From a virus (lineage: Duplodnaviria > Heunggongvirae > Uroviricota > Caudoviricetes), in the IMG/VR virus record IMGVR_UViG_3300020049_005532, positions 22,466 through 86,465 of that record: DNA of 64,000 nt, one strand, 5' to 3'. Position numbers and translations under genes: made by a program. The notes below the pieces were generated by a model that was not told the origin of the DNA, searched no databases, and saw only the letters and a program-made list of their open reading frames with translations. This document shows, piece after piece, positions 1-64,000 of this stretch; within the stretch, counting starts at the first letter, position 1, and each line of letters opens with the position of its first letter.

Positions 1-635
1 GGTCAAATGCCGATATTGCAAACGATGCCGAAATTGCATTAAGTAAACTAGAAGTTGGAACGGCAGGTCAAGTTCCAGTAATCAATCTTGGCGGAACGTT
101 GGCACTAAGGACTCTTTCTGGTAAGGTGATCATTGACGAAGACGGAGTTACTGCATTTAATCCTGCCGAATTAATCGTCGATGCCGACATTGCAAATGGC
201 GCAGATATAACTCGAGACAAATTAATTGCTGGCACAGCAGACGTTATTTTAGCTAACGACGGATTTGGTCGTTTAAGTGAATCAACCGTCACTGTTGCCG
301 AACTTGAAGCCGCAATTGGCGGTACAGCAGTCACTAGCGTTACACTCACTGATAACACAACAACAGTTGCATATCAAACTACTGTTGCTGATAAAGATGT
401 TATCCACCTCAAATATTCAATTAAACGCGGAACTACATATGAAGCCGGAACTATCACTGTGATCAGTGATGGAACCAATGCGTCAATTGCACAAGGCGGC
501 GTATGTACTATTGGCGATGTTGGAATAACAATTACTGCTGCTATTTCTGGCGCTCTACTACAAGTTCGTGGTGCAGCAACTAGCACTGGTGCAGATGCAA
601 CAATGAAATTTACTGTTTCCGATTGGGAAGCTTAA
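1..635 (+). CDS. Tail-fibre-like protein, 5' end outside window. The frame is open from position 3 with no stop upstream, so the listed ORF at 99 is an internal Met.
   Basis: Open frame from the window edge. Internal repeat DIANDAEIALSKLEVGTAG / DADIANGADITRDKLIAGTAD. T/A/G-rich beta-type composition typical of fibre proteins. Sits first in a fibre gene cluster. Confidence 0.5.
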   Translation, partial: SNADIANDAEIALSKLEVGTAGQVPVINLGGTLALRTLSGKVIIDEDGVTAFNPAELIVDADIANGADITRDKLIAGTADVILANDGFGRLSESTVTVAELEAAIGGTAVTSVTLTDNTTTVAYQTTVADKDVIHLKYSIKRGTTYEAGTITVISDGTNASIAQGGVCTIGDVGITITAAISGALLQVRGAATSTGADATMKFTVSDWEA

Positions 636-669
636 TACTCTATTCTGGAAAATGAAGGAATAAGGACAA

Positions 670-2988
670 ATGGCTGATAATTTTTATAAAGTTAAAAAAG
701 GGTTAAACGTACAGCCGCAGGCGTCTCCGACAATCGATCAGAATGGCGATATTGCGGTTGATACAGCGGATAACAAACTTAAAGTTCGTATTAACGGTAC
801 AACTGACAACGCCGTATTTGAAGCTGCATCACAAGCCCTTACAAATAAAACTCTCACTAGTCCAGTTATCAATACTCCAACTGGTATTACTAAAACTGAT
901 GTCGGTCTAGGTAACGTTGATAACACGTCTGATGCAACAAAAGACGCTGCTACAGCAACTTTAACAAATAAAACCCTTACGTCTCCGGTTATCAATACGC
1001 CAAGCACTGATGTTGTAACTATGGATGGGCAGGCATCTACTCCTAGTAATCCATCCGCTGGTAATTATAAATTATATGTTGATGATAACACTACCAAGTT
1101 AACTCTTCTTGATAGTTCAGGTAATGCTACAGAGATCGGTGCTGGCGGTCAAGGGGGAATCAATTACATTGAAAACTTTGACGCCGAAGTCAATACTGAC
1201 GGCTTTGCTACATATGCCGATGCAGCAGGAACTCAACCTGTTGATGGCACTGGCGGTTCGCCAAATGTTACATTTACTCGAACTACTTCTTCTCCATTAA
1301 GAGGAGTAGCTTCTTTTCTATTTACAAAAGATGCAGCAAACCGACAAGGTCAAGGTGCAAGCTACGATTTCACAATCGACTCTGCTGATCAAGCAAAGAT
1401 GATGCAAATTGGTTTCGATTACAGCGTAGCCTCTGGCACGTATGCCACAGGCGACTTAGCTGTTTACATAGTTGACGTTACTAACGGCACGGTCATCCAG
1501 CCCTCAGCTTATCAAATCGAAAACGTAGGTGTAACTTCTGTAGCAAGGCTCACATTTCAAACCGCAAGCAACTCTACTTCTTATCGACTTTGTTTCCATG
1601 TCGCATCGACATCGGCAAGTGCGTACACAGTAAAGCTAGACAATGTTTCGCTAGGACCCCAAGTCGTCCCACTCGGCGCTCCGGTTACTGACATGGATAA
1701 AACCTATTCCGGAACAATAACCGGAACAACTATTGCTGGTTCAGTAACATACACAGCGAATACTTTAAGGTATGGAAGAGTAGGGGATTGTGTTCGTGTA
1801 AGCGGTAACATTCGAGTTAACGTCGTAACTACGGCACCCACTGGAAGCATCTATATACCGATGCCTACAGGACTCTCCTACGACACAACCAAAGTTGCAC
1901 AAGATGGCGGTCGAGGTGTATGGGGGACAACATCTAGCAAAATTGCTGGTGTAAAATTAGACGTTAACTTCATAACACTGAACACGCCCAATACACAAAG
2001 TGTTGAGGTTCAATCTGGTACTGGTACTTTTGGGACACTAGCCAATGGTGATGAATTAAAGGTAGATTTTTGCATTCCAGTAGCAGGCTGGTCGTCGAGC
2101 ACCGTGGTTAGTTCGAGTGCGGATACACGGGTAGTCAACATGACAGCCCGTAACTACAGTAACGGAACTCTAGCATCAGGTGCATCGCACACTGTAATCC
2201 TGAACACCGTAGCATCAGATACACATGGTGCATACAACTCTGCGACTGGTGAGTACACCGTCAAAGTTCCTGGGTATTACTCGATAAACGGTGAAGTAGG
2301 GATGGCAGCAACGGCTGCGGCAGCTACTCGGCAATTGTTTTTATACATTCGAGTTAACGGCACTGGTATTAGCAACACATACACCTATGCGAATACGACC
2401 TCCTCGATAACTCATAGAGCGCAAGCTAGGGTTAACTGGTACTGCAATGCTGGCGACATTATTACGCTTGTTGCAGAAAATGATTTAGGTGGAACAGGAA
2501 CTCCACAGCCGGGGACTGGTAACTCCAACTTCTCTATTAACCTCATCCAAGGCCCCAGCCAGATTGCTGCGAGCGAGGTTATTGCTGTCGATGCGTACGC
2601 TCCAACGTCAACACACACAAGCTCAACCACCATAATGACAGGCTGGACAGAGATTGTAGATACACACGGGTCCTTTAATCCAACAACTGGAATCTTTACT
2701 GCGCCAGCTCCAGGTTACTATAGGTATGAATCGACATATACACCGTCAAACGCTGCGACGCCTTGTAGCGTTTATGTTTACAAAAACGGAGTGGCTTTTA
2801 CTGGGACAAGAAAAGGTTCTGCTTATTCTAACGGAACAGTTAACCCCACTGCGGTTGTGTTTGGAACTATGCTTCTTAATGCCGGAGATACCATCAGCTT
2901 TTTTGCACAAAATAGCTCTGGCGGGGCTGTTAGCACAGACGGCGCTAATACTTTTATGACAATCCATCGTCTTGGCGGAGTTGGTTAA
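670..2988 (+). CDS. Tail fibre / receptor-binding protein (772 aa) with an N-terminal LTNKTLTSPVINTP repeat and two tandem C-terminal C1q/TNF-like jelly-roll domains.
   Basis: The repeat TLTNKTLTSPVINTP occurs twice. The C-terminal halves (about nt 2125-2570 and 2590-2985) each carry a C1q-like pattern: TGxFT.PvPGYY, then vYv.kNG, then LNAGDtIsF, then sNFsi.L. Confidence 0.6.
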   Translation: MADNFYKVKKGLNVQPQASPTIDQNGDIAVDTADNKLKVRINGTTDNAVFEAASQALTNKTLTSPVINTPTGITKTDVGLGNVDNTSDATKDAATATLTNKTLTSPVINTPSTDVVTMDGQASTPSNPSAGNYKLYVDDNTTKLTLLDSSGNATEIGAGGQGGINYIENFDAEVNTDGFATYADAAGTQPVDGTGGSPNVTFTRTTSSPLRGVASFLFTKDAANRQGQGASYDFTIDSADQAKMMQIGFDYSVASGTYATGDLAVYIVDVTNGTVIQPSAYQIENVGVTSVARLTFQTASNSTSYRLCFHVASTSASAYTVKLDNVSLGPQVVPLGAPVTDMDKTYSGTITGTTIAGSVTYTANTLRYGRVGDCVRVSGNIRVNVVTTAPTGSIYIPMPTGLSYDTTKVAQDGGRGVWGTTSSKIAGVKLDVNFITLNTPNTQSVEVQSGTGTFGTLANGDELKVDFCIPVAGWSSSTVVSSSADTRVVNMTARNYSNGTLASGASHTVILNTVASDTHGAYNSATGEYTVKVPGYYSINGEVGMAATAAAATRQLFLYIRVNGTGISNTYTYANTTSSITHRAQARVNWYCNAGDIITLVAENDLGGTGTPQPGTGNSNFSINLIQGPSQIAASEVIAVDAYAPTSTHTSSTTIMTGWTEIVDTHGSFNPTTGIFTAPAPGYYRYESTYTPSNAATPCSVYVYKNGVAFTGTRKGSAYSNGTVNPTAVVFGTMLLNAGDTISFFAQNSSGGAVSTDGANTFMTIHRLGGVG

Positions 2989-3215
2989 TGTCGAGTTGGA
3001 ACTTAAACAAACAAAACGAAGTAAGTCTAATTACTAAAATTGACGATACTACGACTAGTGGAACGACATACATCGGTAAAGCCGTACCAGGTTCATCTGA
3101 ATCAGCTGCTGTATGGCAAATCACTAAAATAACAGATACAGAAATTTTATTCGCTAAAGGCGATGATTTATTTGATAAACAATGGTCTCAGCGAACAACT
3201 TATACATATAAATAA
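2988..3215 (+). CDS. Small hypothetical virion-module protein (75 aa).
   Basis: ATG overlaps the stop of the fibre gene (TAATG). It is co-oriented within the late module. Confidence 0.4.
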   Translation: MSSWNLNKQNEVSLITKIDDTTTSGTTYIGKAVPGSSESAAVWQITKITDTEILFAKGDDLFDKQWSQRTTYTYK

Positions 3216-3226
3216 ACGGATTATTT

Positions 3227-3643
3227 ATGGTGCCGGAAAAACTTTTAGAAGAAAAACCAAAGAAAAAGAGATGTCCAGAACTTGCTCGCAAATATAGGAA
3301 CGCTTTTCGCGAACGCAATCCTGACTATCATAAAAACTATGAGAGACAACGACGAAAAAAGAATCCAGAATTAGCAAAAGGTCATGATTTAAAAAAACAT
3401 TACTGGCCGGATTTGACTGGACAACAAGCGATTGAGGAATATAACAGAATGCGAGCCGCGCAAAATAATAAATGTGCTATTTGTGAAATTGAAGGCAAGG
3501 TTCTTCACGTTGATCATGATCACAATACTGGTCGAGTAAGATCCTTACTTTGTGGAAACTGTAATACTGCACTCGGATTAATTAAAGAATCAGCAAATAT
3601 TGCCGAAAAATTAAAATTTTATATAGAGAAGGTGTGTAAATGA
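3227..3643 (+). CDS. Endonuclease VII-like HNH resolvase (T4 gp49-type).
   Basis: CAICEIEGKVLHVDHDHNTGRVRSLLCGNCNTALG matches the endo VII core C.IC..(9)..HxDHDH..G.VRGLLC..CN..G. It lies among late genes as in T4. Confidence 0.8.
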   Translation: MVPEKLLEEKPKKKRCPELARKYRNAFRERNPDYHKNYERQRRKKNPELAKGHDLKKHYWPDLTGQQAIEEYNRMRAAQNNKCAICEIEGKVLHVDHDHNTGRVRSLLCGNCNTALGLIKESANIAEKLKFYIEKVCK

Positions 3644-4047
3644 GTTTTTCAAATTCAACAGAAGAAGATGTCTTGCAGCAGATTTTTATCGGAACTTCCT
3701 TGCCTTGGTCGGCTAATACCGATCTCTGGATTGCTCTTTACACAGCCGATCCAGGAGAAGCCGGAACTGCTATTACCAATGAAGCGACCTATGGCGGATA
3801 TGCCAGAAAAGCATTGACACGCGCAACGGATTTTTCTGTTAGCGGAAACACGGTTAGTAATGCTAACTTGGAACAATTTGACGCTTGTACTTCTGGTTCA
3901 AACGTCATTACTTATGCCGCAGTAGTTGATACCGCAAGCGGTGCTGGTCAAATTATCGTTCGAGCAGAATTAAACAGTTCAATTACCGTTAGTACCGGCG
4001 TTGTTCCTCAGTTTGCGGGTAACGCACTTTCGTTTACATTGGATTAA
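3640..4047 (+). CDS. Hypothetical virion protein (135 aa).
   Basis: Start overlaps the upstream stop (ATGA). Composition is beta-rich. Confidence 0.45.
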   Translation: MSFSNSTEEDVLQQIFIGTSLPWSANTDLWIALYTADPGEAGTAITNEATYGGYARKALTRATDFSVSGNTVSNANLEQFDACTSGSNVITYAAVVDTASGAGQIIVRAELNSSITVSTGVVPQFAGNALSFTLD

Positions 4048-4050
4048 TAG

Positions 4051-4917
4051 ATGGCATTTAATTCGTTCGGTAAATATGGAGAAGCATTTGATAATGGCAA
4101 AGTTCATTATCAATATGTGTATAAAACAGCTTTGCCTGCTGCGGCAACTGCTGGTTATTTTATCGACGCCAATCAATCTTCTGGTCTTCCAGTCTATAAC
4201 GCATTTGCTGGCTCGGCAACAACGTTTACTCCCCTAACTGGCTCAAGAAATCAAGGTATATACACTGGAACTTCTTATCCAGGAGAAACAAAAAGATTAC
4301 TAAGAATGCAGTTATTAACAACTACTTCTAGTAACGGTTTGCCAAATTATACATATCTTTGTGATTATCTTGGATTCTATCCTCTAATTGATGCCGATAG
4401 CACTGATCAACAAGATATGGATAATACTCTCGGATTAACTCGGTACACCGATGGTAATGGAGTTCGAATTGTTTTAATTGCTTCAGCTCCTATGGTTTTA
4501 ACTGCTAGTTGTACGCTGGTATATACAAATCAAGACGGAGTAACAGGAAGATCTGTCACTTTTAACGTCATACCGGCATTAAATATTGGAGTATGTGCAA
4601 CTGGAGCATCTCCAACATTAGGCGGAGCTGGACAAGCAACTCCTTTTGTTATTTTAGCAGACGGAGATACTGGAGTAAGAGCAATTGAATCTATTACTTT
4701 TGCCGGTAGTGCCGGTGGATTTATTTGTGCGTGCTTGGTAAAACCGATTGCCTCGGCAATCCAGCTCGAAGCTTCAGTACCAGTAGAAAAATCATTTGGA
4801 TTTGAACAACAACTGCTTCCGGAAATTAAAGACGGAGCATATTTAAACTTTCTCATTGGTCGTGGTGGCACAGCTGCTATTGATCTTAGAGCAGAACTTA
4901 TTTTTATAAATGGCTAA
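4051..4917 (+). CDS. Virion protein, paralog A of a tandem pair (288 aa).
   Basis: Shares with the next gene the segments YTdGnGVR..L..........L.YTnQDG.TG.S, then DTGvR...S......G......LvKPI, and C-terminal LPEIKDGA.L. Confidence 0.5.
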   Translation: MAFNSFGKYGEAFDNGKVHYQYVYKTALPAAATAGYFIDANQSSGLPVYNAFAGSATTFTPLTGSRNQGIYTGTSYPGETKRLLRMQLLTTTSSNGLPNYTYLCDYLGFYPLIDADSTDQQDMDNTLGLTRYTDGNGVRIVLIASAPMVLTASCTLVYTNQDGVTGRSVTFNVIPALNIGVCATGASPTLGGAGQATPFVILADGDTGVRAIESITFAGSAGGFICACLVKPIASAIQLEASVPVEKSFGFEQQLLPEIKDGAYLNFLIGRGGTAAIDLRAELIFING

Positions 4918-4926
4918 GGAGTCACA

Positions 4927-5808
4927 ATGGCTTGGACTAGTATAGACGACATGATTTCAGAGATTACAAGCGGTAAATTCAATCGCATTGATTGGAACAA
5001 GATTACTGGAGCCGCAGCTTATACTGCCGGTCGATGGTACGATATGTCTGCGCTTAACGGCACTCCAATTGCCAACGCATGGGCAGGGACAGCACTTACT
5101 TATAGAGCTTGTGATGAATCAACTGGTAACGGTACGCAAATTTTTGGAATGAGGCACGGAGGAGACGTTTCTCCTGACTCTAAAAGAATCCTTAACGGTT
5201 CGGCGATCACTGCCGTTGCAACAGGAGTTCCAAGTCAATTAATGCTTGTTGATATGTGCGGATATTGGCCAGGTATCAACATGAACACACTTTCTTCTCA
5301 GACATTATCTGGCACGCCTTCGCTGCGATATACTAATGGCGTAGGGGTTCGTGCCGCACTTGTTGTTGTGACAACTACAGGGGCCACCGCTCACAACTTG
5401 TCATTAAGCTATACGGATCAAGATGGCAATACCGGAAACTCTTTGCCTGTCACGGTGTCTTGCACTGCTTCGGCGATAACGCCGCATATTACTCATTCCG
5501 GTACAGCAGCAAATAACTATGGTCCCTTTCTGCCGCTTGCTAGCGGTGATACTGGAATTAGAAACGTAGCAAGCGTTCAACTCTCCGCTGCATCTGGCGC
5601 AGGGACGGCAGCTCTTGTTCTTTATAAGCCAATTCTTACAATTCCTCTGACAACTGCTTCTGTTGCAAGCGAACGCGATTTTATGAATCAAATTCCTTCA
5701 TTGCCAGAAATTAAAGATGGAGCATGTCTAACATGGCTTCTATTTACTGGAGCAGCAGTTGCTGCTAACACAAACTTCTATGGAAGTATAGAAAGTGGAT
5801 ACGGCTGA
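4927..5808 (+). CDS. Virion protein, paralog B of a tandem pair (293 aa).
   Basis: See paralog A. Contains NGVGVRAALVVVTTTGATAHNLSLSYTDQDGNTGNS and C-terminal LPEIKDGACL. Confidence 0.5.
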   Translation: MAWTSIDDMISEITSGKFNRIDWNKITGAAAYTAGRWYDMSALNGTPIANAWAGTALTYRACDESTGNGTQIFGMRHGGDVSPDSKRILNGSAITAVATGVPSQLMLVDMCGYWPGINMNTLSSQTLSGTPSLRYTNGVGVRAALVVVTTTGATAHNLSLSYTDQDGNTGNSLPVTVSCTASAITPHITHSGTAANNYGPFLPLASGDTGIRNVASVQLSAASGAGTAALVLYKPILTIPLTTASVASERDFMNQIPSLPEIKDGACLTWLLFTGAAVAANTNFYGSIESGYG

Positions 5809-6554
5809 TGCTAGTTCGTAACGGATCAACTCTATTTCAAAACCCTGGTGTATTTCGGGGAATTGTATCAAATAGGGTAGGAAATTATGTTAAGGGAGGA
5901 CTCCAAAACCGTATGTACGGAGGTTTCTCTCAAACTTTTGGTGCTTATCCCAATGGATATCTAGCATCAAAATCTTTTATTTTTCCAATTAAATCCGGTT
6001 CACTTTCTTCTTATACACTAGCTTCTGGGATTATGTCAGGAAGCATAACGCTAATTCCTGCTAAAGTCTTAGAGGGATCTGCTAGTGCCACACTGACTGT
6101 CACAAACGCACAATTAGATCGAATTATTAACATGTTGGCAAGCGCGGCATGTTCAATAGTTGGCGATTTAAATCTAGGAGCAGCTGTTAGCGTTGAAGCC
6201 GCTTCTACAATGGCAATATCCAAGCTCAGCGCAATCTTAGGTGGAATTTTTGATATTTCTGCTGATGGAAGCGCAATATTAAGTGCAGATGCCGACATGG
6301 GCGCTCTTGCAAATATGATAGCTGAAGCCGGAGGTCCAACTCCACTAAGTCCAGAAGGGTTAGCGGAAGCGGTTTGGAACAGTATATTGTCTGATTACCA
6401 AATAACCGGAAGTGCAGGTAAAGCACTCACTGATTCTGGCGGAGCTGGCAATCCTTGGGCTGCTATTTTAGAAGATAACAAAGACCCAGGAACTTTCGGT
6501 AAACACGTTCAAGAGCTTCTAAAAAGAAACTTCTATTTAGGAACTAAAGACTAA
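5808..6554 (+). CDS. Hypothetical virion protein (248 aa).
   Basis: ATGA-coupled to the upstream gene. Ala/Gly/Ser-rich. Confidence 0.45.
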   Translation: MLVRNGSTLFQNPGVFRGIVSNRVGNYVKGGLQNRMYGGFSQTFGAYPNGYLASKSFIFPIKSGSLSSYTLASGIMSGSITLIPAKVLEGSASATLTVTNAQLDRIINMLASAACSIVGDLNLGAAVSVEAASTMAISKLSAILGGIFDISADGSAILSADADMGALANMIAEAGGPTPLSPEGLAEAVWNSILSDYQITGSAGKALTDSGGAGNPWAAILEDNKDPGTFGKHVQELLKRNFYLGTKD

Positions 6555-7162
6555 TGGGCACAGTTCTATTTGACAATCAAATTAAAACCGTTATCGAAGA
6601 ACAATCCGTTGGCGGTCAGGTTTACTCTGATTCGATCAACTTGGAGATGTGCGAACACATTTGCTTTGTCATCCAAAACGAAGTTCAGGTATTGGCCGAG
6701 GTTGAATTTGACGACACGGACATTGTTGGCGATAAAATCTTTGTTTTTCCTCATCCCTACGTTAATGGAACTAAAGTTAGATTTACCACAACTGGAACGC
6801 TCCCTACCGGCCTTAGCTTGGCAACAGACTACTACTTAACCAATGTCAATGGATTTGGCTTTGAAGTAGCTTCTAGCAAGGCTAATGCGATAGCAGGCAC
6901 CAATATAGAGTTTTCTGGAGGTTCTGGTACACATACCGTGGTTCCTCAAGCCTACAGCACGTTAAATTGTGTTCTAGAAGCAGCTATTGAGCCTGACGTA
7001 TGGGCAGAATTGTCCGCAAGCTTGGTTCAAAGTTCTAAAACTGAGAACTTAATATATGAATTAAATAACCCTGTTTATAAGTTTATAAGAATGAAATGTA
7101 CGATTGAATCAGGGCAATCGGTTTTAATTGTGAAATGCTTGATGAAAGGGCATGGATATTAA
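6554..7162 (+). CDS. Hypothetical virion protein (202 aa).
   Basis: ATGA-coupled to the upstream gene. Confidence 0.45.
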   Translation: MGTVLFDNQIKTVIEEQSVGGQVYSDSINLEMCEHICFVIQNEVQVLAEVEFDDTDIVGDKIFVFPHPYVNGTKVRFTTTGTLPTGLSLATDYYLTNVNGFGFEVASSKANAIAGTNIEFSGGSGTHTVVPQAYSTLNCVLEAAIEPDVWAELSASLVQSSKTENLIYELNNPVYKFIRMKCTIESGQSVLIVKCLMKGHGY

Positions 7163-7180
7163 CAACTTATAGGGTAGGAA
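7161..7180 (+). promoter_or_regulatory. Conserved motif AACAACTTATAGGGTAGGAA immediately upstream of the ATG at 7184. A second copy lies at 13983-14037.
   Basis: Exact 13-nt identity TATAGGGTAGGAA plus the shared AACAACTTA. The TATAGGG core resembles phage single-subunit RNAP promoters. The tail also doubles as an RBS. Confidence 0.4.
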
Positions 7181-7183
7181 CGT

Positions 7184-7594
7184 ATGAAGGAATTCTTTGT
7201 AAAATTAGGCATAGCAGCCGTGGCTGCGCTGGCACCGATACATGCAGTATTGGTATCTGTCGGTGTTTTAGTATTTGTTGACATAGTTACTGGCGTTTGG
7301 TCAGCTAAAAAGCAAGGCCAAGCCATCTCATCTGCCAGACTAAGAGACAGCGTCACAAAATTACTAATTTACCAGGTGCTAATTATCACAGGATTTCTAG
7401 TAGAAACGCATCTTATCGAGGGATTAATCCCAATTGTTAAAATTGCAGCAGGTTTAATCGTTGCTGTAGAATTTGTTAGTGTTCTAGAAAACATGAATAA
7501 GATTCTAGGCAATGACATGTTTCAAATTATTATAGATAAACTTGGTAGTAAGAACGCAGTACGCAAAAAACGAGTAAAAAGGAAGAAAAAATGA
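7184..7594 (+). CDS. Small membrane protein with three predicted TM helices and a highly basic C-terminus (holin-like).
   Basis: Hydrophobic stretches LGIAAVAALAPIHAVLVSVGVLVFVDIV, LLIYQVLIITGFLV and IAAGLIVAVEFV. C-terminal KKRVKRKKK. Confidence 0.35.
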   Translation: MKEFFVKLGIAAVAALAPIHAVLVSVGVLVFVDIVTGVWSAKKQGQAISSARLRDSVTKLLIYQVLIITGFLVETHLIEGLIPIVKIAAGLIVAVEFVSVLENMNKILGNDMFQIIIDKLGSKNAVRKKRVKRKKK

Positions 7595-7935
7595 AGGGTA
7601 TGTTCGGTAAACCAAAAGGAAAGTCGGGTATGATGAGCGACGTTGAAAAAGAATCAAAAAAGTCGGCTATTATGGCTATGAAAAAGATGGCTGAAGACGC
7701 TATGGGCGAAAAGCTATCTGGCCTTAAAAAGGTAACAATTGCTTCTGACAGCGAAGAAGGACTTAAAGAAGGTCTAGAAAAAGCCGAAGACGTAGTTGAA
7801 GCAAAACTTGAGCCAGAAGTTGAAGGCGAAGAAGAGATGGAATCGGAAGACGGTGCCATTGCTGAAATGTCTGAAGAAGAGATCGACGCCAAACTTAAAG
7901 AATTGATGGCTCTTAAAGCAAAAATGAAAGCCTAA
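7591..7935 (+). CDS. Acidic K/E-rich coiled-coil protein (114 aa), scaffold-like.
   Basis: Composition only: EEGLKEGLEKAEDVVEAKLEPEVEGEEEMESEDG. Confidence 0.35.
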   Translation: MKGMFGKPKGKSGMMSDVEKESKKSAIMAMKKMAEDAMGEKLSGLKKVTIASDSEEGLKEGLEKAEDVVEAKLEPEVEGEEEMESEDGAIAEMSEEEIDAKLKELMALKAKMKA

Positions 7936-7956
7936 ACTCTTTAGAAAGAGGTTTTT

Positions 7957-9186
7957 ATGGCAAGAGTACCTTGGCTTACAACGCAAGGACTAATTAATTC
8001 CGTCAAGCGCAAAATATCTATGCCGCTTGAGCAGGGAACTTTTAGTCTTGAAGACATGACTCATTTCCTTAATGAAGAAATGCAAATTTCTCAGGTTCCA
8101 TCTATTATGGAATTTTCTGAGGAATATTTTGTTTATAAAATTCGTGTCCCTCTAGTTGCAGGAAAAAGTCGTTATGACATCCCTGATCGTGCTATCGGCA
8201 TGAAGATACGAGATATCTTTATTGAAGACGAAAACGGCAATATGGGAGAAACCGCTCGTGTATCTCCTGATGAAAAAGCAACTTGGCAGTCCAACACTAC
8301 CAATTTTACACAGAATTATATCTACTATCTTGAAGGTAATCAAGTAGTATTTACTCCTACATCACAGTCCAATACGGGCTATGTTGTATTTTATATTTAC
8401 CTACGTCCAAATCAACTGGTTTTGGATACTCGTGCAGCTATTGCACAAAACTTTGTTAAAAAACTGACAGTAGAAACTAATCCAACTGCTGGTGATACAA
8501 TTACAATCAATGACGTTGTATATACCGCTGTGGCAAGTGGTGCAGTAGCTGGAGAATTTAACATTGGGGCATCTGCTTCGGCAACTGCATCTAATATCGC
8601 GTCAGCATTGCTTTCTCCGCTTACTGGATCAGCAACAACTGATGTCGTTAAGATTTCTTTTAGCGATGCAACTTATGAATTTGATTCGAGTTCGGCTAAC
8701 CTCGTTTTTGCCGATGAAATTGGTGTAAATTTTGACCAACTTCCAACTGAATGGGTTAATCCTGACACGCTTGAAACCGAATCTCTTTTCGGTCAAGGCG
8801 AATTAATTGACTTTCTTCAAACTAAACCTGGACATAGAACCTTTTCCTACGATCAGGAGCTGGTTGAAATTGACGGAACTGAGGGCTACTTTGATACAAT
8901 TCCGGAAGGATTTATTGTAGGAGATTATATTTGTTTAGCAAACGAATGTATCATACCGCAAATTCCTCCAGATCTTCATAACGGCCTTGCAGAACGCGCA
9001 GGCGCTCGCATTCTTTCGGCACTTGGCGACCAAGCCGGTCTACAAGCTTCTATGGCTAAAATTCAAGAAATTGACGGACGACAATCAACGCTTCTTAACA
9101 ACAGAGTCACTGGCGCGCCTATGAAGGTCACTAGCAAAAACTCAATGTTACGATCAAGCAAGCGTTGGAATCGACGTATTTACTAA
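7957..9186 (+). CDS. Virion protein (409 aa).
   Basis: Precedes the 1453-aa tail protein. No motif recognised. Confidence 0.45.
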   Translation: MARVPWLTTQGLINSVKRKISMPLEQGTFSLEDMTHFLNEEMQISQVPSIMEFSEEYFVYKIRVPLVAGKSRYDIPDRAIGMKIRDIFIEDENGNMGETARVSPDEKATWQSNTTNFTQNYIYYLEGNQVVFTPTSQSNTGYVVFYIYLRPNQLVLDTRAAIAQNFVKKLTVETNPTAGDTITINDVVYTAVASGAVAGEFNIGASASATASNIASALLSPLTGSATTDVVKISFSDATYEFDSSSANLVFADEIGVNFDQLPTEWVNPDTLETESLFGQGELIDFLQTKPGHRTFSYDQELVEIDGTEGYFDTIPEGFIVGDYICLANECIIPQIPPDLHNGLAERAGARILSALGDQAGLQASMAKIQEIDGRQSTLLNNRVTGAPMKVTSKNSMLRSSKRWNRRIY

Positions 9187-9200
9187 TATAGGTAATAACT

Positions 9201-12200
9201 ATGGCTTCATCTTCTGTTAATCTTAAAGCCTTGGGTCTCAATTTCCAAGGCAACTCGTTAGACGTTCCAGATGGTAGCATGGCTGAAGCAAGCAATGTTA
9301 ACATCCGAAGGGACTCTACTGTTGAGCCTCGTCGAGGGTTTAAGCTTGATGGCGATAGCTTTGGTACGGTTAACGATAGACTTAAACAGTTATTTGTTTA
9401 CAAAGATCGAATCCTTCGTCACTACGCTACCACTTTACAATTTGAAGATGGAACAAACAACGACGGAACTCGCAAGTTCTCTAACTTCAACGGTTCTTAC
9501 ACTGAGGCACAAACGGGCCTAAGAACTAAGAGTATTGAAGCAAGTGGCAACTTCTATTTTACTTCTTCTGAAGGTATTCGAAAGATCTCAGCTAAAACAG
9601 CGGATCAACTTAGCACTTCTTCTGGCTATATTACAAAAGCTGGAGGAATTAAAGCAATCGATCTTGAAACTGACCTAGTTTCCACTTATGGCAATCAAAC
9701 GGGCTTTTTGCCAGAAGACAGTGCCGTGGCTTACCGCGTTGTATGGGCCAAGACTGACGCCAATGACAATCTCATTCTTGGTGCTCCTTCCGAGAGATCT
9801 GAAGTATATAATCCCATCCTTTCTCTTATGCTACAAGATTTTGCAAGGCTTCTTGGTGCATTAGATGATATTGACCAATCTGGTAGCTTAATTAATGATG
9901 GCGATTATGTTTCTACGCTTCTTCTTGAGTCAGCAGCTAGCGCATCTGAATTAAAAGCTAATACCATCGCTCTTGCTACTAAAATTGATGAAGACATCTT
10001 GCTAGCAAATGATACAGGCACTGGCGCTCAATTGACGATTGATTCAGCCGCAATTGCTTCAGGAACATGCACTGTAACGTTTGATCCTTCTACTCCAAGT
10101 AGTTTTCTTAGTGCCGGAAGTGTTATATATCTTTCCGGATTTGTTGTTACTGGAACTGGCGATATTAACGGCCTTCAAACTGTTCTAGCCGTAGACGATT
10201 CGACCGATACAATAACATTTACTACAACAGCAACGGGAACTGTGGCAATTACTGGAGCCAAGATTGAAAGCGGTGAATATCGCAATATTATTGCCACTGG
10301 AACAACTGACTATCCTACTTCATTGGAAGACTTAGTTCTTTCTACGACTCCAACTTTTATTGAACAAAAAACTATTCAAGTTACAATTGAACGTATAATT
10401 TTACAACTTCAAGAAGAACCAACCGCAATTGTTGATGCGGCATTAGTTACTTCGTTCCTTGACCCGCTAGATATTACAACTACTTCAACGGTAAAGATCA
10501 CAATTAACATTCCAAGCGATGTTACAGTTGATAACTTTTTTCAAATCTATCGTTCTAGTATCTCACAAGCCACAGGAACAACAGTATTGTTGGATCTTAC
10601 TCCAAACGACGAAATGCAGCTTGTTTACGAGGCATACCCAACTTCAGCAGAGCTTACCGCTAAAGAAATTATTGTTGAAGATATCACTCCCGATGCATTT
10701 CGCGGAGCAAATCTTTACACAAACGAGGCCACTGGAGAAGGCGCATTAGCGGCTAACGATTCCCCTCCCTTTGCCAAAGACATTGGATTCTTTAAAAATA
10801 GCGTATTTTTTGCTAATACTAAAACAAAGCAGCGTAAGTTACTGTCAATGCTTGGCGTATCTTCTTTAATAGAAGACTACAATAACACAATAACGCCGAA
10901 GCTGACAATTAGCGATGGCACCGACACAACTACATATACGTTTGTCACAGGCCAACAAGAAATCACAACCGTTGAGACAGTTGCAGATTCTGCCGACTCT
11001 TTAAACGGTAAATACTTTACTTTTAATACTGCGTATGATAAAGTCGAATATTATGTTTGGTATAAAACATCTGGAGGCGCAGAGAGCGATCCTGCTCCAG
11101 CCGGTAAAACAGGAATTAAAGTATTAATTACAACAAACGATACAGCTGACACAGTTGCGTCCAAAACTTGCTATACCATTGCTCGGTATATCAATGACAT
11201 TGAAGCATCTGTAGCAACAGATACTATCACTATTACTAACGTTGAAGCCGGTCCTGCGACAGACGCTCTAGCTAACACTAGCGGATTTACAGTTGTGGTT
11301 ACTACACAAGGACGAGGAGAAGATGCCGCAACTAATCAAGTTCTTCTCTCTACTGTCGTTTCTCCGGCTATTGCGGTTGATGAAACGGCAAGATCACTAG
11401 TTCGTGTTATTAACAAGAACTCAGATTCTCCAATTTATGCTTATTATCTTTCTGGGGCACAATCTGTTCCTGGACAAATGTTATTTGAAAGCAAGAATTT
11501 GACCGATGACGAGTTCTATATTATCGTAAATAATGCGGCTGTTGGAGCATCCTTTACTCCAAACATCTCCCCAACCTTAACGATCTCAAGCATTGTTTTA
11601 GGCGGACCAACAGTTAACCTAATTACTACTTCATCAAACCACGGAATGACTGAAGCGGATCAAGTCATGATAACTAACACAACAACGACACCGGTTGTTG
11701 ATGGGTTATATACTATTACCTATGTATCTCCAACAACATTTAGAATTAATACAACTATAACAGTGGGCGACGGTTCTGACGCAGGGGCTTGTTCTCCGGC
11801 AGTTGATACAGAGTCTTCTTCAAACGAAGAAGCCCCAAACCGAATTTATTATTCAAAACAAGATCAACCGGAATCGGTTCCAATAGTTAACTTTTTTGAT
11901 GTTGGTGCTGGCGATAAAGCAATTCTTCGCATTCTTGCTTTACGAGATAGCCTGTTTGTATTTAAAGAAGACGGACTATTTCGGGTAAGCGGAGAAACTA
12001 CTCCATTTACTCAAGCTTTATTTGATAACAGCTTTATTCTCCTTGCCCCAGATTCTTTAGATGTTTGTAATGGAGAAATATATGGCTGGACAACTCAAGG
12101 TATATCTAAACTTTCAGAAGGCGGAGCTACCCCAGCAATATCTCGCCCAATTGATACTCAGATATTGAAGCTTGCAAGCAGCCGATATACTAATTTTAAA

Positions 12201-13562
12201 ACTGTCACATTTGGTCTTGGCTACGAGTCCGAGAATTCATATTTGGTTTGGACTTTAAGTGAAACAGATGATACGGTTGCGACGATTTGCTATCGCTATA
12301 ATACCTTGACCAACACTTGGACAACATATGATATTTCCAATACATGCGGAACTATCAATAGTGTTGACGATAAAATGTATTTAGGCGCTGGCGATACTAA
12401 CTACATGGAACAAGAGCGTAAGAACTTCGATAGAACAGACTTTACTGATCGAGAAAGCGAATTAAGTCTTGATTCAGGAAACTATCTAAATAACTTCTTA
12501 AAGTTTTCTGACGTTGATGGAATTTCTGTTGGAGATGTAATAACGCAAAATCAAACATTGACTATTTATAAATTTAATGCATTACTTGAAAAAATTGATA
12601 CTGATATTAATCCTACTTCGACTGAGTATTTTGATTATCTCGAGGCCGTCGCTGGCGATAACATGCGAACAAAGCTAATTCTACTAGCACAAAAGTTAGA
12701 TGCTGATGTTCGAGTTGCAAGCACTGACTACGAGGCTTCGATTGATTCGTATAGTGGAAGCATTACTTCGGTTTCAATTGCAAATCCGACAGTAGTTACA
12801 ACTTCGGCTCCTCATGGACTACTGACTACTCGATATGTTACTCTTGCTGGGACTACTTCAACTCCGACTGTAGTCGGTTCATTTGGCGTAACTGTAACTG
12901 GAGCCAGCACTTTCACAGTGCCTGTGTCGGTAACTACTGGAGGAGCGGGTGGAACATTCGTTACTGACGATGATAGTTTCGAGGATCTTAAGGCTTGTTT
13001 TAATATCATTGTTGATAAGCTCAATAATGATAGCAGTCTTGATTTCACAAATTATAATGATATTGAAGACGATTCGCTCTTGGAAGCTGTCGTTTTGGAA
13101 GTAATTCCGGCAACAAATCGAGTGAAGTTAAATAATACTTTACCTTTTATTATTGGCCCAATGACACTATACAAATCTTTTGAATCTTCTATTCAGTACA
13201 CTCCGCAAATTATGGGAGACCCAATGGGTCTTAAGCACATTTCAGAAGCTACCATAATGTTCGAAAATAGAAATTTTACTAAAGCAAAGCTTGGATTTTC
13301 TACCGACCTTTTGCCAGAACGCATTGATGTTCCATTTAGCGGAAGAAGCACTGGTCTTCTTGGACATAATCGTTTTGGCGGAGCGTTCTTTGGCGGAGGA
13401 GCCAATTCGTCTCCATTTAGAACATATGTTCCTCGTCAATGTCAAAGATGTCGATTTATTAATGTTCGTTTCTCGCATCAAGTTGCAAGAGAGCAGTATG
13501 CAATTTTTGGTATTACATTGACTGGTAACGTTTCTCAATCGTCTAGAGCATACAGAGGTTAG
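9201..13562 (+). CDS. Large tail / tail-spike-like virion protein (1453 aa).
   Basis: Long T/S/A-rich beta-type sequence in the late module. No catalytic motif recognised. Confidence 0.5.
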   Translation: MASSSVNLKALGLNFQGNSLDVPDGSMAEASNVNIRRDSTVEPRRGFKLDGDSFGTVNDRLKQLFVYKDRILRHYATTLQFEDGTNNDGTRKFSNFNGSYTEAQTGLRTKSIEASGNFYFTSSEGIRKISAKTADQLSTSSGYITKAGGIKAIDLETDLVSTYGNQTGFLPEDSAVAYRVVWAKTDANDNLILGAPSERSEVYNPILSLMLQDFARLLGALDDIDQSGSLINDGDYVSTLLLESAASASELKANTIALATKIDEDILLANDTGTGAQLTIDSAAIASGTCTVTFDPSTPSSFLSAGSVIYLSGFVVTGTGDINGLQTVLAVDDSTDTITFTTTATGTVAITGAKIESGEYRNIIATGTTDYPTSLEDLVLSTTPTFIEQKTIQVTIERIILQLQEEPTAIVDAALVTSFLDPLDITTTSTVKITINIPSDVTVDNFFQIYRSSISQATGTTVLLDLTPNDEMQLVYEAYPTSAELTAKEIIVEDITPDAFRGANLYTNEATGEGALAANDSPPFAKDIGFFKNSVFFANTKTKQRKLLSMLGVSSLIEDYNNTITPKLTISDGTDTTTYTFVTGQQEITTVETVADSADSLNGKYFTFNTAYDKVEYYVWYKTSGGAESDPAPAGKTGIKVLITTNDTADTVASKTCYTIARYINDIEASVATDTITITNVEAGPATDALANTSGFTVVVTTQGRGEDAATNQVLLSTVVSPAIAVDETARSLVRVINKNSDSPIYAYYLSGAQSVPGQMLFESKNLTDDEFYIIVNNAAVGASFTPNISPTLTISSIVLGGPTVNLITTSSNHGMTEADQVMITNTTTTPVVDGLYTITYVSPTTFRINTTITVGDGSDAGACSPAVDTESSSNEEAPNRIYYSKQDQPESVPIVNFFDVGAGDKAILRILALRDSLFVFKEDGLFRVSGETTPFTQALFDNSFILLAPDSLDVCNGEIYGWTTQGISKLSEGGATPAISRPIDTQILKLASSRYTNFKTVTFGLGYESENSYLVWTLSETDDTVATICYRYNTLTNTWTTYDISNTCGTINSVDDKMYLGAGDTNYMEQERKNFDRTDFTDRESELSLDSGNYLNNFLKFSDVDGISVGDVITQNQTLTIYKFNALLEKIDTDINPTSTEYFDYLEAVAGDNMRTKLILLAQKLDADVRVASTDYEASIDSYSGSITSVSIANPTVVTTSAPHGLLTTRYVTLAGTTSTPTVVGSFGVTVTGASTFTVPVSVTTGGAGGTFVTDDDSFEDLKACFNIIVDKLNNDSSLDFTNYNDIEDDSLLEAVVLEVIPATNRVKLNNTLPFIIGPMTLYKSFESSIQYTPQIMGDPMGLKHISEATIMFENRNFTKAKLGFSTDLLPERIDVPFSGRSTGLLGHNRFGGAFFGGGANSSPFRTYVPRQCQRCRFINVRFSHQVAREQYAIFGITLTGNVSQSSRAYRG

Positions 13563-13564
13563 TT

Positions 13565-13978
13565 GTGAAGCTCCCAAGCGTTAGCCGTATAAACAAGAAT
13601 GATTATCCGGAAGACAGTAAACAGCTGGTCGAAAAACTAGCTGATACTATTAATCCAAATACAGAGATGCTTTACGAATTGGCCAATAAAAAGACATCTC
13701 TTCGTGATAACATGCTCTGTACTGTTCGCGACTTTACTGTGTCAGTCGATGCCAACGGCGTGCCTCTGACACGCACTAGTGTCGCATTAGACACGCCAGG
13801 CAAGGTTGACGGGGTGTCAGTTATACGAGTAACTAACGCAACAAATGCTAATACTTATCCAAATAGTCAGCCGTATGTTGGTTTTACTCCACAAGCCTCT
13901 GCTATAAACATTGATGTCGTTAAAGGACTTAGTGTCGGTAGTCAGTGGACAATAAGAATTATTATTTGGCAAGCTTAA
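13565..13978 (+). CDS. Hypothetical virion protein (137 aa).
   Basis: GTG/ATG-coupled to the upstream gene. Confidence 0.4.
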   Translation: MKLPSVSRINKNDYPEDSKQLVEKLADTINPNTEMLYELANKKTSLRDNMLCTVRDFTVSVDANGVPLTRTSVALDTPGKVDGVSVIRVTNATNANTYPNSQPYVGFTPQASAINIDVVKGLSVGSQWTIRIIIWQA

Positions 13979-13982
13979 TTTT

Positions 13983-14037
13983 AACAACTTAGTGTATGGG
14001 AACGACCGTTCTCTTATTATCGTTTATAGGGTAGGAA
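13983..14037 (+). promoter_or_regulatory. Second copy of the AACAACTTA...TATAGGGTAGGAA motif, upstream of the ATG at 14039. It carries a degenerate tandem copy.
   Basis: AACAACTTAGTGTATGGGAACGA...GTTTATAGGGTAGGAATATG compared with AACAACTTATAGGGTAGGAACGTATG at 7161. Confidence 0.4.
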
Positions 14038-14038
14038 T

Positions 14039-15508
14039 ATGGCAACAAGCAATACTGCGAATAGACAAGGTTCTGGATTTGTAAATCTCCAGAAAGTTAT
14101 TGGCGCTAACAAGTCCAATCAACTCGGTTCTGCCATTCAATCTGGCGTTGGAAACCGTGTCGGTCAGATTAAACAAGATTTAGGTAAAGTTCAAAATCAA
14201 TTTCAAACTGGCCTCCAATCAAATAAAATTGGAACAGATCAAGATAAAAGCTTTGTAGACCAATCTCTAACAAAAGCACAAACTTCACCAAACGATATAA
14301 ATGACCAAGACGTAAGCAAGTTTCAATCACTTCTTTCTGGTCAATATAAAGGTCCCACTGGTCTTCAAAATACTGGCGCAGTAGACGCTCAAGCGATGGA
14401 GCTTGGACAGTATGGTTCTAACATTGGTTCTGCTGCTGGCAGAACTAATCTTCTTCAGCGATATGCTGGAGGAAATAAATATTCACAAGGCCAACAACGT
14501 CTTGATAATCTTCTTCTCGGACAGACCGCTGGTTCGCAGCTTAAGGACGTTCGGAAGCAAGCAATGGGACTATCTGGCGATGTAAATCAAGCTAAGGCAA
14601 TGGCCGCTGGTCAAGGACAACAGGCCAGAATGGAAGCTGCTGGATTCGGCAAAGGAATTACCGAAAGACTTGGAGTTATGGATGATCCAACTACCGAAGC
14701 GGACGAGTCTAAAGGTATTTATGGCGATTTCCAAAAAGCCATTGCTAAAAAGGCCGCTGACTATAATCAGCAACAAAAAGATGCCTATAGTTTATATGAA
14801 GGTCTTGGATCTAGACCAGATGACGCATATACTGAAACAGAACTTCAGCGCCTCGGTCTAACTGAAGGCACTAATCTTTATGATTTAAATCTTGGACAAT
14901 ATATTCCAAAGGCCCCATCAGAGCAAGCAGCTCAGCGAGTTGCTTCCGCTGAAGATTATGCTAAATATCAAGCTTTAAATCGCCTTGCTGGACGAGATAA
15001 TACTTTCTTGTATGATCGCAACATGGCTGGAACCGCTGAACAAGTTGGCGGATTTGATAAAAACATGTTCGAATCCGACTTAGGTAAAAAACAAGCTGCT
15101 GTTGGAGAGGTACAAGGACGACTCGCTGGTTTGGAAAACGAACTTGCTTATAGAGAGCAGTGGTCAAAACAAACTTTAGCAAATAGTCCTGAAGCAATGA
15201 GTGCTTGGCAGAATGGCAACGTTGATCAAGCTGCTGCAATTTTGGCTTCACAACTTATGGCACAAAATGGCGGACAGCCTCCAACTGTTGAACAACAAGC
15301 GATTATCAATAAGATGAGAGAAGATGCTGGACCAATTCAACAATACAGAAACCAAATTTCTGGTGTTCGAAACGAATTAAACGCTTATAATCCAAATCGT
15401 CGTTTAGCAATATTACAAAATCAAGCTAAATCTCCAGACCAACAATACGCAATGCCAGTAGATCCAGTTCTTGGCGGCGGTAAAACTGTGAAGAACACAG
15501 GAGTATAA
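14039..15508 (+). CDS. Q/N-rich low-complexity protein (489 aa), candidate internal virion / ejection protein.
   Basis: Composition and position after the tail genes. Confidence 0.4.
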   Translation: MATSNTANRQGSGFVNLQKVIGANKSNQLGSAIQSGVGNRVGQIKQDLGKVQNQFQTGLQSNKIGTDQDKSFVDQSLTKAQTSPNDINDQDVSKFQSLLSGQYKGPTGLQNTGAVDAQAMELGQYGSNIGSAAGRTNLLQRYAGGNKYSQGQQRLDNLLLGQTAGSQLKDVRKQAMGLSGDVNQAKAMAAGQGQQARMEAAGFGKGITERLGVMDDPTTEADESKGIYGDFQKAIAKKAADYNQQQKDAYSLYEGLGSRPDDAYTETELQRLGLTEGTNLYDLNLGQYIPKAPSEQAAQRVASAEDYAKYQALNRLAGRDNTFLYDRNMAGTAEQVGGFDKNMFESDLGKKQAAVGEVQGRLAGLENELAYREQWSKQTLANSPEAMSAWQNGNVDQAAAILASQLMAQNGGQPPTVEQQAIINKMREDAGPIQQYRNQISGVRNELNAYNPNRRLAILQNQAKSPDQQYAMPVDPVLGGGKTVKNTGV

Positions 15509-16600
15509 ATGGACCCGTTAACAATTGGTGTAGTTGCCGCGCCTATAATCGGCGGAATTATTGGGAACTTAGCAGGGGGCAGTGATAGAAACGCTGCCAA
15601 TAATGCTTATAATCAAGCTATCTCGGAACTCATGGCCATTGGGATGCCTCCTAATTTGGCCAAAGAAGTTGTTCTTAAAGAGTTTCAAAGCGCAGGTAAA
15701 CTTACTCCTGAGATGGAACAAGAAGTTAATCTTGGTCCCTCAAAGGTTGAAGGAATAACAGAAGACCCTTCTACTCGCGAAGCTCAAGTTCAAGCATTAC
15801 AACTTCTCCAGCAATCTGGACGAGGTATTTCTCCACAAGATCGCTTGAAGTTTAACGAGATGCGTCAGCAAGTACAACGGGACGCTGAAGCTAAACGTCA
15901 ACAGATTCTACAAGAATATAAGCAACGCGGTATGGGCGGTTCTGGCGCAGAGCTAGCTGCTCAATTGTCACAAGCTCAAGCCGGAGCTAACCAATCTTCT
16001 ATGGAAGGTGATCGCATCGCTGCCGCTAGTGCAGAGAATGCACTTAACGCCATTCGTGAATCAGGTAATCTTGGTGGACAAATTCGCGGCCAAGATTTTG
16101 ATGTAGCAAGAACTAAAGCGTCTGCTGCTGATGAGTTTGCAAAGTTTAACGCACAAAACCAAGCGTCTAGACAAGCAAGAAATATCGGGTCTAGAAATGA
16201 CGCACAATCGGCTAATTTAGCTAATGCTCAAGCTATTATGAATCAAAATACAGCACAAGCTAACCAAGAACGTTTGCGACAAAACGAAGCACAACGAACT
16301 TACTGGCAAGATCAAGCTCAAAGAGCACAAATGCGTGCTGGGGCTTATAATCAACAAGGTTCACAAGCTGATGCAAGAGCAGGAAGAACCGCTAACATGT
16401 GGGCCGGAGCCGGACAGGCAATCGGTTCCGGATTAGATTCTTATGCTAATCGAAGAGAGCAAAGGGCATCTACTGCCGCAATAACAGCAAACACAGCGGC
16501 TAGAATGGCTGGGCCGCAGGTGGCAGGAAACGTCAACGGTGCGCCAATTAATTCGTCTTACGAGTATCCAGAATATGGACAATACGGCAAGAAATACTAA
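15509..16600 (+). CDS. Q/A/N-rich low-complexity protein (363 aa) with an N-terminal hydrophobic segment, candidate internal virion protein.
   Basis: N-terminal hydrophobic stretch LTIGVVAAPIIGGIIGNLAGG. Q/A-rich. Confidence 0.4.
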   Translation: MDPLTIGVVAAPIIGGIIGNLAGGSDRNAANNAYNQAISELMAIGMPPNLAKEVVLKEFQSAGKLTPEMEQEVNLGPSKVEGITEDPSTREAQVQALQLLQQSGRGISPQDRLKFNEMRQQVQRDAEAKRQQILQEYKQRGMGGSGAELAAQLSQAQAGANQSSMEGDRIAAASAENALNAIRESGNLGGQIRGQDFDVARTKASAADEFAKFNAQNQASRQARNIGSRNDAQSANLANAQAIMNQNTAQANQERLRQNEAQRTYWQDQAQRAQMRAGAYNQQGSQADARAGRTANMWAGAGQAIGSGLDSYANRREQRASTAAITANTAARMAGPQVAGNVNGAPINSSYEYPEYGQYGKKY

Positions 16601-16609
16601 GGTGGTAAA

Positions 16610-18556
16610 ATGAGTGGTTGGTCTTTTTTAAAAGCAGCTAAAAAAGCAGCAGGACCTGGCGAAGACGCCGCACGTCTTGCTCGTGAAAATATGGAAGTTG
16701 CATCAGATCTTTTAAAACAAGATCGAGACTTGCGTTATCTTCAGGGACAATTTCAATCTGCAAATCCAGATATTGACGCAACTAAAGCGGTTTCTAGTGC
16801 ATTTAATGATCCAATGAACGCAAGAAATTCGGCTGCGATATTTGAAGAAGCCGGAATGTTATCTCCTCAAGCAGAGGCAATTCCGACTTTACCAAGAGGA
16901 AGATTTGACGCAAACTCTTCTCCGGCTGAAATGTCAGCATTTAATCAACCAAGTGCCAGAAACTCGATGTCTGTATTTCAAGAAAATAACATGCTTGATA
17001 CCGGTATTGTTCCTTTTCAAGAAAGAGGACTTGTTCCTTTAACTGAAAAAGGTTTAGTTCCTGTTGATATCAATATGGGAAGAACTTCAGCTCCTAGAGT
17101 GGGAGCTTTAGTAGATGATGCGCCACAACCAATGCGAGATGTTACTCCTCCTGGAGCTTCTGGTGGCGGTCGTGGTGGAGATATTCCTCCTGTTGCAGGA
17201 ATCAGTGGAAGTTTTGATGACATTCCTATGGATGTTAAACAATCTTTCTTGGCCCGAAATAAGGGTAAGATTGGCGCTGCCGCATTAGGCGGTGCCGGAC
17301 TTTTAGGTATTAGTGCTTTAATGGATGATGGCCAACAGGCACAACAAGCGGCTCCGGCTGTGGCTCCATCAAATGCGCAAAAATCTGCGGTCCCAGTAGA
17401 AACTCCCGCTTCTTCTGCAAAAGCTAGCGTTGGAATTAAAGGTCCTGTTGCTATGGGAGGCTCTGGTTTGCCTGGGTCCGCTCCACAACAAGATCCTTTG
17501 AAAGTTTTAGATTTTGGTCAAGGTTATAAAGATACAGCGGCTGCATTACAAGCCGAACAAGAAAGACGTAACGACTCCGTTTTAAGAAGTCAGCTTGGCA
17601 AGGCTGCTAGTCTTCTTGGTGCAAGTATTGCTGGTACTAAGCCTGTGGCTAATGAATTATTTGATGCAAATATGAAGGAAGCCGACGTTCGTTTACAACA
17701 ACATAACGACCGTATGGCTAAAGAAAAGCTAGATCCAAACTCTCCGCTGTCAAAAGGCATGAGGGAGATGGCTAAGAATCTTCTTGGTATTGAAATTCGA
17801 GGGGACGCTTCAGCCGAAGAACTTATGAAGACAATGCCAATGCTTCAAGGCTATTACCAATCGGGTGAGAATCGACAAGCAAGAAAAGAAGCCGACGCAC
17901 AAAGAAGTAAGGATCGGGCTGCGGCGCTTGAAGTTGCAAAGCTTCAAAGAGAAACCGCTAGTGAGACAAAGCGTTCAGAAAAGCTTGAAAGTTACACTAA
18001 AGAAATGCGAAAAGATTTGGTTTCTGGACCTCTTGCAAAACAATACGAAAGTGTTGTTAACGCAAAGACGGCTCTTTCTGATTTAGACGCATTTAGAAAA
18101 AACCCAACGGGCTATAGTGACTATGGAACTCTTATGCGAGCATTAAAAGTCTTGCAAGGTGACGCTTCCGTTGTTCGAGAGACAGAGATGAAGATGGGTA
18201 AAGCTGCCGGTTCATTGCCTCAGACTCTCCAAAACTACATTCAACAAATGGCCGATGGTCGTTCATTACAACCTAAACAACGTCAAGAGATTCTTGATAC
18301 AATTAATCAAATGGATAATTCAGCGACTTCTTTATATTTACGAGCAGCTGAACCTTATTTAGAAAATGCAAGAGAGCTTGGCTTAAATACAAATTATATT
18401 CTTCCTGGTATCTTGCGCGATAGTGATAAAAAAGAAGCTTCAACACAAAAGACTTCGTCTTATCCAAAGCAAGTTCGTAATATGCAAACTGGAGCAATGG
18501 CAACAGTTTCTAATGCTCAAGAAGAAGCTGAAGCTAATTCTGAAGGATTTCGATAA
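16610..18556 (+). CDS. Low-complexity A/Q-rich protein (648 aa), candidate internal virion protein.
   Basis: Composition only. Confidence 0.4.
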   Translation: MSGWSFLKAAKKAAGPGEDAARLARENMEVASDLLKQDRDLRYLQGQFQSANPDIDATKAVSSAFNDPMNARNSAAIFEEAGMLSPQAEAIPTLPRGRFDANSSPAEMSAFNQPSARNSMSVFQENNMLDTGIVPFQERGLVPLTEKGLVPVDINMGRTSAPRVGALVDDAPQPMRDVTPPGASGGGRGGDIPPVAGISGSFDDIPMDVKQSFLARNKGKIGAAALGGAGLLGISALMDDGQQAQQAAPAVAPSNAQKSAVPVETPASSAKASVGIKGPVAMGGSGLPGSAPQQDPLKVLDFGQGYKDTAAALQAEQERRNDSVLRSQLGKAASLLGASIAGTKPVANELFDANMKEADVRLQQHNDRMAKEKLDPNSPLSKGMREMAKNLLGIEIRGDASAEELMKTMPMLQGYYQSGENRQARKEADAQRSKDRAAALEVAKLQRETASETKRSEKLESYTKEMRKDLVSGPLAKQYESVVNAKTALSDLDAFRKNPTGYSDYGTLMRALKVLQGDASVVRETEMKMGKAAGSLPQTLQNYIQQMADGRSLQPKQRQEILDTINQMDNSATSLYLRAAEPYLENARELGLNTNYILPGILRDSDKKEASTQKTSSYPKQVRNMQTGAMATVSNAQEEAEANSEGFR

Positions 18557-20751
18557 TGTCATGGCGAGATACTATTCAACCAATTGATTCGGCTCCGACC
18601 CAAGCCTCGTCTTGGCGCGACACTATTAAACCGATAGAAGAAGTGCCAAAATATTCATTTCTAGATGACATGAAAAGTGCAGCTTCCGGACTTGTGTCTG
18701 GAATTCCTAATATTCCAAGCAAGGGACTAAGTATGGCCCCTAAGGCTCCTGAACCGGATTATTCATTTGTTGACGATATGAGCATGGGCGCTGCTATTGC
18801 TGGAAATAGTATAATTGATAATACTCCGGCTTTAGGTCGAGGGGGCATTCAAAGCTTCTTAATGAACGGGGCTGACGAACTTGGTGGTCTTGGTATGAAG
18901 ACACTTGATCTCGGACAAGCTGGACTTAATAAAATAGGTTTAACGGGTCCAAGTCCTTCGCAAGTCAATCAACAACTTCTAGATCAAGGATTCACTGGCG
19001 ATCTTCGTACCGACATGTATCGTCAGGGTCAAGAGGAAACTGAAGCAGAATTTAAAGCTGCTGAACAGGAAAGTCCTTGGCTGTATGGTTTGGGACAACT
19101 TGGTGGCGCGGTAGCCTCTGGTATGATGACTGCTCCACTGCTTGCTGGCGCTGGCACGGCTATTGGTGCGTCTAAAGCTGGTTCTGCTGCAACACAAGCT
19201 CTTGGTCAAGCATTACCTGGAGCAGCTAAATATTTTTCTAGTGGTAAAACTCTTCCAAACGCATTGACTGCCGCAGGTAAAATGGCAGCAATAGCGGCAC
19301 CAGAGGGCGCTGTATTCGGCGCTCTTGGATCTGAGAATAATTTAATTGGTGCAAGTCCTGAAGAAAGAGCTAATTTCCGTGGCGATATCATTGAAGGTAC
19401 TGCAACGGGTTCATTGATTGGCGCGGGCATGGGTCTGGCTGGAGAGTTAGTTCCGGCTGCCGGTCGCGGCTTAATGAATTATTTTGATGACACAGTAGAA
19501 GATAGTAACGTTTTACGACAAGCGAAAGTTGCTTATAAAGAGGGCCAAGAGGGAATTAATTACGGCTCGACTAAGCAAGGCGAAGAGGGCCTCGAAGGCG
19601 TTTTTGATGCAACTGCTTCGCGAGAAAATAATGCCGCAGCAGATTTTTCTAATAGAATCCTAAAGGCAGATGAAGAACTTGGTAAAGCAGTAGGAAGATC
19701 TTTAGATTTGGCAACAGATGCCGGAGTAAAGGTTAAAATCAACAGTCAGATTAAACAATTGGCTAAAGATATTGATGCTTCAATTAACCAAAATCCTTTA
19801 ATCTTTGGTAACGGAAAAGCGGTTAAGACATTTAAAAATCTTGATATCAATGCAATGAGTCCAAGAGACATGAAAAGCGCGATTAATGATATCGACGAGG
19901 CGCTTACTATCTTAAAAAGAGACAACCGAGCCGATGTCGGATTTATGGTTCGTGACATGATAAAGCTACAAAAAGCTTTAAGTGAAGAACTTAAAACGCA
20001 AATTCCTCAGTATGCTAAAGCCGCAAAACGGTTTGCGTCTATGCGAGAAGCTATTCCGGAAACAATTACTGCCGGAGGTTCTCCAAGTAAATTTAGACCA
20101 AATTCTAATATGCTTGGTAACATGAAAGAAGCAGATTCCAAACTTTTTGGATCAATGTATAAGTTAGTTGGAGAAGCAACTAGGGAAGGCGCTCACGAAG
20201 GAAGCGAGACATTTGCGGCATTAATAAAAAATAGTAAGTTGTTAGAAAAAGAAGAACTTGCAAGGATTTTGCGTAACGAGATTACGCCAGATCAAACTGT
20301 ATTTAAAATGATGGGATTTGATGATGCGGCAAGTTTTATTAAAGCAGTTAAAAAAGAAGCAGATAAATCCGCTGCAATCCGTGGAGCACAGAAAACTGCT
20401 CTGATGGCAGAGGGAACTGACACAGTTTTACAGGGATTATCTAAAGGCGGATTAGCTAACGTTGGTCAAGGAGCTGTTCCAAAGACAGCTAACGCATTCG
20501 GTCGTTATTCAACTGGTATGAAAAAAGTCGGCAAGAGTTTATATTCAATGGGACCGCAACAATTAAACGAAGTTGCAGAAAAACTTATATCTAAACAATC
20601 AAGTTCTCAAATTGGACAAGCTTTACAAGATGCTATTACGAATAGCGATCAGGCCAAGAAGAACGCAATATTGTTTACGATAATGCAGAACCCGAACCTT
20701 CGCCTTGACCTTGTTGATCAAGTTCCTTCAGAAGATCAAGAAGCTCAATAA
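18556..20751 (+). CDS. G/A-rich protein (731 aa), candidate internal virion / ejection protein.
   Basis: ATGA-coupled to the upstream gene. Glycine/alanine-rich hydrophobic central segment. Confidence 0.4.
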   Translation: MSWRDTIQPIDSAPTQASSWRDTIKPIEEVPKYSFLDDMKSAASGLVSGIPNIPSKGLSMAPKAPEPDYSFVDDMSMGAAIAGNSIIDNTPALGRGGIQSFLMNGADELGGLGMKTLDLGQAGLNKIGLTGPSPSQVNQQLLDQGFTGDLRTDMYRQGQEETEAEFKAAEQESPWLYGLGQLGGAVASGMMTAPLLAGAGTAIGASKAGSAATQALGQALPGAAKYFSSGKTLPNALTAAGKMAAIAAPEGAVFGALGSENNLIGASPEERANFRGDIIEGTATGSLIGAGMGLAGELVPAAGRGLMNYFDDTVEDSNVLRQAKVAYKEGQEGINYGSTKQGEEGLEGVFDATASRENNAAADFSNRILKADEELGKAVGRSLDLATDAGVKVKINSQIKQLAKDIDASINQNPLIFGNGKAVKTFKNLDINAMSPRDMKSAINDIDEALTILKRDNRADVGFMVRDMIKLQKALSEELKTQIPQYAKAAKRFASMREAIPETITAGGSPSKFRPNSNMLGNMKEADSKLFGSMYKLVGEATREGAHEGSETFAALIKNSKLLEKEELARILRNEITPDQTVFKMMGFDDAASFIKAVKKEADKSAAIRGAQKTALMAEGTDTVLQGLSKGGLANVGQGAVPKTANAFGRYSTGMKKVGKSLYSMGPQQLNEVAEKLISKQSSSQIGQALQDAITNSDQAKKNAILFTIMQNPNLRLDLVDQVPSEDQEAQ

Positions 20752-21139
20752 TATCGTCTTCTGTAACCACATCCAAATCTTCATATTTCTCCAGGGTTAG
20801 ATTCTTATTCAGCCCTGGATACATCTCAATCAAATTCTGAATGTCCCTATTACGGGCGTTATTGCGATCAAAAGCGTCTTTCTTATCAGACTTCTTCTTT
20901 AGAATATTCTTCTTCTTACGCTTGGATTTAAATCCGGTATGAAGCCATTCTTCAGTAAAATCATTTAACCACTGTTTTTCTTCTGGACTTAGCTTATCTA
21001 GATAATCATAATCTAATTGCTTTTGTCTATTCAGTAGGTTCTTCTTCGGGTTTAGTGCGGGGTATTTTGAAGCGGATTGTTTCATGCCAGTTTTTTTGGG
21101 CGTCTTTCCAGTCTTCGATGTCTTGCTCTTGTTGCTCAC
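20675..21139 (-). CDS. Basic (Lys-rich N-terminus) hypothetical protein. The true start is probably an internal Met.
   Basis: ORF track only. Its 3' end overlaps the convergent + gene by 77 nt. Confidence 0.3.
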   Translation of the reverse strand: MSNKSKTSKTGKTPKKTGMKQSASKYPALNPKKNLLNRQKQLDYDYLDKLSPEEKQWLNDFTEEWLHTGFKSKRKKKNILKKKSDKKDAFDRNNARNRDIQNLIEMYPGLNKNLTLEKYEDLDVVTEDDIIELLDLLKELDQQGQGEGSGSALS

Positions 21140-21728
21140 TTAGGGACTTCCTTATATGTTCTTTGTCAATGCCAAACCAATGGGCCGTGGCATCTAGTTT
21201 TTTTCTTTGAAAATTAATTGACAGAAAGCGTTTAAATGCCTTAGCGTCTAAAAACACATTCTTGTTTGTATCTCTGCACCATTCTTGAAACATGTAATAA
21301 AACACATACCAAGGCAAGTAGTAATGTCCTTGAATGATATTTTTATCAGACAAGAACTGAGACATCTTTTTTTGAAAATTAAGTGATTTATTTTTACGAA
21401 TTGGTCGCTTTTCTAAAAGATCATAAAGCGATTTACCAATTTGCATTGTCGTAGTATTAAGTTTAAACCGACCAGATTCAAATGGCAAAAACTTACTAAG
21501 ACGAATAGTACAGGTATGTTGACTAATCTTCTCTTCTGTTGTAAAAAGATTAAAAAGTCTGTGAAGAATAACCGGACTAATTGGGTTAGACCCTGCTTCT
21601 AAGCCGTATGTGGCTATGAAGCGCATGGTTTCTTCAGTATATTTATCAGAAGGCAACTCTTCCGGTAAGTCGCCGTCTAACTTCTCTAAAAGTTCTTCAA
21701 CTGTTTGATTATGAAGACTTTTGTTCAT
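21027..21728 (-). CDS. Hypothetical protein (233 aa).
   Basis: ORF track. No motif recognised. Confidence 0.4.
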   Translation of the reverse strand: MNKSLHNQTVEELLEKLDGDLPEELPSDKYTEETMRFIATYGLEAGSNPISPVILHRLFNLFTTEEKISQHTCTIRLSKFLPFESGRFKLNTTTMQIGKSLYDLLEKRPIRKNKSLNFQKKMSQFLSDKNIIQGHYYLPWYVFYYMFQEWCRDTNKNVFLDAKAFKRFLSINFQRKKLDATAHWFGIDKEHIRKSLSEQQEQDIEDWKDAQKNWHETIRFKIPRTKPEEEPTE

Positions 21729-21731
21729 AGA

Positions 21732-22163
21732 TCAGAATTCCAAGCTGAGTGATAGTCCTGCTGATTGATCTCCCCATCCTTGTGCTCCGACAAAGAATGG
21801 GCCTAAGATGCGTCGCTCTACTTGAAAGCCGTAAACCGGAATGACATTAGTTAAGCTGGCTTTTGCCATAATACCAGCCTTCCATTGTGCCTTTTCAGAA
21901 ACAACCGTGACATCTTTACGATTCTCGGCATCACGACGAGATGTTTCCTTAGATGTTTCGTCAATAGAGGTAGTGGTTTCTTTTGTTCCATCAGGTCGAA
22001 CTACTTCTTTGATAACAGTCTTAACTTCGCGTTTAACAACTTCAACTTCTTTGATCACTTCAACTTCTTTAGTTACAACTTGAGGAGGCTGAACGTAACG
22101 TCCAACTGCGTATCCAACAAGTCCTAACAATAATGCGACAATAATCAGCGTCTTGGTATTCAT
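21732..22163 (-). CDS. Membrane-anchored / secreted protein with KEVEV repeats and an OMP-like C-terminus ending in Phe.
   Basis: N-terminal hydrophobic helix. Repeats KEVEVIKEVEVVKREVKTVIKEVV. C-terminus VYGFQVERRILGPFFVGAQGW...LSLSLEF is related to the C-terminus of the 45357..45809 protein. Confidence 0.45.
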   Translation of the reverse strand: MNTKTLIIVALLLGLVGYAVGRYVQPPQVVTKEVEVIKEVEVVKREVKTVIKEVVRPDGTKETTTSIDETSKETSRRDAENRKDVTVVSEKAQWKAGIMAKASLTNVIPVYGFQVERRILGPFFVGAQGWGDQSAGLSLSLEF

Positions 22164-22169
22164 ACAACT

Positions 22170-23069
22170 CTACTTTAGTGAACAGCGTTCTACGCCAGTT
22201 CGACAAGATTCAATTTTATCTGCCATACGTTCAAATTTAACGTTTTTGATAGCAGGAAAGGTAACGGTCTTAATTGTTACATCGTTAAGTCTTGTACCAG
22301 TTACTTTATTTGTTTTTTTAGCTACTTCAAAAAGACGGGTAGAGCCGTTTGCTTCAATCCATTTTAACTTATTCATTTCTTCGCTAACAAAGAGTTTCAA
22401 ATATTCAACTGGAACAACAAATCCGTGCGATACACCTCGGCCTACGCCAGCAAACGCCAAGCCGACCAATCGACCGTTGTCGTCAAAAACTCCGCTACCA
22501 CTATTACCTGGAGCTATCATAATACTAGTCGCCATTGAGTTGTAAGACTTAATGATTGGCATTCCCCCAAACCAGAAACAGAACATTGGACTTTCTTCCA
22601 TTTCTTCTGGAGAACATTTTTCAACTCCGGTAATCAGAGTGATCTCTAGATTTTTAGAGCTATATCCTTCTGTCACCATTGCCGGAAGAAGAAAAGGGTG
22701 TCCGGAAATACGGAGTTTAGAACCAAACTTCGGGGCTTCTTGTGCAAGGACGGTTTGATGTTTCAAGTTACCTACCACTTGAACCAAACAGATATCATGT
22801 ACTTTTGATCGTTTAAATCTTTCAATTGGATATTCGCCAATAGAAGTGGTTACTAGTCCGCCAGTCTCCATTCCATCACAGACGTGAGAGTTGGTTAGAA
22901 CTAGGCTGCTAGACTCGCCAGAACGAAAGATAACTCCAGACCCGCCACTTTCCTTAGCCTTGTCTGAAATCATCACAGTGACCGTCTGGAGATCTAATGG
23001 ATTGGTTGGTCGATTAACTTCAGCGTGAGCTGAGACAGCGAGAAACATTGGTAAAATATACTTAAGCAT
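22170..23069 (-). CDS. Secreted trypsin-like (S1 family) serine protease.
   Basis: Signal peptide MLKYILPMFLAVSAHA. TNSHV provides the His. GNSGSGVFDDNGRLVGL is the GDSGGP-type Ser motif. Confidence 0.75.
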   Translation of the reverse strand: MLKYILPMFLAVSAHAEVNRPTNPLDLQTVTVMISDKAKESGGSGVIFRSGESSSLVLTNSHVCDGMETGGLVTTSIGEYPIERFKRSKVHDICLVQVVGNLKHQTVLAQEAPKFGSKLRISGHPFLLPAMVTEGYSSKNLEITLITGVEKCSPEEMEESPMFCFWFGGMPIIKSYNSMATSIMIAPGNSGSGVFDDNGRLVGLAFAGVGRGVSHGFVVPVEYLKLFVSEEMNKLKWIEANGSTRLFEVAKKTNKVTGTRLNDVTIKTVTFPAIKNVKFERMADKIESCRTGVERCSLK

Positions 23070-23092
23070 GTCTTTCCTTTAGTAAGGGTTTA

Positions 23093-23485
23093 TTATTCAT
23101 CTATAATATCATAACTAATTGATTTGTCAAGCTTTTTCTTGTCTCTGTTCATTTTTCTTTCAGTATTTTCAACTAAAGTCTTGACAGAGTGACAAGAGGA
23201 ACATACCACCTGATACCCTTCGGCCTTGCAAAATAGCCGATTTATAAACCCTTCCCAACCGTCCCAGCCGGTAACTGGAATTATAGGGTCCTTGTGATCT
23301 AATTGAATGTCTTTTTTGGAAAAAGTGCCTTGGCACGAAGCGCACTTATATATCCCTCTTGAGAGTCTAGCGTCGGTCATTGCCTGATTGCGAGGCGGCC
23401 ATCTGTAACTAGCTCTCCTCAATGAAGCAATGATAAACGCTTTTAATATCTCTTCGTGGGATTTAACCTTCTTCGGTTTCTTCAT
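23093..23485 (-). CDS. HNH endonuclease.
   Basis: CASCQG...LDHKDPI...GG...N...LFC..CH.VKT is a classic HNH core. Confidence 0.65.
   Translation of the reverse strand: MKKPKKVKSHEEILKAFIIASLRRASYRWPPRNQAMTDARLSRGIYKCASCQGTFSKKDIQLDHKDPIIPVTGWDGWEGFINRLFCKAEGYQVVCSSCHSVKTLVENTERKMNRDKKKLDKSISYDIIDE
23103..23130 (-). promoter_or_regulatory. Sigma70-like promoter TTGACA-N16-TATTAT reading into the protease gene.
   Basis: RC of 23125-23130 is TTGACA and RC of 23103-23108 is TATTAT. RBS AAAGGAA lies before the ATG at 23069. Confidence 0.35.
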
Positions 23486-23766
23486 AATTTCTTTGCTTTA
23501 GTTCTGAAAGCGCATGTGTCGCAGCTTTGGAAGTATCTACCAGCAACAACGTGTTCGATCAGCTTACCTTTTCCGCAAGCAGTACAGACTTCTTCGTAGT
23601 TCTCATGTTGCGTTGGGTCTTCTGGTTCATCTGGTATGTTCTCAAAGTTGTATTCACGTCTTTCGTAATGTTTAAGTTGTTTCTTTAGCTGCCGGATTTC
23701 ACTCTTTAAACCCCGAATAACACCTAGGTAGTATTCGTTAGAGTTTTTTTCCCTCTTTTTAGGCAT
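23482..23766 (-). CDS. Small Zn-ribbon protein (94 aa).
   Basis: CTACGKGK...(17)...CDTCAF forms a CxxC...CxxC arrangement. Confidence 0.4.
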   Translation of the reverse strand: MPKKREKNSNEYYLGVIRGLKSEIRQLKKQLKHYERREYNFENIPDEPEDPTQHENYEEVCTACGKGKLIEHVVAGRYFQSCDTCAFRTKAKKL

Positions 23767-23976
23767 TTATTCCTCTGATTTAAGTTCGCCTTCAACAATC
23801 ATATGATAAACGATTAAGTCTCCGTTTTGTTCTTTTTTAAGAACTTTAGTTTTCCAATCTAACCAATAAATTGAGTCAACTTCCTGTTTTAAATATTCAT
23901 TAAAATATGATTCAACTTCTTGATTTGATTTCCATAAATTAGTTCCGTCGTGTGCTTCAAATTCATGCAAAATCAT
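23767..23976 (-). CDS. Hypothetical small protein (69 aa).
   Basis: ORF track, tightly packed. Confidence 0.3.
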   Translation of the reverse strand: MILHEFEAHDGTNLWKSNQEVESYFNEYLKQEVDSIYWLDWKTKVLKKEQNGDLIVYHMIVEGELKSEE

Positions 23977-24392
23977 GTTCCACTGCTTCCATATCCGCCA
24001 GTGCCTCGTGCTGTATCAGATAATTCTTCAACAAATTTTCCATCATGTAGCAAGATTGGAACAATTACAAGTTGACCAATTCGATCTCCGACTTTATATT
24101 TTGTTAAATGTCTATTTACGTCTTTAAATCTAAAAGTAACAGAGCCACGGAAACCGGCATCGACTACTCCAACAGAATTGCCGAGCATTAAACCGGTTTT
24201 AGTGATACTTGATCTTGGAAATAAAAAGCCGACATAACCAGGAGGAATTTCTACAGCAACGCCTGTGTCGTATTCAATATAAGCATCTGTCACCTTTTCA
24301 CTTACAGCAGTCATGTCCATGCCTGCATCAAAGGCATTAGCTCGTTTTGGAAGAACCGCTTCTGGATGTAATTTCTTGAATTTAATTGCCAT
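23973..24392 (-). CDS. dut: dUTP diphosphatase (dUTPase).
   Basis: Motifs AGMDM, FPRSS, VDAGFRG and GDRIGQLVI, at the conserved dUTPase motif positions. Confidence 0.85.
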   Translation of the reverse strand: MAIKFKKLHPEAVLPKRANAFDAGMDMTAVSEKVTDAYIEYDTGVAVEIPPGYVGFLFPRSSITKTGLMLGNSVGVVDAGFRGSVTFRFKDVNRHLTKYKVGDRIGQLVIVPILLHDGKFVEELSDTARGTGGYGSSGT

Positions 24393-24897
24393 CGTTAAAT
24401 CCTGCCATTGAAGTTTGTGTGTCTACTTTAAAATCAAACGTATCAGTTAACCACGTTAGTCCATCATAGCTAATATTACCCTTACCGTCACGAACAATCC
24501 AACGACCCAACGCATCGCGCTCCACAGCCATTCCTGGACCAACAGCAACAATTGGAGCAACTTGTATCACTTTTGGTTCAGCCGGTTTAAAGCGATCATC
24601 TTGATGGGGATGATGATCTTTGATATCAATCATTATAGCAAGGTCTGCAATCGCATGATGAAGGTGATGAATTTTGGATTCTTTGTCAAAATCTTCACCG
24701 TCCAGAAATTGAGACATGTGACGCAATACTTTATCGGCCATAACAGTAAGAGGAAATCCGTCTTCTTTAAATGAGTATTTTCCGTGTTTTGTTTGTCCAT
24801 ATGTTAGTGCTTCTCCGCATCCCCACAAAGCTGATTTTGGTACTAATGATAGTTTTGGTTTGCCTTCGTCTCGCATATTATACCCTATATAATTCAA
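24382..24897 (-). CDS. Hypothetical protein, possibly a phage dATP/dGTP pyrophosphohydrolase-like protein.
   Basis: The N-terminal segment GKPKLSLVPKSALWGCGEALTYGQTKHGKY resembles phage dNTP pyrophosphohydrolase N-termini. This is a weak recollection only. Confidence 0.3.
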   Translation of the reverse strand: MNYIGYNMRDEGKPKLSLVPKSALWGCGEALTYGQTKHGKYSFKEDGFPLTVMADKVLRHMSQFLDGEDFDKESKIHHLHHAIADLAIMIDIKDHHPHQDDRFKPAEPKVIQVAPIVAVGPGMAVERDALGRWIVRDGKGNISYDGLTWLTDTFDFKVDTQTSMAGFNDGN

Positions 24898-25017
24898 TGG
24901 TGTAAAGTGTTATTTTTGTTTCGCCTAAGCAGAGAAGTATTGCTCCAATGCCGTCGTTGCTGATGCAGAGGTCGTATCCAACTACATCTCCTACAACGTA
25001 AGAGAAGTAAGGTCTAA

Positions 25018-25497
25018 TCATGGTGACAGCTCGTTTAATTTAGCAAATTCTCCATGATGTTTCTTTGCTAATTCATTGTAATAAGTTGCTGCTTCTTTTG
25101 CCGTTTTAAATCCAGATTTTCTATACCTAATTCCTTTAACCATTAACTCGGCAGCATAACGGTTTTGTCTTGGATCGTAAGAAACACCTTTATATCCAGA
25201 TCTATTATTCTTATTTTTTGGTCGGTTCATTCCGTTTGAACTTTTATCACTTAAACGTAAGTTGCTTTTTCTATTATCTAGAGGATTCATATTTATATGA
25301 TCGACCAGTATATTTGGATCAGAGATATTTAATATCACTCTATGTAAATAGAGAAACTTCTTGTTATAGTAAGCAACTACTCTTTTGTAGTCTCCGGTTT
25401 TTAATAACCGCCATTTATGTAATTGTAAAACACTTTGGTCTTCTTTGTCAATTAAAATCTCTTCATTTTCAATAAAAACTTTCATTACTCGGTCCAC
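25018..25497 (-). CDS. HNH homing endonuclease with a C-terminal AP2 DNA-binding domain.
   Basis: LHRVIL...VDHINMNPLDNRKSNLR is HNH_3-type. SGYKGVSYDPRQNRYAAEL...KGIRYRKSGFKTAKEAATYYNELAKK is AP2-type. Confidence 0.75.
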   Translation of the reverse strand: MDRVMKVFIENEEILIDKEDQSVLQLHKWRLLKTGDYKRVVAYYNKKFLYLHRVILNISDPNILVDHINMNPLDNRKSNLRLSDKSSNGMNRPKNKNNRSGYKGVSYDPRQNRYAAELMVKGIRYRKSGFKTAKEAATYYNELAKKHHGEFAKLNELSP

Positions 25498-26765
25498 TTA
25501 AGTTCTTTATTATAAGTCGGAATAATTTTATCTAATTCCTCGTCTTCGTCAGCAACATCAACTCGAACTAGACGAGAATCTCCAAGAATAAAATCCTTAG
25601 TTGATTCAAAAACAACTTGAGCAACAAAATTTGTGTTGATTGTCAAGCTATGAGCGAAGCCATCAATCCCAGAGAGACTCGGAGCAATATAGACTTCTAC
25701 GCCGTCGTCAGTGATAAAATGAGCAAATACATGAACGTGGCCGAGAATCAAAAGTTTAATTGGTTCGCGTTTCTGTGCAATTTCTCCGGCATTAAAATCT
25801 TTAATTGCGCTGCTAAGAGCTTTAACGTTAATTGTCTTTCCTGGATTACCTAGTGCTGAAGAAAAGACGTGATCGCCGTGAGCATACATCGCTCTGCCGC
25901 CAGGTAGATCAATAAATCCATAAGGAGTTTTTGGGAAGTTAAACTTGATTTGAGGACTTTTTCTAAAGGCAACGCTTAGGCCGTAATATACCATGTTTTC
26001 ATAGCTATCATAAACTTCAGAAACTGCGCGTTTACCGTGATTTTTATGTACCCCTCGCGAGTGATTCCCTGGGATTCCATGAACAATAACTTCTTTGTAT
26101 GATTGAGATAAAAATGCGATGGCGTGAGTCAAGATTTGTAACAACGCATTCTGTTGATGAACAAGAAGATGAATACCTTTTGTTTCTAATCCGTGAATTA
26201 TCCCCGCAGTTAAATCTCCGTTCAAAACTAAATGGAGGCGAGTAACTTCGTGTCTATGTCGAATTTTATAATCAGCCACTTCTTTTGCAAAGTAAGCAAA
26301 TCTTCGACCTGCCTCTTTAAAATCAAACCCGTTAAGTCCGTTTAACTCTTCTTGATCAATAATTGCGCCAACGTGAGTGTCATTTAATACTGCAACAACT
26401 TCTCTTTTTTGTTTGATTGTTTTTGCTTGCGGCTTATATTGCTTAAGTTTTGGAACAGTTGGGGGATTGTTTCGAACAATATCCATTAGGCGATCTTCAA
26501 ATGATTGTTTTTCGCCAAGTTTGCGTTCTAGATCATTGATGTATTTTGATTGAGCTTTAATATCTCTAATAGCTCCAAGATTTTTGTCCTCAATAGGGAA
26601 ATTCGCCTTAATAATTGAAGACAACCCGCCAAACTTTCTAAGTTCCCATTCTGTTACATCAGAATCAGATAGTAACATCGTCTTTGTTACTTTATCTGGA
26701 AGTACATCATTGTTTTTTGCGACCGTTTTAATCTTATTAACTATTGTTTTTAATTCTTTATTCAT
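25485..26765 (-). CDS. Calcineurin-like metallophosphoesterase with an N-terminal extension (SbcD/Mre11-type motif set). Likely start is the ATG at 26765; the track ORF starts at a TTG at 26789.
   Basis: Motifs NDTHVG, NGDLTAG, GNHSRG, AHGDH and LILGHVHV. RBS AAGAAAGG lies upstream of the ATG at 26763-26765. Confidence 0.55.
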   Translation of the reverse strand: MNKELKTIVNKIKTVAKNNDVLPDKVTKTMLLSDSDVTEWELRKFGGLSSIIKANFPIEDKNLGAIRDIKAQSKYINDLERKLGEKQSFEDRLMDIVRNNPPTVPKLKQYKPQAKTIKQKREVVAVLNDTHVGAIIDQEELNGLNGFDFKEAGRRFAYFAKEVADYKIRHRHEVTRLHLVLNGDLTAGIIHGLETKGIHLLVHQQNALLQILTHAIAFLSQSYKEVIVHGIPGNHSRGVHKNHGKRAVSEVYDSYENMVYYGLSVAFRKSPQIKFNFPKTPYGFIDLPGGRAMYAHGDHVFSSALGNPGKTINVKALSSAIKDFNAGEIAQKREPIKLLILGHVHVFAHFITDDGVEVYIAPSLSGIDGFAHSLTINTNFVAQVVFESTKDFILGDSRLVRVDVADEDEELDKIIPTYNKELKWTE

Positions 26766-26792
26766 CTTAGCCTTTCTTAAGCCAACCAATGC

Positions 26793-26820
26793 AGTATATC
26801 ATAAGTATTTGAAATGTCAA
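26793..26820 (-). promoter_or_regulatory. Sigma70-like promoter TTGACA-N16-TATACT.
   Basis: RC of 26815-26820 is TTGACA and RC of 26793-26798 is TATACT. Sits directly upstream of the phosphoesterase gene. Confidence 0.5.
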
Positions 26821-26999
26821 GAGATTTCTTCCCAACCACCATCATTGAGCAATTCTTCTTCGGAATAACCCATGCCAGCAGGCCCTCCATCCCAAATCGA
26901 GTAGTCAAAATCAATTGGGATAGAAAAATTTACCAAACAAATTCTATATGTTAACTCATAATTTTTATTGGTAAAAGTGCTATTTTTAAAGATCTTCAT
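26817..26999 (-). CDS. Small hypothetical protein (60 aa).
   Basis: ORF track. Confidence 0.25.
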   Translation of the reverse strand: MKIFKNSTFTNKNYELTYRICLVNFSIPIDFDYSIWDGGPAGMGYSEEELLNDGGWEEIS

Positions 27000-27571
27000 G
27001 TTATCTCATCAATCAAATTTAAATCCAAAGCTTGTTCAGGCGTTAAAATAGTATCAAACTTTAATAATTCCTTAACCTGACGCTTGGTATATTTAGGCTG
27101 TTTTACCTGGATCTTTCTCAAGATAATGTCCTCAAATATCAGCTCGTCCTTTTCGTGTTGTTCCATCCAGCGTTTATTGATTTCTGGATGGTTCATCTCT
27201 AAGCCCATTTGACCAGTATGAAGCATCATTCTTGAGTTTTTGGACATGACTCTGTGATCGGCAGCTTGCAGTATCCAAGCAGCAATACTCATTACCGCGC
27301 CATAAGCTTTAATCGTCACATGGTTCTTACATTCGGTAATGGCGTCATAGATGGCCATGCCAGATCCCTGATCGCCTCCTAGCGAGTTTAAAAGGATTGT
27401 AATGGGCTTTCCTTCGGCTTGTGAAGAATGGTCTAGGACATGTAATGCCTTAATGACTTTAGCCGCAAGCTCTGCTGTCACTTCTTCGTGCATAATGTCA
27501 ATAGTTCTTGTTGGCACATAGATACCATGATCATAAAATTGGTCAACAAAGTCTTTATCGCTGCGTTTCAT
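26996..27571 (-). CDS. ClpP-like serine protease subunit (copy 1).
   Basis: ILLNSLGGDQGSGMAIYDAI...VTIKAYGAVMSIAAWILQAAD...RVMSKNSRMMLHTGQ parallels ClpP YINSPGG..GMSIYDTM..GQAASMGAFLL..NSRVMIHQP. Confidence 0.8.
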   Translation of the reverse strand: MKRSDKDFVDQFYDHGIYVPTRTIDIMHEEVTAELAAKVIKALHVLDHSSQAEGKPITILLNSLGGDQGSGMAIYDAITECKNHVTIKAYGAVMSIAAWILQAADHRVMSKNSRMMLHTGQMGLEMNHPEINKRWMEQHEKDELIFEDIILRKIQVKQPKYTKRQVKELLKFDTILTPEQALDLNLIDEIT

Positions 27572-27839
27572 CGATGCCTTTTTTCTCTAGAACTTTTGTA
27601 TGACGAATAAGATGCGAGTTTAAAACCATCTGGGCATCATACAAGTCTTCTAGTAGTTTTAATACAAATATAAAGTTTCTGTGAGGAATAAGTATTTTGT
27701 AACATTGATCAAGAGCTATCATTGCCGCTTTAATCTGTGGAACATATTTTTTAGCTTTTTGATAAGCAAGGAAGTCAACGGATTTAACGTTGGTGTCAAT
27801 TTCTGTCGGTTTAGATTTAAACGGATTAAAGAAGCTCAT
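27555..27839 (-). CDS. Hypothetical protein (94 aa).
   Basis: ORF track. Confidence 0.35.
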   Translation of the reverse strand: MSFFNPFKSKPTEIDTNVKSVDFLAYQKAKKYVPQIKAAMIALDQCYKILIPHRNFIFVLKLLEDLYDAQMVLNSHLIRHTKVLEKKGIDETQR

Positions 27840-27843
27840 AATT

Positions 27844-28290
27844 CAATCCAGCTATCTGGCCCAAGCTTGCCGTGCCTATAGTGATCAAGGTTTATTTTAT
27901 CTAGACTATCACCAAAATATAAATCAAATTTTTTAAATCGGATTCTATAACTAATTAGCATGGCGTTAGGTCTGTAAAATTTTTGTTTATAAATTATCAT
28001 AATTTTATTTCTTTAATCCAAGGATAATTGTCCAGATTATTTAATACACTAAGATGCGGATCACTTTCCCAAAAAATAATTATAACTTTTTTATCTAATT
28101 CTAGTAGATAACGAAAAGAAACGTCGTTGTCTTTAAAAAGTTTCATAATTTAATTTCTTTAACTATCTTTGTTAAATGAACTATTTCCGCAGAAACCCCT
28201 GCCCAATGACTTAAACAAGTTAATTCAATAACTAATTTATCAAGTGTTAGGATATATCTGTCTTGTAAGCCAGAAACTTTATAAAGAAAC
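27844..28290 (-). other. Cluster of two or three sub-60-aa ORFs absent from the ORF track (e.g. MIIYKQKFYRPNAML... and MKLFKDNDVSFRYLLELDKK...). Boundaries are approximate.
   Basis: Hand translation of the - strand. ATGA-type coupling between consecutive ORFs. Confidence 0.3.
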
Positions 28291-28294
28291 AATC

Positions 28295-29428
28295 TCAATG
28301 GAACTCCGTATTATGCTTTTGAAGATAATAGGCGTCGCTAATCCATTTTAGAGCAACTCTGGTTAAAGATCCGGTTGATTTTTCGATTACAGGCTTAACT
28401 ACAATACCCTCTCGAACACAACCAAAATCCTCTCCGTCTCGAAGCAGCGAAATCTTTTCTTTATCCCAAGGACCCACATAAAGCTCTGGGACTGTTTCTA
28501 ATCCCATAGATTGAGCTTCTTCTTTAAAGTCACTGTGATTTAAATAACTTTGATCATCATTAAACATGATATCAAATATATAAAGTTTATGTTCATCTTT
28601 CCCGCACCCATACGGATAGTTTTTCTGAATACCGTCGCCAACAATTTCACCGTAAATAGTGTAACCGTCTTGAATTTTATCTTTTAAATCATATTGATTT
28701 ACTATTTTAGTGTAAACGTCGCCAAAATTTACACCTTGACTTGGAATGTTTACGCCTGGATGTTTCTTTCCTGGCTTGCTAGAGATTTCAACCGTTCTGC
28801 TTCCCCAAACAAACTCATATTGGGGCAACAAACCAAAATATTTTTTAATTTTTTTCCAAGGGGTATTAGCAACAGTTCGGACCCATCCAGCGCGAAAGTT
28901 AGTTCCGTGAAGTTTGGCACTAACATAAACTAGTTCGCCGTCTTGAAAGGATCGGTCATAGTTTTTAAAATGTTCGAGCTTTGAGTATTCTTTAAAGTCC
29001 GGATGTTTTTTCTTAGTTGAAACTGCTTTAACTCGCATTGCATTTGGTAGTTCAGCTTCTGGTTGTTCGTATTTTGAAATGCCCAATACACCAGATAAGT
29101 CGGTCTCGACTTCAGCGGTAATTCCGAGAACTTCAGGCTTCACTGCCATACCTTGACTAATCTGGCCACGAAGTTTAATAGAGCGCACTCGATGTTTAGT
29201 TAGCTTGACCTTTGAATCTGAACCAAAGATTTTATCTTCCAGATCTTGGGTTAAAATGCTGTCTACGGGAATATAGACAACTAGTTCTCCTTGAGCAAAA
29301 TCATCTTTTTTTACTACAACGTCCCAGTCATAAATTTTGACAATATCAAGTGCGTCAGCGTTTGGGTGCGTTTTAACTTCTCGAATTACTGTCAATGGAA
29401 CTTTAAATGTGCTCATTCGAATATCCAA
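28295..29428 (-). CDS. Rnl2-like RNA ligase fused to an N-terminal tRNA-binding (Myf/Trbp111-like) OB domain.
   Basis: N-terminus HPNADALDIVKIYDWDVVV...LRGQISQGM matches the tRNA_bind HPNADKL pattern. Ligase motif I SAKLHGTNF matches T4 Rnl2 EKIHGTNF. Motif III is YGEIVG and motif IV is EGIVVKP. Confidence 0.7.
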   Translation of the reverse strand: MDIRMSTFKVPLTVIREVKTHPNADALDIVKIYDWDVVVKKDDFAQGELVVYIPVDSILTQDLEDKIFGSDSKVKLTKHRVRSIKLRGQISQGMAVKPEVLGITAEVETDLSGVLGISKYEQPEAELPNAMRVKAVSTKKKHPDFKEYSKLEHFKNYDRSFQDGELVYVSAKLHGTNFRAGWVRTVANTPWKKIKKYFGLLPQYEFVWGSRTVEISSKPGKKHPGVNIPSQGVNFGDVYTKIVNQYDLKDKIQDGYTIYGEIVGDGIQKNYPYGCGKDEHKLYIFDIMFNDDQSYLNHSDFKEEAQSMGLETVPELYVGPWDKEKISLLRDGEDFGCVREGIVVKPVIEKSTGSLTRVALKWISDAYYLQKHNTEFH

Positions 29429-29937
29429 TTGTATGTTTCTAAACTTCTAATAAATTTAGATTTACTGTTAAAAAACTTAGGAATACCAATACAACTCTTA
29501 TACAAAAACCCAACACAAAGGATTAAGTCGGCGTCTTGAGGCTTTTTTGGTTCAGCGTAAGCATAGCCGTTCTTCATAAAAGAGTATTTGCCCAAAGTCT
29601 GTCCTTGTCCAATAACAATACTTCTTTTTTTGCCCATTGTCAAGCATTTTTTAAGATCATCTATAACTTTTTCGTTTTTAAGCTTTAATCCAGAATAAAA
29701 AACAAGATTATGACGACCAAAAAGATTGTTATCATATATTACCATGTGACCAAAAACGCGATTTGTCACTTTATGGGGTATTTTCTTTTCAACCAACATT
29801 CGATTTACTGACTCTAGCTTTGGAACCGAAATTACAAAGGGATCTAGAGCGTGACGCGAACAAAGGTCAAGATAATAGTCAATATCCGTTGTGGTGTTAT
29901 CACAAAATATAAAGGCTTTAACCTTGACCTCAGACAT
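29413..29937 (-). CDS. Hypothetical protein (174 aa).
   Basis: ORF track. Confidence 0.35.
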   Translation of the reverse strand: MSEVKVKAFIFCDNTTTDIDYYLDLCSRHALDPFVISVPKLESVNRMLVEKKIPHKVTNRVFGHMVIYDNNLFGRHNLVFYSGLKLKNEKVIDDLKKCLTMGKKRSIVIGQGQTLGKYSFMKNGYAYAEPKKPQDADLILCVGFLYKSCIGIPKFFNSKSKFIRSLETYNWIFE

Positions 29938-29939
29938 TT

Positions 29940-30593
29940 TTACTTCTTTTTCTTTGATTTTTTCTCTGGACCTTGGACGGGTTTCTTTTCAAATGTAACA
30001 AGTTGCGAAGACAGACGAATTTCTTGTTGCATCAATCGAGGATAGCCAATATGATCGACAAGCCCAAGTTTTAGTGCGTCTTCTGGAGTAAGATAAAGGT
30101 CGCCATTTGAACGGGACTTCATTTTTGTTTCCCAGAATGCCGGAGTTTTATTTGTGTCTTCTGCAAAGTTTCCAATAACAAATTTATTCATTCTGGCAGT
30201 CTCTTCAATAGAAATTTGCATATCGTTAAGTTTGCCCACTGTGCCGCTCGATACTTCATGCAGCATTACAGACGTGCTAGGCGAAGCAAATCGCAGACCT
30301 TTCGATCCGGCTGCTAGCAAGAATGCGCCAGCTGACATGGCTTTACCGTAAGCAATAGTAGCAACTTGTTTATTAGAAGACTTAATTAGATCTCGCATGG
30401 CCATCATATTGTGAGCAGACCCGCCATAAGAACTAATCACGATTTGAATAGTTCCAACTTCTGGATTCTGTTCTGCATCAATAAATCGCTTAGTAAAATC
30501 TTTAAGTCCACTATCACTAAAACTACTAACCCAGATTGGTCCTGTTTCAGATAGTTCCAATCCCTCGATCTGTGGCATCATCATTGTCTTCAT
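29940..30593 (-). CDS. ClpP-like serine protease subunit (copy 2).
   Basis: IVISSYGGSAHNMMAMRDLI...ATIAYGKAMSAGAFLLAAGSKGLRFASPSTSVMLHE parallels ClpP [31 protein letters not shown]. Confidence 0.8.
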   Translation of the reverse strand: MKTMMMPQIEGLELSETGPIWVSSFSDSGLKDFTKRFIDAEQNPEVGTIQIVISSYGGSAHNMMAMRDLIKSSNKQVATIAYGKAMSAGAFLLAAGSKGLRFASPSTSVMLHEVSSGTVGKLNDMQISIEETARMNKFVIGNFAEDTNKTPAFWETKMKSRSNGDLYLTPEDALKLGLVDHIGYPRLMQQEIRLSSQLVTFEKKPVQGPEKKSKKKK

Positions 30594-30731
30594 TTAGAAG
30601 TTTTTCCTTGCATTGTTGAATTTTCTTTTCTGTTACTTTTTTATCTGTAATCACGCAGTTAGCAAAGTCTGCGTGACAAATCTCTTGATCTGCACTATTT
30701 AAGCAAAATGCGAAAATAATATCAATCAACA

Positions 30732-31049
30732 TTACTTAATGATTTCGTCAAAAGTGATATTGAATTGCTTCTTGCTTTCGATTTCAGCAATCTTAGCTTT
30801 TCCTTCTTCTGTATCTGGCGGAAAAAACTTGCCATTGACAACATAAACTTTATTGTTTTCTTTTCCAGGAAGAGTACAGCGAATTGCCGGACCGTTAGGG
30901 TTGTGCAAAAATTTATAAAACTCGTACTTTTTAGCTAGAGTTTCCATGTCATGTTCTGACGGGTTCGAACATTTTGTGTTGAAATCCGAAGAACATGTTA
31001 CTTCAAATTGACCATTTTTATCTTGAAAAGTTACTGTAGAATTTACCAT
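30732..31049 (-). CDS. Hypothetical protein, paralog of 56864..57202.
   Basis: Shared FLHNPNGPAIRC / YLHNTEGPAMVF and KVYVVNGKFFPPDTEEG / KLYVIDGILIPPDTLLG. Confidence 0.4.
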   Translation of the reverse strand: MVNSTVTFQDKNGQFEVTCSSDFNTKCSNPSEHDMETLAKKYEFYKFLHNPNGPAIRCTLPGKENNKVYVVNGKFFPPDTEEGKAKIAEIESKKQFNITFDEIIK

Positions 31050-31057
31050 ACTATCTC

Positions 31058-32347
31058 CTATTTTAATTGTTCCATTTTAAAAGTTAAACCAATGTCTTTG
31101 TAAGGATGATCGACTTGTCCTCCATCAGAGATGATGAAGATAATTCGATTTGACAACTTAATGTCTTCTTTTGAATAATACCCATCAGTAAAAATGATGG
31201 ATAGGTTAGGGTTATTCTTTTTGATATGATCAAATACCTCCCTTGGGTCTGTACCTCCTGATTCGATTTCACTTTCTTTAAATAAGGAACCTTTTTTATA
31301 TTTCTTAAAGGAATATAAACTGGTATGCCATAGACCAAGATTGCATTTCTTCATCTGTCCTTCGCCAAGAAGCGCATTAATCATCTTGATTGACTGATTA
31401 ATTTCATTATATGTAAAAGACCCGCTTGTGTCCATATACATGTTCATAAAAGGCATACGGTCAGTTGTGTTGCCTGGAGCATACTCCGCATACCGTTTAT
31501 TTGGACGAACCCATGTGCTCACTCTATCAGGACTAGTCATATTCTTCTTTACTGCATACTTAAAGATTGCCTTATAGTTAAGCTTCTTAAGCTGCATGTC
31601 AATTTCAGAAATAAAATCCTTAATAGATCCAGGAATCAGACTGTGGTCTTTAAACGTTTTGTCAATGGCTCTTTCTGCCATTTTCTTTGCTTCGTTTAGA
31701 AGCTGACGTTTTTCTTCTTCAGTCAATTCTTCCCAATCGTGTTTATCAAAGGGCTTATATTTCTTAAACTGATCATGATTAATGCTAGAACCTTTACCTT
31801 GTCCTTTGCCAGAGTTTCCTTCCCCGTCCTGTTCCTGGGGAGGATTTGTTGTTTGTTTTAACAAATCAAAATATGTCTCCGTTGTGCTAAATACCGGAAA
31901 AGGAGTTCCGTCTTTTTGTTTCCAATCTTTAACGTTAACGCACTTTCCTGGACATTTTGTATTCTTGCAAGGAACTTTTTGTGCTGGATCACATTGATCA
32001 CATCCATCAGGAAGATTCTTGATGTATTGATTAATCGCCATGTCAGCGGCAATATTCTTAAGAGTATGCTCTTTTTCATTTCCCAACCGCTCAAATCGAA
32101 ACAAATGACCTTTTTCAAAGTGCATAAGCTCGTGCAAAAATACAGCGACCCGTTGTTCCGGTTCGAGAATATTAAAAAACTTGGGACTAGCTACAATATT
32201 AAACTTCATTGTTTTTTTATCGTAGTAAATCCCAGCCGTTGGCACTTCCTCGGTCATTCGGATGTGCATTTCCTGAACAAGATGCCCGATAAAAGCATGT
32301 TGCTTGATCATGTCTCGAATTGTACGCTGAAGAAGTGGATTACTCAT
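31058..32347 (-). CDS. CobT-like VWA-domain protein with an N-terminal HExxH metallopeptidase-like module (partner of the MoxR/CobS ATPase).
   Basis: HELMHFEKGH in the N-terminal region. Acidic/low-complexity linker. C-terminal vWA-like segment. ATGA-coupled to the AAA gene. Confidence 0.55.
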   Translation of the reverse strand: MSNPLLQRTIRDMIKQHAFIGHLVQEMHIRMTEEVPTAGIYYDKKTMKFNIVASPKFFNILEPEQRVAVFLHELMHFEKGHLFRFERLGNEKEHTLKNIAADMAINQYIKNLPDGCDQCDPAQKVPCKNTKCPGKCVNVKDWKQKDGTPFPVFSTTETYFDLLKQTTNPPQEQDGEGNSGKGQGKGSSINHDQFKKYKPFDKHDWEELTEEEKRQLLNEAKKMAERAIDKTFKDHSLIPGSIKDFISEIDMQLKKLNYKAIFKYAVKKNMTSPDRVSTWVRPNKRYAEYAPGNTTDRMPFMNMYMDTSGSFTYNEINQSIKMINALLGEGQMKKCNLGLWHTSLYSFKKYKKGSLFKESEIESGGTDPREVFDHIKKNNPNLSIIFTDGYYSKEDIKLSNRIIFIISDGGQVDHPYKDIGLTFKMEQLK

Positions 32348-33420
32348 TAATCTTCCTTTTTTGCAAGGATGTTGTGGAAATATTCTTTAACTCTACCAGT
32401 AACAATTCGTTTTGTCAACTCATTTGTTTTGTCGCCGCGTTTTCCTTCCAATTTATACAAAAGGTCTGGTCCTTGATCGGCAGGGAGGACCAATAGAACT
32501 TCTTCCAAAAGCTCGTCGTCAATTGTTCCGTCCTGAACGATATCCTGAACTGTTAAGGAAACGCTACCCGCTTTGTACTCTTCGTTACTGCAAAGCTGCT
32601 TTAGGCGATCTAGCGACTTTTTACGGCTACGCTTGTCTTTTAGTTCTTTAAAGAGAACTGGACGGTCGTCATGTTTAAATTGATAGAAAGAAGCGCCTTG
32701 CAATTGACCAAGGGTATTTGAATATACCATCAGCTCAAAGCCTGTGCCATATTCCTCAATGCCAGCTTTGATTGCCGTATCAAGCTTCTCGATTGAACGA
32801 GGAGAAAGGTATTTGTCTCCAGCCGAATCAGAGATGTTTTCTGGGCGGCGGTATTTAAAGATACCTTGCTCAACCCAGTTTACGATAGCCGGATGATAGT
32901 CACGACTGCGCATAAATTCGACGTGCTCTGCCTTGTCGTATTCAACGTTAAAGAATTCGAAGCGGTCCTTAAGGGCGCTATCCATTGTATTAACGTCGTT
33001 TTGTTCGTCTTCTGGATTGATGGCTGCAACGATTAAAACCTCGTCTGGGAGCTTGTGGGAGCCAATAGTGCGGTCTGTAAGAAGTTGCATAAACGCATTC
33101 ATAACAGACTGAGTGCCACGGTTAACTTCGTCGATAAATACGACGTGTTTACCTTCATCTGGCCACATGTCAGGAGTTGCGTTAACTGTTTTTTCTTTGC
33201 CGTTTTTAACGACTACACGAGGAAAGCCAATTAGATCTGGTGCTTCTCGGAGAGCGGCACGAATGTCGATAAGGCCGTAACCATTTTTCTTTGCCCAGTC
33301 CTGTACGATGGCAGATTTGCCTAGTCCTGGCGGGGACACAAATAGGGGATTAAATACTCGGTTCTGTGAACGAGCTTGTTTAGCGAGGTCCATAACTTTA
33401 TAAATATCTGATGGCTTCAT
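32347..33420 (-). CDS. MoxR/CobS-like AAA+ ATPase.
   Basis: Walker A SPPGLGKS. Walker B VVFIDEVNR. Sensor AAINP, AAA_5-like. Confidence 0.75.
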   Translation of the reverse strand: MKPSDIYKVMDLAKQARSQNRVFNPLFVSPPGLGKSAIVQDWAKKNGYGLIDIRAALREAPDLIGFPRVVVKNGKEKTVNATPDMWPDEGKHVVFIDEVNRGTQSVMNAFMQLLTDRTIGSHKLPDEVLIVAAINPEDEQNDVNTMDSALKDRFEFFNVEYDKAEHVEFMRSRDYHPAIVNWVEQGIFKYRRPENISDSAGDKYLSPRSIEKLDTAIKAGIEEYGTGFELMVYSNTLGQLQGASFYQFKHDDRPVLFKELKDKRSRKKSLDRLKQLCSNEEYKAGSVSLTVQDIVQDGTIDDELLEEVLLVLPADQGPDLLYKLEGKRGDKTNELTKRIVTGRVKEYFHNILAKKED

Positions 33421-33450
33421 CTATTCTCCTTTGGCATTGTGCCTTTTTGG

Positions 33451-33479
33451 AGTATAAACTAAGATTTTTAAAAAGTCAA
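33451..33479 (-). promoter_or_regulatory. Sigma70-like promoter TTGACT-N17-TATACT upstream of the CobS-like gene.
   Basis: RC of 33474-33479 is TTGACT and RC of 33451-33456 is TATACT. Confidence 0.5.
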
Positions 33480-33481
33480 GA

Positions 33482-33622
33482 GATATGTTACTTGTCTACA
33501 CAAAATAAAATCGGGTTATTTCCGTACATATCGTGGAAATATAATTCCCATTTTAATATTCCGTTTTCATATTCACAAATAGAAATACTGTGTCCGTAGT
33601 TATAAAACTCAATAGTTCTCAT
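33482..33622 (-). CDS. Small protein (46 aa, MRTIEFYNYGHSISICEYENGILKWELYF...), a small-protein family member.
   Basis: Hand translation. ATGA-coupled to the upstream small ORF. Core ENGILKWELYF. Confidence 0.4.
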
Positions 33623-33750
33623 AGCTTATAGACCAAAAGATACGGTCCATATATGCTGTTTTTAGGAAACACAATTTCCCACTCAATAAAACCTCGAGAA
33701 TTTAATTGCACTAAATAGCTACCAAATTTGTCGTATTTTATTTCAATCAT
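33619..33750 (-). CDS. Small protein (43 aa, MIEIKYDKFGSYLVQLNSRGFIEWEIVF...), a small-protein family member.
   Basis: Hand translation. ATG overlaps the polymerase stop (ATGA). Confidence 0.4.
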   Translation of the reverse strand: MIEIKYDKFGSYLVQLNSRGFIEWEIVFPKNSIYGPYLLVYKL

Positions 33751-36023
33751 TTGATATCCTTAAGCTTTTCTTGATTTTTCTTCAAAGAATAATTGATAAA
33801 ACGAGACTTTGTATCAATTACATTGTCAAAGATCTTGGACGAGTCGTGCAGTCGTTTAAGTAACTTGGTTTCGTCATAATCACCATCAAAGTTCTCAACT
33901 AGACACAGTTCCTTGTCTTTTTTGTAGAAAACATAGACCTTATCGCCCTCAGTATATTCAGATCCTTCAATTGCTCGACGCAGCTTTGCTTCGTTTTCTC
34001 GATCAGAAGTAAGTACCTTTTCGCTTATAGTTTTCTTGGATGACCAGCGTTTTAAGTCTGTTACAGCCAAGGCCTCTTTAATATATTTCTCGTATATTTC
34101 TTGGAAGTTTGTTTGGTCATTTAAAATGGCATCAATAATTTCAGAATGAAAGTCTTTAATCGCTCTTTCAGTTTTGCTAGATTTTAATGCGCTTCCTTTA
34201 ATTGAACGTTTTCCGTTGTTATACAAAACATAATTTTTAGCTTTGAACGCGATACACTTATCGTGAACCCCGTCATTACCGCCATCCTGCTCCCATTCCA
34301 TAAACTCCGGAGAGATGCTGCACAGCTCTTTGTGTAGAGCAATCTTCTCTTCTTCCGAAAAAGGGGATAGGTCTGGCTTACAAAAAGAAATCGAATCGGT
34401 ATCTGTTGGTCCAATTAAAAAATTATGAGACGGAATATTTAGTGGAATAGGCTCGCCGATACTTAGTATTCCACTGGCTTCCTCGTCTTTTCCAACAATA
34501 TCAAAAAACTTCTGTAGCCAGTAATCCTTCCCTTGGCCAGATGCCCAGCGCAATCCAAGGTCGATAACTTTTCTGGTTTCTTCTGTAATCTTAGCTGCAA
34601 TCTTTGGCGAGTTAAAGTTAAGGCCGGAAGTGTTAGTTACTCCGTAGCTCGAATTAATGAAGATTTTATTCGAGGCGTCAAGTTGTTTGTAATATACATC
34701 GCCGGTTTCCTTAAACTTCTTTTTCATGTCAAATCTTCGATTAGCAAAATAATTTACCATATGATAGAAATGGGCCTTTGGATCTTTCTTTTCGTCATAT
34801 AATTTGAATCGTAAAATTTGAGAAGGATAGGCTGATTTTAAATCTTCCTTGTATAGATTTTTATATATACCAGGAACAGCAAAGGAAATACCTCCCTCAA
34901 TGTGCATTCCAGTAAGATCTGTTTTCTCTGGAATAGAGTGCATGTCTTGCAGGTAAGACGCAACAAGCATTGAGTTAATTTGTGCTCCAGTTGCTGATAG
35001 CATCATATCACTAAATGTTTTTGGAATAGATTGATTTGTGAAAAAGCTAGCCGGAACCATTAAGTCAAATAGAGCTAATGCGTCATCGCTATCATCTTTG
35101 CAATATTCTTTAATCTTTTCCCATTCTTCGGGAATGAGGTAATTGTCACGAATTGTCGCAGCGTCGTAAAACGTTCGATCTTTCTTTTGTAATCCCTCTT
35201 GTTCGATAATTGCTTTTAATCCGTATGTCTCATACTTTTTATCAACAGAGTCATAGCGCATAGCGAGCATATATGTGTCACAAATTTCTCTGCCAAATAT
35301 ACGGAAGCGATTTACTTCCATGCTTCGAGATCCGTCAACTCGAAAGTCAACCTGTCTAGGCGAAAGATAGATTTCGCTACCATCTCGACCTAATGTAAGA
35401 TAAGTCCCGTCTCTACGACAAGAATCGTACAGATACTTTAAGTCGAAATTGAGAATATTGTGTCCGACAATAATACTCGGATTAACTTCTCTGACCCAAG
35501 CTGCCCAAGCTTCAGCCATTTGACCGCAAGAATCAAAATCTGTAAATTCAAATGTTTTTTTGATAATTTGATTATTTTTTCTTAGTGTATTCGAAATAAT
35601 TAATACTTTAGATTTGGAGCCGACTTTCAGTGAAGTTGTCTCTAAGTCAAAAGAAAGAATTGAAACTTCTTGTGGCTTCATTCCTTTAAAGTAACGATAG
35701 CCGTCTTTAACCATCAATGCTTCTTGTTGGTTATAAATAGAATAAATGTCATGATGTCGCCAGATATGACGAGCTTTGGTGAATTCTTGTTTATCCGTAA
35801 ACTGGATGCCGTACCGATAATGGAGAGAACCTTTTAGTTCCACAAACTTATTCGTAATCTTTTTATTGGACAAAATCCAATAACGATTTGAGACAATTTT
35901 TTCTGTAACAATTCCGTCTTTCTCAATAAACAAAACGGCCTTGTCGTCTTCTACTTCAATAGAAACAATGTTATCAGTTTTATCTTTTCCGTAAATTAAA
36001 TGATCAAGGTTTAAATTGCTCAT
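33747..36023 (-). CDS. Family B DNA polymerase with 3'-5' exonuclease domain.
   Basis: Exo I FDLETTS. Pol A DLKSAYPSQI. Pol B KIFINSSYGV. Pol C GPTDTDSI. Confidence 0.9.
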   Translation of the reverse strand: MSNLNLDHLIYGKDKTDNIVSIEVEDDKAVLFIEKDGIVTEKIVSNRYWILSNKKITNKFVELKGSLHYRYGIQFTDKQEFTKARHIWRHHDIYSIYNQQEALMVKDGYRYFKGMKPQEVSILSFDLETTSLKVGSKSKVLIISNTLRKNNQIIKKTFEFTDFDSCGQMAEAWAAWVREVNPSIIVGHNILNFDLKYLYDSCRRDGTYLTLGRDGSEIYLSPRQVDFRVDGSRSMEVNRFRIFGREICDTYMLAMRYDSVDKKYETYGLKAIIEQEGLQKKDRTFYDAATIRDNYLIPEEWEKIKEYCKDDSDDALALFDLMVPASFFTNQSIPKTFSDMMLSATGAQINSMLVASYLQDMHSIPEKTDLTGMHIEGGISFAVPGIYKNLYKEDLKSAYPSQILRFKLYDEKKDPKAHFYHMVNYFANRRFDMKKKFKETGDVYYKQLDASNKIFINSSYGVTNTSGLNFNSPKIAAKITEETRKVIDLGLRWASGQGKDYWLQKFFDIVGKDEEASGILSIGEPIPLNIPSHNFLIGPTDTDSISFCKPDLSPFSEEEKIALHKELCSISPEFMEWEQDGGNDGVHDKCIAFKAKNYVLYNNGKRSIKGSALKSSKTERAIKDFHSEIIDAILNDQTNFQEIYEKYIKEALAVTDLKRWSSKKTISEKVLTSDRENEAKLRRAIEGSEYTEGDKVYVFYKKDKELCLVENFDGDYDETKLLKRLHDSSKIFDNVIDTKSRFINYSLKKNQEKLKDIK

Positions 36024-36187
36024 ATATTCCCGTTGCAGTATGATTGCTTAAGTACAAGAGTGCATACTCTGGCAAAGCAATAAAAGTTCCACTCATTCCA
36101 TCGTCTTCAACCGAAATACAAAGCCTAATATGGCCCTGCATTACGGAAGATTGGGCTCTAAATTTATACATGTTACCAGCTTCGAAT

Positions 36188-36502
36188 TTAATTGAAGCCT
36201 TCTTCGTCCATAGGGACTTCCATTTCATTTAGTAGCTTCTCCTTCCAAGTGGAAGATTTTATAATTCGAATGGAGTAGACCGATGTGCGTTTAATAGCAG
36301 TCGATACTTCTTCCCCTGTTTCGCCTAAGTAATAATAGTCTTCGTCAACATCTAGAAGATAAGCACTTAGTGTCCCAACTGCTTCTGCTTCGCCAAGTTT
36401 AAATTGAGTAATAACTTCTACTAGTTCTCCAATGAATGCCGAATAAAAGGTTTCACTTGTTTTTGTCTTGATGCTTTGGGTTTTATCCGACATCACGACC
36501 AT
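36188..36502 (-). CDS. Hypothetical protein (104 aa).
   Basis: ORF track. Confidence 0.35.
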   Translation of the reverse strand: MVVMSDKTQSIKTKTSETFYSAFIGELVEVITQFKLGEAEAVGTLSAYLLDVDEDYYYLGETGEEVSTAIKRTSVYSIRIIKSSTWKEKLLNEMEVPMDEEGFN

Positions 36503-38421
36503 CCATCGCCTTTACCTTCTTCGTTGGCTTTGGCGCGTTTCTTTTCATTGATAAGTTCGTTCATGTATTCTTTTTCTTCATCGGTTAAGCTCCAGATTTC
36601 TCCGCGCTTACCGTCCCATCCAAATTGAAACTTGCCTAGTTCTCCAAGATCATTTTTAAGAATAGCCATCTCAAGAAATTTATCGGCTGCGGCAGTTTCT
36701 GGATTAAAAAATGGTCTCCAAATTGAAACAATGGATCTGAAACTCTGACTCATGAACGAAGAACCCTTGATGGCCGAGTAGGTCAGCAGTGGCGTATCGG
36801 CTCCTCCACTGATAGAGAACTTGTTTGGTTGAACCAAGGTGATTAAACAAATATTCAAATCATTTACTAGATCCTGAAGCTTTCCTGCAACTTCTTTAGA
36901 AGCAGCTGTTTCATCAGACTTATCGGCATTTACTCGTTCAAAGTAGTCAAGCATTACAAGTTTAACTTTTTGGCCTGTTGCAATTTCAACTTGCTTAATA
37001 TAATCTCGAATGTCGTCCACTGTTGGACAAGATCGGTCGTAGAAGTAAACATTTTTGTATTCTTCTTTGACTTTAGTAAAAATAGCTTTTGCTTTGTCAG
37101 TTTTGATAGCTTCGTATAGGTCTTTTCGACTTAGCCCAGAAACTCGATATAACAATTTCTCAAAGATACGATTTCTGCGCATATCTAAAGAAGCAAATAC
37201 CGAGATTACTCCGGCATCGGACGTGTTCTTTAAGATCTTTAGTGCCATTGCTGATTTTCCTGAAGAAGGAGCACCAATGATACCAAGGTTCATTCCAATT
37301 GTCAATGGTAATACTTCATCTAACTCTTGAATTCCAGTTAAAATTGTATTCTTCTCAATGTTTTTAACGTAATCAATAAACTCGTCTTCAATATCGTGAA
37401 GCTGAATAACTTTTGTCTCTTCTTTGCCAGTAAAACCCATTCGATCACAATAGCTTCTTAGCCATGCGTTCTTTTCAATAGAGTATTGTCCGCCATTCCA
37501 ACTAGAACTGAAAACCGAATCAAGGGTGTGCTCAACTTCTTCCTGATTTTCGTCTTGCTTTGTTACTGCTGCATATTTTTGGTCAAATGTCTTAAGAAAG
37601 CTTTCTGTAATATCTCGGTTATATCCAAGACCGCGACAAGTGGCGGCGACAACCATCATGGCAGCATGGCGCTCTCCAGATTTAAGTCCTTCAGCATTAA
37701 GAATTGCCCACTTGTAATCTTTCCAGTGACGTGGAGCAAGTCCAGTATCTGAAACAGGCTTTACAATCTTTGGTTCTGGAGTTGGAGCTTTAAATAATTC
37801 TGGATTTAATTTGACTGGTTTAGAGATTTTAACTGAAGTTGACAATACGGATGATGCCAGCTTTTTAATCTTCTCAACGTCAAGAGTCTGAAGCTGGGTA
37901 TAAGAAAGTTTTACTTTATAGAGTTTGCTTTCTGGATGCCTTGTGTTTGGAACACGAAGGATACGAGAAGCGTTATATAACGATGGGTCCAGCGTTGGTA
38001 GTCCTTTGCCGAACGTGGTCATAGCAAGGCGTTGGTGCATTTCTGGAGTAATTAGTTGGTCAAGCTTAACCATTACAGTAAAACCCTTTTTGCCCGACCA
38101 GTAGATGTCAATATCATCTGGATCAACTGCATGGGTTTTCAATCTTTCGATAACAGCAATAGAATCTTTTCTTGCTTGCTCTGGATTCTGAAGGGAGTCA
38201 AAGTCAAATGCCAATCTGTCAGTTACGACATTAGTAATTCCCTTAACTGTACCAGATGTGCTAAATTTAGCATAGTGGTTTTCGTCATAAAGATATACAG
38301 AAGAATACTGGTCATCTTCAGAAGCAAACCCGTCCGATAGCGTATTCTCGTATTCCTCTTTTGGAATCAAATTTCCTTTATCATTAAGACCATTTGTCAC
38401 TCTAACATAGAACTGCATCAT
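36493..38421 (-). CDS. Primase-helicase: N-terminal AEP (prim-pol) domain fused to a C-terminal SF4/DnaB-like helicase.
   Basis: AEP-type RLAFDFDS (DxD) and RVPNTRHP. Helicase Walker A GIIGAPSSGKS. Walker B KLVMLDYFE. Confidence 0.65.
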   Translation of the reverse strand: MMQFYVRVTNGLNDKGNLIPKEEYENTLSDGFASEDDQYSSVYLYDENHYAKFSTSGTVKGITNVVTDRLAFDFDSLQNPEQARKDSIAVIERLKTHAVDPDDIDIYWSGKKGFTVMVKLDQLITPEMHQRLAMTTFGKGLPTLDPSLYNASRILRVPNTRHPESKLYKVKLSYTQLQTLDVEKIKKLASSVLSTSVKISKPVKLNPELFKAPTPEPKIVKPVSDTGLAPRHWKDYKWAILNAEGLKSGERHAAMMVVAATCRGLGYNRDITESFLKTFDQKYAAVTKQDENQEEVEHTLDSVFSSSWNGGQYSIEKNAWLRSYCDRMGFTGKEETKVIQLHDIEDEFIDYVKNIEKNTILTGIQELDEVLPLTIGMNLGIIGAPSSGKSAMALKILKNTSDAGVISVFASLDMRRNRIFEKLLYRVSGLSRKDLYEAIKTDKAKAIFTKVKEEYKNVYFYDRSCPTVDDIRDYIKQVEIATGQKVKLVMLDYFERVNADKSDETAASKEVAGKLQDLVNDLNICLITLVQPNKFSISGGADTPLLTYSAIKGSSFMSQSFRSIVSIWRPFFNPETAAADKFLEMAILKNDLGELGKFQFGWDGKRGEIWSLTDEEKEYMNELINEKKRAKANEEGKGDGWS

Positions 38422-38439
38422 AGTGCTCCAAATTTAGTT

Positions 38440-38470
38440 AAAAGAAGGCCCTGCGGCGAACCACAGGGCC
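38440..38470 (-). terminator. Rho-independent terminator on the - strand (GGCCCTG-loop-CAGGGCC + TTCTTTT).
   Basis: Seen in sequence: 7-bp GC stem 38447-38453 / 38464-38470, with a T-run on the - strand. Confidence 0.55.
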
Positions 38471-38501
38471 GTTCATAGAGGGATAGGAGGGAGAATATAG
38501 A

Positions 38502-38765
38502 TTATGTTTCGATTGTTACAAATAGTTCGCCAAGAATGTAGTCAGGGATCTTTTCTACATAAGAGCGAGCTTTCATATAAGACTCTTCGTCTTTAAATTT
38601 GCCTTCTTCATTACGTTTGTCGATTTCAGCAAGTTGTTCTTTTTTGGATTTAATGTTCAGGTAATCGCCAGACTTAAGTGTCAGGTTATGATCGCCAAAT
38701 ACATGCAAAACTTTGCGTCCATCTTTTGTGTTCTTAATGCTACCGATTTTAACTGTTTTCTTCAT
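38502..38765 (-). CDS. Hypothetical protein (87 aa).
   Basis: ORF track. Confidence 0.35.
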   Translation of the reverse strand: MKKTVKIGSIKNTKDGRKVLHVFGDHNLTLKSGDYLNIKSKKEQLAEIDKRNEEGKFKDEESYMKARSYVEKIPDYILGELFVTIET

Positions 38766-39087
38766 TTACCTTTTCCTTTTGTTTAATTGCTTCCTCTGCC
38801 TTTTTCATCTCTGCCGCAAGAATCATAAGACTCTTGTTTAATGTCATTTCACTGAAGATATAAGCAGCTTGCTTTTCTTCTGGGGTTTTTGGTAAATCGC
38901 CTGGATCTACCAATGGGAACGCTGCCACATTCATCACAAAACGTCGAAGCTGTTTAGCTGACATTTTTGTCAAAAGAAGCTTTAGGTGTGGCTTCTCTTT
39001 TTTAAAGAACGCTGCGGCGATATCTTCAGGATTTCCAATTGAACCTGGTGTTACATCAGGACGTTGTGTATCATTGCCATCCGTCAT
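38749..39087 (-). CDS. Hypothetical protein (112 aa).
   Basis: ORF track. Confidence 0.35.
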   Translation of the reverse strand: MTDGNDTQRPDVTPGSIGNPEDIAAAFFKKEKPHLKLLLTKMSAKQLRRFVMNVAAFPLVDPGDLPKTPEEKQAAYIFSEMTLNKSLMILAAEMKKAEEAIKQKEKVNEENS

Positions 39088-39625
39088 TCGTTGACTCTTC
39101 TTTCTTTGCTGGCATTGCAGGTACTGCTGCTTTAAATCCAGACTTAACTACTTTTGGTTTTTCTTCTTGTTGCGGTTTTGTTGAGCCAATCTCTGGTGTT
39201 TCAAGATCTGCCTCGGCCATGTCTTGGGTTGGCACACTGAAAGTCTGGATTAGTGCGTATTTCAATGCGGCACTTAAAGCCTTGTTTGTCGCTTTATCGC
39301 CAGAGTCAAGACCTTCTGCTGGAATTGGTCCAACAGTCACTTTACTGCCGTCTTCCGCAAAGAAGTCATACTCCATCATGATCGCGACGTGCTTATCAAC
39401 GCCATTCTTGCCAGAAGAACGAGTAACCTCTTTAAGTTCCTGATCAAAGCGAACAGATCGTGGAGTGATAAATACTCCATGTTTAACTAGGCATGGGTAC
39501 AGCGCATTGATCATATCATCAATGCCACGAAACTTAAATCCTTGTGCTGCATTCTTTTGATCTTTACCAACAAACCCGATATCACGCATGACATCGTTCA
39601 TTTTCTTATAAATCAAATTACTCAT
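39071..39625 (-). CDS. ERF-family single-strand annealing protein.
   Basis: FKFRGIDDMINALYPCL and NKALSAALKYALIQTF parallel P22 Erf YKYRSCEDILEGVKPLL and SYARKYCLNGLF. Confidence 0.6.
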   Translation of the reverse strand: MSNLIYKKMNDVMRDIGFVGKDQKNAAQGFKFRGIDDMINALYPCLVKHGVFITPRSVRFDQELKEVTRSSGKNGVDKHVAIMMEYDFFAEDGSKVTVGPIPAEGLDSGDKATNKALSAALKYALIQTFSVPTQDMAEADLETPEIGSTKPQQEEKPKVVKSGFKAAVPAMPAKKEESTNDGWQ

Positions 39626-39873
39626 TAGAATAGCTCCTGTGCTACTAAAATTTTGAATCGCTCAATTGCAAGCGATTTATCTCGTTCTCTAAATAATACA
39701 TCTGGTGGCGATGTTTCACCGCTACCAAGGTCGTAAGCGATTTGTACCACAACCCAGTCGCCAGTTAGTGGGTCCTTTGCTACAGAAAGACCTTTGTCGT
39801 TCTTTTCTACTAAATTTACCGAATTACCGTCTACGTCTGCTACTTTTTTTGGTCGTGCCATCTTTATCTCCAT
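39625..39873 (-). CDS. Hypothetical protein (82 aa).
   Basis: ORF track. Confidence 0.35.
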   Translation of the reverse strand: MEIKMARPKKVADVDGNSVNLVEKNDKGLSVAKDPLTGDWVVVQIAYDLGSGETSPPDVLFRERDKSLAIERFKILVAQELF

Positions 39874-39909
39874 TTTTTATATAATACCATAACTATGCGA
39901 AATGTCAAG

Positions 39910-40191
39910 TTAAATCGAAGTCCAGTCATCTTTTTTTGGTTTATGTTTAATTCTATCTTCCATTTCGTGCTTACTTGCTGTTGCTATGGCTCGTTCTGCC
40001 TGTTCTAATCTATCAAAAAATTGAGCCCGAAAATTAAAATCGCCTTTTGATAAAAAGATCTGCGGAGAATCATACCAAGCATCTTTCCAGAATAACCTAA
40101 TGCCAAGAAACTTAATTGCACATTGAATCTTATATTTATCTAATTTCTTGCTATATAAAATTCGATACTGTCTCATGAAATTATCTTCCAC
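39910..40191 (-). CDS. Hypothetical protein, tandem paralog of 40173..40457.
   Basis: Shared YRI...DKYKIQ...W.D..Y...G...F..LE.A. Confidence 0.4.
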   Translation of the reverse strand: MEDNFMRQYRILYSKKLDKYKIQCAIKFLGIRLFWKDAWYDSPQIFLSKGDFNFRAQFFDRLEQAERAIATASKHEMEDRIKHKPKKDDWTSI

Positions 40192-40457
40192 TTATTTTTT
40201 TCAAGTTTATTTCTTAAGTCTTCAATATTAGCAGCTTTAATGTCTGCTTTTTCAAAAAGTTCTCTTGCCAGCATCGCGTCTTCAAGTGAGTCAAAATATA
40301 GATTACCATACATATTTGAGCCAACATTTCTGTATTCTTTAGTAATTGATCCAAAATATCTAACATCAAACCACAGAGTAAAAAAGAAAATGATAGATTT
40401 CTCTTGAATCTTATATTTATCAACTTCTTCGTGTTTAACAATTCGATAATTTGACAT
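40173..40457 (-). CDS. Hypothetical protein, tandem paralog of 39910..40191.
   Basis: See partner. Confidence 0.4.
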   Translation of the reverse strand: MSNYRIVKHEEVDKYKIQEKSIIFFFTLWFDVRYFGSITKEYRNVGSNMYGNLYFDSLEDAMLARELFEKADIKAANIEDLRNKLEKNKWKIIS

Positions 40458-40711
40458 TAGTTAATTCTCACTTTGTAACAGTGTTCTTGTCCAATTGTTG
40501 GAAGATACAAATGGCTTCTAGTTCCGTTATTTAAGACTGTCCCGCATATGCCGTCTTTATTACACCCTCCAATGGAAATTACTGTTCCGCAAGATTTTTT
40601 ATATTCAGCAGTTGATGCTTCGAACATTAGCCAAAATAACATTCCAACTAAAAATAACATAAGCGCCGAAAACAAAACCGTTGGTGCGTCTAAGCTTTTA
40701 ATTACATTCAT
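40457..40711 (-). CDS. Small membrane protein with a Cys-rich tail (84 aa).
   Basis: TM helix VLFSALMLFLVGMLFWLMF. CGTVISIGGCNKDGICG. Preceded by RBS AAGGAGAA. Confidence 0.4.
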   Translation of the reverse strand: MNVIKSLDAPTVLFSALMLFLVGMLFWLMFEASTAEYKKSCGTVISIGGCNKDGICGTVLNNGTRSHLYLPTIGQEHCYKVRIN

Positions 40712-41511
40712 ATTGCTAATTCTCCTTGAATCTGACCATGAGAAGTATAACCAATAAGTTTCAATTTGTCAAGCGAAAAATCGCCTATCTCTTTAATTTC
40801 ATTACTTAATTCGAGTTTTGGTTCAGGAAGTAATGGTCTTGAGATCATCTCCTGACATTGAGTCACATGATTGCTATAAACATGTGCATCTCCCAACGTA
40901 TAAAATAGCTTTCCTGGCAAATAACCAGTTACCTTGGCCAGAAGAGATAGAAGTAAGCTATAAGAAGCGATATTAACTGGAAGCCCTAAAAAGGCATCTG
41001 CTGAGCGCTGGTAGGTGGCCATGTCTAGGTAGGGACCTCTAACGTAGCATTGAATGACTGTGCCGTGGCAGCACGCCAAAGGCTGTTTATCTACAGTGTT
41101 TGGATTCCATAGAGTAACAACGTGTCTGCGACTAGATGGATCACGTTTAACGCTATTGATAAGGCCCATTAGCTGGTCTTTTCCAAGGGCTCCACCATAA
41201 GACCTAAATTGTTCCCCATACATATAATCCAAGTTACCGTCTTCATCGGCCCACGGGCTCCACCAAGCTTGTGCGGACTTATCTAAATCCTTAATATTGG
41301 TTGATCCAGAAAGAAACCACTTTAGTTCCTCAACGGTCCCTTTCCAAGGCATTTTTTTAGCCGTGACCAAAGGAAAACTTTGTTGTAAGTCAAATGTCAT
41401 TGTTGGCAGTCCAAAACAAGAATAAGTACCAACGCCAGTTCTGTCATTAACAAACTGACCATTGTCAAGTATATATTTAACTAAATCTAAATATTGCTTA
41501 GTTTGTGTCAA
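40708..41511 (-). CDS. thyA: Thymidylate synthase.
   Basis: DRTGVGTYSCFG, FPLVTAKK, LACCHGTVIQCYV and the overall ThyA layout. Confidence 0.9.
   Translation of the reverse strand: MTQTKQYLDLVKYILDNGQFVNDRTGVGTYSCFGLPTMTFDLQQSFPLVTAKKMPWKGTVEELKWFLSGSTNIKDLDKSAQAWWSPWADEDGNLDYMYGEQFRSYGGALGKDQLMGLINSVKRDPSSRRHVVTLWNPNTVDKQPLACCHGTVIQCYVRGPYLDMATYQRSADAFLGLPVNIASYSLLLSLLAKVTGYLPGKLFYTLGDAHVYSNHVTQCQEMISRPLLPEPKLELSNEIKEIGDFSLDKLKLIGYTSHGQIQGELAI
40744..40772 (-). promoter_or_regulatory. Sigma70-like promoter TTGACA-N17-TATACT, embedded in the 3' end of thyA and driving the next gene.
   Basis: RC of 40767-40772 is TTGACA and RC of 40744-40749 is TATACT. Confidence 0.5.
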
Positions 41512-41662
41512 ATTCTACCTCTCGAAAATTATCTTTAACGGTATAACTTAAAACACTTTGTTGATAAATCCTTCCTGAATTATAAATAACCAATACAAAA
41601 TTATCAAATTTTAATTCGTATGTCCATATAGCGCCAGAAGGAACTAATCTATATAACTTCAT
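41498..41662 (-). CDS. Small protein (MKLYRLVPSGAIWTYELKFDNFVLVIYNSGRIY...), family member P1.
   Basis: Internal Met of track ORF 41498..41704. ATGA-coupled to P2. Confidence 0.4.
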   Translation of the reverse strand: MKLYRLVPSGAIWTYELKFDNFVLVIYNSGRIYQQSVLSYTVKDNFREVEFDTN

Positions 41663-41811
41663 TGAAACATCACTTGATAATATTCTAATTTTTCTGAAAG
41701 ACAATCCTCAATTACAAATCCGTTATGATAATGTAAATGTATTACAAATTCATCGAACGCGAGTTCATATTGCCAAACTCCACCAATATAAGGTAATTTT
41801 AATAGTTTCAT
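41659..41811 (-). CDS. Small protein (MKLLKLPYIGGVWQYELAFDEFVIHLHYHNGFV..., 50 aa), family member P2.
   Basis: Hand translation. Absent from the track. Paralogous to P1. Confidence 0.4.
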   Translation of the reverse strand: MKLLKLPYIGGVWQYELAFDEFVIHLHYHNGFVIEDCLSEKLEYYQVMFQ

Positions 41812-42011
41812 TTCTTAGGCCCATAATATAACTCTGGACTAGAGCCATCTGTGTATTTCTCAAATGCTCCAGGGCAGTGGACTTGAGCCCAGAGGAAAAA
41901 TAATCCTATAACTTCATGAACCTGAAGCTCATGATCAACACAAAGCTCAAAATAAAGCTTTTCTAAATCAGTTGTGATTTGTCCAACTGGACGAAGTTTT
42001 ACTTTCGACAT
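41808..42011 (-). CDS. Small protein (67 aa) with LYFELCVDHELQV core, family member P3.
   Basis: ORF track. Motif related to P1 and P2. Confidence 0.4.
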   Translation of the reverse strand: MSKVKLRPVGQITTDLEKLYFELCVDHELQVHEVIGLFFLWAQVHCPGAFEKYTDGSSPELYYGPKK

Positions 42012-42499
42012 TCTTTTTCTGTTTCCTTAGAAACTTCCGACAGCTTCATTTTCTTTAGAAGCTCGGTTTCTAGCTTTACGGTTACATTTCTTCCATTGGA
42101 ACATTCAACGTCGAGAAAAGACCAGCGAGTGATTGTAGAATATCTAGCAATTCTTGTGGTAATAGCGGCTGGTTGGCGAGTTGCGCAATTTTCCTTGCCG
42201 ATAAGCAACGAATTATAATTAATCGTTGTGTCAAGGTTTTTAATATCTTTTACGTCATCTTTAATATTAATTTTATAACGCAGGGAGCTTTCCTCAATAA
42301 CTTGAGTTGTCACTTGCATTAAAACGAGTCTATCGTCTGTTGTTTGAATTTTAAGATCACATGTTACAGTCTTTGCTTCAGCAAAGAAACTAGCCAGTAA
42401 TAGACCTGTCAAGGTAACGAATAGCATGAAACCCTTCACTGTATGCCGGAGTTTCATATTGCGTTGTAAAGAACTGGACAATTTCGGATTTCTCTTCAT
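41999..42499 (-). CDS. Secreted / membrane-anchored hypothetical protein (166 aa).
   Basis: N-terminal hydrophobic segment FMLFVTLTGLLLASFFAEA. Confidence 0.4.
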   Translation of the reverse strand: MKRNPKLSSSLQRNMKLRHTVKGFMLFVTLTGLLLASFFAEAKTVTCDLKIQTTDDRLVLMQVTTQVIEESSLRYKINIKDDVKDIKNLDTTINYNSLLIGKENCATRQPAAITTRIARYSTITRWSFLDVECSNGRNVTVKLETELLKKMKLSEVSKETEKECRK

Positions 42500-42863
42500 C
42501 TGTCATCTCCTCCAACATAGTTGGGTGATTTTTACGGGGCTTAACTCGGTCCAAGCAAACATTAATTGGTGTTTGCAGTACCTCACAGTGACATGGTACA
42601 CCATAAACTCTAGCAATGTCAAGAAATATCTTACGTTGTTTTCTAGAAACATTAGTTCGGTCAATTACTACAGATTTACCTTCTCCTAAAGCTAATCTAG
42701 TGGCTATAAGGCATTTTTGCCTGTTTCCAATAGTATCTTGATTAATTACAACAAATCCTTGACTTTTTAATTTAGCCGAATACGTTGATTTTCCTGCACC
42801 AGGAACCCCAACTAATACGATCATTTTTTGTTTATGAAATAACTTCTTTATCCAGCTTAACAT
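42390..42863 (-). CDS. Polynucleotide-kinase-like P-loop kinase, kinase domain only. Start set at the internal Met to avoid overlapping the upstream nuclease; an alternative start is at 42824.
   Basis: MIVLVGVPGAGKST parallels T4 Pnk IILTIGCPGSGKST. VVIDRTNVSRKQR parallels T4 IISDTNLNPERR. Confidence 0.6.
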   Translation of the reverse strand: MLSWIKKLFHKQKMIVLVGVPGAGKSTYSAKLKSQGFVVINQDTIGNRQKCLIATRLALGEGKSVVIDRTNVSRKQRKIFLDIARVYGVPCHCEVLQTPINVCLDRVKPRKNHPTMLEEMTDEEKSEIVQFFTTQYETPAYSEGFHAIRYLDRSITG

Positions 42864-43821
42864 CTTTTTGCTCCAATATTTCGAGACCTTCCATGCTATC
42901 CCTAGAACACAAATCGAAGTAAATACAGCGACCATACTTACCATAACAGCTATTTTTATTCTGCTCGTAAATATCATTCGTGATTCCATGATTAGCATTA
43001 TCTAATAAAGCAAACGTTTCGTCAACTACTTTTTCATCAACGTCATTAATAATAACATCAACTTCACATTCTGGACTATAAGAGATTGCCCATTCTCCAT
43101 CACAACGCTTAGTTCCAATCTTATTTGGGCAGGTTTCGTGCCTAGCTCCGCTACCATCATAACCACATGATTTGCATATCTTTTTTTGATTATGGTTGAT
43201 TCGTTTAGATAGAGTAATATACCCAACTGCGTCGAGGTTATATTTAGCTTTTTCTGTCCAGTAATAAAGTGTCAGCTGTGGCGATTTGCCTGCACTATCA
43301 GGCTCATACGGACGACTGGCAGTTTTATTATCCATAAGAAGGATACGCCCATCTTCCCATTCTACAATAAGATCCAACGCCCCTTCAATCTTATCTCCCT
43401 CTGCATTAACAATAAAGGTCTTTTCTTGGACAGTTATTACTTTTTTAATTCTAGGAAGGACTTTAAGCTTATAATCACGAATCATAAGCTTGCCTTTTGC
43501 AATAAGAGATTCTCTTGCAGTTTTACCTAGTAAAGGATCTACGTCGCTTTTTGTCCAAACAACTGCATTTTCATCTTCTTCTAAATTATATTTTTTGCCA
43601 TTGACACTAATATGTGTCATGTTTTTCATAAATATTTCATTAGCCTTAACTTCGTTATTTGTAAGCAATAGTTCATTTAGTGCTTCGTCAATAGCTCGAC
43701 CAAAAACAAAAGCTGAACGACCTTTTGATGGGCGAATACGAAGGTTGTAGTGAAGATTATATTTTTCTCCGCATTCGTTATACATTTGACTGCTGGTATG
43801 ACTAATTTTTGTTTGCTTCAA
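42832..43821 (-). CDS. Cas4/RecB-like PD-(D/E)XK nuclease with a Cys cluster.
   Basis: D..(ALDLIVEWEDG)..LMDNKT fits the D-EXK arrangement. N-terminal Cys (YNECGEKY). C-terminal CKSCGYDG...CPNK...C...C...C. Confidence 0.55.
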   Translation of the reverse strand: MKQTKISHTSSQMYNECGEKYNLHYNLRIRPSKGRSAFVFGRAIDEALNELLLTNNEVKANEIFMKNMTHISVNGKKYNLEEDENAVVWTKSDVDPLLGKTARESLIAKGKLMIRDYKLKVLPRIKKVITVQEKTFIVNAEGDKIEGALDLIVEWEDGRILLMDNKTASRPYEPDSAGKSPQLTLYYWTEKAKYNLDAVGYITLSKRINHNQKKICKSCGYDGSGARHETCPNKIGTKRCDGEWAISYSPECEVDVIINDVDEKVVDETFALLDNANHGITNDIYEQNKNSCYGKYGRCIYFDLCSRDSMEGLEILEQKDVKLDKEVIS

Positions 43822-43993
43822 TTTTTACCTTCAGTAATTCTTTTAGGGCTTTTGTTATGAGTTTTTTAATTGATTTCTTGATGATACGATATTTTTTAGA
43901 TTTTACTTTAGTAAGTCGCCTAAGTTCTCTCCAGCTTTCTGGAGAAAACGTTACTTTGCCGTTTTCATCTATATCAGCATCAAGTTTTTTCAT
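43802..43993 (-). CDS. Small basic hypothetical protein (63 aa).
   Basis: ORF track. Confidence 0.3.
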   Translation of the reverse strand: MKKLDADIDENGKVTFSPESWRELRRLTKVKSKKYRIIKKSIKKLITKALKELLKVKIEANKN

Positions 43994-44270
43994 TTTTCTT
44001 TACTTTTACAAAATAAATACCGTTGTTAAAATCTATACTTATTTTTTTATCAAGTCTTTTTAAAATTTCTGCTGTAATATCAAATCCCAAATAATCACTC
44101 ATAATTTGGCTTTTGTAAATATCTGCATCGAGCTTATAATTTTCTTTTTTAAAATGAAGATTGATATCTTTAACCGCTTGATCTATCAATTGGTCAAGTT
44201 TCTTTGGAACTTTTTTCTTTGCCCCAAGCCAGTCGCAAAGTTCTTTTTTATTAATAACAAGTTTTTTCAT
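43980..44270 (-). CDS. Hypothetical protein (96 aa).
   Basis: ORF track. Confidence 0.35.
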   Translation of the reverse strand: MKKLVINKKELCDWLGAKKKVPKKLDQLIDQAVKDINLHFKKENYKLDADIYKSQIMSDYLGFDITAEILKRLDKKISIDFNNGIYFVKVKKNEKT

Positions 44271-44282
44271 ATATTTCCTTTA

Positions 44283-44310
44283 TAAAAAACGTCCCTTTTA
44301 ACCTAGGGAC
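44283..44310 (-). terminator. Rho-independent terminator on the - strand (GTCCC-loop-GGGAC + GTTTTTT) after the SPFH gene.
   Basis: Seen in sequence at 44291-44310, with T-run 44284-44290. Confidence 0.45.
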
Positions 44311-44401
44311 CACAGGTCATAGTGCTTATCATTTTTCTCTAAAAAATTGTTTATGTAAAGGTTCAACTACTTTTCGATATGCGTCTCTAGCTTCTTCAAT
44401 A

Positions 44402-45181
44402 CTATTTTGAAGTTTTATTTTTTTCATCAAAATTCAAATTTAAAAAAGGTAAAGCGTTTGTTCCCATAACAGTTGGCAGTACACCCGACCAACGCTCCAA
44501 AGCTTTCATTTGGAGAACTTCTGGTGTGATAGTAGATTTCATCAAACGTTGTGATTCAGCTTGACCTTTAGCTCGCTCAACATCAGCATTAGCCTGTTGT
44601 GTTGCCTTTTGTGCAACATATTCAGCTTGCTTTGCTTCTTGTTCAGCGATCTGCTTACGTTCAATTGCATCAGTAAACTCTTTAGAGAATGTCAAATTTA
44701 CAATCGACACATCTTGAAGAGTTACACCGTAATTTGCAAGACGAGTGCGAAGAAGTGTATCAATTTGCGTTTTAAGCTCTGTTCGCTTAGTCAAAATCTC
44801 TTCCGCTGTCATATTAGCTGTTGCCGCTTTAAGCGACTCACTAACTGCCGGAGAGATAACCTTGCGAAGAACCGAATCTTCGTCACCAGTATTTTTAAAT
44901 ACATTCATAACTTGATCTGGTGTGATAGACCAGTTCAAAGCTACTTCAGTTTTAATTTCTTGCATATCTTTTGATGCAGCCGACGTTTCAACATCAGAGC
45001 GCTGTGTTTGGATGTTTAGCGTTTTTGACCCATGAAAGAAGGGAATCCAAAGATAAGCTCCTGGTTCTCGAACTTCTGAACCAACCTTGCCAAGAGAGAT
45101 ACTAAATCCTCGTTCGCCAGGACCTACTACCGTACAAGCTGACATAAATACTGCAATTGCTGCGATAAAAATACTTTTCAT
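44402..45181 (-). CDS. SPFH/band-7 (prohibitin/HflC-like) lipoprotein.
   Basis: Lipobox ...VFMSAC. SPFH-like core LNIQTQRSDVETSAASKDMQEI...ALNWSI, followed by a coiled-coil AEQEAKQAEYVAQKATQQANADVERAKGQAE. Confidence 0.7.
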   Translation of the reverse strand: MKSIFIAAIAVFMSACTVVGPGERGFSISLGKVGSEVREPGAYLWIPFFHGSKTLNIQTQRSDVETSAASKDMQEIKTEVALNWSITPDQVMNVFKNTGDEDSVLRKVISPAVSESLKAATANMTAEEILTKRTELKTQIDTLLRTRLANYGVTLQDVSIVNLTFSKEFTDAIERKQIAEQEAKQAEYVAQKATQQANADVERAKGQAESQRLMKSTITPEVLQMKALERWSGVLPTVMGTNALPFLNLNFDEKNKTSK

Positions 45182-45357
45182 TTCAATTTCTCCAATTCTC
45201 GTTTTGTTACTATTCTGTATCTATTTTCTGGATAATCAGTCTTAAACTTTTCAATTTGAGCAAAGGCTTCGTTTAATTCCATCAATTCCGAAACCTCTAC
45301 CCACAAAATACTGTCACCAATCTTTTGTAGTGCTTGAATGACGACAGGTATTGACAT
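45178..45357 (-). CDS. Small hypothetical protein (59 aa, MSIPVVIQALQKIGDSILWVEV...), not in the track.
   Basis: Hand translation. ATGA-coupled at both ends. Confidence 0.3.
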   Translation of the reverse strand: MSIPVVIQALQKIGDSILWVEVSELMELNEAFAQIEKFKTDYPENRYRIVTKRELEKLK

Positions 45358-45809
45358 TAAAATCCAACTCCGAGATTAGCGCCTACTCCACCATTGGTGT
45401 CGATTTGGCCACCAAGATAGAGACGTTCGTCAAGAAGACGTTGGTACTGAAGCTGCCCTCCAATTCGGCTATCGTTTTCTACTGAAACAACACTCGGGTT
45501 GCTAGATGTTTTAAGGCCATTTTGACCATAAACAATACCAAGACTAACGATATTCTTATGTGCAACTGTTTCAGGAGGAAGAACCAATTCTTCTTCCGTT
45601 TCAATATCTGCAACTGGAAGAATCTTTAGTGTCTTTTCTTCTTCTCCGCGCTTTACTACAGCGTATTCGTCACTTGAGAAAGTGTAAGACTGGCCATCAG
45701 CCAATGTCACAACAATCTTTCCGCCACGAAGCTCTTTAGGAGCAGGACCTACAGCAAACGCTGATGTACTAAATACTAGGGCACATGCGATCATTAAAAA
45801 TTTATTCAT
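45357..45809 (-). CDS. Secreted beta-rich protein with an OMP-like C-terminus (…ANLGVGF).
   Basis: Signal peptide MNKFLMIACALVFSTSAFA. C-terminus IVYGQNGL...LYLGGQIDTNGGVGANLGVGF is related to the C-terminus of 21732..22163. Confidence 0.45.
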   Translation of the reverse strand: MNKFLMIACALVFSTSAFAVGPAPKELRGGKIVVTLADGQSYTFSSDEYAVVKRGEEEKTLKILPVADIETEEELVLPPETVAHKNIVSLGIVYGQNGLKTSSNPSVVSVENDSRIGGQLQYQRLLDERLYLGGQIDTNGGVGANLGVGF

Positions 45810-45810
45810 A

Positions 45811-46350
45811 TTAATTATTTTCCTTTTTTGATAAGTTTATTTTATAAAGTTGCAAAAATCCTTTTTTATTTGCTAATTTTTGATTTTTAAAGAGTCGGTT
45901 AGAATGGGTTTCGCTAATTTTAAAAAAATCATTAAAATATTTAATACTTAAAAAACACGCATCCATTTGAGATGTTTTAACAAAAACTTTTTTATTTTTT
46001 GCAATTCCGGCTTGCTTTGTTGAAAATTTTATATTTTTTTCTGTTCTAGCAAGATTGCGATTTACGTTAAAACTTAATATTCTTAAATTTTCGATTTTAT
46101 AATCACCAAACGGATCTATTCTATCTATAGAAGGAGTATCACCGTTCATATAAAAATCCAGAATAATTTGTTTTTGACTATCGCAGAATTTATAATATTC
46201 GTCTTTTGTCATCAACAATTTAATGCCTTTTTTTGCATAAGATTTATTGTTTTTTGTTAACTTACCAGTATTTGAACATCTCTTAAGAAGATTTCCCCAA
46301 GTGCTGCATTTAAAATATTCAATTGTTCCTCTAATTCTTGCGGCACCCAT
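45811..46350 (-). CDS. HNH (HNH_3-type) homing endonuclease.
   Basis: SIDRIDPFGDYKIENLRILSFNVNRN. Confidence 0.5.
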   Translation of the reverse strand: MGAARIRGTIEYFKCSTWGNLLKRCSNTGKLTKNNKSYAKKGIKLLMTKDEYYKFCDSQKQIILDFYMNGDTPSIDRIDPFGDYKIENLRILSFNVNRNLARTEKNIKFSTKQAGIAKNKKVFVKTSQMDACFLSIKYFNDFFKISETHSNRLFKNQKLANKKGFLQLYKINLSKKENN

Positions 46351-46359
46351 AATTCGTCC

Positions 46360-47436
46360 TTACTGAACCAAAATAAGATTATTTGCAATTGTTCCGTTTC
46401 CGCTAATCGAAAACGAACAGCTACCAGCGTCGGTCACAGCATATCCACCATCTGTCAGGATGTCAAGTGCAATCTTAACAGAAGTGACTACTGTTACATT
46501 ACCAGTTGAGTTACTTGGAACTGTGACGACTGTGCCTGGAATCTTTGTTGATTTAAACGGTCCAGAGTTAGGAGTACACTGTCCACCTGAGTTTGGTAGT
46601 TGAAGGTCGCCTCCGAAGGTCTGACACAAGTCTGGTGTAGTAAATGTCTGTGAAGACGTGCCAGTAACCACTTTGACGCTCTGTGTCATAACACGGTTCA
46701 TAACAGCATAGAACTTGCCGTTAATCTTCATAATACGCTCAGTAGAGCTTGGGGAGTTACATTTAAAGAGCTTTACACCCTCACGGTCAAGTTGTGCTTG
46801 TGTGGCAGCCTGTTGGGTAGCTAGGTCGTCAATTTGAGCCTGTAATGAGCTATTAACGTTAGCCAGGTCCAATGCTAGTTGTGTCACTTCCGACTGAAGG
46901 CCATCAACGTCTTCTTCAAGGTTATTCACTCGAATAGTCAAAGACGAAATCTTTGAGTTAGCAAGGTTAATTTTGTTATTAAGACTGTTGAGTTGAACTT
47001 GAACTGCCAGGTTCGTTAAAGACTGAAGGAATACCGCAGCACCCAGCGCATGTGAATTAGCGATGTCTCCGGCAATTCGATTAGCAATCTCAGTTTGAAG
47101 GTCTGCACGAAGAGTGTCGTCTCCAGCTACACGAGCAGCTTCTTCTTGAGCCAGCAAGTCTCGGAGTTCATCGTCAGTAGCAATACGAGCGTCCATTTCA
47201 GCTTGTAGCTCATCTGACAGTTGAAGATCGGCTTCTTGACGCGCTTCTGTTTCAAGGGCGAGAAGATTTCGAAGTTCTTCAAGGTGTTGAGTCTGGATTA
47301 AGTCGAGTTGATCATTAAGATCTGCTCGACGCTCAAGCTCTGTCACTCGATCATTGTTATGAAACACGGTTACTCGTTCAGTAGCACCACATCCAACTAC
47401 CAGCAAACTTGCCAAAAGACCAATTACTAATTTCAT
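46360..47436 (-). CDS. Lipoprotein with a long coiled-coil. Start taken at MKLVIGLLASLLVVGCG.
   Basis: Lipobox LLVVGC. Heptad-like LQ.EL.A repeats over about 200 aa. Confidence 0.5.
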   Translation of the reverse strand: MKLVIGLLASLLVVGCGATERVTVFHNNDRVTELERRADLNDQLDLIQTQHLEELRNLLALETEARQEADLQLSDELQAEMDARIATDDELRDLLAQEEAARVAGDDTLRADLQTEIANRIAGDIANSHALGAAVFLQSLTNLAVQVQLNSLNNKINLANSKISSLTIRVNNLEEDVDGLQSEVTQLALDLANVNSSLQAQIDDLATQQAATQAQLDREGVKLFKCNSPSSTERIMKINGKFYAVMNRVMTQSVKVVTGTSSQTFTTPDLCQTFGGDLQLPNSGGQCTPNSGPFKSTKIPGTVVTVPSNSTGNVTVVTSVKIALDILTDGGYAVTDAGSCSFSISGNGTIANNLILVQ

Positions 47437-47485
47437 TAACCCTCCTATTAGGTATAAACTTATATTATCACATTTTTTACAAAAG

Positions 47486-48367
47486 TCAAGACATATCTTT
47501 TGGATCTCTAAATCCATGCCAAATTGGTATTCTGGGCTTATCTAGACTGCCGTGTTTCTGATACCGATAGTGGACATTTCTCCCAATATACTTACCCATA
47601 TTATCCCATATTTCTTTTCTGAGTTCGTCAGTGAGACCTTTACCTGTTCCTAGGTTGAATACGTTACCGGCGTCGTCTCGACAAATAAAAGCTCCCAGTG
47701 TGTCCATAGGAACCATGTTATCTTTATGAGTTGACCTTTCTGTTCGACCAAATGCGTCTAAAGTTGGTGCGTTGGTATTATGCATTCTTTCTTCAAATCC
47801 AATCACTGTCGCTTCCCCGTCAACAAACGGTTTGATGGCAGTCAAGTATCCTTCTTTTAGAGTCGCCCTTCCGCATTTATATGGAGAACTTGGACTTCTA
47901 ATCATCGTCCCTTCGTGTCCCTGCTCTAAGTGTCTATCCATAATTTTATTTAATTGTTCTAGATTATTAGCAGTTTCGGCATACAAGGGTTTAGCAATTT
48001 TTATGATATCTGAATGACTGAAATCTTCAGCCAAGTGAATCTGTCTTTCGGCATAAGTTAAATTTATATCTCGAACACTATCAAATACTAGGTATTGAAA
48101 TTCTGGTTCTCCGTCTTCGGACATAACCATAGACTGAACGTCTTGAAATGTTTTACCGCAAACAATCTCTCCATCAAATCCATCTGGACAAACTGCTTCA
48201 ATTGAAGTTCTGATATGATTATTCGGAATAGGTTTAAACGAGCGGGTTAAAGCTTGACCTTTTACAACCAAGCATCTAATACCATCAATCTTAGGCGTTG
48301 CCATAACTGGAAAAATAATTTTATCCATAATGACATTTTTCGCGGCTAACATTGGTTTAGTTATCAT
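47486..48367 (-). CDS. ATP-dependent DNA ligase.
   Basis: Motif I TPKIDGIR. Motif III GFDGEIV. Motif IV EGTMIRS. Confidence 0.85.
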   Translation of the reverse strand: MITKPMLAAKNVIMDKIIFPVMATPKIDGIRCLVVKGQALTRSFKPIPNNHIRTSIEAVCPDGFDGEIVCGKTFQDVQSMVMSEDGEPEFQYLVFDSVRDINLTYAERQIHLAEDFSHSDIIKIAKPLYAETANNLEQLNKIMDRHLEQGHEGTMIRSPSSPYKCGRATLKEGYLTAIKPFVDGEATVIGFEERMHNTNAPTLDAFGRTERSTHKDNMVPMDTLGAFICRDDAGNVFNLGTGKGLTDELRKEIWDNMGKYIGRNVHYRYQKHGSLDKPRIPIWHGFRDPKDMS

Positions 48368-48760
48368 TTATTTCCTAATCTCATACGATTGCACTACGGC
48401 TGCACGAGTGATATTACAAGCAGGATAAGTAATTCCTGTTGCACATTTAAAATATCCCCGAGAATAAGATTCTTCCAATAGTTCGCCTGCTCGTTGTTCG
48501 CTAGTGAATATCTGCGTTCTTGGCTTCAAATCTATATTCAACCAAGAATCAACTTTTGTCTTTAAATCTTTAGTGCGCTGAATACTTCCATTTACATGAA
48601 ATTCAACACAAAAGGCAGGTTTTTTACTTTCTACTTCCAGCAATTCTTTTACGGTTAAATCCAAGTCGGCACGAATTTTATCTTCATGTTTTTGAGCTAG
48701 GCGAATACCAAGAAAGAAAACTCCGATAAGTAATAATACACCTATAATAGCAACAATCAT
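48368..48760 (-). CDS. Membrane-anchored hypothetical protein (130 aa).
   Basis: N-terminal TM helix MIVAIIGVLLLIGVFFLGI. Confidence 0.4.
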   Translation of the reverse strand: MIVAIIGVLLLIGVFFLGIRLAQKHEDKIRADLDLTVKELLEVESKKPAFCVEFHVNGSIQRTKDLKTKVDSWLNIDLKPRTQIFTSEQRAGELLEESYSRGYFKCATGITYPACNITRAAVVQSYEIRK

Positions 48761-48810
48761 TTTTTACCTCCAGTTGGAAGTATAAATTAGTTTATAGGAA
48801 AAGTCAATAG

Positions 48811-48836
48811 GAAAAGCCGGATTTCTCCGGCTTTAA
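48811..48836. terminator. Hairpin GCCGGA-TTTC-TCCGGC flanked by A/T runs, a possible bidirectional rho-independent terminator.
   Basis: Seen in sequence at 48816-48831. Confidence 0.45.
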
Positions 48837-48850
48837 TAATTACTTAACTT

Positions 48851-49147
48851 TCACCAGTTCTGTTTGAAGATAGTGAATAGCTTTGTATATGGGGAATAAC
48901 TTTCGCGTTTATTTCTCAACTTTATATAATGACAAAATCCAAGTTCAATATATACTACTTCCTGTTTATCAATAAAAACAAGCTGTCTAGTCTTTACTTT
49001 TTTGAAAAACAAAAGTTTAAATACGTCTATTAAATTTACAGTTGATACTTTTGGTTTTAAAAATCCAATACGCTGTATTTTTACTTGCAGCTTAAAATGA
49101 AATCTATAACCAAATATATAACCTGGTACTTTTATTTTAAATGCCAC
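48851..49147 (-). CDS. Hypothetical protein (98 aa).
   Basis: ORF track. Confidence 0.3.
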   Translation of the reverse strand: MAFKIKVPGYIFGYRFHFKLQVKIQRIGFLKPKVSTVNLIDVFKLLFFKKVKTRQLVFIDKQEVVYIELGFCHYIKLRNKRESYSPYTKLFTIFKQNW

Positions 49148-50759
49148 AAACTCCTCCCAAGCACTCTAGCTCTTTTTCTTCAAAAACTTTACCTTCTTGA
49201 GCTAAAGCTTCTTCTAGCGACACCCGTGTTAATGGCTGTCCGCCGCGACACCCGTCAGGATAGACGGTAAATCCGCGAAGACGTTTCCCGTAATTTAAAA
49301 GAATATCAGCTTTTTGTTTTACGTTAGTGTCGTTGTTTTCTTCAGATCCCCAGCTTGGCATATTGCATGTTGAACTAATTGCCATATCTACATAGTTCTG
49401 AACATCAGCTTGGAACTTAACTCGCTGTCTAAATGACAAGTCATAGCTGTCCTGGATATCTTCAATTTTAACTCCTTGGTCCATAAGACGCTTCACTGCG
49501 CCATCTACAACATATTGAGCGAGCCATTTACCGTCTTTAAAATACCGACGAACATATGCCTTACAAAACAAAGGCTCTAGTCCAGTCGTCGTTTCGGCAA
49601 TAATACCAATTGTTCCAGTTGGTGCGATTGCTCTGACACCTTTTGGCACCGCAACATTTAATTGTTTAGCTCCAACAAATGCCGCAGCATCCGACTCTTG
49701 CTCGTAAACAGATAACCATTTATGTAGCTCCGGAACAGCTTCGTACTTATGTCCACGAGTCATAAGCCATTCGTGCATACCACCAAGACCTAATCCAATT
49801 CGATTATTCTTTGTTCCAATCTCTCTAATCTTTTCACTTGGGACGTCGGAGTAAATGCTTCCGCAAAGTAAGAACAAAGTAGAAAGTTTCACTACATCAG
49901 CAAACTCTTTGCGATCTTTACAACGATTCATCCAGACAGTTCCAAGATTACACTTATCGCTATCATCTTCGCTTACAACTTCCGTGCAGGCGTTTCTCAG
50001 GCTCTCATTATCTTTACGAAAGTTAAATGCCATGCCTGGTTCAGCTGTAGAAAATGCTTGACGACAGTTTTCATACCAAACTTTCTTGGCGTGTTCGTGC
50101 TTAGGATGATTTTCATCTTCAATTGCAATAAAAAATTCTGTGTTATAATTAACCGAGATGTTAGTTAGCTCCATAGGAAGCGGAAAATTAAAATCGTTTT
50201 CTTTTGCTTTTCGCAAAGCTTCGCTATGATCTTTCAATTTAAGAAACTGAAACACATCGCCGTGATCCCATTGCAGACCTGCCCAAATTGCAGACCTTTG
50301 TTGGCCACCTTGCATGATGTATCTTCCTGATTCGTTCACCATATTCATGAGAGCGATAGGTCCCGTTGATGTCCCTCCGGTTCTACCGATAGGGGCACCA
50401 TTGGCTCTTAGTTTTGAATAATCAAAACCAATTCCGCCGCCAGTCATTAGTGCAGCAGTTGCCTTGTGAACAGCGTCTGCCCAACCTTCGCGACTGTCTT
50501 CCGCTCTAAACAAAAAGCAGTTATTGACTTGATGAAAAGCGCGTCCAGAAGAATATAAATATCTTCCTCCTGGAATAAATTTTCGATCAATCATGTATTG
50601 TTTAATTTTATTTTTTTCTTTGTTACCGAGAAGCTGACCGCAAACGGCATTAACCACTCGATTGCAAGTGTCTGACCAAGTTTCGGTTCCTCCCATTGAA
50701 TACTTTTGAATATAGATATCTTGTGCGAATTTAGACCCAAATACATCGTACTTTGACAT
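49137..50759 (-). CDS. Ribonucleotide reductase catalytic subunit (compact, monomeric-type, 540 aa). No NrdB-like partner in the window.
   Basis: GGGIGFDYSKLRANGAPI. Thiyl-radical loop NACTEV parallels SNLCTEI. PTGTIGIIAETTTGLEP. C-terminal CLGGVCG. Confidence 0.75.
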   Translation of the reverse strand: MSKYDVFGSKFAQDIYIQKYSMGGTETWSDTCNRVVNAVCGQLLGNKEKNKIKQYMIDRKFIPGGRYLYSSGRAFHQVNNCFLFRAEDSREGWADAVHKATAALMTGGGIGFDYSKLRANGAPIGRTGGTSTGPIALMNMVNESGRYIMQGGQQRSAIWAGLQWDHGDVFQFLKLKDHSEALRKAKENDFNFPLPMELTNISVNYNTEFFIAIEDENHPKHEHAKKVWYENCRQAFSTAEPGMAFNFRKDNESLRNACTEVVSEDDSDKCNLGTVWMNRCKDRKEFADVVKLSTLFLLCGSIYSDVPSEKIREIGTKNNRIGLGLGGMHEWLMTRGHKYEAVPELHKWLSVYEQESDAAAFVGAKQLNVAVPKGVRAIAPTGTIGIIAETTTGLEPLFCKAYVRRYFKDGKWLAQYVVDGAVKRLMDQGVKIEDIQDSYDLSFRQRVKFQADVQNYVDMAISSTCNMPSWGSEENNDTNVKQKADILLNYGKRLRGFTVYPDGCRGGQPLTRVSLEEALAQEGKVFEEKELECLGGVCGI

Positions 50760-50766
50760 GTTGCTC

Positions 50767-50931
50767 CTATTTAAATATTATTGTGTGATAATCAAATTTT
50801 TCAGGCTTACCAGAAAGAACTATTGGTTTACCTCTCTCTGGTAAAGAAAACAATATACACGTCTTTTCATCTAAAGTCAAGTAATAAACGTCGGCTTCTA
50901 TTAACAAAGAATGTCTCTTTGATAAAATCAT
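50767..50931 (-). CDS. Small protein S1 (54 aa, MILSKRHSLLIEADVYYLTLDEKTCILF...).
   Basis: Hand translation. RBS overlaps its stop just before the RNR ATG. Confidence 0.4.
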   Translation of the reverse strand: MILSKRHSLLIEADVYYLTLDEKTCILFSLPERGKPIVLSGKPEKFDYHTIIFK

Positions 50932-51091
50932 AAATCAATTTTGCAAATGTAATATTTGTATCTTTTTGTAAATACTATAGATTCTAGTTTTTCTATATCA
51001 AATCTAAGACTGAATGCCGAATAATCTTCATTCTGAGCTAAAATAAAATATCTAGCCGTGGAAGAACCGACAGATGAATAACAATACTCTC

Positions 51092-51241
51092 CTATCGTAA
51101 TTTAATCCTTGTGCTAAGTCTGGTATCTTCATCTGTCCATTCGGCTAATGAGATCTCCCAATTTCCGTAAGATTTATAGTTGATAATTATGAAACCATCA
51201 AAAACCAAGTAATAGGTTCCGGCGTGTTTATAAAGAGTCAC
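51092..51241 (-). CDS. Small protein B (49 aa, GTG start; VTLYKHAGTYYLVFDGFIIINYKSYGNWEISL...).
   Basis: Hand translation. GTGA overlap with the upstream stop. Confidence 0.35.
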   Translation of the reverse strand: MTLYKHAGTYYLVFDGFIIINYKSYGNWEISLAEWTDEDTRLSTRIKLR

Positions 51242-51399
51242 ATTGGCACCATATCTTTGACGTAGTGAACGCCAAAGACCTCTGCGATTTCTCCATTATA
51301 GCAAAATGCAAGCATAAAATCATCCGATAAATAAAAAGCTGTACCAAAATCAATACTAGTACTAACTTTGTATAAAGGATATTTTCCGTTCCGGACCAT
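51238..51399 (-). CDS. Small protein C (53 aa, MVRNGKYPLYKV...CYNGEIAEVFGVHY...).
   Basis: Hand translation. TGATG overlap. YNGE core. Confidence 0.45.
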   Translation of the reverse strand: MVRNGKYPLYKVSTSIDFGTAFYLSDDFMLAFCYNGEIAEVFGVHYVKDMVPM

Positions 51400-51566
51400 C
51401 AACATTCGGCTGTTAACCCTTCTAATGATTTGACATTAACAAGACTTGCGTCAATTTCTCCGTTATATCGAAAAAAGATAGCAATATTACCACAAATCAG
51501 TGTCGTCCCCCAGTAGTCACTAAGACTATCCTTAGTAAGGAAATGACCATTCCATATTCTAAACAT
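51399..51566 (-). CDS. Small protein D (55 aa, MFRIWNGHF...FFRYNGEIDASLVNV...).
   Basis: Hand translation. TAAATG junction. YNGE core. Confidence 0.45.
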   Translation of the reverse strand: MFRIWNGHFLTKDSLSDYWGTTLICGNIAIFFRYNGEIDASLVNVKSLEGLTAEC

Positions 51567-51743
51567 TTAAAACTCTCCAGGTTCAAACATGTCTGCATTA
51601 TCAGATTTATGAAATGTTGTTAAATGAAAGATAGCTCCATCGTAATGAAAAGTTATGCCACTCTCTTCATACTCTGAAACAAAAATAACATATCTATAGC
51701 CCAGGCGCATTAGTTGACTATAATTTTTCCACTGATAAATCAT
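51567..51743 (-). CDS. Small protein E (58 aa, MIYQWKNYSQLMRLGYRYVIFVSEYEESGITFHYDGAIFHL...).
   Basis: Hand translation. ATGA-coupled. Confidence 0.45.
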   Translation of the reverse strand: MIYQWKNYSQLMRLGYRYVIFVSEYEESGITFHYDGAIFHLTTFHKSDNADMFEPGEF

Positions 51744-51931
51744 TTAAAAGTTGCTCTCCTAAAGACCATTCTATTAGTTCCAAGTAGATCATTAGCGTCC
51801 TTATAGGGAACTAATCCTATATAACCATCACTAAAAAAACATAAAAGTGATATATCCCAATCATTTAAAGATAAAGGAATTAGGTACCTAGTTTCTTGAC
51901 GAAGATGATTATCAACAAATTCAATAAACAT
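51740..51931 (-). CDS. Small protein F (63 aa from the internal Met MFIEFVDNH...; the track ORF extends to 51967).
   Basis: ORF track plus internal ATG. Confidence 0.4.
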   Translation of the reverse strand: MFIEFVDNHLRQETRYLIPLSLNDWDISLLCFFSDGYIGLVPYKDANDLLGTNRMVFRRATFK

Positions 51932-52106
51932 TAGTAAAATCCTCGGTCCAAAGGTCGTCAGTCCCATCGTCTTCTTTGTATAAACGAAAATCTATATTCC
52001 CACCGTAAGTAAATCTAACATGACAAGAATCTAACTCTAAAATAATCGGGTAATTCCAACTATCTTCGGTTCTAATTAGTGAAAAACCAACCCATCTCTT
52101 TATCAT
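51921..52106 (-). CDS. Small protein G (61 aa, MIKRWVGFSLIRTEDSWNYPIILELDSCHVRFTYGGNIDFRL...).
   Basis: ORF track. Confidence 0.45.
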   Translation of the reverse strand: MIKRWVGFSLIRTEDSWNYPIILELDSCHVRFTYGGNIDFRLYKEDDGTDDLWTEDFTNVY

Positions 52107-52264
52107 GTCACCAAACCTCCATAAAAGGAAAAGCCGACGATTCTACCAACAGCGGGACTGTCTCCATGTCTCGTATCAAAGACGATGAACCTGTCGTCAG
52201 TAATAAAAAACGCATACAGCCCATTGCGCAACGGACTTGAATATAACAAAGAGATTCTTTCCAT
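52103..52264 (-). CDS. Small protein H (53 aa, MERISLLYSSPLRNGLYAFFITDDRFIVFDTRHGDSP...).
   Basis: Hand translation. RBS GAGGTAG. ATGA-coupled to G. Confidence 0.45.
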   Translation of the reverse strand: MERISLLYSSPLRNGLYAFFITDDRFIVFDTRHGDSPAVGRIVGFSFYGGLVT

Positions 52265-52307
52265 ACACAAACACTACCTCACTTCTTCGAAAAAGTCAAT
52301 AAAATAC

Positions 52308-52335
52308 TTGACAATTCATCAAAAAGGTATATACT
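52308..52335 (+). promoter_or_regulatory. Near-consensus sigma70 promoter TTGACA-N16-TATACT on the + strand, inside an otherwise - strand region.
   Basis: TTGACA at 52308-52313 and TATACT at 52330-52335. Confidence 0.5.
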
Positions 52336-52339
52336 GGAC

Positions 52340-52751
52340 AAGTCGATGCGATTCTAACAGACGTTAAACTAGGAGATACCACAGAACCAATACTGTGCAT
52401 GGAACGATCTAAGTCAAGGGCAGCAAAGCAAGTTAAGCTGGACTGGTATTTACAGAACAAACCGCCAACTAGTCAACCTGATCGTTTCATTGGACATACA
52501 CTAAAAGAGTGCGCTACACAAGGATAAGTGCCCGACGAGAACATAGGGACATCGGACTTTGTAAATAGACCGAATACTACTTATTTAATGAACCTGAAAC
52601 GGTTAATGATTCTTGGTAGTGACAGTTAAGCTAGTGGTAGATAAAGCCTGATGCTATTGCTTATCGAATACAGGTAAGTAAGGTAAGGGCGGTCTATTGT
52701 CTTGAGTGCACTCTGACCTCGGATAAATGAAAACCCCAGATTCCTCTAGGG
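52340..52751 (+). ncRNA. Candidate non-coding transcript: about 410 nt with no convincing ORF on either strand, downstream of the + strand promoter.
   Basis: Absence of ORFs in a genome that is otherwise ATGA-coupled. Contains the palindrome GAGTGCACTC and a direct repeat CTCTAGGG x2. No tRNA-like motif was recognised. Confidence 0.3.
52399..52527 (+). CDS. Possible 42-aa ORF (MERSKSRAAKQVKLDWYLQNKPPTSQPDRFIGHTLKECATQG) downstream of the + promoter. Weak support.
   Basis: The AGGAGA upstream is about 22 nt from the ATG, so there is no well-spaced RBS. Reported only as a candidate. Confidence 0.15.
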   Translation: MERSKSRAAKQVKLDWYLQNKPPTSQPDRFIGHTLKECATQG

Positions 52752-52913
52752 TTACATCTTTCTGAATTTGTCTTCTGACTCTAGGGATGTGATGTGGTGG
52801 GTGCTTCCTATGTAGTTGCAGGTGCCGTCAGTTTTAAACACAACACCGCTGTATGGTGAGAGTGGTATCACTAAGACCCATATGTAGTGGTCGTTTGGTC
52901 TTATGAGAATCAT
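52752..52913 (-). CDS. Small protein I (53 aa, MILIRPNDHYIWVLVIPLSPYSGVVFKTDGTCNYIGSTHH...).
   Basis: Hand translation. ATGA-coupled to J. Confidence 0.45.
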   Translation of the reverse strand: MILIRPNDHYIWVLVIPLSPYSGVVFKTDGTCNYIGSTHHITSLESEDKFRKM

Positions 52914-53068
52914 GACATTTCCTCATAGCCTTGCTCCAAAAGAATGAACACAGGAACTCGATAACTAACGTCAATGCTTCCGTCAACATGAAACTTTATG
53001 ATCGCGCCTCCAAGATCAATAAAGCTATTAATGCGAAACTTATGGTTCTTTAGATTAGTGTAAATCAT
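52910..53068 (-). CDS. Small protein J (52 aa, MIYTNLKNHKFRINSFIDLGGAIIKFHVDGSIDVSYRVPVFILLEQGYEEMS).
   Basis: Hand translation. ATGA-coupled. C-terminal YEEMS. Confidence 0.45.
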   Translation of the reverse strand: MIYTNLKNHKFRINSFIDLGGAIIKFHVDGSIDVSYRVPVFILLEQGYEEMS

Positions 53069-53226
53069 GGCATTTCCTTGTAAGTTAAGAGACAGGGACC
53101 TCTTTCTCCGTTATAGCCCAACTCGACACCGTATTTACAGAAACCTATGGTGACAGTTTGTAATCTAATAAAAAGAATATAGGAGTGACCTATGTTAATA
53201 TTAGAACTTCTTCTAATATACATCAT
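53065..53226 (-). CDS. Small protein K (53 aa, MMYIRRSSNINIGHSYILFIRLQTVTIGFCKYGVELGYNGERGPCLLTYKEMP).
   Basis: Hand translation. YNGE core. C-terminal KEMP. Confidence 0.45.
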   Translation of the reverse strand: MMYIRRSSNINIGHSYILFIRLQTVTIGFCKYGVELGYNGERGPCLLTYKEMP

Positions 53227-53396
53227 GGCATTTCCTCGTAAACACTGACAGCACGATCAAAAAGTTCAGTTGGCATACCCCAAAGACAGTTTATATCACC
53301 ATCGCTTCTAAACATGATCATAACTCCATCCAATACCAACACTGTATGATTATATGATACATAATCAGGGTCATTGTTCTTATAAATTTTAAACAT
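53223..53396 (-). CDS. Small protein L (57 aa, MFKIYKNNDPDYVSYNHTVLVLDGVMIMFRSDGDINCLWGMPTELFDRAVSVYEEMP).
   Basis: Hand translation. TAATG overlap with the 267-aa gene. C-terminal YEEMP. Confidence 0.45.
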   Translation of the reverse strand: MFKIYKNNDPDYVSYNHTVLVLDGVMIMFRSDGDINCLWGMPTELFDRAVSVYEEMP

Positions 53397-54199
53397 TAAA
53401 ACCTATCCTTGACTTTAAGTTCATCAAACAACTGACCTATTGGTGGCGCTCCTTCAGCCGATCTATGCTTCCATTTAATTGCGCTCCAGAAGTCCTTAAT
53501 GCCTTTAGAACGAAGCGACACTGTCTTAGTCTCATCTGTATAGCCAGCTGTAGGACGGCGCTTGTAGAGCCATCTAGAGACCATCGCAACAGGAGTATCA
53601 AGTGAGTCGTAAGCCTGGATCATACCGAGAACAAAGTTATCGTCATCGCTATGGTCTGGATTGTAATAACCAACAATATTTGTTATTACTGCATTGCCCA
53701 GCATAAATAGATCGGTAACTGTCAGCAGTGGCCTAAAGAAATTCCATCCCCAATGCTTAGAGATCATGGCGTATGAGCGTATATACTGTCCCCAGTGCTC
53801 TGGACTGGCAAAGTCTACCTGATACCAAGGCTTAGGCACTGGATTGTCGCCTGGCCAAATGTGGTAACTATTTTGATAGAAGCCTAATCTTTTAACCTGT
53901 TCTTTAAGCTGACGGGTTAATAGATCTTTACGTCCAGCATAGCCTGTCCAAATAACCATAGACATAATCTGATCACGGCTAGTTGATTTAGGGTCTGATA
54001 TCCAAGAATCGGTATAAGGATATCTAACCCAGATGCCAGGACTAATCTCGGCAGCTTCTGGATTTAACTTAAACTTAACTTGACTATGGCGTCGCTGGAT
54101 AACATCAACAAGGGTTGTCTTCTGAAGGGCATCCCCGCCATCGCCATTTCCCATACAAACAAATCCATTAAAAATAAAGTCAATCATAGTTGTCTCCAA
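53396..54199 (-). CDS. Hypothetical protein (267 aa), W/Y-rich.
   Basis: ORF track. Confidence 0.45.
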   Translation of the reverse strand: METTMIDFIFNGFVCMGNGDGGDALQKTTLVDVIQRRHSQVKFKLNPEAAEISPGIWVRYPYTDSWISDPKSTSRDQIMSMVIWTGYAGRKDLLTRQLKEQVKRLGFYQNSYHIWPGDNPVPKPWYQVDFASPEHWGQYIRSYAMISKHWGWNFFRPLLTVTDLFMLGNAVITNIVGYYNPDHSDDDNFVLGMIQAYDSLDTPVAMVSRWLYKRRPTAGYTDETKTVSLRSKGIKDFWSAIKWKHRSAEGAPPIGQLFDELKVKDRF

Positions 54200-54357
54200 G
54201 GACTAAAGTCCATTCCTTCACAACATTCCTCAGTGCTAATTTTTCCAGTACCATGAAAATCAATCGTAACATCTTTAGATATAAAGATAAAATATCTCGG
54301 ACTGTTTGTGAAAAAAGGGCTGTATCGACTAAAATCGGTCCAAATAGTGCCAATCAT
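54184..54357 (-). CDS. Small protein M (57 aa, MIGTIWTDFSRYSPFFTNSPRYFIFISKDVTIDFHGTGK...).
   Basis: Internal Met of the track ORF. ATGA-coupled to N. Confidence 0.45.
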   Translation of the reverse strand: MIGTIWTDFSRYSPFFTNSPRYFIFISKDVTIDFHGTGKISTEECCEGMDFSPWRQL

Positions 54358-54527
54358 AATTTTTTCCAATTTGACCAATGAGGTATAGGTTGATTCATAC
54401 AAAGTGACGGCTTAAAATTGTAAGCTTTTTCAAAATCTAAAACAGTATAGCCTTGTTGGTCCTGTTCTTCAAAAAGAACAAGGAAATACCAATCTTTAGA
54501 ATCTACTCCCCAAATAGTACCAATCAT
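54354..54527 (-). CDS. Small protein N (57 aa, MIGTIWGVDSKDWYFLVLFEEQDQQGYTVLDF...).
   Basis: Hand translation. Same MIGTIW N-terminus as M. Confidence 0.45.
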   Translation of the reverse strand: MIGTIWGVDSKDWYFLVLFEEQDQQGYTVLDFEKAYNFKPSLCMNQPIPHWSNWKKL

Positions 54528-54805
54528 TGATACCTGACCTCATCCAAGAATCTAACTCCATACATCGCAAGTTGCTCTTTCATAAGGGTTTTTGCTTCGA
54601 GTTCGCTTCCGCACAGCTGAAAAAATAGTTTAATCCCGTCAAGAGTATAAATCTCAACAAGATTGTCTTTGATAAAACCTCTTACTACTTCATGCGTACC
54701 AACAAAGTTTGGCGTACACAAGGTTCCGTCACTTAAAGTTCTATATCGGATTCGCTTATACTGTTTCACTTTTTGACCTTCTATACGAAAGATTCTCTCG
54801 TCCAT
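54524..54805 (-). CDS. Hypothetical protein (93 aa).
   Basis: ORF track. Confidence 0.35.
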   Translation of the reverse strand: MDERIFRIEGQKVKQYKRIRYRTLSDGTLCTPNFVGTHEVVRGFIKDNLVEIYTLDGIKLFFQLCGSELEAKTLMKEQLAMYGVRFLDEVRYQ

Positions 54806-54963
54806 CAGAAGTAAAAATCCAACCGTACTGCGTACAAAAAACTACCTCTCCAGTAAAATTTAACTTGTTGTCTTGTTCCGGATAACAAAAAATGACAGTT
54901 TGCTTTCTTAGTAAAAAAGAATACAAATTGTATTTTAACAGACGCTGCCGTAAAATAAACCAA

Positions 54964-55635
54964 TTAATAATTTTTTTCATTTGTTTTTTCCTTGACAAAT
55001 AAACTTTTAATCCATCCCCATAGCGTAGGCTTTGGATATAACCAAGAATATATGAACTTTTCCTTATTGTCAATAAGAGAAATTATCTCATCTTCGCTAA
55101 ACAATGTATGCTTTTGGTCCCATCCTACGTCTATCATATTGTTATTCTTTAAGTATTTGGCATGTAAATGTCCATGCAAAAGAAATAATCCCGTGTCCTT
55201 GGGTCGCATATTCATGTAACGTTTATCATATTGTGCAGCTGAAGCATAGGGAAGATGCGACATAAGAACTTCTCTTCCGTTCTTAAGCGTAATAGTCATC
55301 TCGTCTGTAATTAGTGACCAACCAGCTGTCAAGTACCGCTGTCTCATCTTGTCTTGCTTCTTATTGACTCGACCAAAGACATATGGATAAGTTGCGCAGT
55401 GATTGCCATGCACTAAGATCTTTGTTCCGTTAAGCTTTGGCGTATATTCTTCCGCAACTTTAGGGTTAAGACTAAAATCGCCAAGAACATATACTGTGTC
55501 TTCCGGCTTAACTACACGGTTCCACTCTGCCACAATTGCATTGTTCATTTCTGTTACGTCTTTGTATGGACGTTTGCAATAGTCAATAACACGAGAATGC
55601 GAGAAATGGAGATCAGAAATCCAAAACCTTTTCAT
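54964..55635 (-). CDS. Calcineurin-like metallophosphoesterase (lambda-phosphatase / Pnkp phosphoesterase-like).
   Basis: ISDLHFSH, VYVLGDFSLNP, LVHGNHC and LLHGHLH. Confidence 0.7.
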   Translation of the reverse strand: MKRFWISDLHFSHSRVIDYCKRPYKDVTEMNNAIVAEWNRVVKPEDTVYVLGDFSLNPKVAEEYTPKLNGTKILVHGNHCATYPYVFGRVNKKQDKMRQRYLTAGWSLITDEMTITLKNGREVLMSHLPYASAAQYDKRYMNMRPKDTGLFLLHGHLHAKYLKNNNMIDVGWDQKHTLFSEDEIISLIDNKEKFIYSWLYPKPTLWGWIKSLFVKEKTNEKNY

Positions 55636-55778
55636 AATTCCTCCAAGTCAGTTAATTGTACACAATATTGCTCACCATCAATCAAAGATTGAACTTTGTA
55701 ACATGCATATTTGTGAAGAAATTTAACAACAATTACTATGTCTTTTTCTTTCCAGCAATGAAAAACACTACCAATCAT
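55632..55778 (-). CDS. Small protein O (48 aa, MIGSVFHCWKEKDIVIVVKFLHKYACYKVQSLIDGEQYCVQLTDLEEL).
   Basis: Hand translation. ATGA-coupled to the phosphoesterase gene. Confidence 0.4.
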   Translation of the reverse strand: MIGSVFHCWKEKDIVIVVKFLHKYACYKVQSLIDGEQYCVQLTDLEEL

Positions 55779-56074
55779 CAATGCCATGTTGTTTTCTTTA
55801 GCTCCTCCGGATTAATCTTAGTAAACTCGTCGCCCTTTGGTTCTTCTTGTTTTGGCAACGGCAATTGTTTTGGTGCCGGAGTTTCTTTGGCAAGTAAAGC
55901 CACTGACAATGCGTCAAGAATAGCAGTCAATGTTAATACTGGATGAGCTTGGCCCCCAAGTGCCATCGCAAGCTTAACATCTTCGTCTTGCTCGATCAGC
56001 TCAAGACCTTTTTTCTTCATCTCGTCAAGAAGAACAGAATATTCGTGTAGTCTTTGTGCTTTACTTTGTTTCAT
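55778..56074 (-). CDS. Hypothetical protein (98 aa).
   Basis: ORF track. Confidence 0.35.
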   Translation of the reverse strand: MKQSKAQRLHEYSVLLDEMKKKGLELIEQDEDVKLAMALGGQAHPVLTLTAILDALSVALLAKETPAPKQLPLPKQEEPKGDEFTKINPEELKKTTWH

Positions 56075-56304
56075 AGTGTCTCCTTTAGTTCAAACTTCTT
56101 CATATAAAGCTCATGAATTGCCGCTTCTTCAAGTTCCAGGTTACTTTCTTCGTCCAATACCTGATCATACTCTTCTCCGTCAGGAGTGTAGAGCTTAATC
56201 TTAAGGTTCTTGGCACCATACGAAGTTACGCTTCGAGCCTTGGCTACGACTTCGATCTCGTGACTGTCACTAATTTTATGTCTGAATCTAGTTTTTAATT
56301 TCAT
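56071..56304 (-). CDS. Hypothetical protein (77 aa).
   Basis: ORF track. Confidence 0.35.
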   Translation of the reverse strand: MKLKTRFRHKISDSHEIEVVAKARSVTSYGAKNLKIKLYTPDGEEYDQVLDEESNLELEEAAIHELYMKKFELKETL

Positions 56305-56636
56305 GACGTTGCCTCCATAAACATTAGAACGGCAAGCTGCCGAGCCAATTGAGTTTGCTCATTGTACTTTCCATTGAACTCATAAAGCCCCAATCTGTCT
56401 ACTCCAACATATTTTGCGTATTCTACATCAATTGGAATATCTAGATCATCGTAATTCCAACTTGCAAATGCGACGGCAACACAAGAATATTTATAAAAAA
56501 GAATTTCTTCCCTGTGACCTTTAACATATTCAAGAGTTTCGGCTGCTTTTTTTAGTATTTGACGGCGCTGTTTTTTCGTTAACTTTTTCATATTCACTTC
56601 CCTGCCATTAAGATAAAATAAGATACCATGAGCCAA
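56301..56636 (-). CDS. Hypothetical protein (likely start MKKLTKKQRRQ...).
   Basis: ORF track. Confidence 0.35.
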   Translation of the reverse strand: MAHGILFYLNGREVNMKKLTKKQRRQILKKAAETLEYVKGHREEILFYKYSCVAVAFASWNYDDLDIPIDVEYAKYVGVDRLGLYEFNGKYNEQTQLARQLAVLMFMEATS

Positions 56637-56757
56637 AACCCGAAGCCACTAAATAAATACAATGCGCCACCGATCAATGCTTTAAAAAAGAAGATAGCCA
56701 TTAGTTCACTCTCCATGCTTCAAGGACTTCGTTAAACAATCGGTCGATACGTTCGTA
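56635..56757 (-). CDS. Tiny hydrophobic peptide (about 35-40 aa, M(ESEL)MAIFFFKALIGGALYLFSGFGFWLMVSYFILMAGK). Coordinates approximate.
   Basis: Hand translation. Single TM segment. Confidence 0.25.
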
Positions 56758-56863
56758 TGAACCAGAACCAAAAGACTTGATAACTCCGTCTACAGTACCA
56801 ACAAGGACAAATACTCCGTTGTCTTCTTTCATTTCAATTGTGAGACCTGGGCCTTCGTATGCT

Positions 56864-57202
56864 TTAATTAGTTTCACGAGAAAATACTCCTTTAATTAAT
56901 GTTTCAATATTCAAATTTTGATCATCAATCAATTTAATAACTTTCGCACCAAGTAGTGTATCTGGCGGTATTAAGATTCCGTCTATAACGTACAATTTTG
57001 GTTTTTTATCGGAGTCAGTAAATACCATTGCTGGCCCTTCTGTATTGTGCAAATATTTAAATGGAGAAAAATTTACAACGATCTCTTGCCAAGTTAAATC
57101 TTCTGGATTAGAACAAATTGCCAAAAACTCTTCTTTGACACTAATTTTAATATCAATGTCTTTTGGTTTAAAAGTTACAGTTTTCATAACGCTCCTTTTC
57201 AT
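56864..57202 (-). CDS. Hypothetical protein, paralog of 30732..31049.
   Basis: See partner. Confidence 0.4.
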   Translation of the reverse strand: MKRSVMKTVTFKPKDIDIKISVKEEFLAICSNPEDLTWQEIVVNFSPFKYLHNTEGPAMVFTDSDKKPKLYVIDGILIPPDTLLGAKVIKLIDDQNLNIETLIKGVFSRETN

Positions 57203-57518
57203 GTTTAAGATCTGAATGAATTTGCGCTTTAATCCAACTTGGTACCATATCTTGGCCGTACTTCATCATATTCATTACGTCTTGCAAAACAAACTCTGGC
57301 TCTTTATCGTCTACTACCAGCTGGCAAATGTTTCCTAAATACTCAGGTTCAATGTTATGTGAAACAACTTGCACAAGATCCCAGTCTTCGTCTATCTCCA
57401 CCAACAAATCAAACACTTCGTCGCGTTCAACTGGCGAGTGAATTGTCACCATGATATGGTTATCATGCTTCGTCAGGTACCTGCTCGGAATCTTCTCGTA
57501 AACTATTGGTTTCGACAT
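57168..57518 (-). CDS. Hypothetical acidic protein (116 aa).
   Basis: ORF track. Confidence 0.35.
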   Translation of the reverse strand: MSKPIVYEKIPSRYLTKHDNHIMVTIHSPVERDEVFDLLVEIDEDWDLVQVVSHNIEPEYLGNICQLVVDDKEPEFVLQDVMNMMKYGQDMVPSWIKAQIHSDLKHEKERYENCNF

Positions 57519-57669
57519 TTTCTATTGCTCCTAAGTAAATGAACTCGATCAATTCTTCAATGCTTCGTTCTCTAGTTATTTTACCGGATTGGGCTTCTTT
57601 GTCAATAGCCCAAATAATTTTTGTTGGAATTTCTATTGTGACAGTTTGTTTTACGTCTTCTGGTTTCAA
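57463..57669 (-). CDS. Hypothetical protein (68 aa).
   Basis: ORF track. Confidence 0.3.
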   Translation of the reverse strand: MKPEDVKQTVTIEIPTKIIWAIDKEAQSGKITRERSIEELIEFIYLGAIENVETNSLREDSEQVPDEA

Positions 57670-58055
57670 AAATACTCCTCGACATTAATCGTTTCATCGT
57701 CTTGACGATAGTTTGTAAACAGCTGTTCTCCTTTGGCAATTGGTCGCAGTGTATAAAACTCCATCGTCCTTGCTACTGGGTTCAATCGGTAGCCAACGTT
57801 TGGTGTCTCGCTGTGATTATAAAGCTCTCCTAGCCCCATTACAAGACAATCTTGTCCTTTATCCTTATCAAAGACAAAAGTATAAAACTTAAGAGAAGTT
57901 TGATTGACAAGCTTTGTGTCTTCGGCTGACAAAGGAAGAACGGGATTAACTTCTAAGCATTGACCTTCGTCTATATAGTCGCTAGCCACCACACTACGTC
58001 CAAAAGTCGGCAAATTCTCTACTGTCAAAGTGTTTAGTCTGTAACCTTGGTTCAT
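57666..58055 (-). CDS. Hypothetical protein (129 aa).
   Basis: ORF track. Confidence 0.35.
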   Translation of the reverse strand: MNQGYRLNTLTVENLPTFGRSVVASDYIDEGQCLEVNPVLPLSAEDTKLVNQTSLKFYTFVFDKDKGQDCLVMGLGELYNHSETPNVGYRLNPVARTMEFYTLRPIAKGEQLFTNYRQDDETINVEEYF

Positions 58056-58252
58056 TTTTTATACCCTCCGTTTTCCATTGCGTACTCAATAATCTTATCT
58101 TGATAAATCTCATCTAGCAAGATCAATTCGCCTTCTGTTAGTTCACTTTCATCGTCAAGCCAAATTCCTGATTCAAAATAGCTATCACAAGTATGCTTAC
58201 GATTTAAATATAACTCAACTTCGCATTCTCGTCCATTGTATTTTAATATCAC
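58052..58252 (-). CDS. Hypothetical protein (66 aa).
   Basis: ORF track. Confidence 0.3.
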   Translation of the reverse strand: MILKYNGRECEVELYLNRKHTCDSYFESGIWLDDESELTEGELILLDEIYQDKIIEYAMENGGYKK

Positions 58253-58446
58253 TTTACCTCTGTCGCTTCACTCGGAAGCATTGCTGTCACTTCTTCAAAC
58301 GTATCTTTAAACCCTAGCCATCCACTTTCTGACTTTGTGTTTCTATAACATAGCATATATTCGCCGTTGTCAAGAACGAAAACTTCGTACCAAACTACAT
58401 CTTGCCAAGATCTCTCGTAACGATATGTTTTTACTAGCTTATTCAT
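58249..58446 (-). CDS. Hypothetical protein (65 aa).
   Basis: ORF track. Confidence 0.3.
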   Translation of the reverse strand: MNKLVKTYRYERSWQDVVWYEVFVLDNGEYMLCYRNTKSESGWLGFKDTFEEVTAMLPSEATEVK

Positions 58447-58732
58447 TGATCACCTCTAAAAATTCAATAATGCGCTCGTTTGGGTTAGTAAGTTCTCTTT
58501 TTGCTTCTTCAAAAGTTGAAGAGATAGAAAATCGACTAAGCTTACCTTCTGACTCAATCATGTAAACCTTTCGTGGCTCCTTCTTCTCTCGCCACTCGCC
58601 GAAGACTAGTTCGTCGGCAAACCCAGTGCCACAAGTGTCTTTGGAGAAGTTTTCTTTTTTCCACTCATGTCCGAATGGACTAATCACAGTCTTCCCTTGC
58701 ATCGCTAACTCTCGTGCTTCGATTATGTTCAT
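58439..58732 (-). CDS. Hypothetical protein (97 aa).
   Basis: ORF track. Confidence 0.35.
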   Translation of the reverse strand: MNIIEARELAMQGKTVISPFGHEWKKENFSKDTCGTGFADELVFGEWREKKEPRKVYMIESEGKLSRFSISSTFEEAKRELTNPNERIIEFLEVINE

Positions 58733-59184
58733 TTGCTTGCCTTTCTGTAAACTCCCGCAATTTTTCTTCCATATTTAATCTTATGCTTTAAGGTTTTTGA
58801 ATGATATCGGACCAAATAATCCGAATGTTTTTTCTTTATTTCGCTAAGCAACTTTGCTGCACATAATGCCGACCCTTCTGGACTTTCTAAGTTATACTCA
58901 ACACATTTCGAATGATTTACTTCGTTGATCTGAAATAGTCCTACATCCATTGTACCATCTTTGTTTGGCTCTTGTCTAGTGTATTTACCTAGTCCAGTTT
59001 CAACAATTGCAATGGCTGTCAATTCTCTTGCGCTTATTCCATAAGTTTTCGCGGCGTGAACAATTGCCTTAACAACTTGCTGACTAGGTTTAAACCCATT
59101 GGCTTTTGCCATATGTAAAACTTTGTCTTCTTTTGCTTGACTAACGCTTGAGATAAGCAAAAGTCCTAGTGTTAAGTTTTTCAT
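58729..59184 (-). CDS. Secreted lytic transglycosylase (SLT domain), a candidate endolysin.
   Basis: Signal peptide MKNLTLGLLLISSVSQA. SLT core AIAIVETGLGKY...DVGLFQINE. Confidence 0.7.
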   Translation of the reverse strand: MKNLTLGLLLISSVSQAKEDKVLHMAKANGFKPSQQVVKAIVHAAKTYGISARELTAIAIVETGLGKYTRQEPNKDGTMDVGLFQINEVNHSKCVEYNLESPEGSALCAAKLLSEIKKKHSDYLVRYHSKTLKHKIKYGRKIAGVYRKASK

Positions 59185-59627
59185 TTCATCTTCCCTTTCA
59201 AGTCTTGGATATATTCTTCTCTAAAGTATTCGTAAACCCACCAGTCGATTGCTCTTGTTGCCATTAAACTCTTGTGCCTATAGTTCTCGTCTCTAGTGTC
59301 GTCATGTTCAAAAATTCCCAGCTCGCAATGCCCTAGTTCGTGAAAAATCACTTGCTCCCTCTGCCAATAGTTTGCACTGTCCCAAAACGCTTTGTCAATA
59401 GTTATCACGTTTAAAAAATCATTTGGCTTTGTTACCCAGTCACATTGTCCGATTCTTTTGTCCTTCAAAGTACCAAATACAATGTTAGACCTTGCAACAA
59501 TTCCAAAAGTATCTTCGAAGTTTGAAACATACTCTTGAAACTCTGAATCGATAACCTGCGGAGAAGCCTGTCTAGCTTCCCCACAAGCCGATAGCGCGAT
59601 CAAAAGGACAAGACCTAGGTATTTCAC
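59181..59627 (-). CDS. Lipoprotein zinc metallopeptidase-like (HExxH).
   Basis: Lipobox LIALSAC. FHELGHCELGIFEHDD then a Met-turn-like KSLM. Confidence 0.45.
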   Translation of the reverse strand: MKYLGLVLLIALSACGEARQASPQVIDSEFQEYVSNFEDTFGIVARSNIVFGTLKDKRIGQCDWVTKPNDFLNVITIDKAFWDSANYWQREQVIFHELGHCELGIFEHDDTRDENYRHKSLMATRAIDWWVYEYFREEYIQDLKGKMK

Positions 59628-59896
59628 TGGGTAACACTTTCAACTAAAGGACAGTCGCTGGGCGCTTGAATTTCGTTTGCAAGGTTATCATAAAACTCAG
59701 CAACTTCCTTTAAATAGCGCCGCTTAATTTTTGCCAATCTTTCCTTTTCCTCAGTGTTCAAACGAAGCTCAGTAAAATATTCATCGCGAATTGTTGTGCG
59801 CATTGTGTCGGTTTCCTCTAGACCGTCTTCGGCCAAGTCTCGGTTTTCTAGGCACAATACAAGTTTTTTTGCGCTGTAAGTTGTAAGTTTTTTCAT
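59624..59896 (-). CDS. Hypothetical protein (90 aa).
   Basis: ORF track. Confidence 0.35.
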   Translation of the reverse strand: MKKLTTYSAKKLVLCLENRDLAEDGLEETDTMRTTIRDEYFTELRLNTEEKERLAKIKRRYLKEVAEFYDNLANEIQAPSDCPLVESVTQ

Positions 59897-59900
59897 TTTA

Positions 59901-60152
59901 TCAAATCCTTTCCCATGTTAGATCTGGAAATTTCGATAGAGACAAGTTAAAAGGTTTTTCTTTTACCTTAACGCTTCCAATATCAAACTTTCCTTGCGGA
60001 GCAGTTCCACCTTCGATAGTAAATTCGTTTGAGTCATAATCTAAAATCTTATCTCCAACTTTAACTTGCATTTGAGTATCTTCATTGCACAAATAAAATC
60101 GCTCGTCTTTAAAGTCGTCAATTACCGAAGCCCTATAAGTTTGATTCTTCAT
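59901..60152 (-). CDS. Hypothetical protein (83 aa).
   Basis: ORF track. Confidence 0.35.
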   Translation of the reverse strand: MKNQTYRASVIDDFKDERFYLCNEDTQMQVKVGDKILDYDSNEFTIEGGTAPQGKFDIGSVKVKEKPFNLSLSKFPDLTWERI

Positions 60153-60316
60153 TTAGTTTGTCTCCTTATCCAACCATCTTATACTTGATCGACCAAAAAT
60201 CAAAGCCTTATCATATCGACTGAAACAATATTCAGGCCTAACGCTTGAAATCCACAAAAACTCTAGGCGACCAATTGTTAGACATTTAATTCCGATTCCG
60301 TTTTTAATTTTAATCA

Positions 60317-61330
60317 TTAGTCAATATCTCCTGAAATTTGCCAAGAAGTTGAGGCCGTGTTAGGTACCGCAATGTGCCAAGTTTTTAGTTCTAGGTCTTT
60401 GTGCTCCCGTCCAGTGTGAGAAATTCTTCCCGAAACATAGTTCAACCCTTCCAATTCTTGAAAACTCTGCGCAATATTTGGCCGATTGTTTCCGACTCGC
60501 AAACTTCCTTGAATTTGCGCGAAAGTGTTTCCTTTTGTTCGAGTCACAAAAGCTGTTTCGACTTTCGACTCTTGTTTGTTGTTTACAGGAATAAAAAACC
60601 ACTCGCCCTGTCGCTTGACGGTCAAGCCCTGAGCCTCTGCTTCTAGGACAGCCGTAGGCTTTAGTTCGTGGTATGCTTGGGCAATCGTCTTTGCTTGACT
60701 GTCGGATTTTAGTTGAACAACAAACGGATTAAATATTCCGTTAGCAATTTCGACTCGATCAATGTCAAGCAGAAAACTTGCTCGAACTTTTGTCTCAAGG
60801 TTTTCACAAGTGAAAAGACTTGCGCCCATGAAGTGACGCGACGTTTGATAAGTCGTGTCATAGTAGGTTTTTTTGTCCCATGAAACATAGGGCTTGGCCT
60901 CAATATTTCGAAAACGATTTTTGTCTTGTTTCATTGACTCAAGTTTAGATTCAGACAATGAGCTGTGTTTTTCATTAAGCCAAACAGTTTCCTCTGGACC
61001 TTTGTCAAGCTCAACCAAAGTACCAAGACTTAGTCCGGCCTCTTTAATTGTGTTAAACGGCACCATAGTCACGCGACCAGACAAGGCTTCTTGTTCAGGA
61101 GTGACCGCGCTGCCGCGCTCTGCAAGGTCCAGTCTCGAGCTGTTACCAAAAAACTTGCCTTTGATCTTTGCGACTAGTACAGTTTCAGCTGTACTACCGG
61201 CGCGACCGTCTAAATACCTTCGAACTACAAGCGCGTTCTTTGTTGCAACGTAAACCGAAGACGCATCACGCTTTGTGCTGCCGACTTGGCCGGACAAAAA
61301 TAGATCTAGAGCTTTGTTAAAATTTTTCAT
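60317..61330 (-). CDS. Hypothetical protein (337 aa).
   Basis: ORF track. Confidence 0.45.
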   Translation of the reverse strand: MKNFNKALDLFLSGQVGSTKRDASSVYVATKNALVVRRYLDGRAGSTAETVLVAKIKGKFFGNSSRLDLAERGSAVTPEQEALSGRVTMVPFNTIKEAGLSLGTLVELDKGPEETVWLNEKHSSLSESKLESMKQDKNRFRNIEAKPYVSWDKKTYYDTTYQTSRHFMGASLFTCENLETKVRASFLLDIDRVEIANGIFNPFVVQLKSDSQAKTIAQAYHELKPTAVLEAEAQGLTVKRQGEWFFIPVNNKQESKVETAFVTRTKGNTFAQIQGSLRVGNNRPNIAQSFQELEGLNYVSGRISHTGREHKDLELKTWHIAVPNTASTSWQISGDID

Positions 61331-61463
61331 TTGTTAATCCTTTGTTAATATTGAACTGAGAAAACCGGCACAATCCAAAAAATGTAAATTGTTGCCTTAA
61401 TTCCGTTTTTATTATAGCTGTGAATGTTTTCAATTAAACCAAGTAAAATACTCCACTCCCGTT

Positions 61464-62045
61464 TCATAATACAATCTCATTTGTTTCAATTTGTGCAAGT
61501 TTCATCATCATTTGCTTATGTCGCTTGTCGCCTTGCTTTTCCATCATTTCGTTGAAAGTTGTTTCGAAGACTTGTTCCTCAATTTCGATCATTTCTTCGT
61601 CTGAAAGTTTTGTTTCAGGCTTAATCTTGTTCATAGCGGTCAAAGCTTCAAGTTTTTCTTTGACTTCACTTTCTCGATAGCCAGCAACTCTTGTGCCTTT
61701 TGGGCAAATCTCGATCAAAACTCGAAGATTTACAATGGACCGATAAACGGAACGCGCCTTGTCTTTGTTAAAATAACTAGGCGCAATTGGACCTAGATCT
61801 AGAAAAATCACTTGGCCGGTCCCTAGACTTTGTCGAAGTACAGACTGGACTGCCGACTGGTGACAAGACGTCGTAGGACTCCAAGTATAAGTGTTAAAAA
61901 CTAGAGTCCCATTGACAGGCTCAAGAAAAGTCCAGCCGTAAGACCGCGCTCGTCGCGCCAATGGATTGTATTCGACCGTTCCTGTCGAATTCTTATAGAC
62001 TTGCAAACGCTTGTAAAATTTAAGGCTAGATGATCCGGTAAACAT
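61464..62045 (-). CDS. Hypothetical protein (193 aa).
   Basis: ORF track. Preceded by the 34-bp promoter-like repeat. Confidence 0.45.
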   Translation of the reverse strand: MFTGSSSLKFYKRLQVYKNSTGTVEYNPLARRARSYGWTFLEPVNGTLVFNTYTWSPTTSCHQSAVQSVLRQSLGTGQVIFLDLGPIAPSYFNKDKARSVYRSIVNLRVLIEICPKGTRVAGYRESEVKEKLEALTAMNKIKPETKLSDEEMIEIEEQVFETTFNEMMEKQGDKRHKQMMMKLAQIETNEIVL

Positions 62046-62066
62046 TTTAAAATCCTTTGTTAGAAG

Positions 62067-62100
62067 TTATATAACTTTATTGCATTGCTTGTGCCAAGTC
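62067..62100 (-). promoter_or_regulatory. Copy 1 of the 34-bp direct repeat. On the - strand it reads GACTTGGCACAAGCAATGCAATAAAGTTATATAA, about 20 nt upstream of an ATG.
   Basis: Exact copy at 62711-62744. Contains TTGGCA-N18-TATATA and a sigma54-like TGGCAC-N5-ATGCA. Confidence 0.5.
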
Positions 62101-62134
62101 CTAAGCAATCCGCTAGGGCTTTAGTGTTTAAACA

Positions 62135-62527
62135 TTAGTCGCCTGTCAAATAATCTTTTGACGCATCAAAATGAGACAGTCTGCGAATTCGAGAAGACCC
62201 ATTGATATATTTCGAAGTATAGACAGGCTTTTGGCCGTTTGTGAGACGCTCGAAGGCCTTAAAAAACGTCGTGAAGTCTTGATCACACTCCAAATAAGTA
62301 GTTTTTCCGGTCGCTGAAACATAGGAAAACCGAGTGATTTGATTATAAATTTTTAACGTCTTAAGATCTTGTGTCGGAACTGCTAGCCAAGAGTGTTGAG
62401 AATCCGAATACATTTTGTATTTTTTCATTTTAATACCTTTTCTAACAATATAAAGTCTAGCCAATTCAGCATCAAATAAGTTTGAATATATCTCGCGCGA
62501 CTCGACACAAATTTTCAAATAGTTCAC
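62135..62527 (-). CDS. Hypothetical protein (likely start MKKYKMYSDSQH..., about 97 aa; the track uses an upstream GTG).
   Basis: ORF track. A degenerate copy of the promoter/RBS element lies upstream. Confidence 0.4.
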   Translation of the reverse strand: MNYLKICVESREIYSNLFDAELARLYIVRKGIKMKKYKMYSDSQHSWLAVPTQDLKTLKIYNQITRFSYVSATGKTTYLECDQDFTTFFKAFERLTNGQKPVYTSKYINGSSRIRRLSHFDASKDYLTGD

Positions 62528-62686
62528 TTTGAAGCCTCCTCGACAAGTTCTTTCAAAAGTCTAACCTTTTCTGCCAATTTTTCGGCGTCCTTGTTTTCTG
62601 AGATTAAAATTTGACCGCCAAGACTAATCAATGCTATTTTTAATAGTTCAAGTTCTTCTTTGGTAAACTCGACATAGTGTTTCATT
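62528..62686 (-). CDS. Small protein (52 aa, MKHYVEFTKEELELLKIALISLGGQILISENKDAEKLAEKVRLLKELVEEASK). Coordinates approximate at the 3' end.
   Basis: Hand translation. Preceded by copy 2 of the 34-bp element. Confidence 0.35.
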
Positions 62687-62710
62687 TTAATACCTTTTGT
62701 TGCTTTGTTC

Positions 62711-62744
62711 TTATATAACTTTATTGCATTGCTTGTGCCAAGTC
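62711..62744 (-). promoter_or_regulatory. Copy 2 of the 34-bp direct repeat.
   Basis: Identical to 62067-62100. The shared context extends to AAAAGGTATTAAAATG. Confidence 0.5.
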
Positions 62745-62917
62745 TAGCCCCGTTTTATCGAGGCTATGTGTCTATCCTTTTGACAAGTGTCAAACATTAA
62801 TTTGACGTATCAAAACGAGACTTCTTTGGTTTATGTGTTTCAGCTTTGAACGCGCTTCAATTTCGTTTTTTGCTACAATCTCAACTTTTCCCAGACCAAT
62901 TACAAAAGTAAATTTTT

Positions 62918-63253
62918 TCATTTGTTTGCTTCCTTCTCGATTGTTTGTTTCATTAACAATATCATGATCGATTCGGCGTCTTCTTGGTATTGCCCGACAA
63001 AGCCCCAACAAGAGTCCACGGTCTCCCAGCCAACTCCGACTTCAGGATTCCACTTCTCAAGAACATAGCCGAAAACTCCCTCGTCATAGACCTTTTGTCT
63101 GAATTTCTTTTGATCAATTTCCAGCTGCTTTGCGTCTTGATCTGGGTTTACCTTTAGACAAAAGCAGTCCCCTTCTAGATTCTCCAAAGTCGCGAACTCG
63201 TCTGGTATTTCAATGATGCGAAAAGGACCTTTGGTGTAAATTGTTCGTTTCAT
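62918..63253 (-). CDS. Hypothetical protein (111 aa).
   Basis: ORF track. Confidence 0.4.
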   Translation of the reverse strand: MKRTIYTKGPFRIIEIPDEFATLENLEGDCFCLKVNPDQDAKQLEIDQKKFRQKVYDEGVFGYVLEKWNPEVGVGWETVDSCWGFVGQYQEDAESIMILLMKQTIEKEANK

Positions 63254-63378
63254 TTTATTTCGCTCCTAAAATTAAGTGTTTTATTTCGTTTATTGTACCA
63301 CGTCTTGCGACGAAAAACCATGTCTTGTTTTCAAACGCCCAAAGTTCAAAGTGTCCAGCGCGTTTCTTCACTTGGTAC

Positions 63379-63543
63379 ATCATACAAGATCCACAAGTAA
63401 AAGAGTCAAGACAAGCCCAACAAACCCAACAACAAAAGCCCCAACACTTGCAACAAGCGGCGCAACAAGCATCATACCGATTGATGTTCCTGAAAAGATA
63501 CCGACAAAAGCTGGAACTAAAAACTGTTTACTAAAATTGTTCA
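63379..63543 (-). CDS. Small hydrophobic membrane peptide (54 aa, MNNFSKQFLVPAFVGIFSGTSIGMMLVAPLVASVGAFVVGFVGLVLTLLLVDLV).
   Basis: Hand translation. Two TM-like segments. RBS GAGG. Confidence 0.4.
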
Positions 63544-63557
63544 TAAGACCTCACAAG

Positions 63558-63695
63558 TTAAATTTTTGAAAGAATAAGACACAAAAGCGCAAAAGGCAAA
63601 GCAAAAATAGACAGCTGAAACAATAAGACCAAAAGGGCAAACATAAGATCGGGAAACACAAAGAACAATAAAACAAGCAAGATAAGCCAAATCAT
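63558..63695 (-). CDS. Small hydrophobic membrane peptide (45 aa, MIWLILLVLLFFVFPDLMFALLVLLFQLSIFALPFALLCLILSKI).
   Basis: Hand translation. ATG lies 2 nt after the LuxR-type gene stop. Confidence 0.4.
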   Translation of the reverse strand: MIWLILLVLLFFVFPDLMFALLVLLFQLSIFALPFALLCLILSKI

Positions 63696-63696
63696 A

Positions 63697-63930
63697 TCAA
63701 ACCGCCTCATATTGAGATAAGAACTTAACGATAAATTGGGCCCGAGACTTCACGCCGGTCTTATTATATAAGCGCTCCACACTACGTTTAACGAGTGTTT
63801 CCGACAAAAACTCATAACCAGCTATTTCAGAATTCGAATCGCCCCGCAAGATCTTAATAGCTATTCTGGTCTCCAAGTTTGAAGTTCTATAAGTTTGAAT
63901 AAGATTTAGGGCAAAGTCAAAGTGTTCCAT
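63697..63930 (-). CDS. LuxR/GerE-type HTH transcription regulator (77 aa).
   Basis: LETRIAIKILRGDSNSEIAGYEFLSETLVKRSVERLYNKTGVKSRAQ matches the LuxR_C pattern L..RE.EVL.L.A.G.SNKEIA..L.IS..TVK.H..NI..KL.V..R. Confidence 0.55.
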   Translation of the reverse strand: MEHFDFALNLIQTYRTSNLETRIAIKILRGDSNSEIAGYEFLSETLVKRSVERLYNKTGVKSRAQFIVKFLSQYEAV

Positions 63931-64000
63931 CTTCGTTTCCTCTCGTGTGTTTCAACGAACACACTTACCACTATAGCAGGATTGAGGCCAAAAGCAAGGA

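What the first reader, a model, noticed from the sequence alone, without database searches (positions are those of the whole stretch)
52265..52751. About 490 nt ORF-free island with an opposite-strand consensus sigma70 promoter inside the small-gene array
The whole 43-kb module is transcribed on the - strand with genes overlapping. Here a ~490-nt stretch has no convincing ORF on either strand.

Its upstream edge carries TTGACA-16nt-TATACT at 52308-52335, oriented on the + strand, antisense to the entire module. The downstream transcript would contain a 10-nt palindrome GAGTGCACTC and a CTCTAGGG direct repeat.

This is a candidate phage sRNA or antisense regulator, or a bidirectional early-promoter hub. 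A 42-aa + strand ORF exists at 52399-52527 but lacks a well-spaced RBS.
Basis: seen in the sequence. Interest (0 to 1): 0.65.

Follow-up and report, generated by a model that had tools for sequence, protein, structure and literature searches.

The report
Unclassified structured RNA gene in phage
The ORF-free island most likely encodes a roughly 380-420 nt folded noncoding RNA with its own strong early promoter; a distantly related phage keeps the same fold although most of the sequence has diverged, and the RNA matches no known RNA family.

Summary
Window 52265-52751 is the largest non-coding gap in the window. TTGACA-16-TATACT (52308-52335, + strand) is an 11/12 sigma-70 match of the same type as the phage's own - strand promoters.

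The island is more than a promoter. Homology to a related uncultured phage (L003-L006, Logan contigs) starts at G52342, the start site predicted 7 nt after the -10. Only the first ~60 nt are similar in sequence, yet independent folds of the two RNAs share one architecture over about 360 nt.

- Domain 1: 31 pairs, 98% paired in both sequences, 14 changed on both sides; 0-2 when the partner columns are slid.
- Fold similarity is strand-specific: z = -5.1 on the + strand, -0.5 on the reverse complement.
- Candidate pseudoknots also covary.

There is no Rfam, tRNA or tmRNA match, no conserved ORF and no iterons. In L003 the RNA runs the same way as its neighbouring genes, so antisense control is not its conserved role.

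Best reading: a new early-expressed structured ncRNA that acts in trans; its partner is unknown. The limits are two independent sequences (plus one partial) and no expression data.

The parts
52308..52335 (+). Sigma-70-type promoter: -35 TTGACA (52308-52313), 16-nt spacer, -10 TATACT (52330-52335)
   Evidence: 11 of 12. Promoter-like sites in front of the phage's - strand genes have the same form. Function has not been tested.
52342..52760 (+). Predicted noncoding RNA gene. The 5' end is G52342, 7 nt after the -10. The folded core runs 52342-52717. The 3' end is uncertain: at or after the 52732-52753 hairpin.
   Evidence: Homology to L003 7410..(-) starts exactly at 52342. The architecture is shared in independent folds and is specific to the + strand.
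52354..52374 (+). Invariant 21-mer CTAACAGACGTTAAACTAGGA. It contains the small hairpin H1 (UAAC-AGAC-GUUA, RNA positions 14-25) and a conserved single-stranded linker.
   Evidence: Identical in the window and in L003. It is the only part with significant sequence similarity.
52380..52397 (+). Hairpin H2: stem CACAG/CUGUG, invariant loop AACCAAUA
   Evidence: L003 has CUCGU-AACCAAUA-ACGAG. Three of 5 pairs are changed on both sides.
52399..52490 (+). Helix P3 (arms 52399-52409 and 52480-52490). It encloses hairpin Ha (52421-52440) and hairpin H3 (52441-52474).
   Evidence: (inverted repeat I2). P3 has 11 pairs, 6 changed on both sides. Ha has 3 of 4 changed on both sides, H3 2 of 7.
52499..52636 (+). 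Domain 2: long interrupted helix P5 (arms 52499-52525 and 52609-52636) closing a junction with hairpins Hb, Hc and H4
   Evidence: Independent folds give the same layout in L003. Tree distance is 90 against 145 +/- 20 in shuffles. A model built from the window alone finds the L003 counterpart at the expected place, but weakly: 12.3 bits, E about 0.8.
52591..52604 (+). Hairpin H4: AACC-UGAAAC-GGUU
   Evidence: L003 has AUAC-UGAAAC-GUAU: conserved loop, 2 compensatory pairs.
52637..52697 (+). Domain 3: long imperfect hairpin
   Evidence: Present at the equivalent place in L003 (RNA positions 309-362). In the partial copy L069, 2 of 3 substitutions there turn G.U into A-U.
52447..52567 (+). Candidate kissing contact between the H3 loop (52447-52456) and the Hc loop (52558-52567)
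   Evidence: Window UAUUUACAGA/UUUGUAAAUA; L003 GUUAGC/GCUAAC at equivalent positions, 2 compensatory pairs. Such coincidences are in excess over shuffles.
52564..52698 (+). Candidate pseudoknot helix (arms 52564-52572 and 52690-52698), which crosses P5
   Evidence: Nine perfect pairs (inverted repeat I4). L003 has AAAGCACCU/GGGUGCUUU at equivalent positions. It competes with another conserved pairing, 52461-52466 with 52688-52693.
52704..52717 (+). 3' strand of the terminal closing helix P1, pairing with 52342-52354. It includes the palindrome GAGTGCACTC.
   Evidence: Full-length folds close both RNAs with a 5'/3' helix: window 1-13/363-376, L003 1-9/500-507. Palindrome.
52732..52753 (.). Hairpin overlapping the stop codon of gene 52752-52913. 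It is a good intrinsic terminator for the - strand and a weaker one for the + strand (C.A mismatch, poor U tract).
   Evidence: (scored on the - strand only).
52399..52527 (+). 42-aa ORF inside the RNA; judged not to be a gene
   Evidence: No Pfam or PHROG hit. The frame is not conserved in L003.

Best explanation
The island is a free-standing gene for a structured noncoding RNA on the + strand. The steps below are marked as shown, partly shown or inferred.

1. Inferred from sequence: host sigma-70 RNA polymerase starts at G52342 from the early-type promoter at 52308-52335.
2. Shown by comparison: the transcript folds into three domains. Domain 1 has H1, H2 and a P3 junction holding Ha and H3. 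Domain 2 is a long helix closing a junction with Hb, Hc and H4. Domain 3 is a long hairpin.
3. Partly shown: a terminal 5'/3' helix probably closes the fold, and domains 1 and 2 are probably tied together by a loop-loop contact and further pseudoknots.
4. Inferred: the core is about 376 nt and the RNA ends near the 52732-52753 hairpin, giving about 420 nt.
5. Shown: what selection has kept invariant is a 21-nt stretch near the 5' end and the hairpin loops AACCAAUA and UGAAAC. Almost every stem has been rewritten by compensatory changes.
6. Inferred mechanism: the RNA works in trans as a stable folded particle. Its invariant single-stranded segments and loops would be the recognition surface for a partner, either a protein or another nucleic acid, during early infection. 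This fits its place in the fast-evolving small-gene array, which I take to be early genes. It would not work by antisense pairing with neighbouring genes.

My estimates: a real + strand structured RNA gene, about 0.7-0.75. A trans-acting partner-binding role, about 0.4. A catalytic RNA, about 0.15.
For: - Promoter: 11/12 and of the phage's own type.
- Homology start: similarity with L003-L006, whose neighbouring proteins are 59-70% identical, begins exactly at the predicted +1. It is 84.6% over 52 nt; upstream sequence is unrelated.
- Domain 1 pairs: structure taken from the window alone, L003 aligned to it by a covariance model (71.9 bits). 31 pairs, 98.4% of cells paired, 14 pairs changed on both sides. 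Slid controls give 25-38% paired and 0-2 such pairs.
- Fold similarity: independent minimum-energy folds give the same helices in the same order over about 360 nt. Tree-edit distance is 178 against 297 +/- 22 in shuffles (0 of 150). Domain 2 alone, which has no sequence similarity, gives 90 against 145 +/- 20.
- Strand: the similarity is strand-specific, z = -5.1 on the + strand and -0.5 on the reverse complement. The helices hold 9 G.U cells and no A.C cells.
- Domain 2 model: built from the window only, its best L003 hit is exactly the expected segment.
- Coincident stems: 10 stems of 6 bp or more sit at equivalent positions, against 3.1 +/- 1.7 expected; long-range ones are 8 against 2.3 +/- 1.5.
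- Not coding: a 1-nt indel and a stop codon break every candidate frame, and there are no protein-level matches.
- Independent module: in L003 the RNA sits in a different gene context and in the opposite orientation relative to its neighbours.
Against: - Only two independent sequences, plus one 96%-identical partial copy (L069), so there is no statistically proper covariation test such as R-scape.
- No transcript data.
- Thermodynamic stability is unremarkable: z = -2.1 for the window RNA and -0.3 for L003.
- The domain 2 model hit is weak (E about 0.8).
- The alignments used for pair counting are fitted to the structure.
- About 3 of the 10 coincident stems are expected by chance, and several candidate pseudoknots exclude one another or domain 3.
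- The + strand terminator is poor.
- The L003 copy has no promoter of its own and directly follows a stop codon, so there it could be a 3'-UTR element.
- No further homologue turned up in IMG/VR, the JGI metagenomes, the GTDB genomes, INPHARED or about 830 kb of related phage loci.
- The function is pure inference.
Confidence: 0.7

Rival explanations
1. It is a cis-antisense regulator or a transcriptional-interference unit. The + strand promoter fires against the - strand early transcripts, and the RNA, or the act of transcribing it, modulates the neighbouring small genes.
For: In the window the promoter is antisense to the whole 43-kb module. The RNA gene sits between a - strand terminator (52753..52732) and the next - strand gene, so any read-through - strand transcript would be complementary to it.
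Against: The transcribed region overlaps no coding sequence unless it reads through the hairpin. In L003 the homologous RNA is co-directional with its flanking genes. What is conserved is a fold, not complementarity to a neighbour. The flanking genes are unrelated between the two phages.
Confidence: 0.1
2. It is a cis-acting structured element of an mRNA, such as a 3'-UTR stabiliser, a processing site or a self-cleaving ribozyme, rather than a free-standing RNA gene. The window promoter would then be secondary.
For: In L003 the element starts 2 nt after a stop codon, with no promoter of its own. The nearest strong promoter (8385..8357) heads the upstream operon. Small ribozymes are common in phage intergenic regions (general knowledge).
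Against: In the window it has a dedicated consensus promoter placed so that +1 coincides with the first conserved base, and no + strand gene lies upstream or downstream. No self-cleaving ribozyme family of Rfam matches even at E up to 10.
Confidence: 0.1
3. It is a DNA-level element, such as a replication origin, packaging site or recombination site, whose hairpins act in DNA.
For: It is a large non-coding island with a promoter and several inverted repeats. Origins of some phages combine a promoter with a structured region (general knowledge of the T4 and T7 origins).
Against: Fold conservation is confined to one strand and uses G.U pairs. There are no iterons or tandem repeats. The island is not AT-rich: GC is 0.41-0.42 against 0.38 for the module. 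Cumulative GC skew does not turn here. No integrase was found among the Pfam hits to the window's ORFs of at least 120 aa; only the 25 most frequent of 33 families were listed.
Confidence: 0.05
4. It is non-functional spacer DNA or a decayed gene that happens to contain a promoter-like site, or it is the mRNA of the 42-aa ORF.
For: Promoter-like sites are over-represented in this AT-rich region. The ORF 52399-52527 has an AGGAG (52371-52375) that hairpin H2 could bring close to its AUG.
Against: The fold is conserved across a phage whose flanking genes share no detectable similarity. The ORF is broken in L003. There is no protein-level similarity anywhere.
Confidence: 0.05

Closest known systems
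GOLLD and ROOL, large ornate noncoding RNAs often carried by phages and prophages
   Same: A large, multi-domain, probably pseudoknotted RNA of unknown function encoded by a phage. The fold is conserved while the sequence diverges.
   Different: No match to their Rfam models. It is smaller, about 380-420 nt against about 580 and 800. No tRNA genes lie nearby. It is known from only two phage lineages. Nothing is known about oligomerisation.
phi29-family packaging RNA (pRNA)
   Same: A phage-encoded structured RNA made from an early sigma-70-type promoter, in a phage with podovirus-like structural genes and a family B DNA polymerase. Its hairpin loop contains AACC, which I recall is also the kissing-loop motif of pRNA.
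   Different: No match to the Rfam pRNA model. It is about twice the size. The window spans at least 64 kb, with no evidence of phi29-like genome organisation. Its position relative to a genome end is unknown.
Small phage antisense RNAs (lambda OOP, P22 sar, P1/P7 c4)
   Same: An RNA gene driven by its own promoter and oriented against the surrounding genes in the window.
   Different: Those RNAs are 60-100 nt and act by complementarity to an overlapping or nearby target. This one is about 400 nt, overlaps no gene, and is co-directional with its neighbours in L003.
Large catalytic RNAs (RNase P RNA, group I introns)
   Same: Similar size, a multi-domain fold with a closing helix and long-range pairings, and a few short sequence resemblances that I recalled from memory.
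   Different: No Rfam RNase P or group I match even at E up to 10 on the RNA alone. It is not inserted in a host gene. The short resemblances are not conserved in L003.

Membership tests
Any described RNA family (Rfam 15, 4227 models) | Score at or near the family's covariance-model threshold | tested here: not met
   No hit at gathering score in the whole window. At E up to 10 only chance snoRNA-type hits appeared, on 1 kb, on the RNA alone and on the L003 RNA.
tRNA / tmRNA | Cloverleaf or tRNA-like domain with a tag reading frame | tested here: not met
   ARAGORN finds no tRNA or tmRNA gene in the window.
Sigma-70 promoter | -35 TTGACA and -10 TATAAT hexamers 16-18 nt apart | tested here: met
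   TTGACA-16-TATACT, 11 of 12, the same type as sites in front of the phage's - strand genes. Activity cannot be tested here.
Cis-antisense regulatory RNA | The transcript overlaps its target gene on the opposite strand, and this arrangement is conserved | tested here: not met
   The RNA lies between genes. In L003 it is co-directional with its neighbours.
Group I intron | Inserted in a host gene between exons, with a conserved P3-P9 core detectable by RF00028 | tested here: not met
   It has its own promoter, is antisense to the flanking ORFs and has no + strand exons. No Rfam hit.
RNase P RNA | P4 helix formed by conserved regions CR-I and CR-V, and a match to the RNase P models | tested here: not met
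   No RNase P model hit at E up to 10. The short motif resemblances came from memory only and are absent from L003.
Guide RNA of TnpB or IscB (omega RNA) | Lies next to or overlaps a tnpB or iscB gene at a transposon end | tested here: not met
   No OrfB_IS605 hit among the listed Pfam families of the window's large ORFs (25 of 33 families shown). The TnpB genes seen in related contigs L009 and L010 have no similarity to the island.
GOLLD / ROOL | Match to their covariance models; frequent association with tRNA clusters | tested here: not met
   No hit and no tRNAs in the window. The functional analogy, a large ornate phage RNA, stays open.
Conserved structured RNA (generic criterion) | Base pairs kept through compensatory changes, more than in controls, on one strand | tested here: met
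   The caveat is that there are only two independent sequences and the alignment is fitted to the structure.
Intrinsic terminator at the RNA's 3' end | GC-rich hairpin followed by a U tract on the transcribed strand | tested here: inconclusive
   The hairpin 52732-52753 passes the scan on the - strand only. On the + strand it has a C.A mismatch and a weak U tract.

The most novel reading that the evidence does not exclude
The island encodes the founding member of a new class of large, pseudoknotted phage RNAs. It would be a compact folded particle of about 380 nt, made immediately after infection, that either is catalytic or serves as a scaffold or decoy for a host or phage factor, for example in host takeover or anti-defence. 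It would be carried as a shuffled accessory module in the fast-evolving early region.
Probability: 0.4. Interest if true: 0.8.

Novelty: new variant of a known kind. Interest (0 to 1): 0.62.

Why it matters
Few bacterial or phage RNAs above 300 nt with complex conserved folds are known. Those with known functions are mostly ribozymes or central ribonucleoprotein components. Others, such as GOLLD, ROOL and OLE, remain unexplained.

A new example is useful here for three reasons. It sits behind a textbook early promoter. It lies inside the small-gene array where phages are thought to keep host-takeover and anti-defence functions (general knowledge). Its sequence has been almost completely rewritten while the helices stayed in place.

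That gives a concrete, synthesisable target of about 420 nt for structure probing, partner pull-downs and cleavage assays. It also shows that ORF-free gaps in arrays of tiny phage genes can hide RNA genes that annotation pipelines and Rfam miss.

Tried and rejected
**Searches for more homologues, all negative**
- blastn of the island and of the L003 RNA against 50,697 phage genomes.
- Exact and gapped motif scans of IMG/VR (the 10 hits are a protein-coding gene and chance matches).
- JGI metagenomes (3 chance hits).
- GTDB genomes (2 chance hits).
- Covariance models R1 and R3 over 41 IMG/VR loci that share the RNR (68-80% identity) and all other fetched loci.

**Other routes that led nowhere**
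- A chimeric query of the four small flanking proteins found nothing.
- Contigs carrying homologues of the 267-aa protein and of the phosphoesterase yielded the RNA only in L003-L006 and, truncated, in L069.

**Readings considered and rejected**
- Decayed gene: tblastx finds nothing.
- The 54-aa - strand ORF 52296-52460: it shares only the 7-residue translation of the invariant 21-mer with L003, and the frame is broken by an indel.
- Relic of an IS605/TnpB element: no similarity to the TnpB loci L009 and L010.
- RNase P RNA or group I intron: leads from memory, but no model hit.
- Replication origin: no repeats and no skew change.

**Technical dead ends**
- MAFFT would not keep a manual N-padded structural alignment, so pair counts for domain 2 rest on my own script.
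- The first tree-distance script timed out.

Full report
**1. The observation**

The window is a novel phage. It has no nucleotide match in 50,697 phage records. Structural genes lie on the + strand up to about 20.7 kb. A long - strand module follows, carrying family B polymerase, DnaB, ThyA, class II RNR, ligases and other replication genes.

Between the - strand genes 52103-52264 and 52752-52913 lie about 487 nt with only short, unsupported ORFs. None has a Pfam or PHROG hit and there is no protein-level similarity to anything fetched. The island holds the longest stretch of the window free of ORFs of 40 aa or more in all six frames.

The + strand site TTGACA-16-TATACT at 52308-52335 is real and scores 11 of 12. 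The promoter-like sites in front of the module's own - strand genes are of the same type: TTGACA, a 16-17 nt spacer, then TATACT or TATTAT. So this looks like one of the phage's host-polymerase promoters turned the other way.

The palindrome GAGTGCACTC (52704-52713) and the two CTCTAGGG copies (52744 and 52779) exist but are minor. One CTCTAGGG copy is an arm of a hairpin at 52732-52753. That hairpin overlaps the stop codon of the upstream gene and scores as a - strand intrinsic terminator.

**2. A relative**

The 267-aa protein next to the island (53396-54199) has only seven homologues among 5.8 billion proteins. Contigs carrying the 60%-identical one (L003-L006, Logan assemblies) have a 535-nt stretch with no called gene.

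blastn links window 52342-52392 (+) to L003 7410-7359 (-) at 84.6% identity. The match begins at G52342, which is 7 nt after the -10 hexamer and therefore the predicted start site. Upstream sequence is unrelated.

Sequence similarity is significant only over the first 60 nt. A 1-nt indel and a stop codon exclude a shared reading frame, including the 42-aa ORF.

In L003 the element follows a stop codon by 2 nt and points the same way as its flanking small genes. In the window it points against them, and the flanking genes of the two phages are unrelated. The element is therefore a module of its own.

**3. A conserved fold**

Minimum-energy folds computed separately for the two RNAs give the same series of helices (RNA numbering, 1 = window 52342).

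| Element | Window RNA | L003 RNA |
|---|---|---|
| H1 | 14-17/22-25 | 15-18/23-26 |
| H2 | 39-43/52-56 | 40-44/53-57 |
| P3 | 58-68/139-149 | 59-68/140-149 |
| Ha | 80-83/96-99 | 82-85/96-99 |
| H3 | 100-106/127-133 | 100-106/126-132 |
| P5 (three-part helix) | 158-184/268-295 | 158-187/274-304 |
| H4 | 250-263 | 257-270 |
| Domain 3 hairpin | 296-356 | 309-362 |
| Terminal 5'/3' helix | 1-13/363-376 | 1-9/500-507 |

P3 encloses Ha and H3. P5 closes a junction that holds Hb, Hc and H4.

The evidence for this fold is as follows.

- **Domain 1 pair counts.** A covariance model built from the window's domain 1 alone aligns L003 at 71.9 bits. On that alignment 31 pairs are 98.4% paired, and 14 pairs are changed on both sides. 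Sliding the partner columns gives 25-38% paired and 0-2 such pairs.
- **Overall fold similarity.** Tree-edit distance between the two folds is 178 against 297 +/- 22 for dinucleotide shuffles (0 of 150). Domain 2 alone, which has no sequence similarity, gives 90 against 145 +/- 20.
- **Domain 2 model.** A model from the window's domain 2 alone places its best L003 hit exactly where expected. The score is weak: 12.3 bits, E about 0.8.
- **Conserved loops.** The loops are conserved while the stems covary: AACCAAUA in H2, UGAAAC in H4, and a GA.C..GAGAA..AUA pattern in Hb.
- **A third, partial copy.** L069 is 95.7% identical to L003. Two of its three substitutions in the domain 3 hairpin turn G.U into A-U.

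**4. Strand and long-range contacts**

The similarity of folds is specific to the + strand: z = -5.1, against -0.5 for the reverse complements. Without the sequence-conserved first 60 nt the values are -4.9 and -1.7. The proposed helices contain 9 G.U cells and no A.C cells. This argues for RNA made from the strand downstream of the promoter. It argues against a DNA element or a - strand RNA.

Ten stems of 6 bp or more lie at equivalent positions in the two RNAs, against 3.1 +/- 1.7 in shuffles (0 of 300 and 1 of 300). Eight of them are long-range, against 2.3 +/- 1.5. They include:

- a loop-loop contact between H3 and Hc, with two compensatory pairs;
- a helix at 52564-52572/52690-52698, with 9 perfect pairs, which crosses P5.

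Some of these pairings compete with one another and with domain 3. Two sequences cannot resolve which ones form.

**5. What it is not**

- It matches no Rfam family at gathering score in the window, or at E up to 10 on the RNA alone, in either phage.
- It is not a tRNA or tmRNA.
- It has no tandem repeats or iterons, and cumulative GC skew does not turn here.
- No reverse transcriptase, TnpB or integrase appears among the listed Pfam hits to the window's large ORFs (25 of 33 families shown).
- The TnpB genes in related contigs L009 and L010 are separate insertions with no similarity to the island.
- Resemblances to RNase P or group I motifs were recalled from memory, are not conserved in L003, and are not backed by any model hit.
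- No - strand promoter of 9/12 or better lies in the island, so a bidirectional promoter hub is not supported.

**6. Mechanism**

Shown: a consensus early-type promoter, conservation that starts at the predicted +1, and a + strand-specific fold kept through compensatory change across about 360 nt.

Inferred: transcription by host polymerase early in infection; a compact particle closed by a terminal helix; and action in trans through the invariant 21-mer (52354-52374) and the invariant loops, which would bind a protein or nucleic-acid partner.

The opposite orientation in L003 speaks against antisense control as the conserved role. The patchy occurrence among close relatives, and the position inside a fast-evolving array of paralogous genes of about 55 aa, fit an accessory host-takeover or anti-defence function. 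That last point is conjecture.

**7. Limits**

- There are only two independent sequences, and the alignments are fitted to the structure.
- Thermodynamic z-scores are ordinary.
- The + strand terminator is poor.
- The L003 copy has no promoter of its own.
- There are no expression data.
- Every wider search for further members was negative.

**8. Verdict**

The best reading is a previously undescribed, large, structured phage RNA gene.

Noticed in passing
window 50753-50781 (+): A second + strand 11/12 sigma-70 site (TTGACA-17-TATTAT), also antisense to the module. It overlaps the start of the RNR gene (50759). It could be chance or another antisense transcript.
   Followed up: no
window 50767-53396 and 54354-54527 (-): A tandem array of at least 12 overlapping genes of 49-61 aa that align as divergent paralogues. 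The shared pattern is M-I...Y...hydrophobic run...I-x-F-x-Y-x-G-x-I. None has a Pfam or PHROG hit or a homologue in related contigs. The RNA gene interrupts this array.
   Followed up: partly
window 52732-52786: The - strand terminator hairpin overlaps the stop codon of 52752-52913. A second CTCTAGGG copy 35 nt away, inside that gene, could form an alternative hairpin with the same CCCCAGA arm. This might act as an attenuator-like switch on the - strand.
   Followed up: partly
L009 2271-3491 (+) and L010 1748-2776 (-): Two near-identical contigs from one JGI sample carry a TnpB gene (OrfB_IS605 plus Cas12f1-like_TNB) in opposite orientations and at different spots next to the homologue of the 267-aa gene. 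This suggests an active IS605-type element in relatives of this phage.
   Followed up: partly
window, - strand promoters at 23130, 26820, 33479, 39908, 40772, 48807: The intergenic promoter-like sites of the module form a recognisable family: TTGACA(a/t)(a/t)t ... ttatg(a/g)TAT(A/T)(C/A)T. They could serve to map the early transcription units of this phage.
   Followed up: partly
window 26996-27571, 29940-30593, 44402-45181, 57666-58055; one ORF not localised: An unusual gene set for a phage: two ClpP-like proteases, an SPFH/Band 7 protein, a SET-domain protein, and one ORF with a dATP/dGTP diphosphohydrolase N-terminal domain (PF18909). From memory, PF18909 is the MazZ-type domain of phages with modified DNA bases; I did not check this.
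   Followed up: partly
L007 16575-19382: In a more distant relative (an 88-kb Logan contig) the class I RNR large subunit carries an intein with a LAGLIDADG domain.
   Followed up: no
window 50934-51237: The second-largest ORF-poor gap of the window lies just upstream of the RNR. It has two - strand promoter-like sites, at 51001 and 50880. It is probably the promoter region of the nucleotide-metabolism genes.
   Followed up: no
window 52371-52401: An AGGAG lies 23 nt upstream of the AUG of the 42-aa ORF. Hairpin H2 between them would bring the two to normal spacing, as I recall for T4 gene 38. This is not conserved in L003, so it is probably fortuitous.
   Followed up: partly
L011 709-727, L012 396-414: Two of the three metagenome contigs that hold the 19-mer TAACAGACGTTAAACTAGG by apparent chance also share AAAGACAT a few bases downstream. 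They show no other similarity to the RNA and have no Rfam hit.
   Followed up: partly
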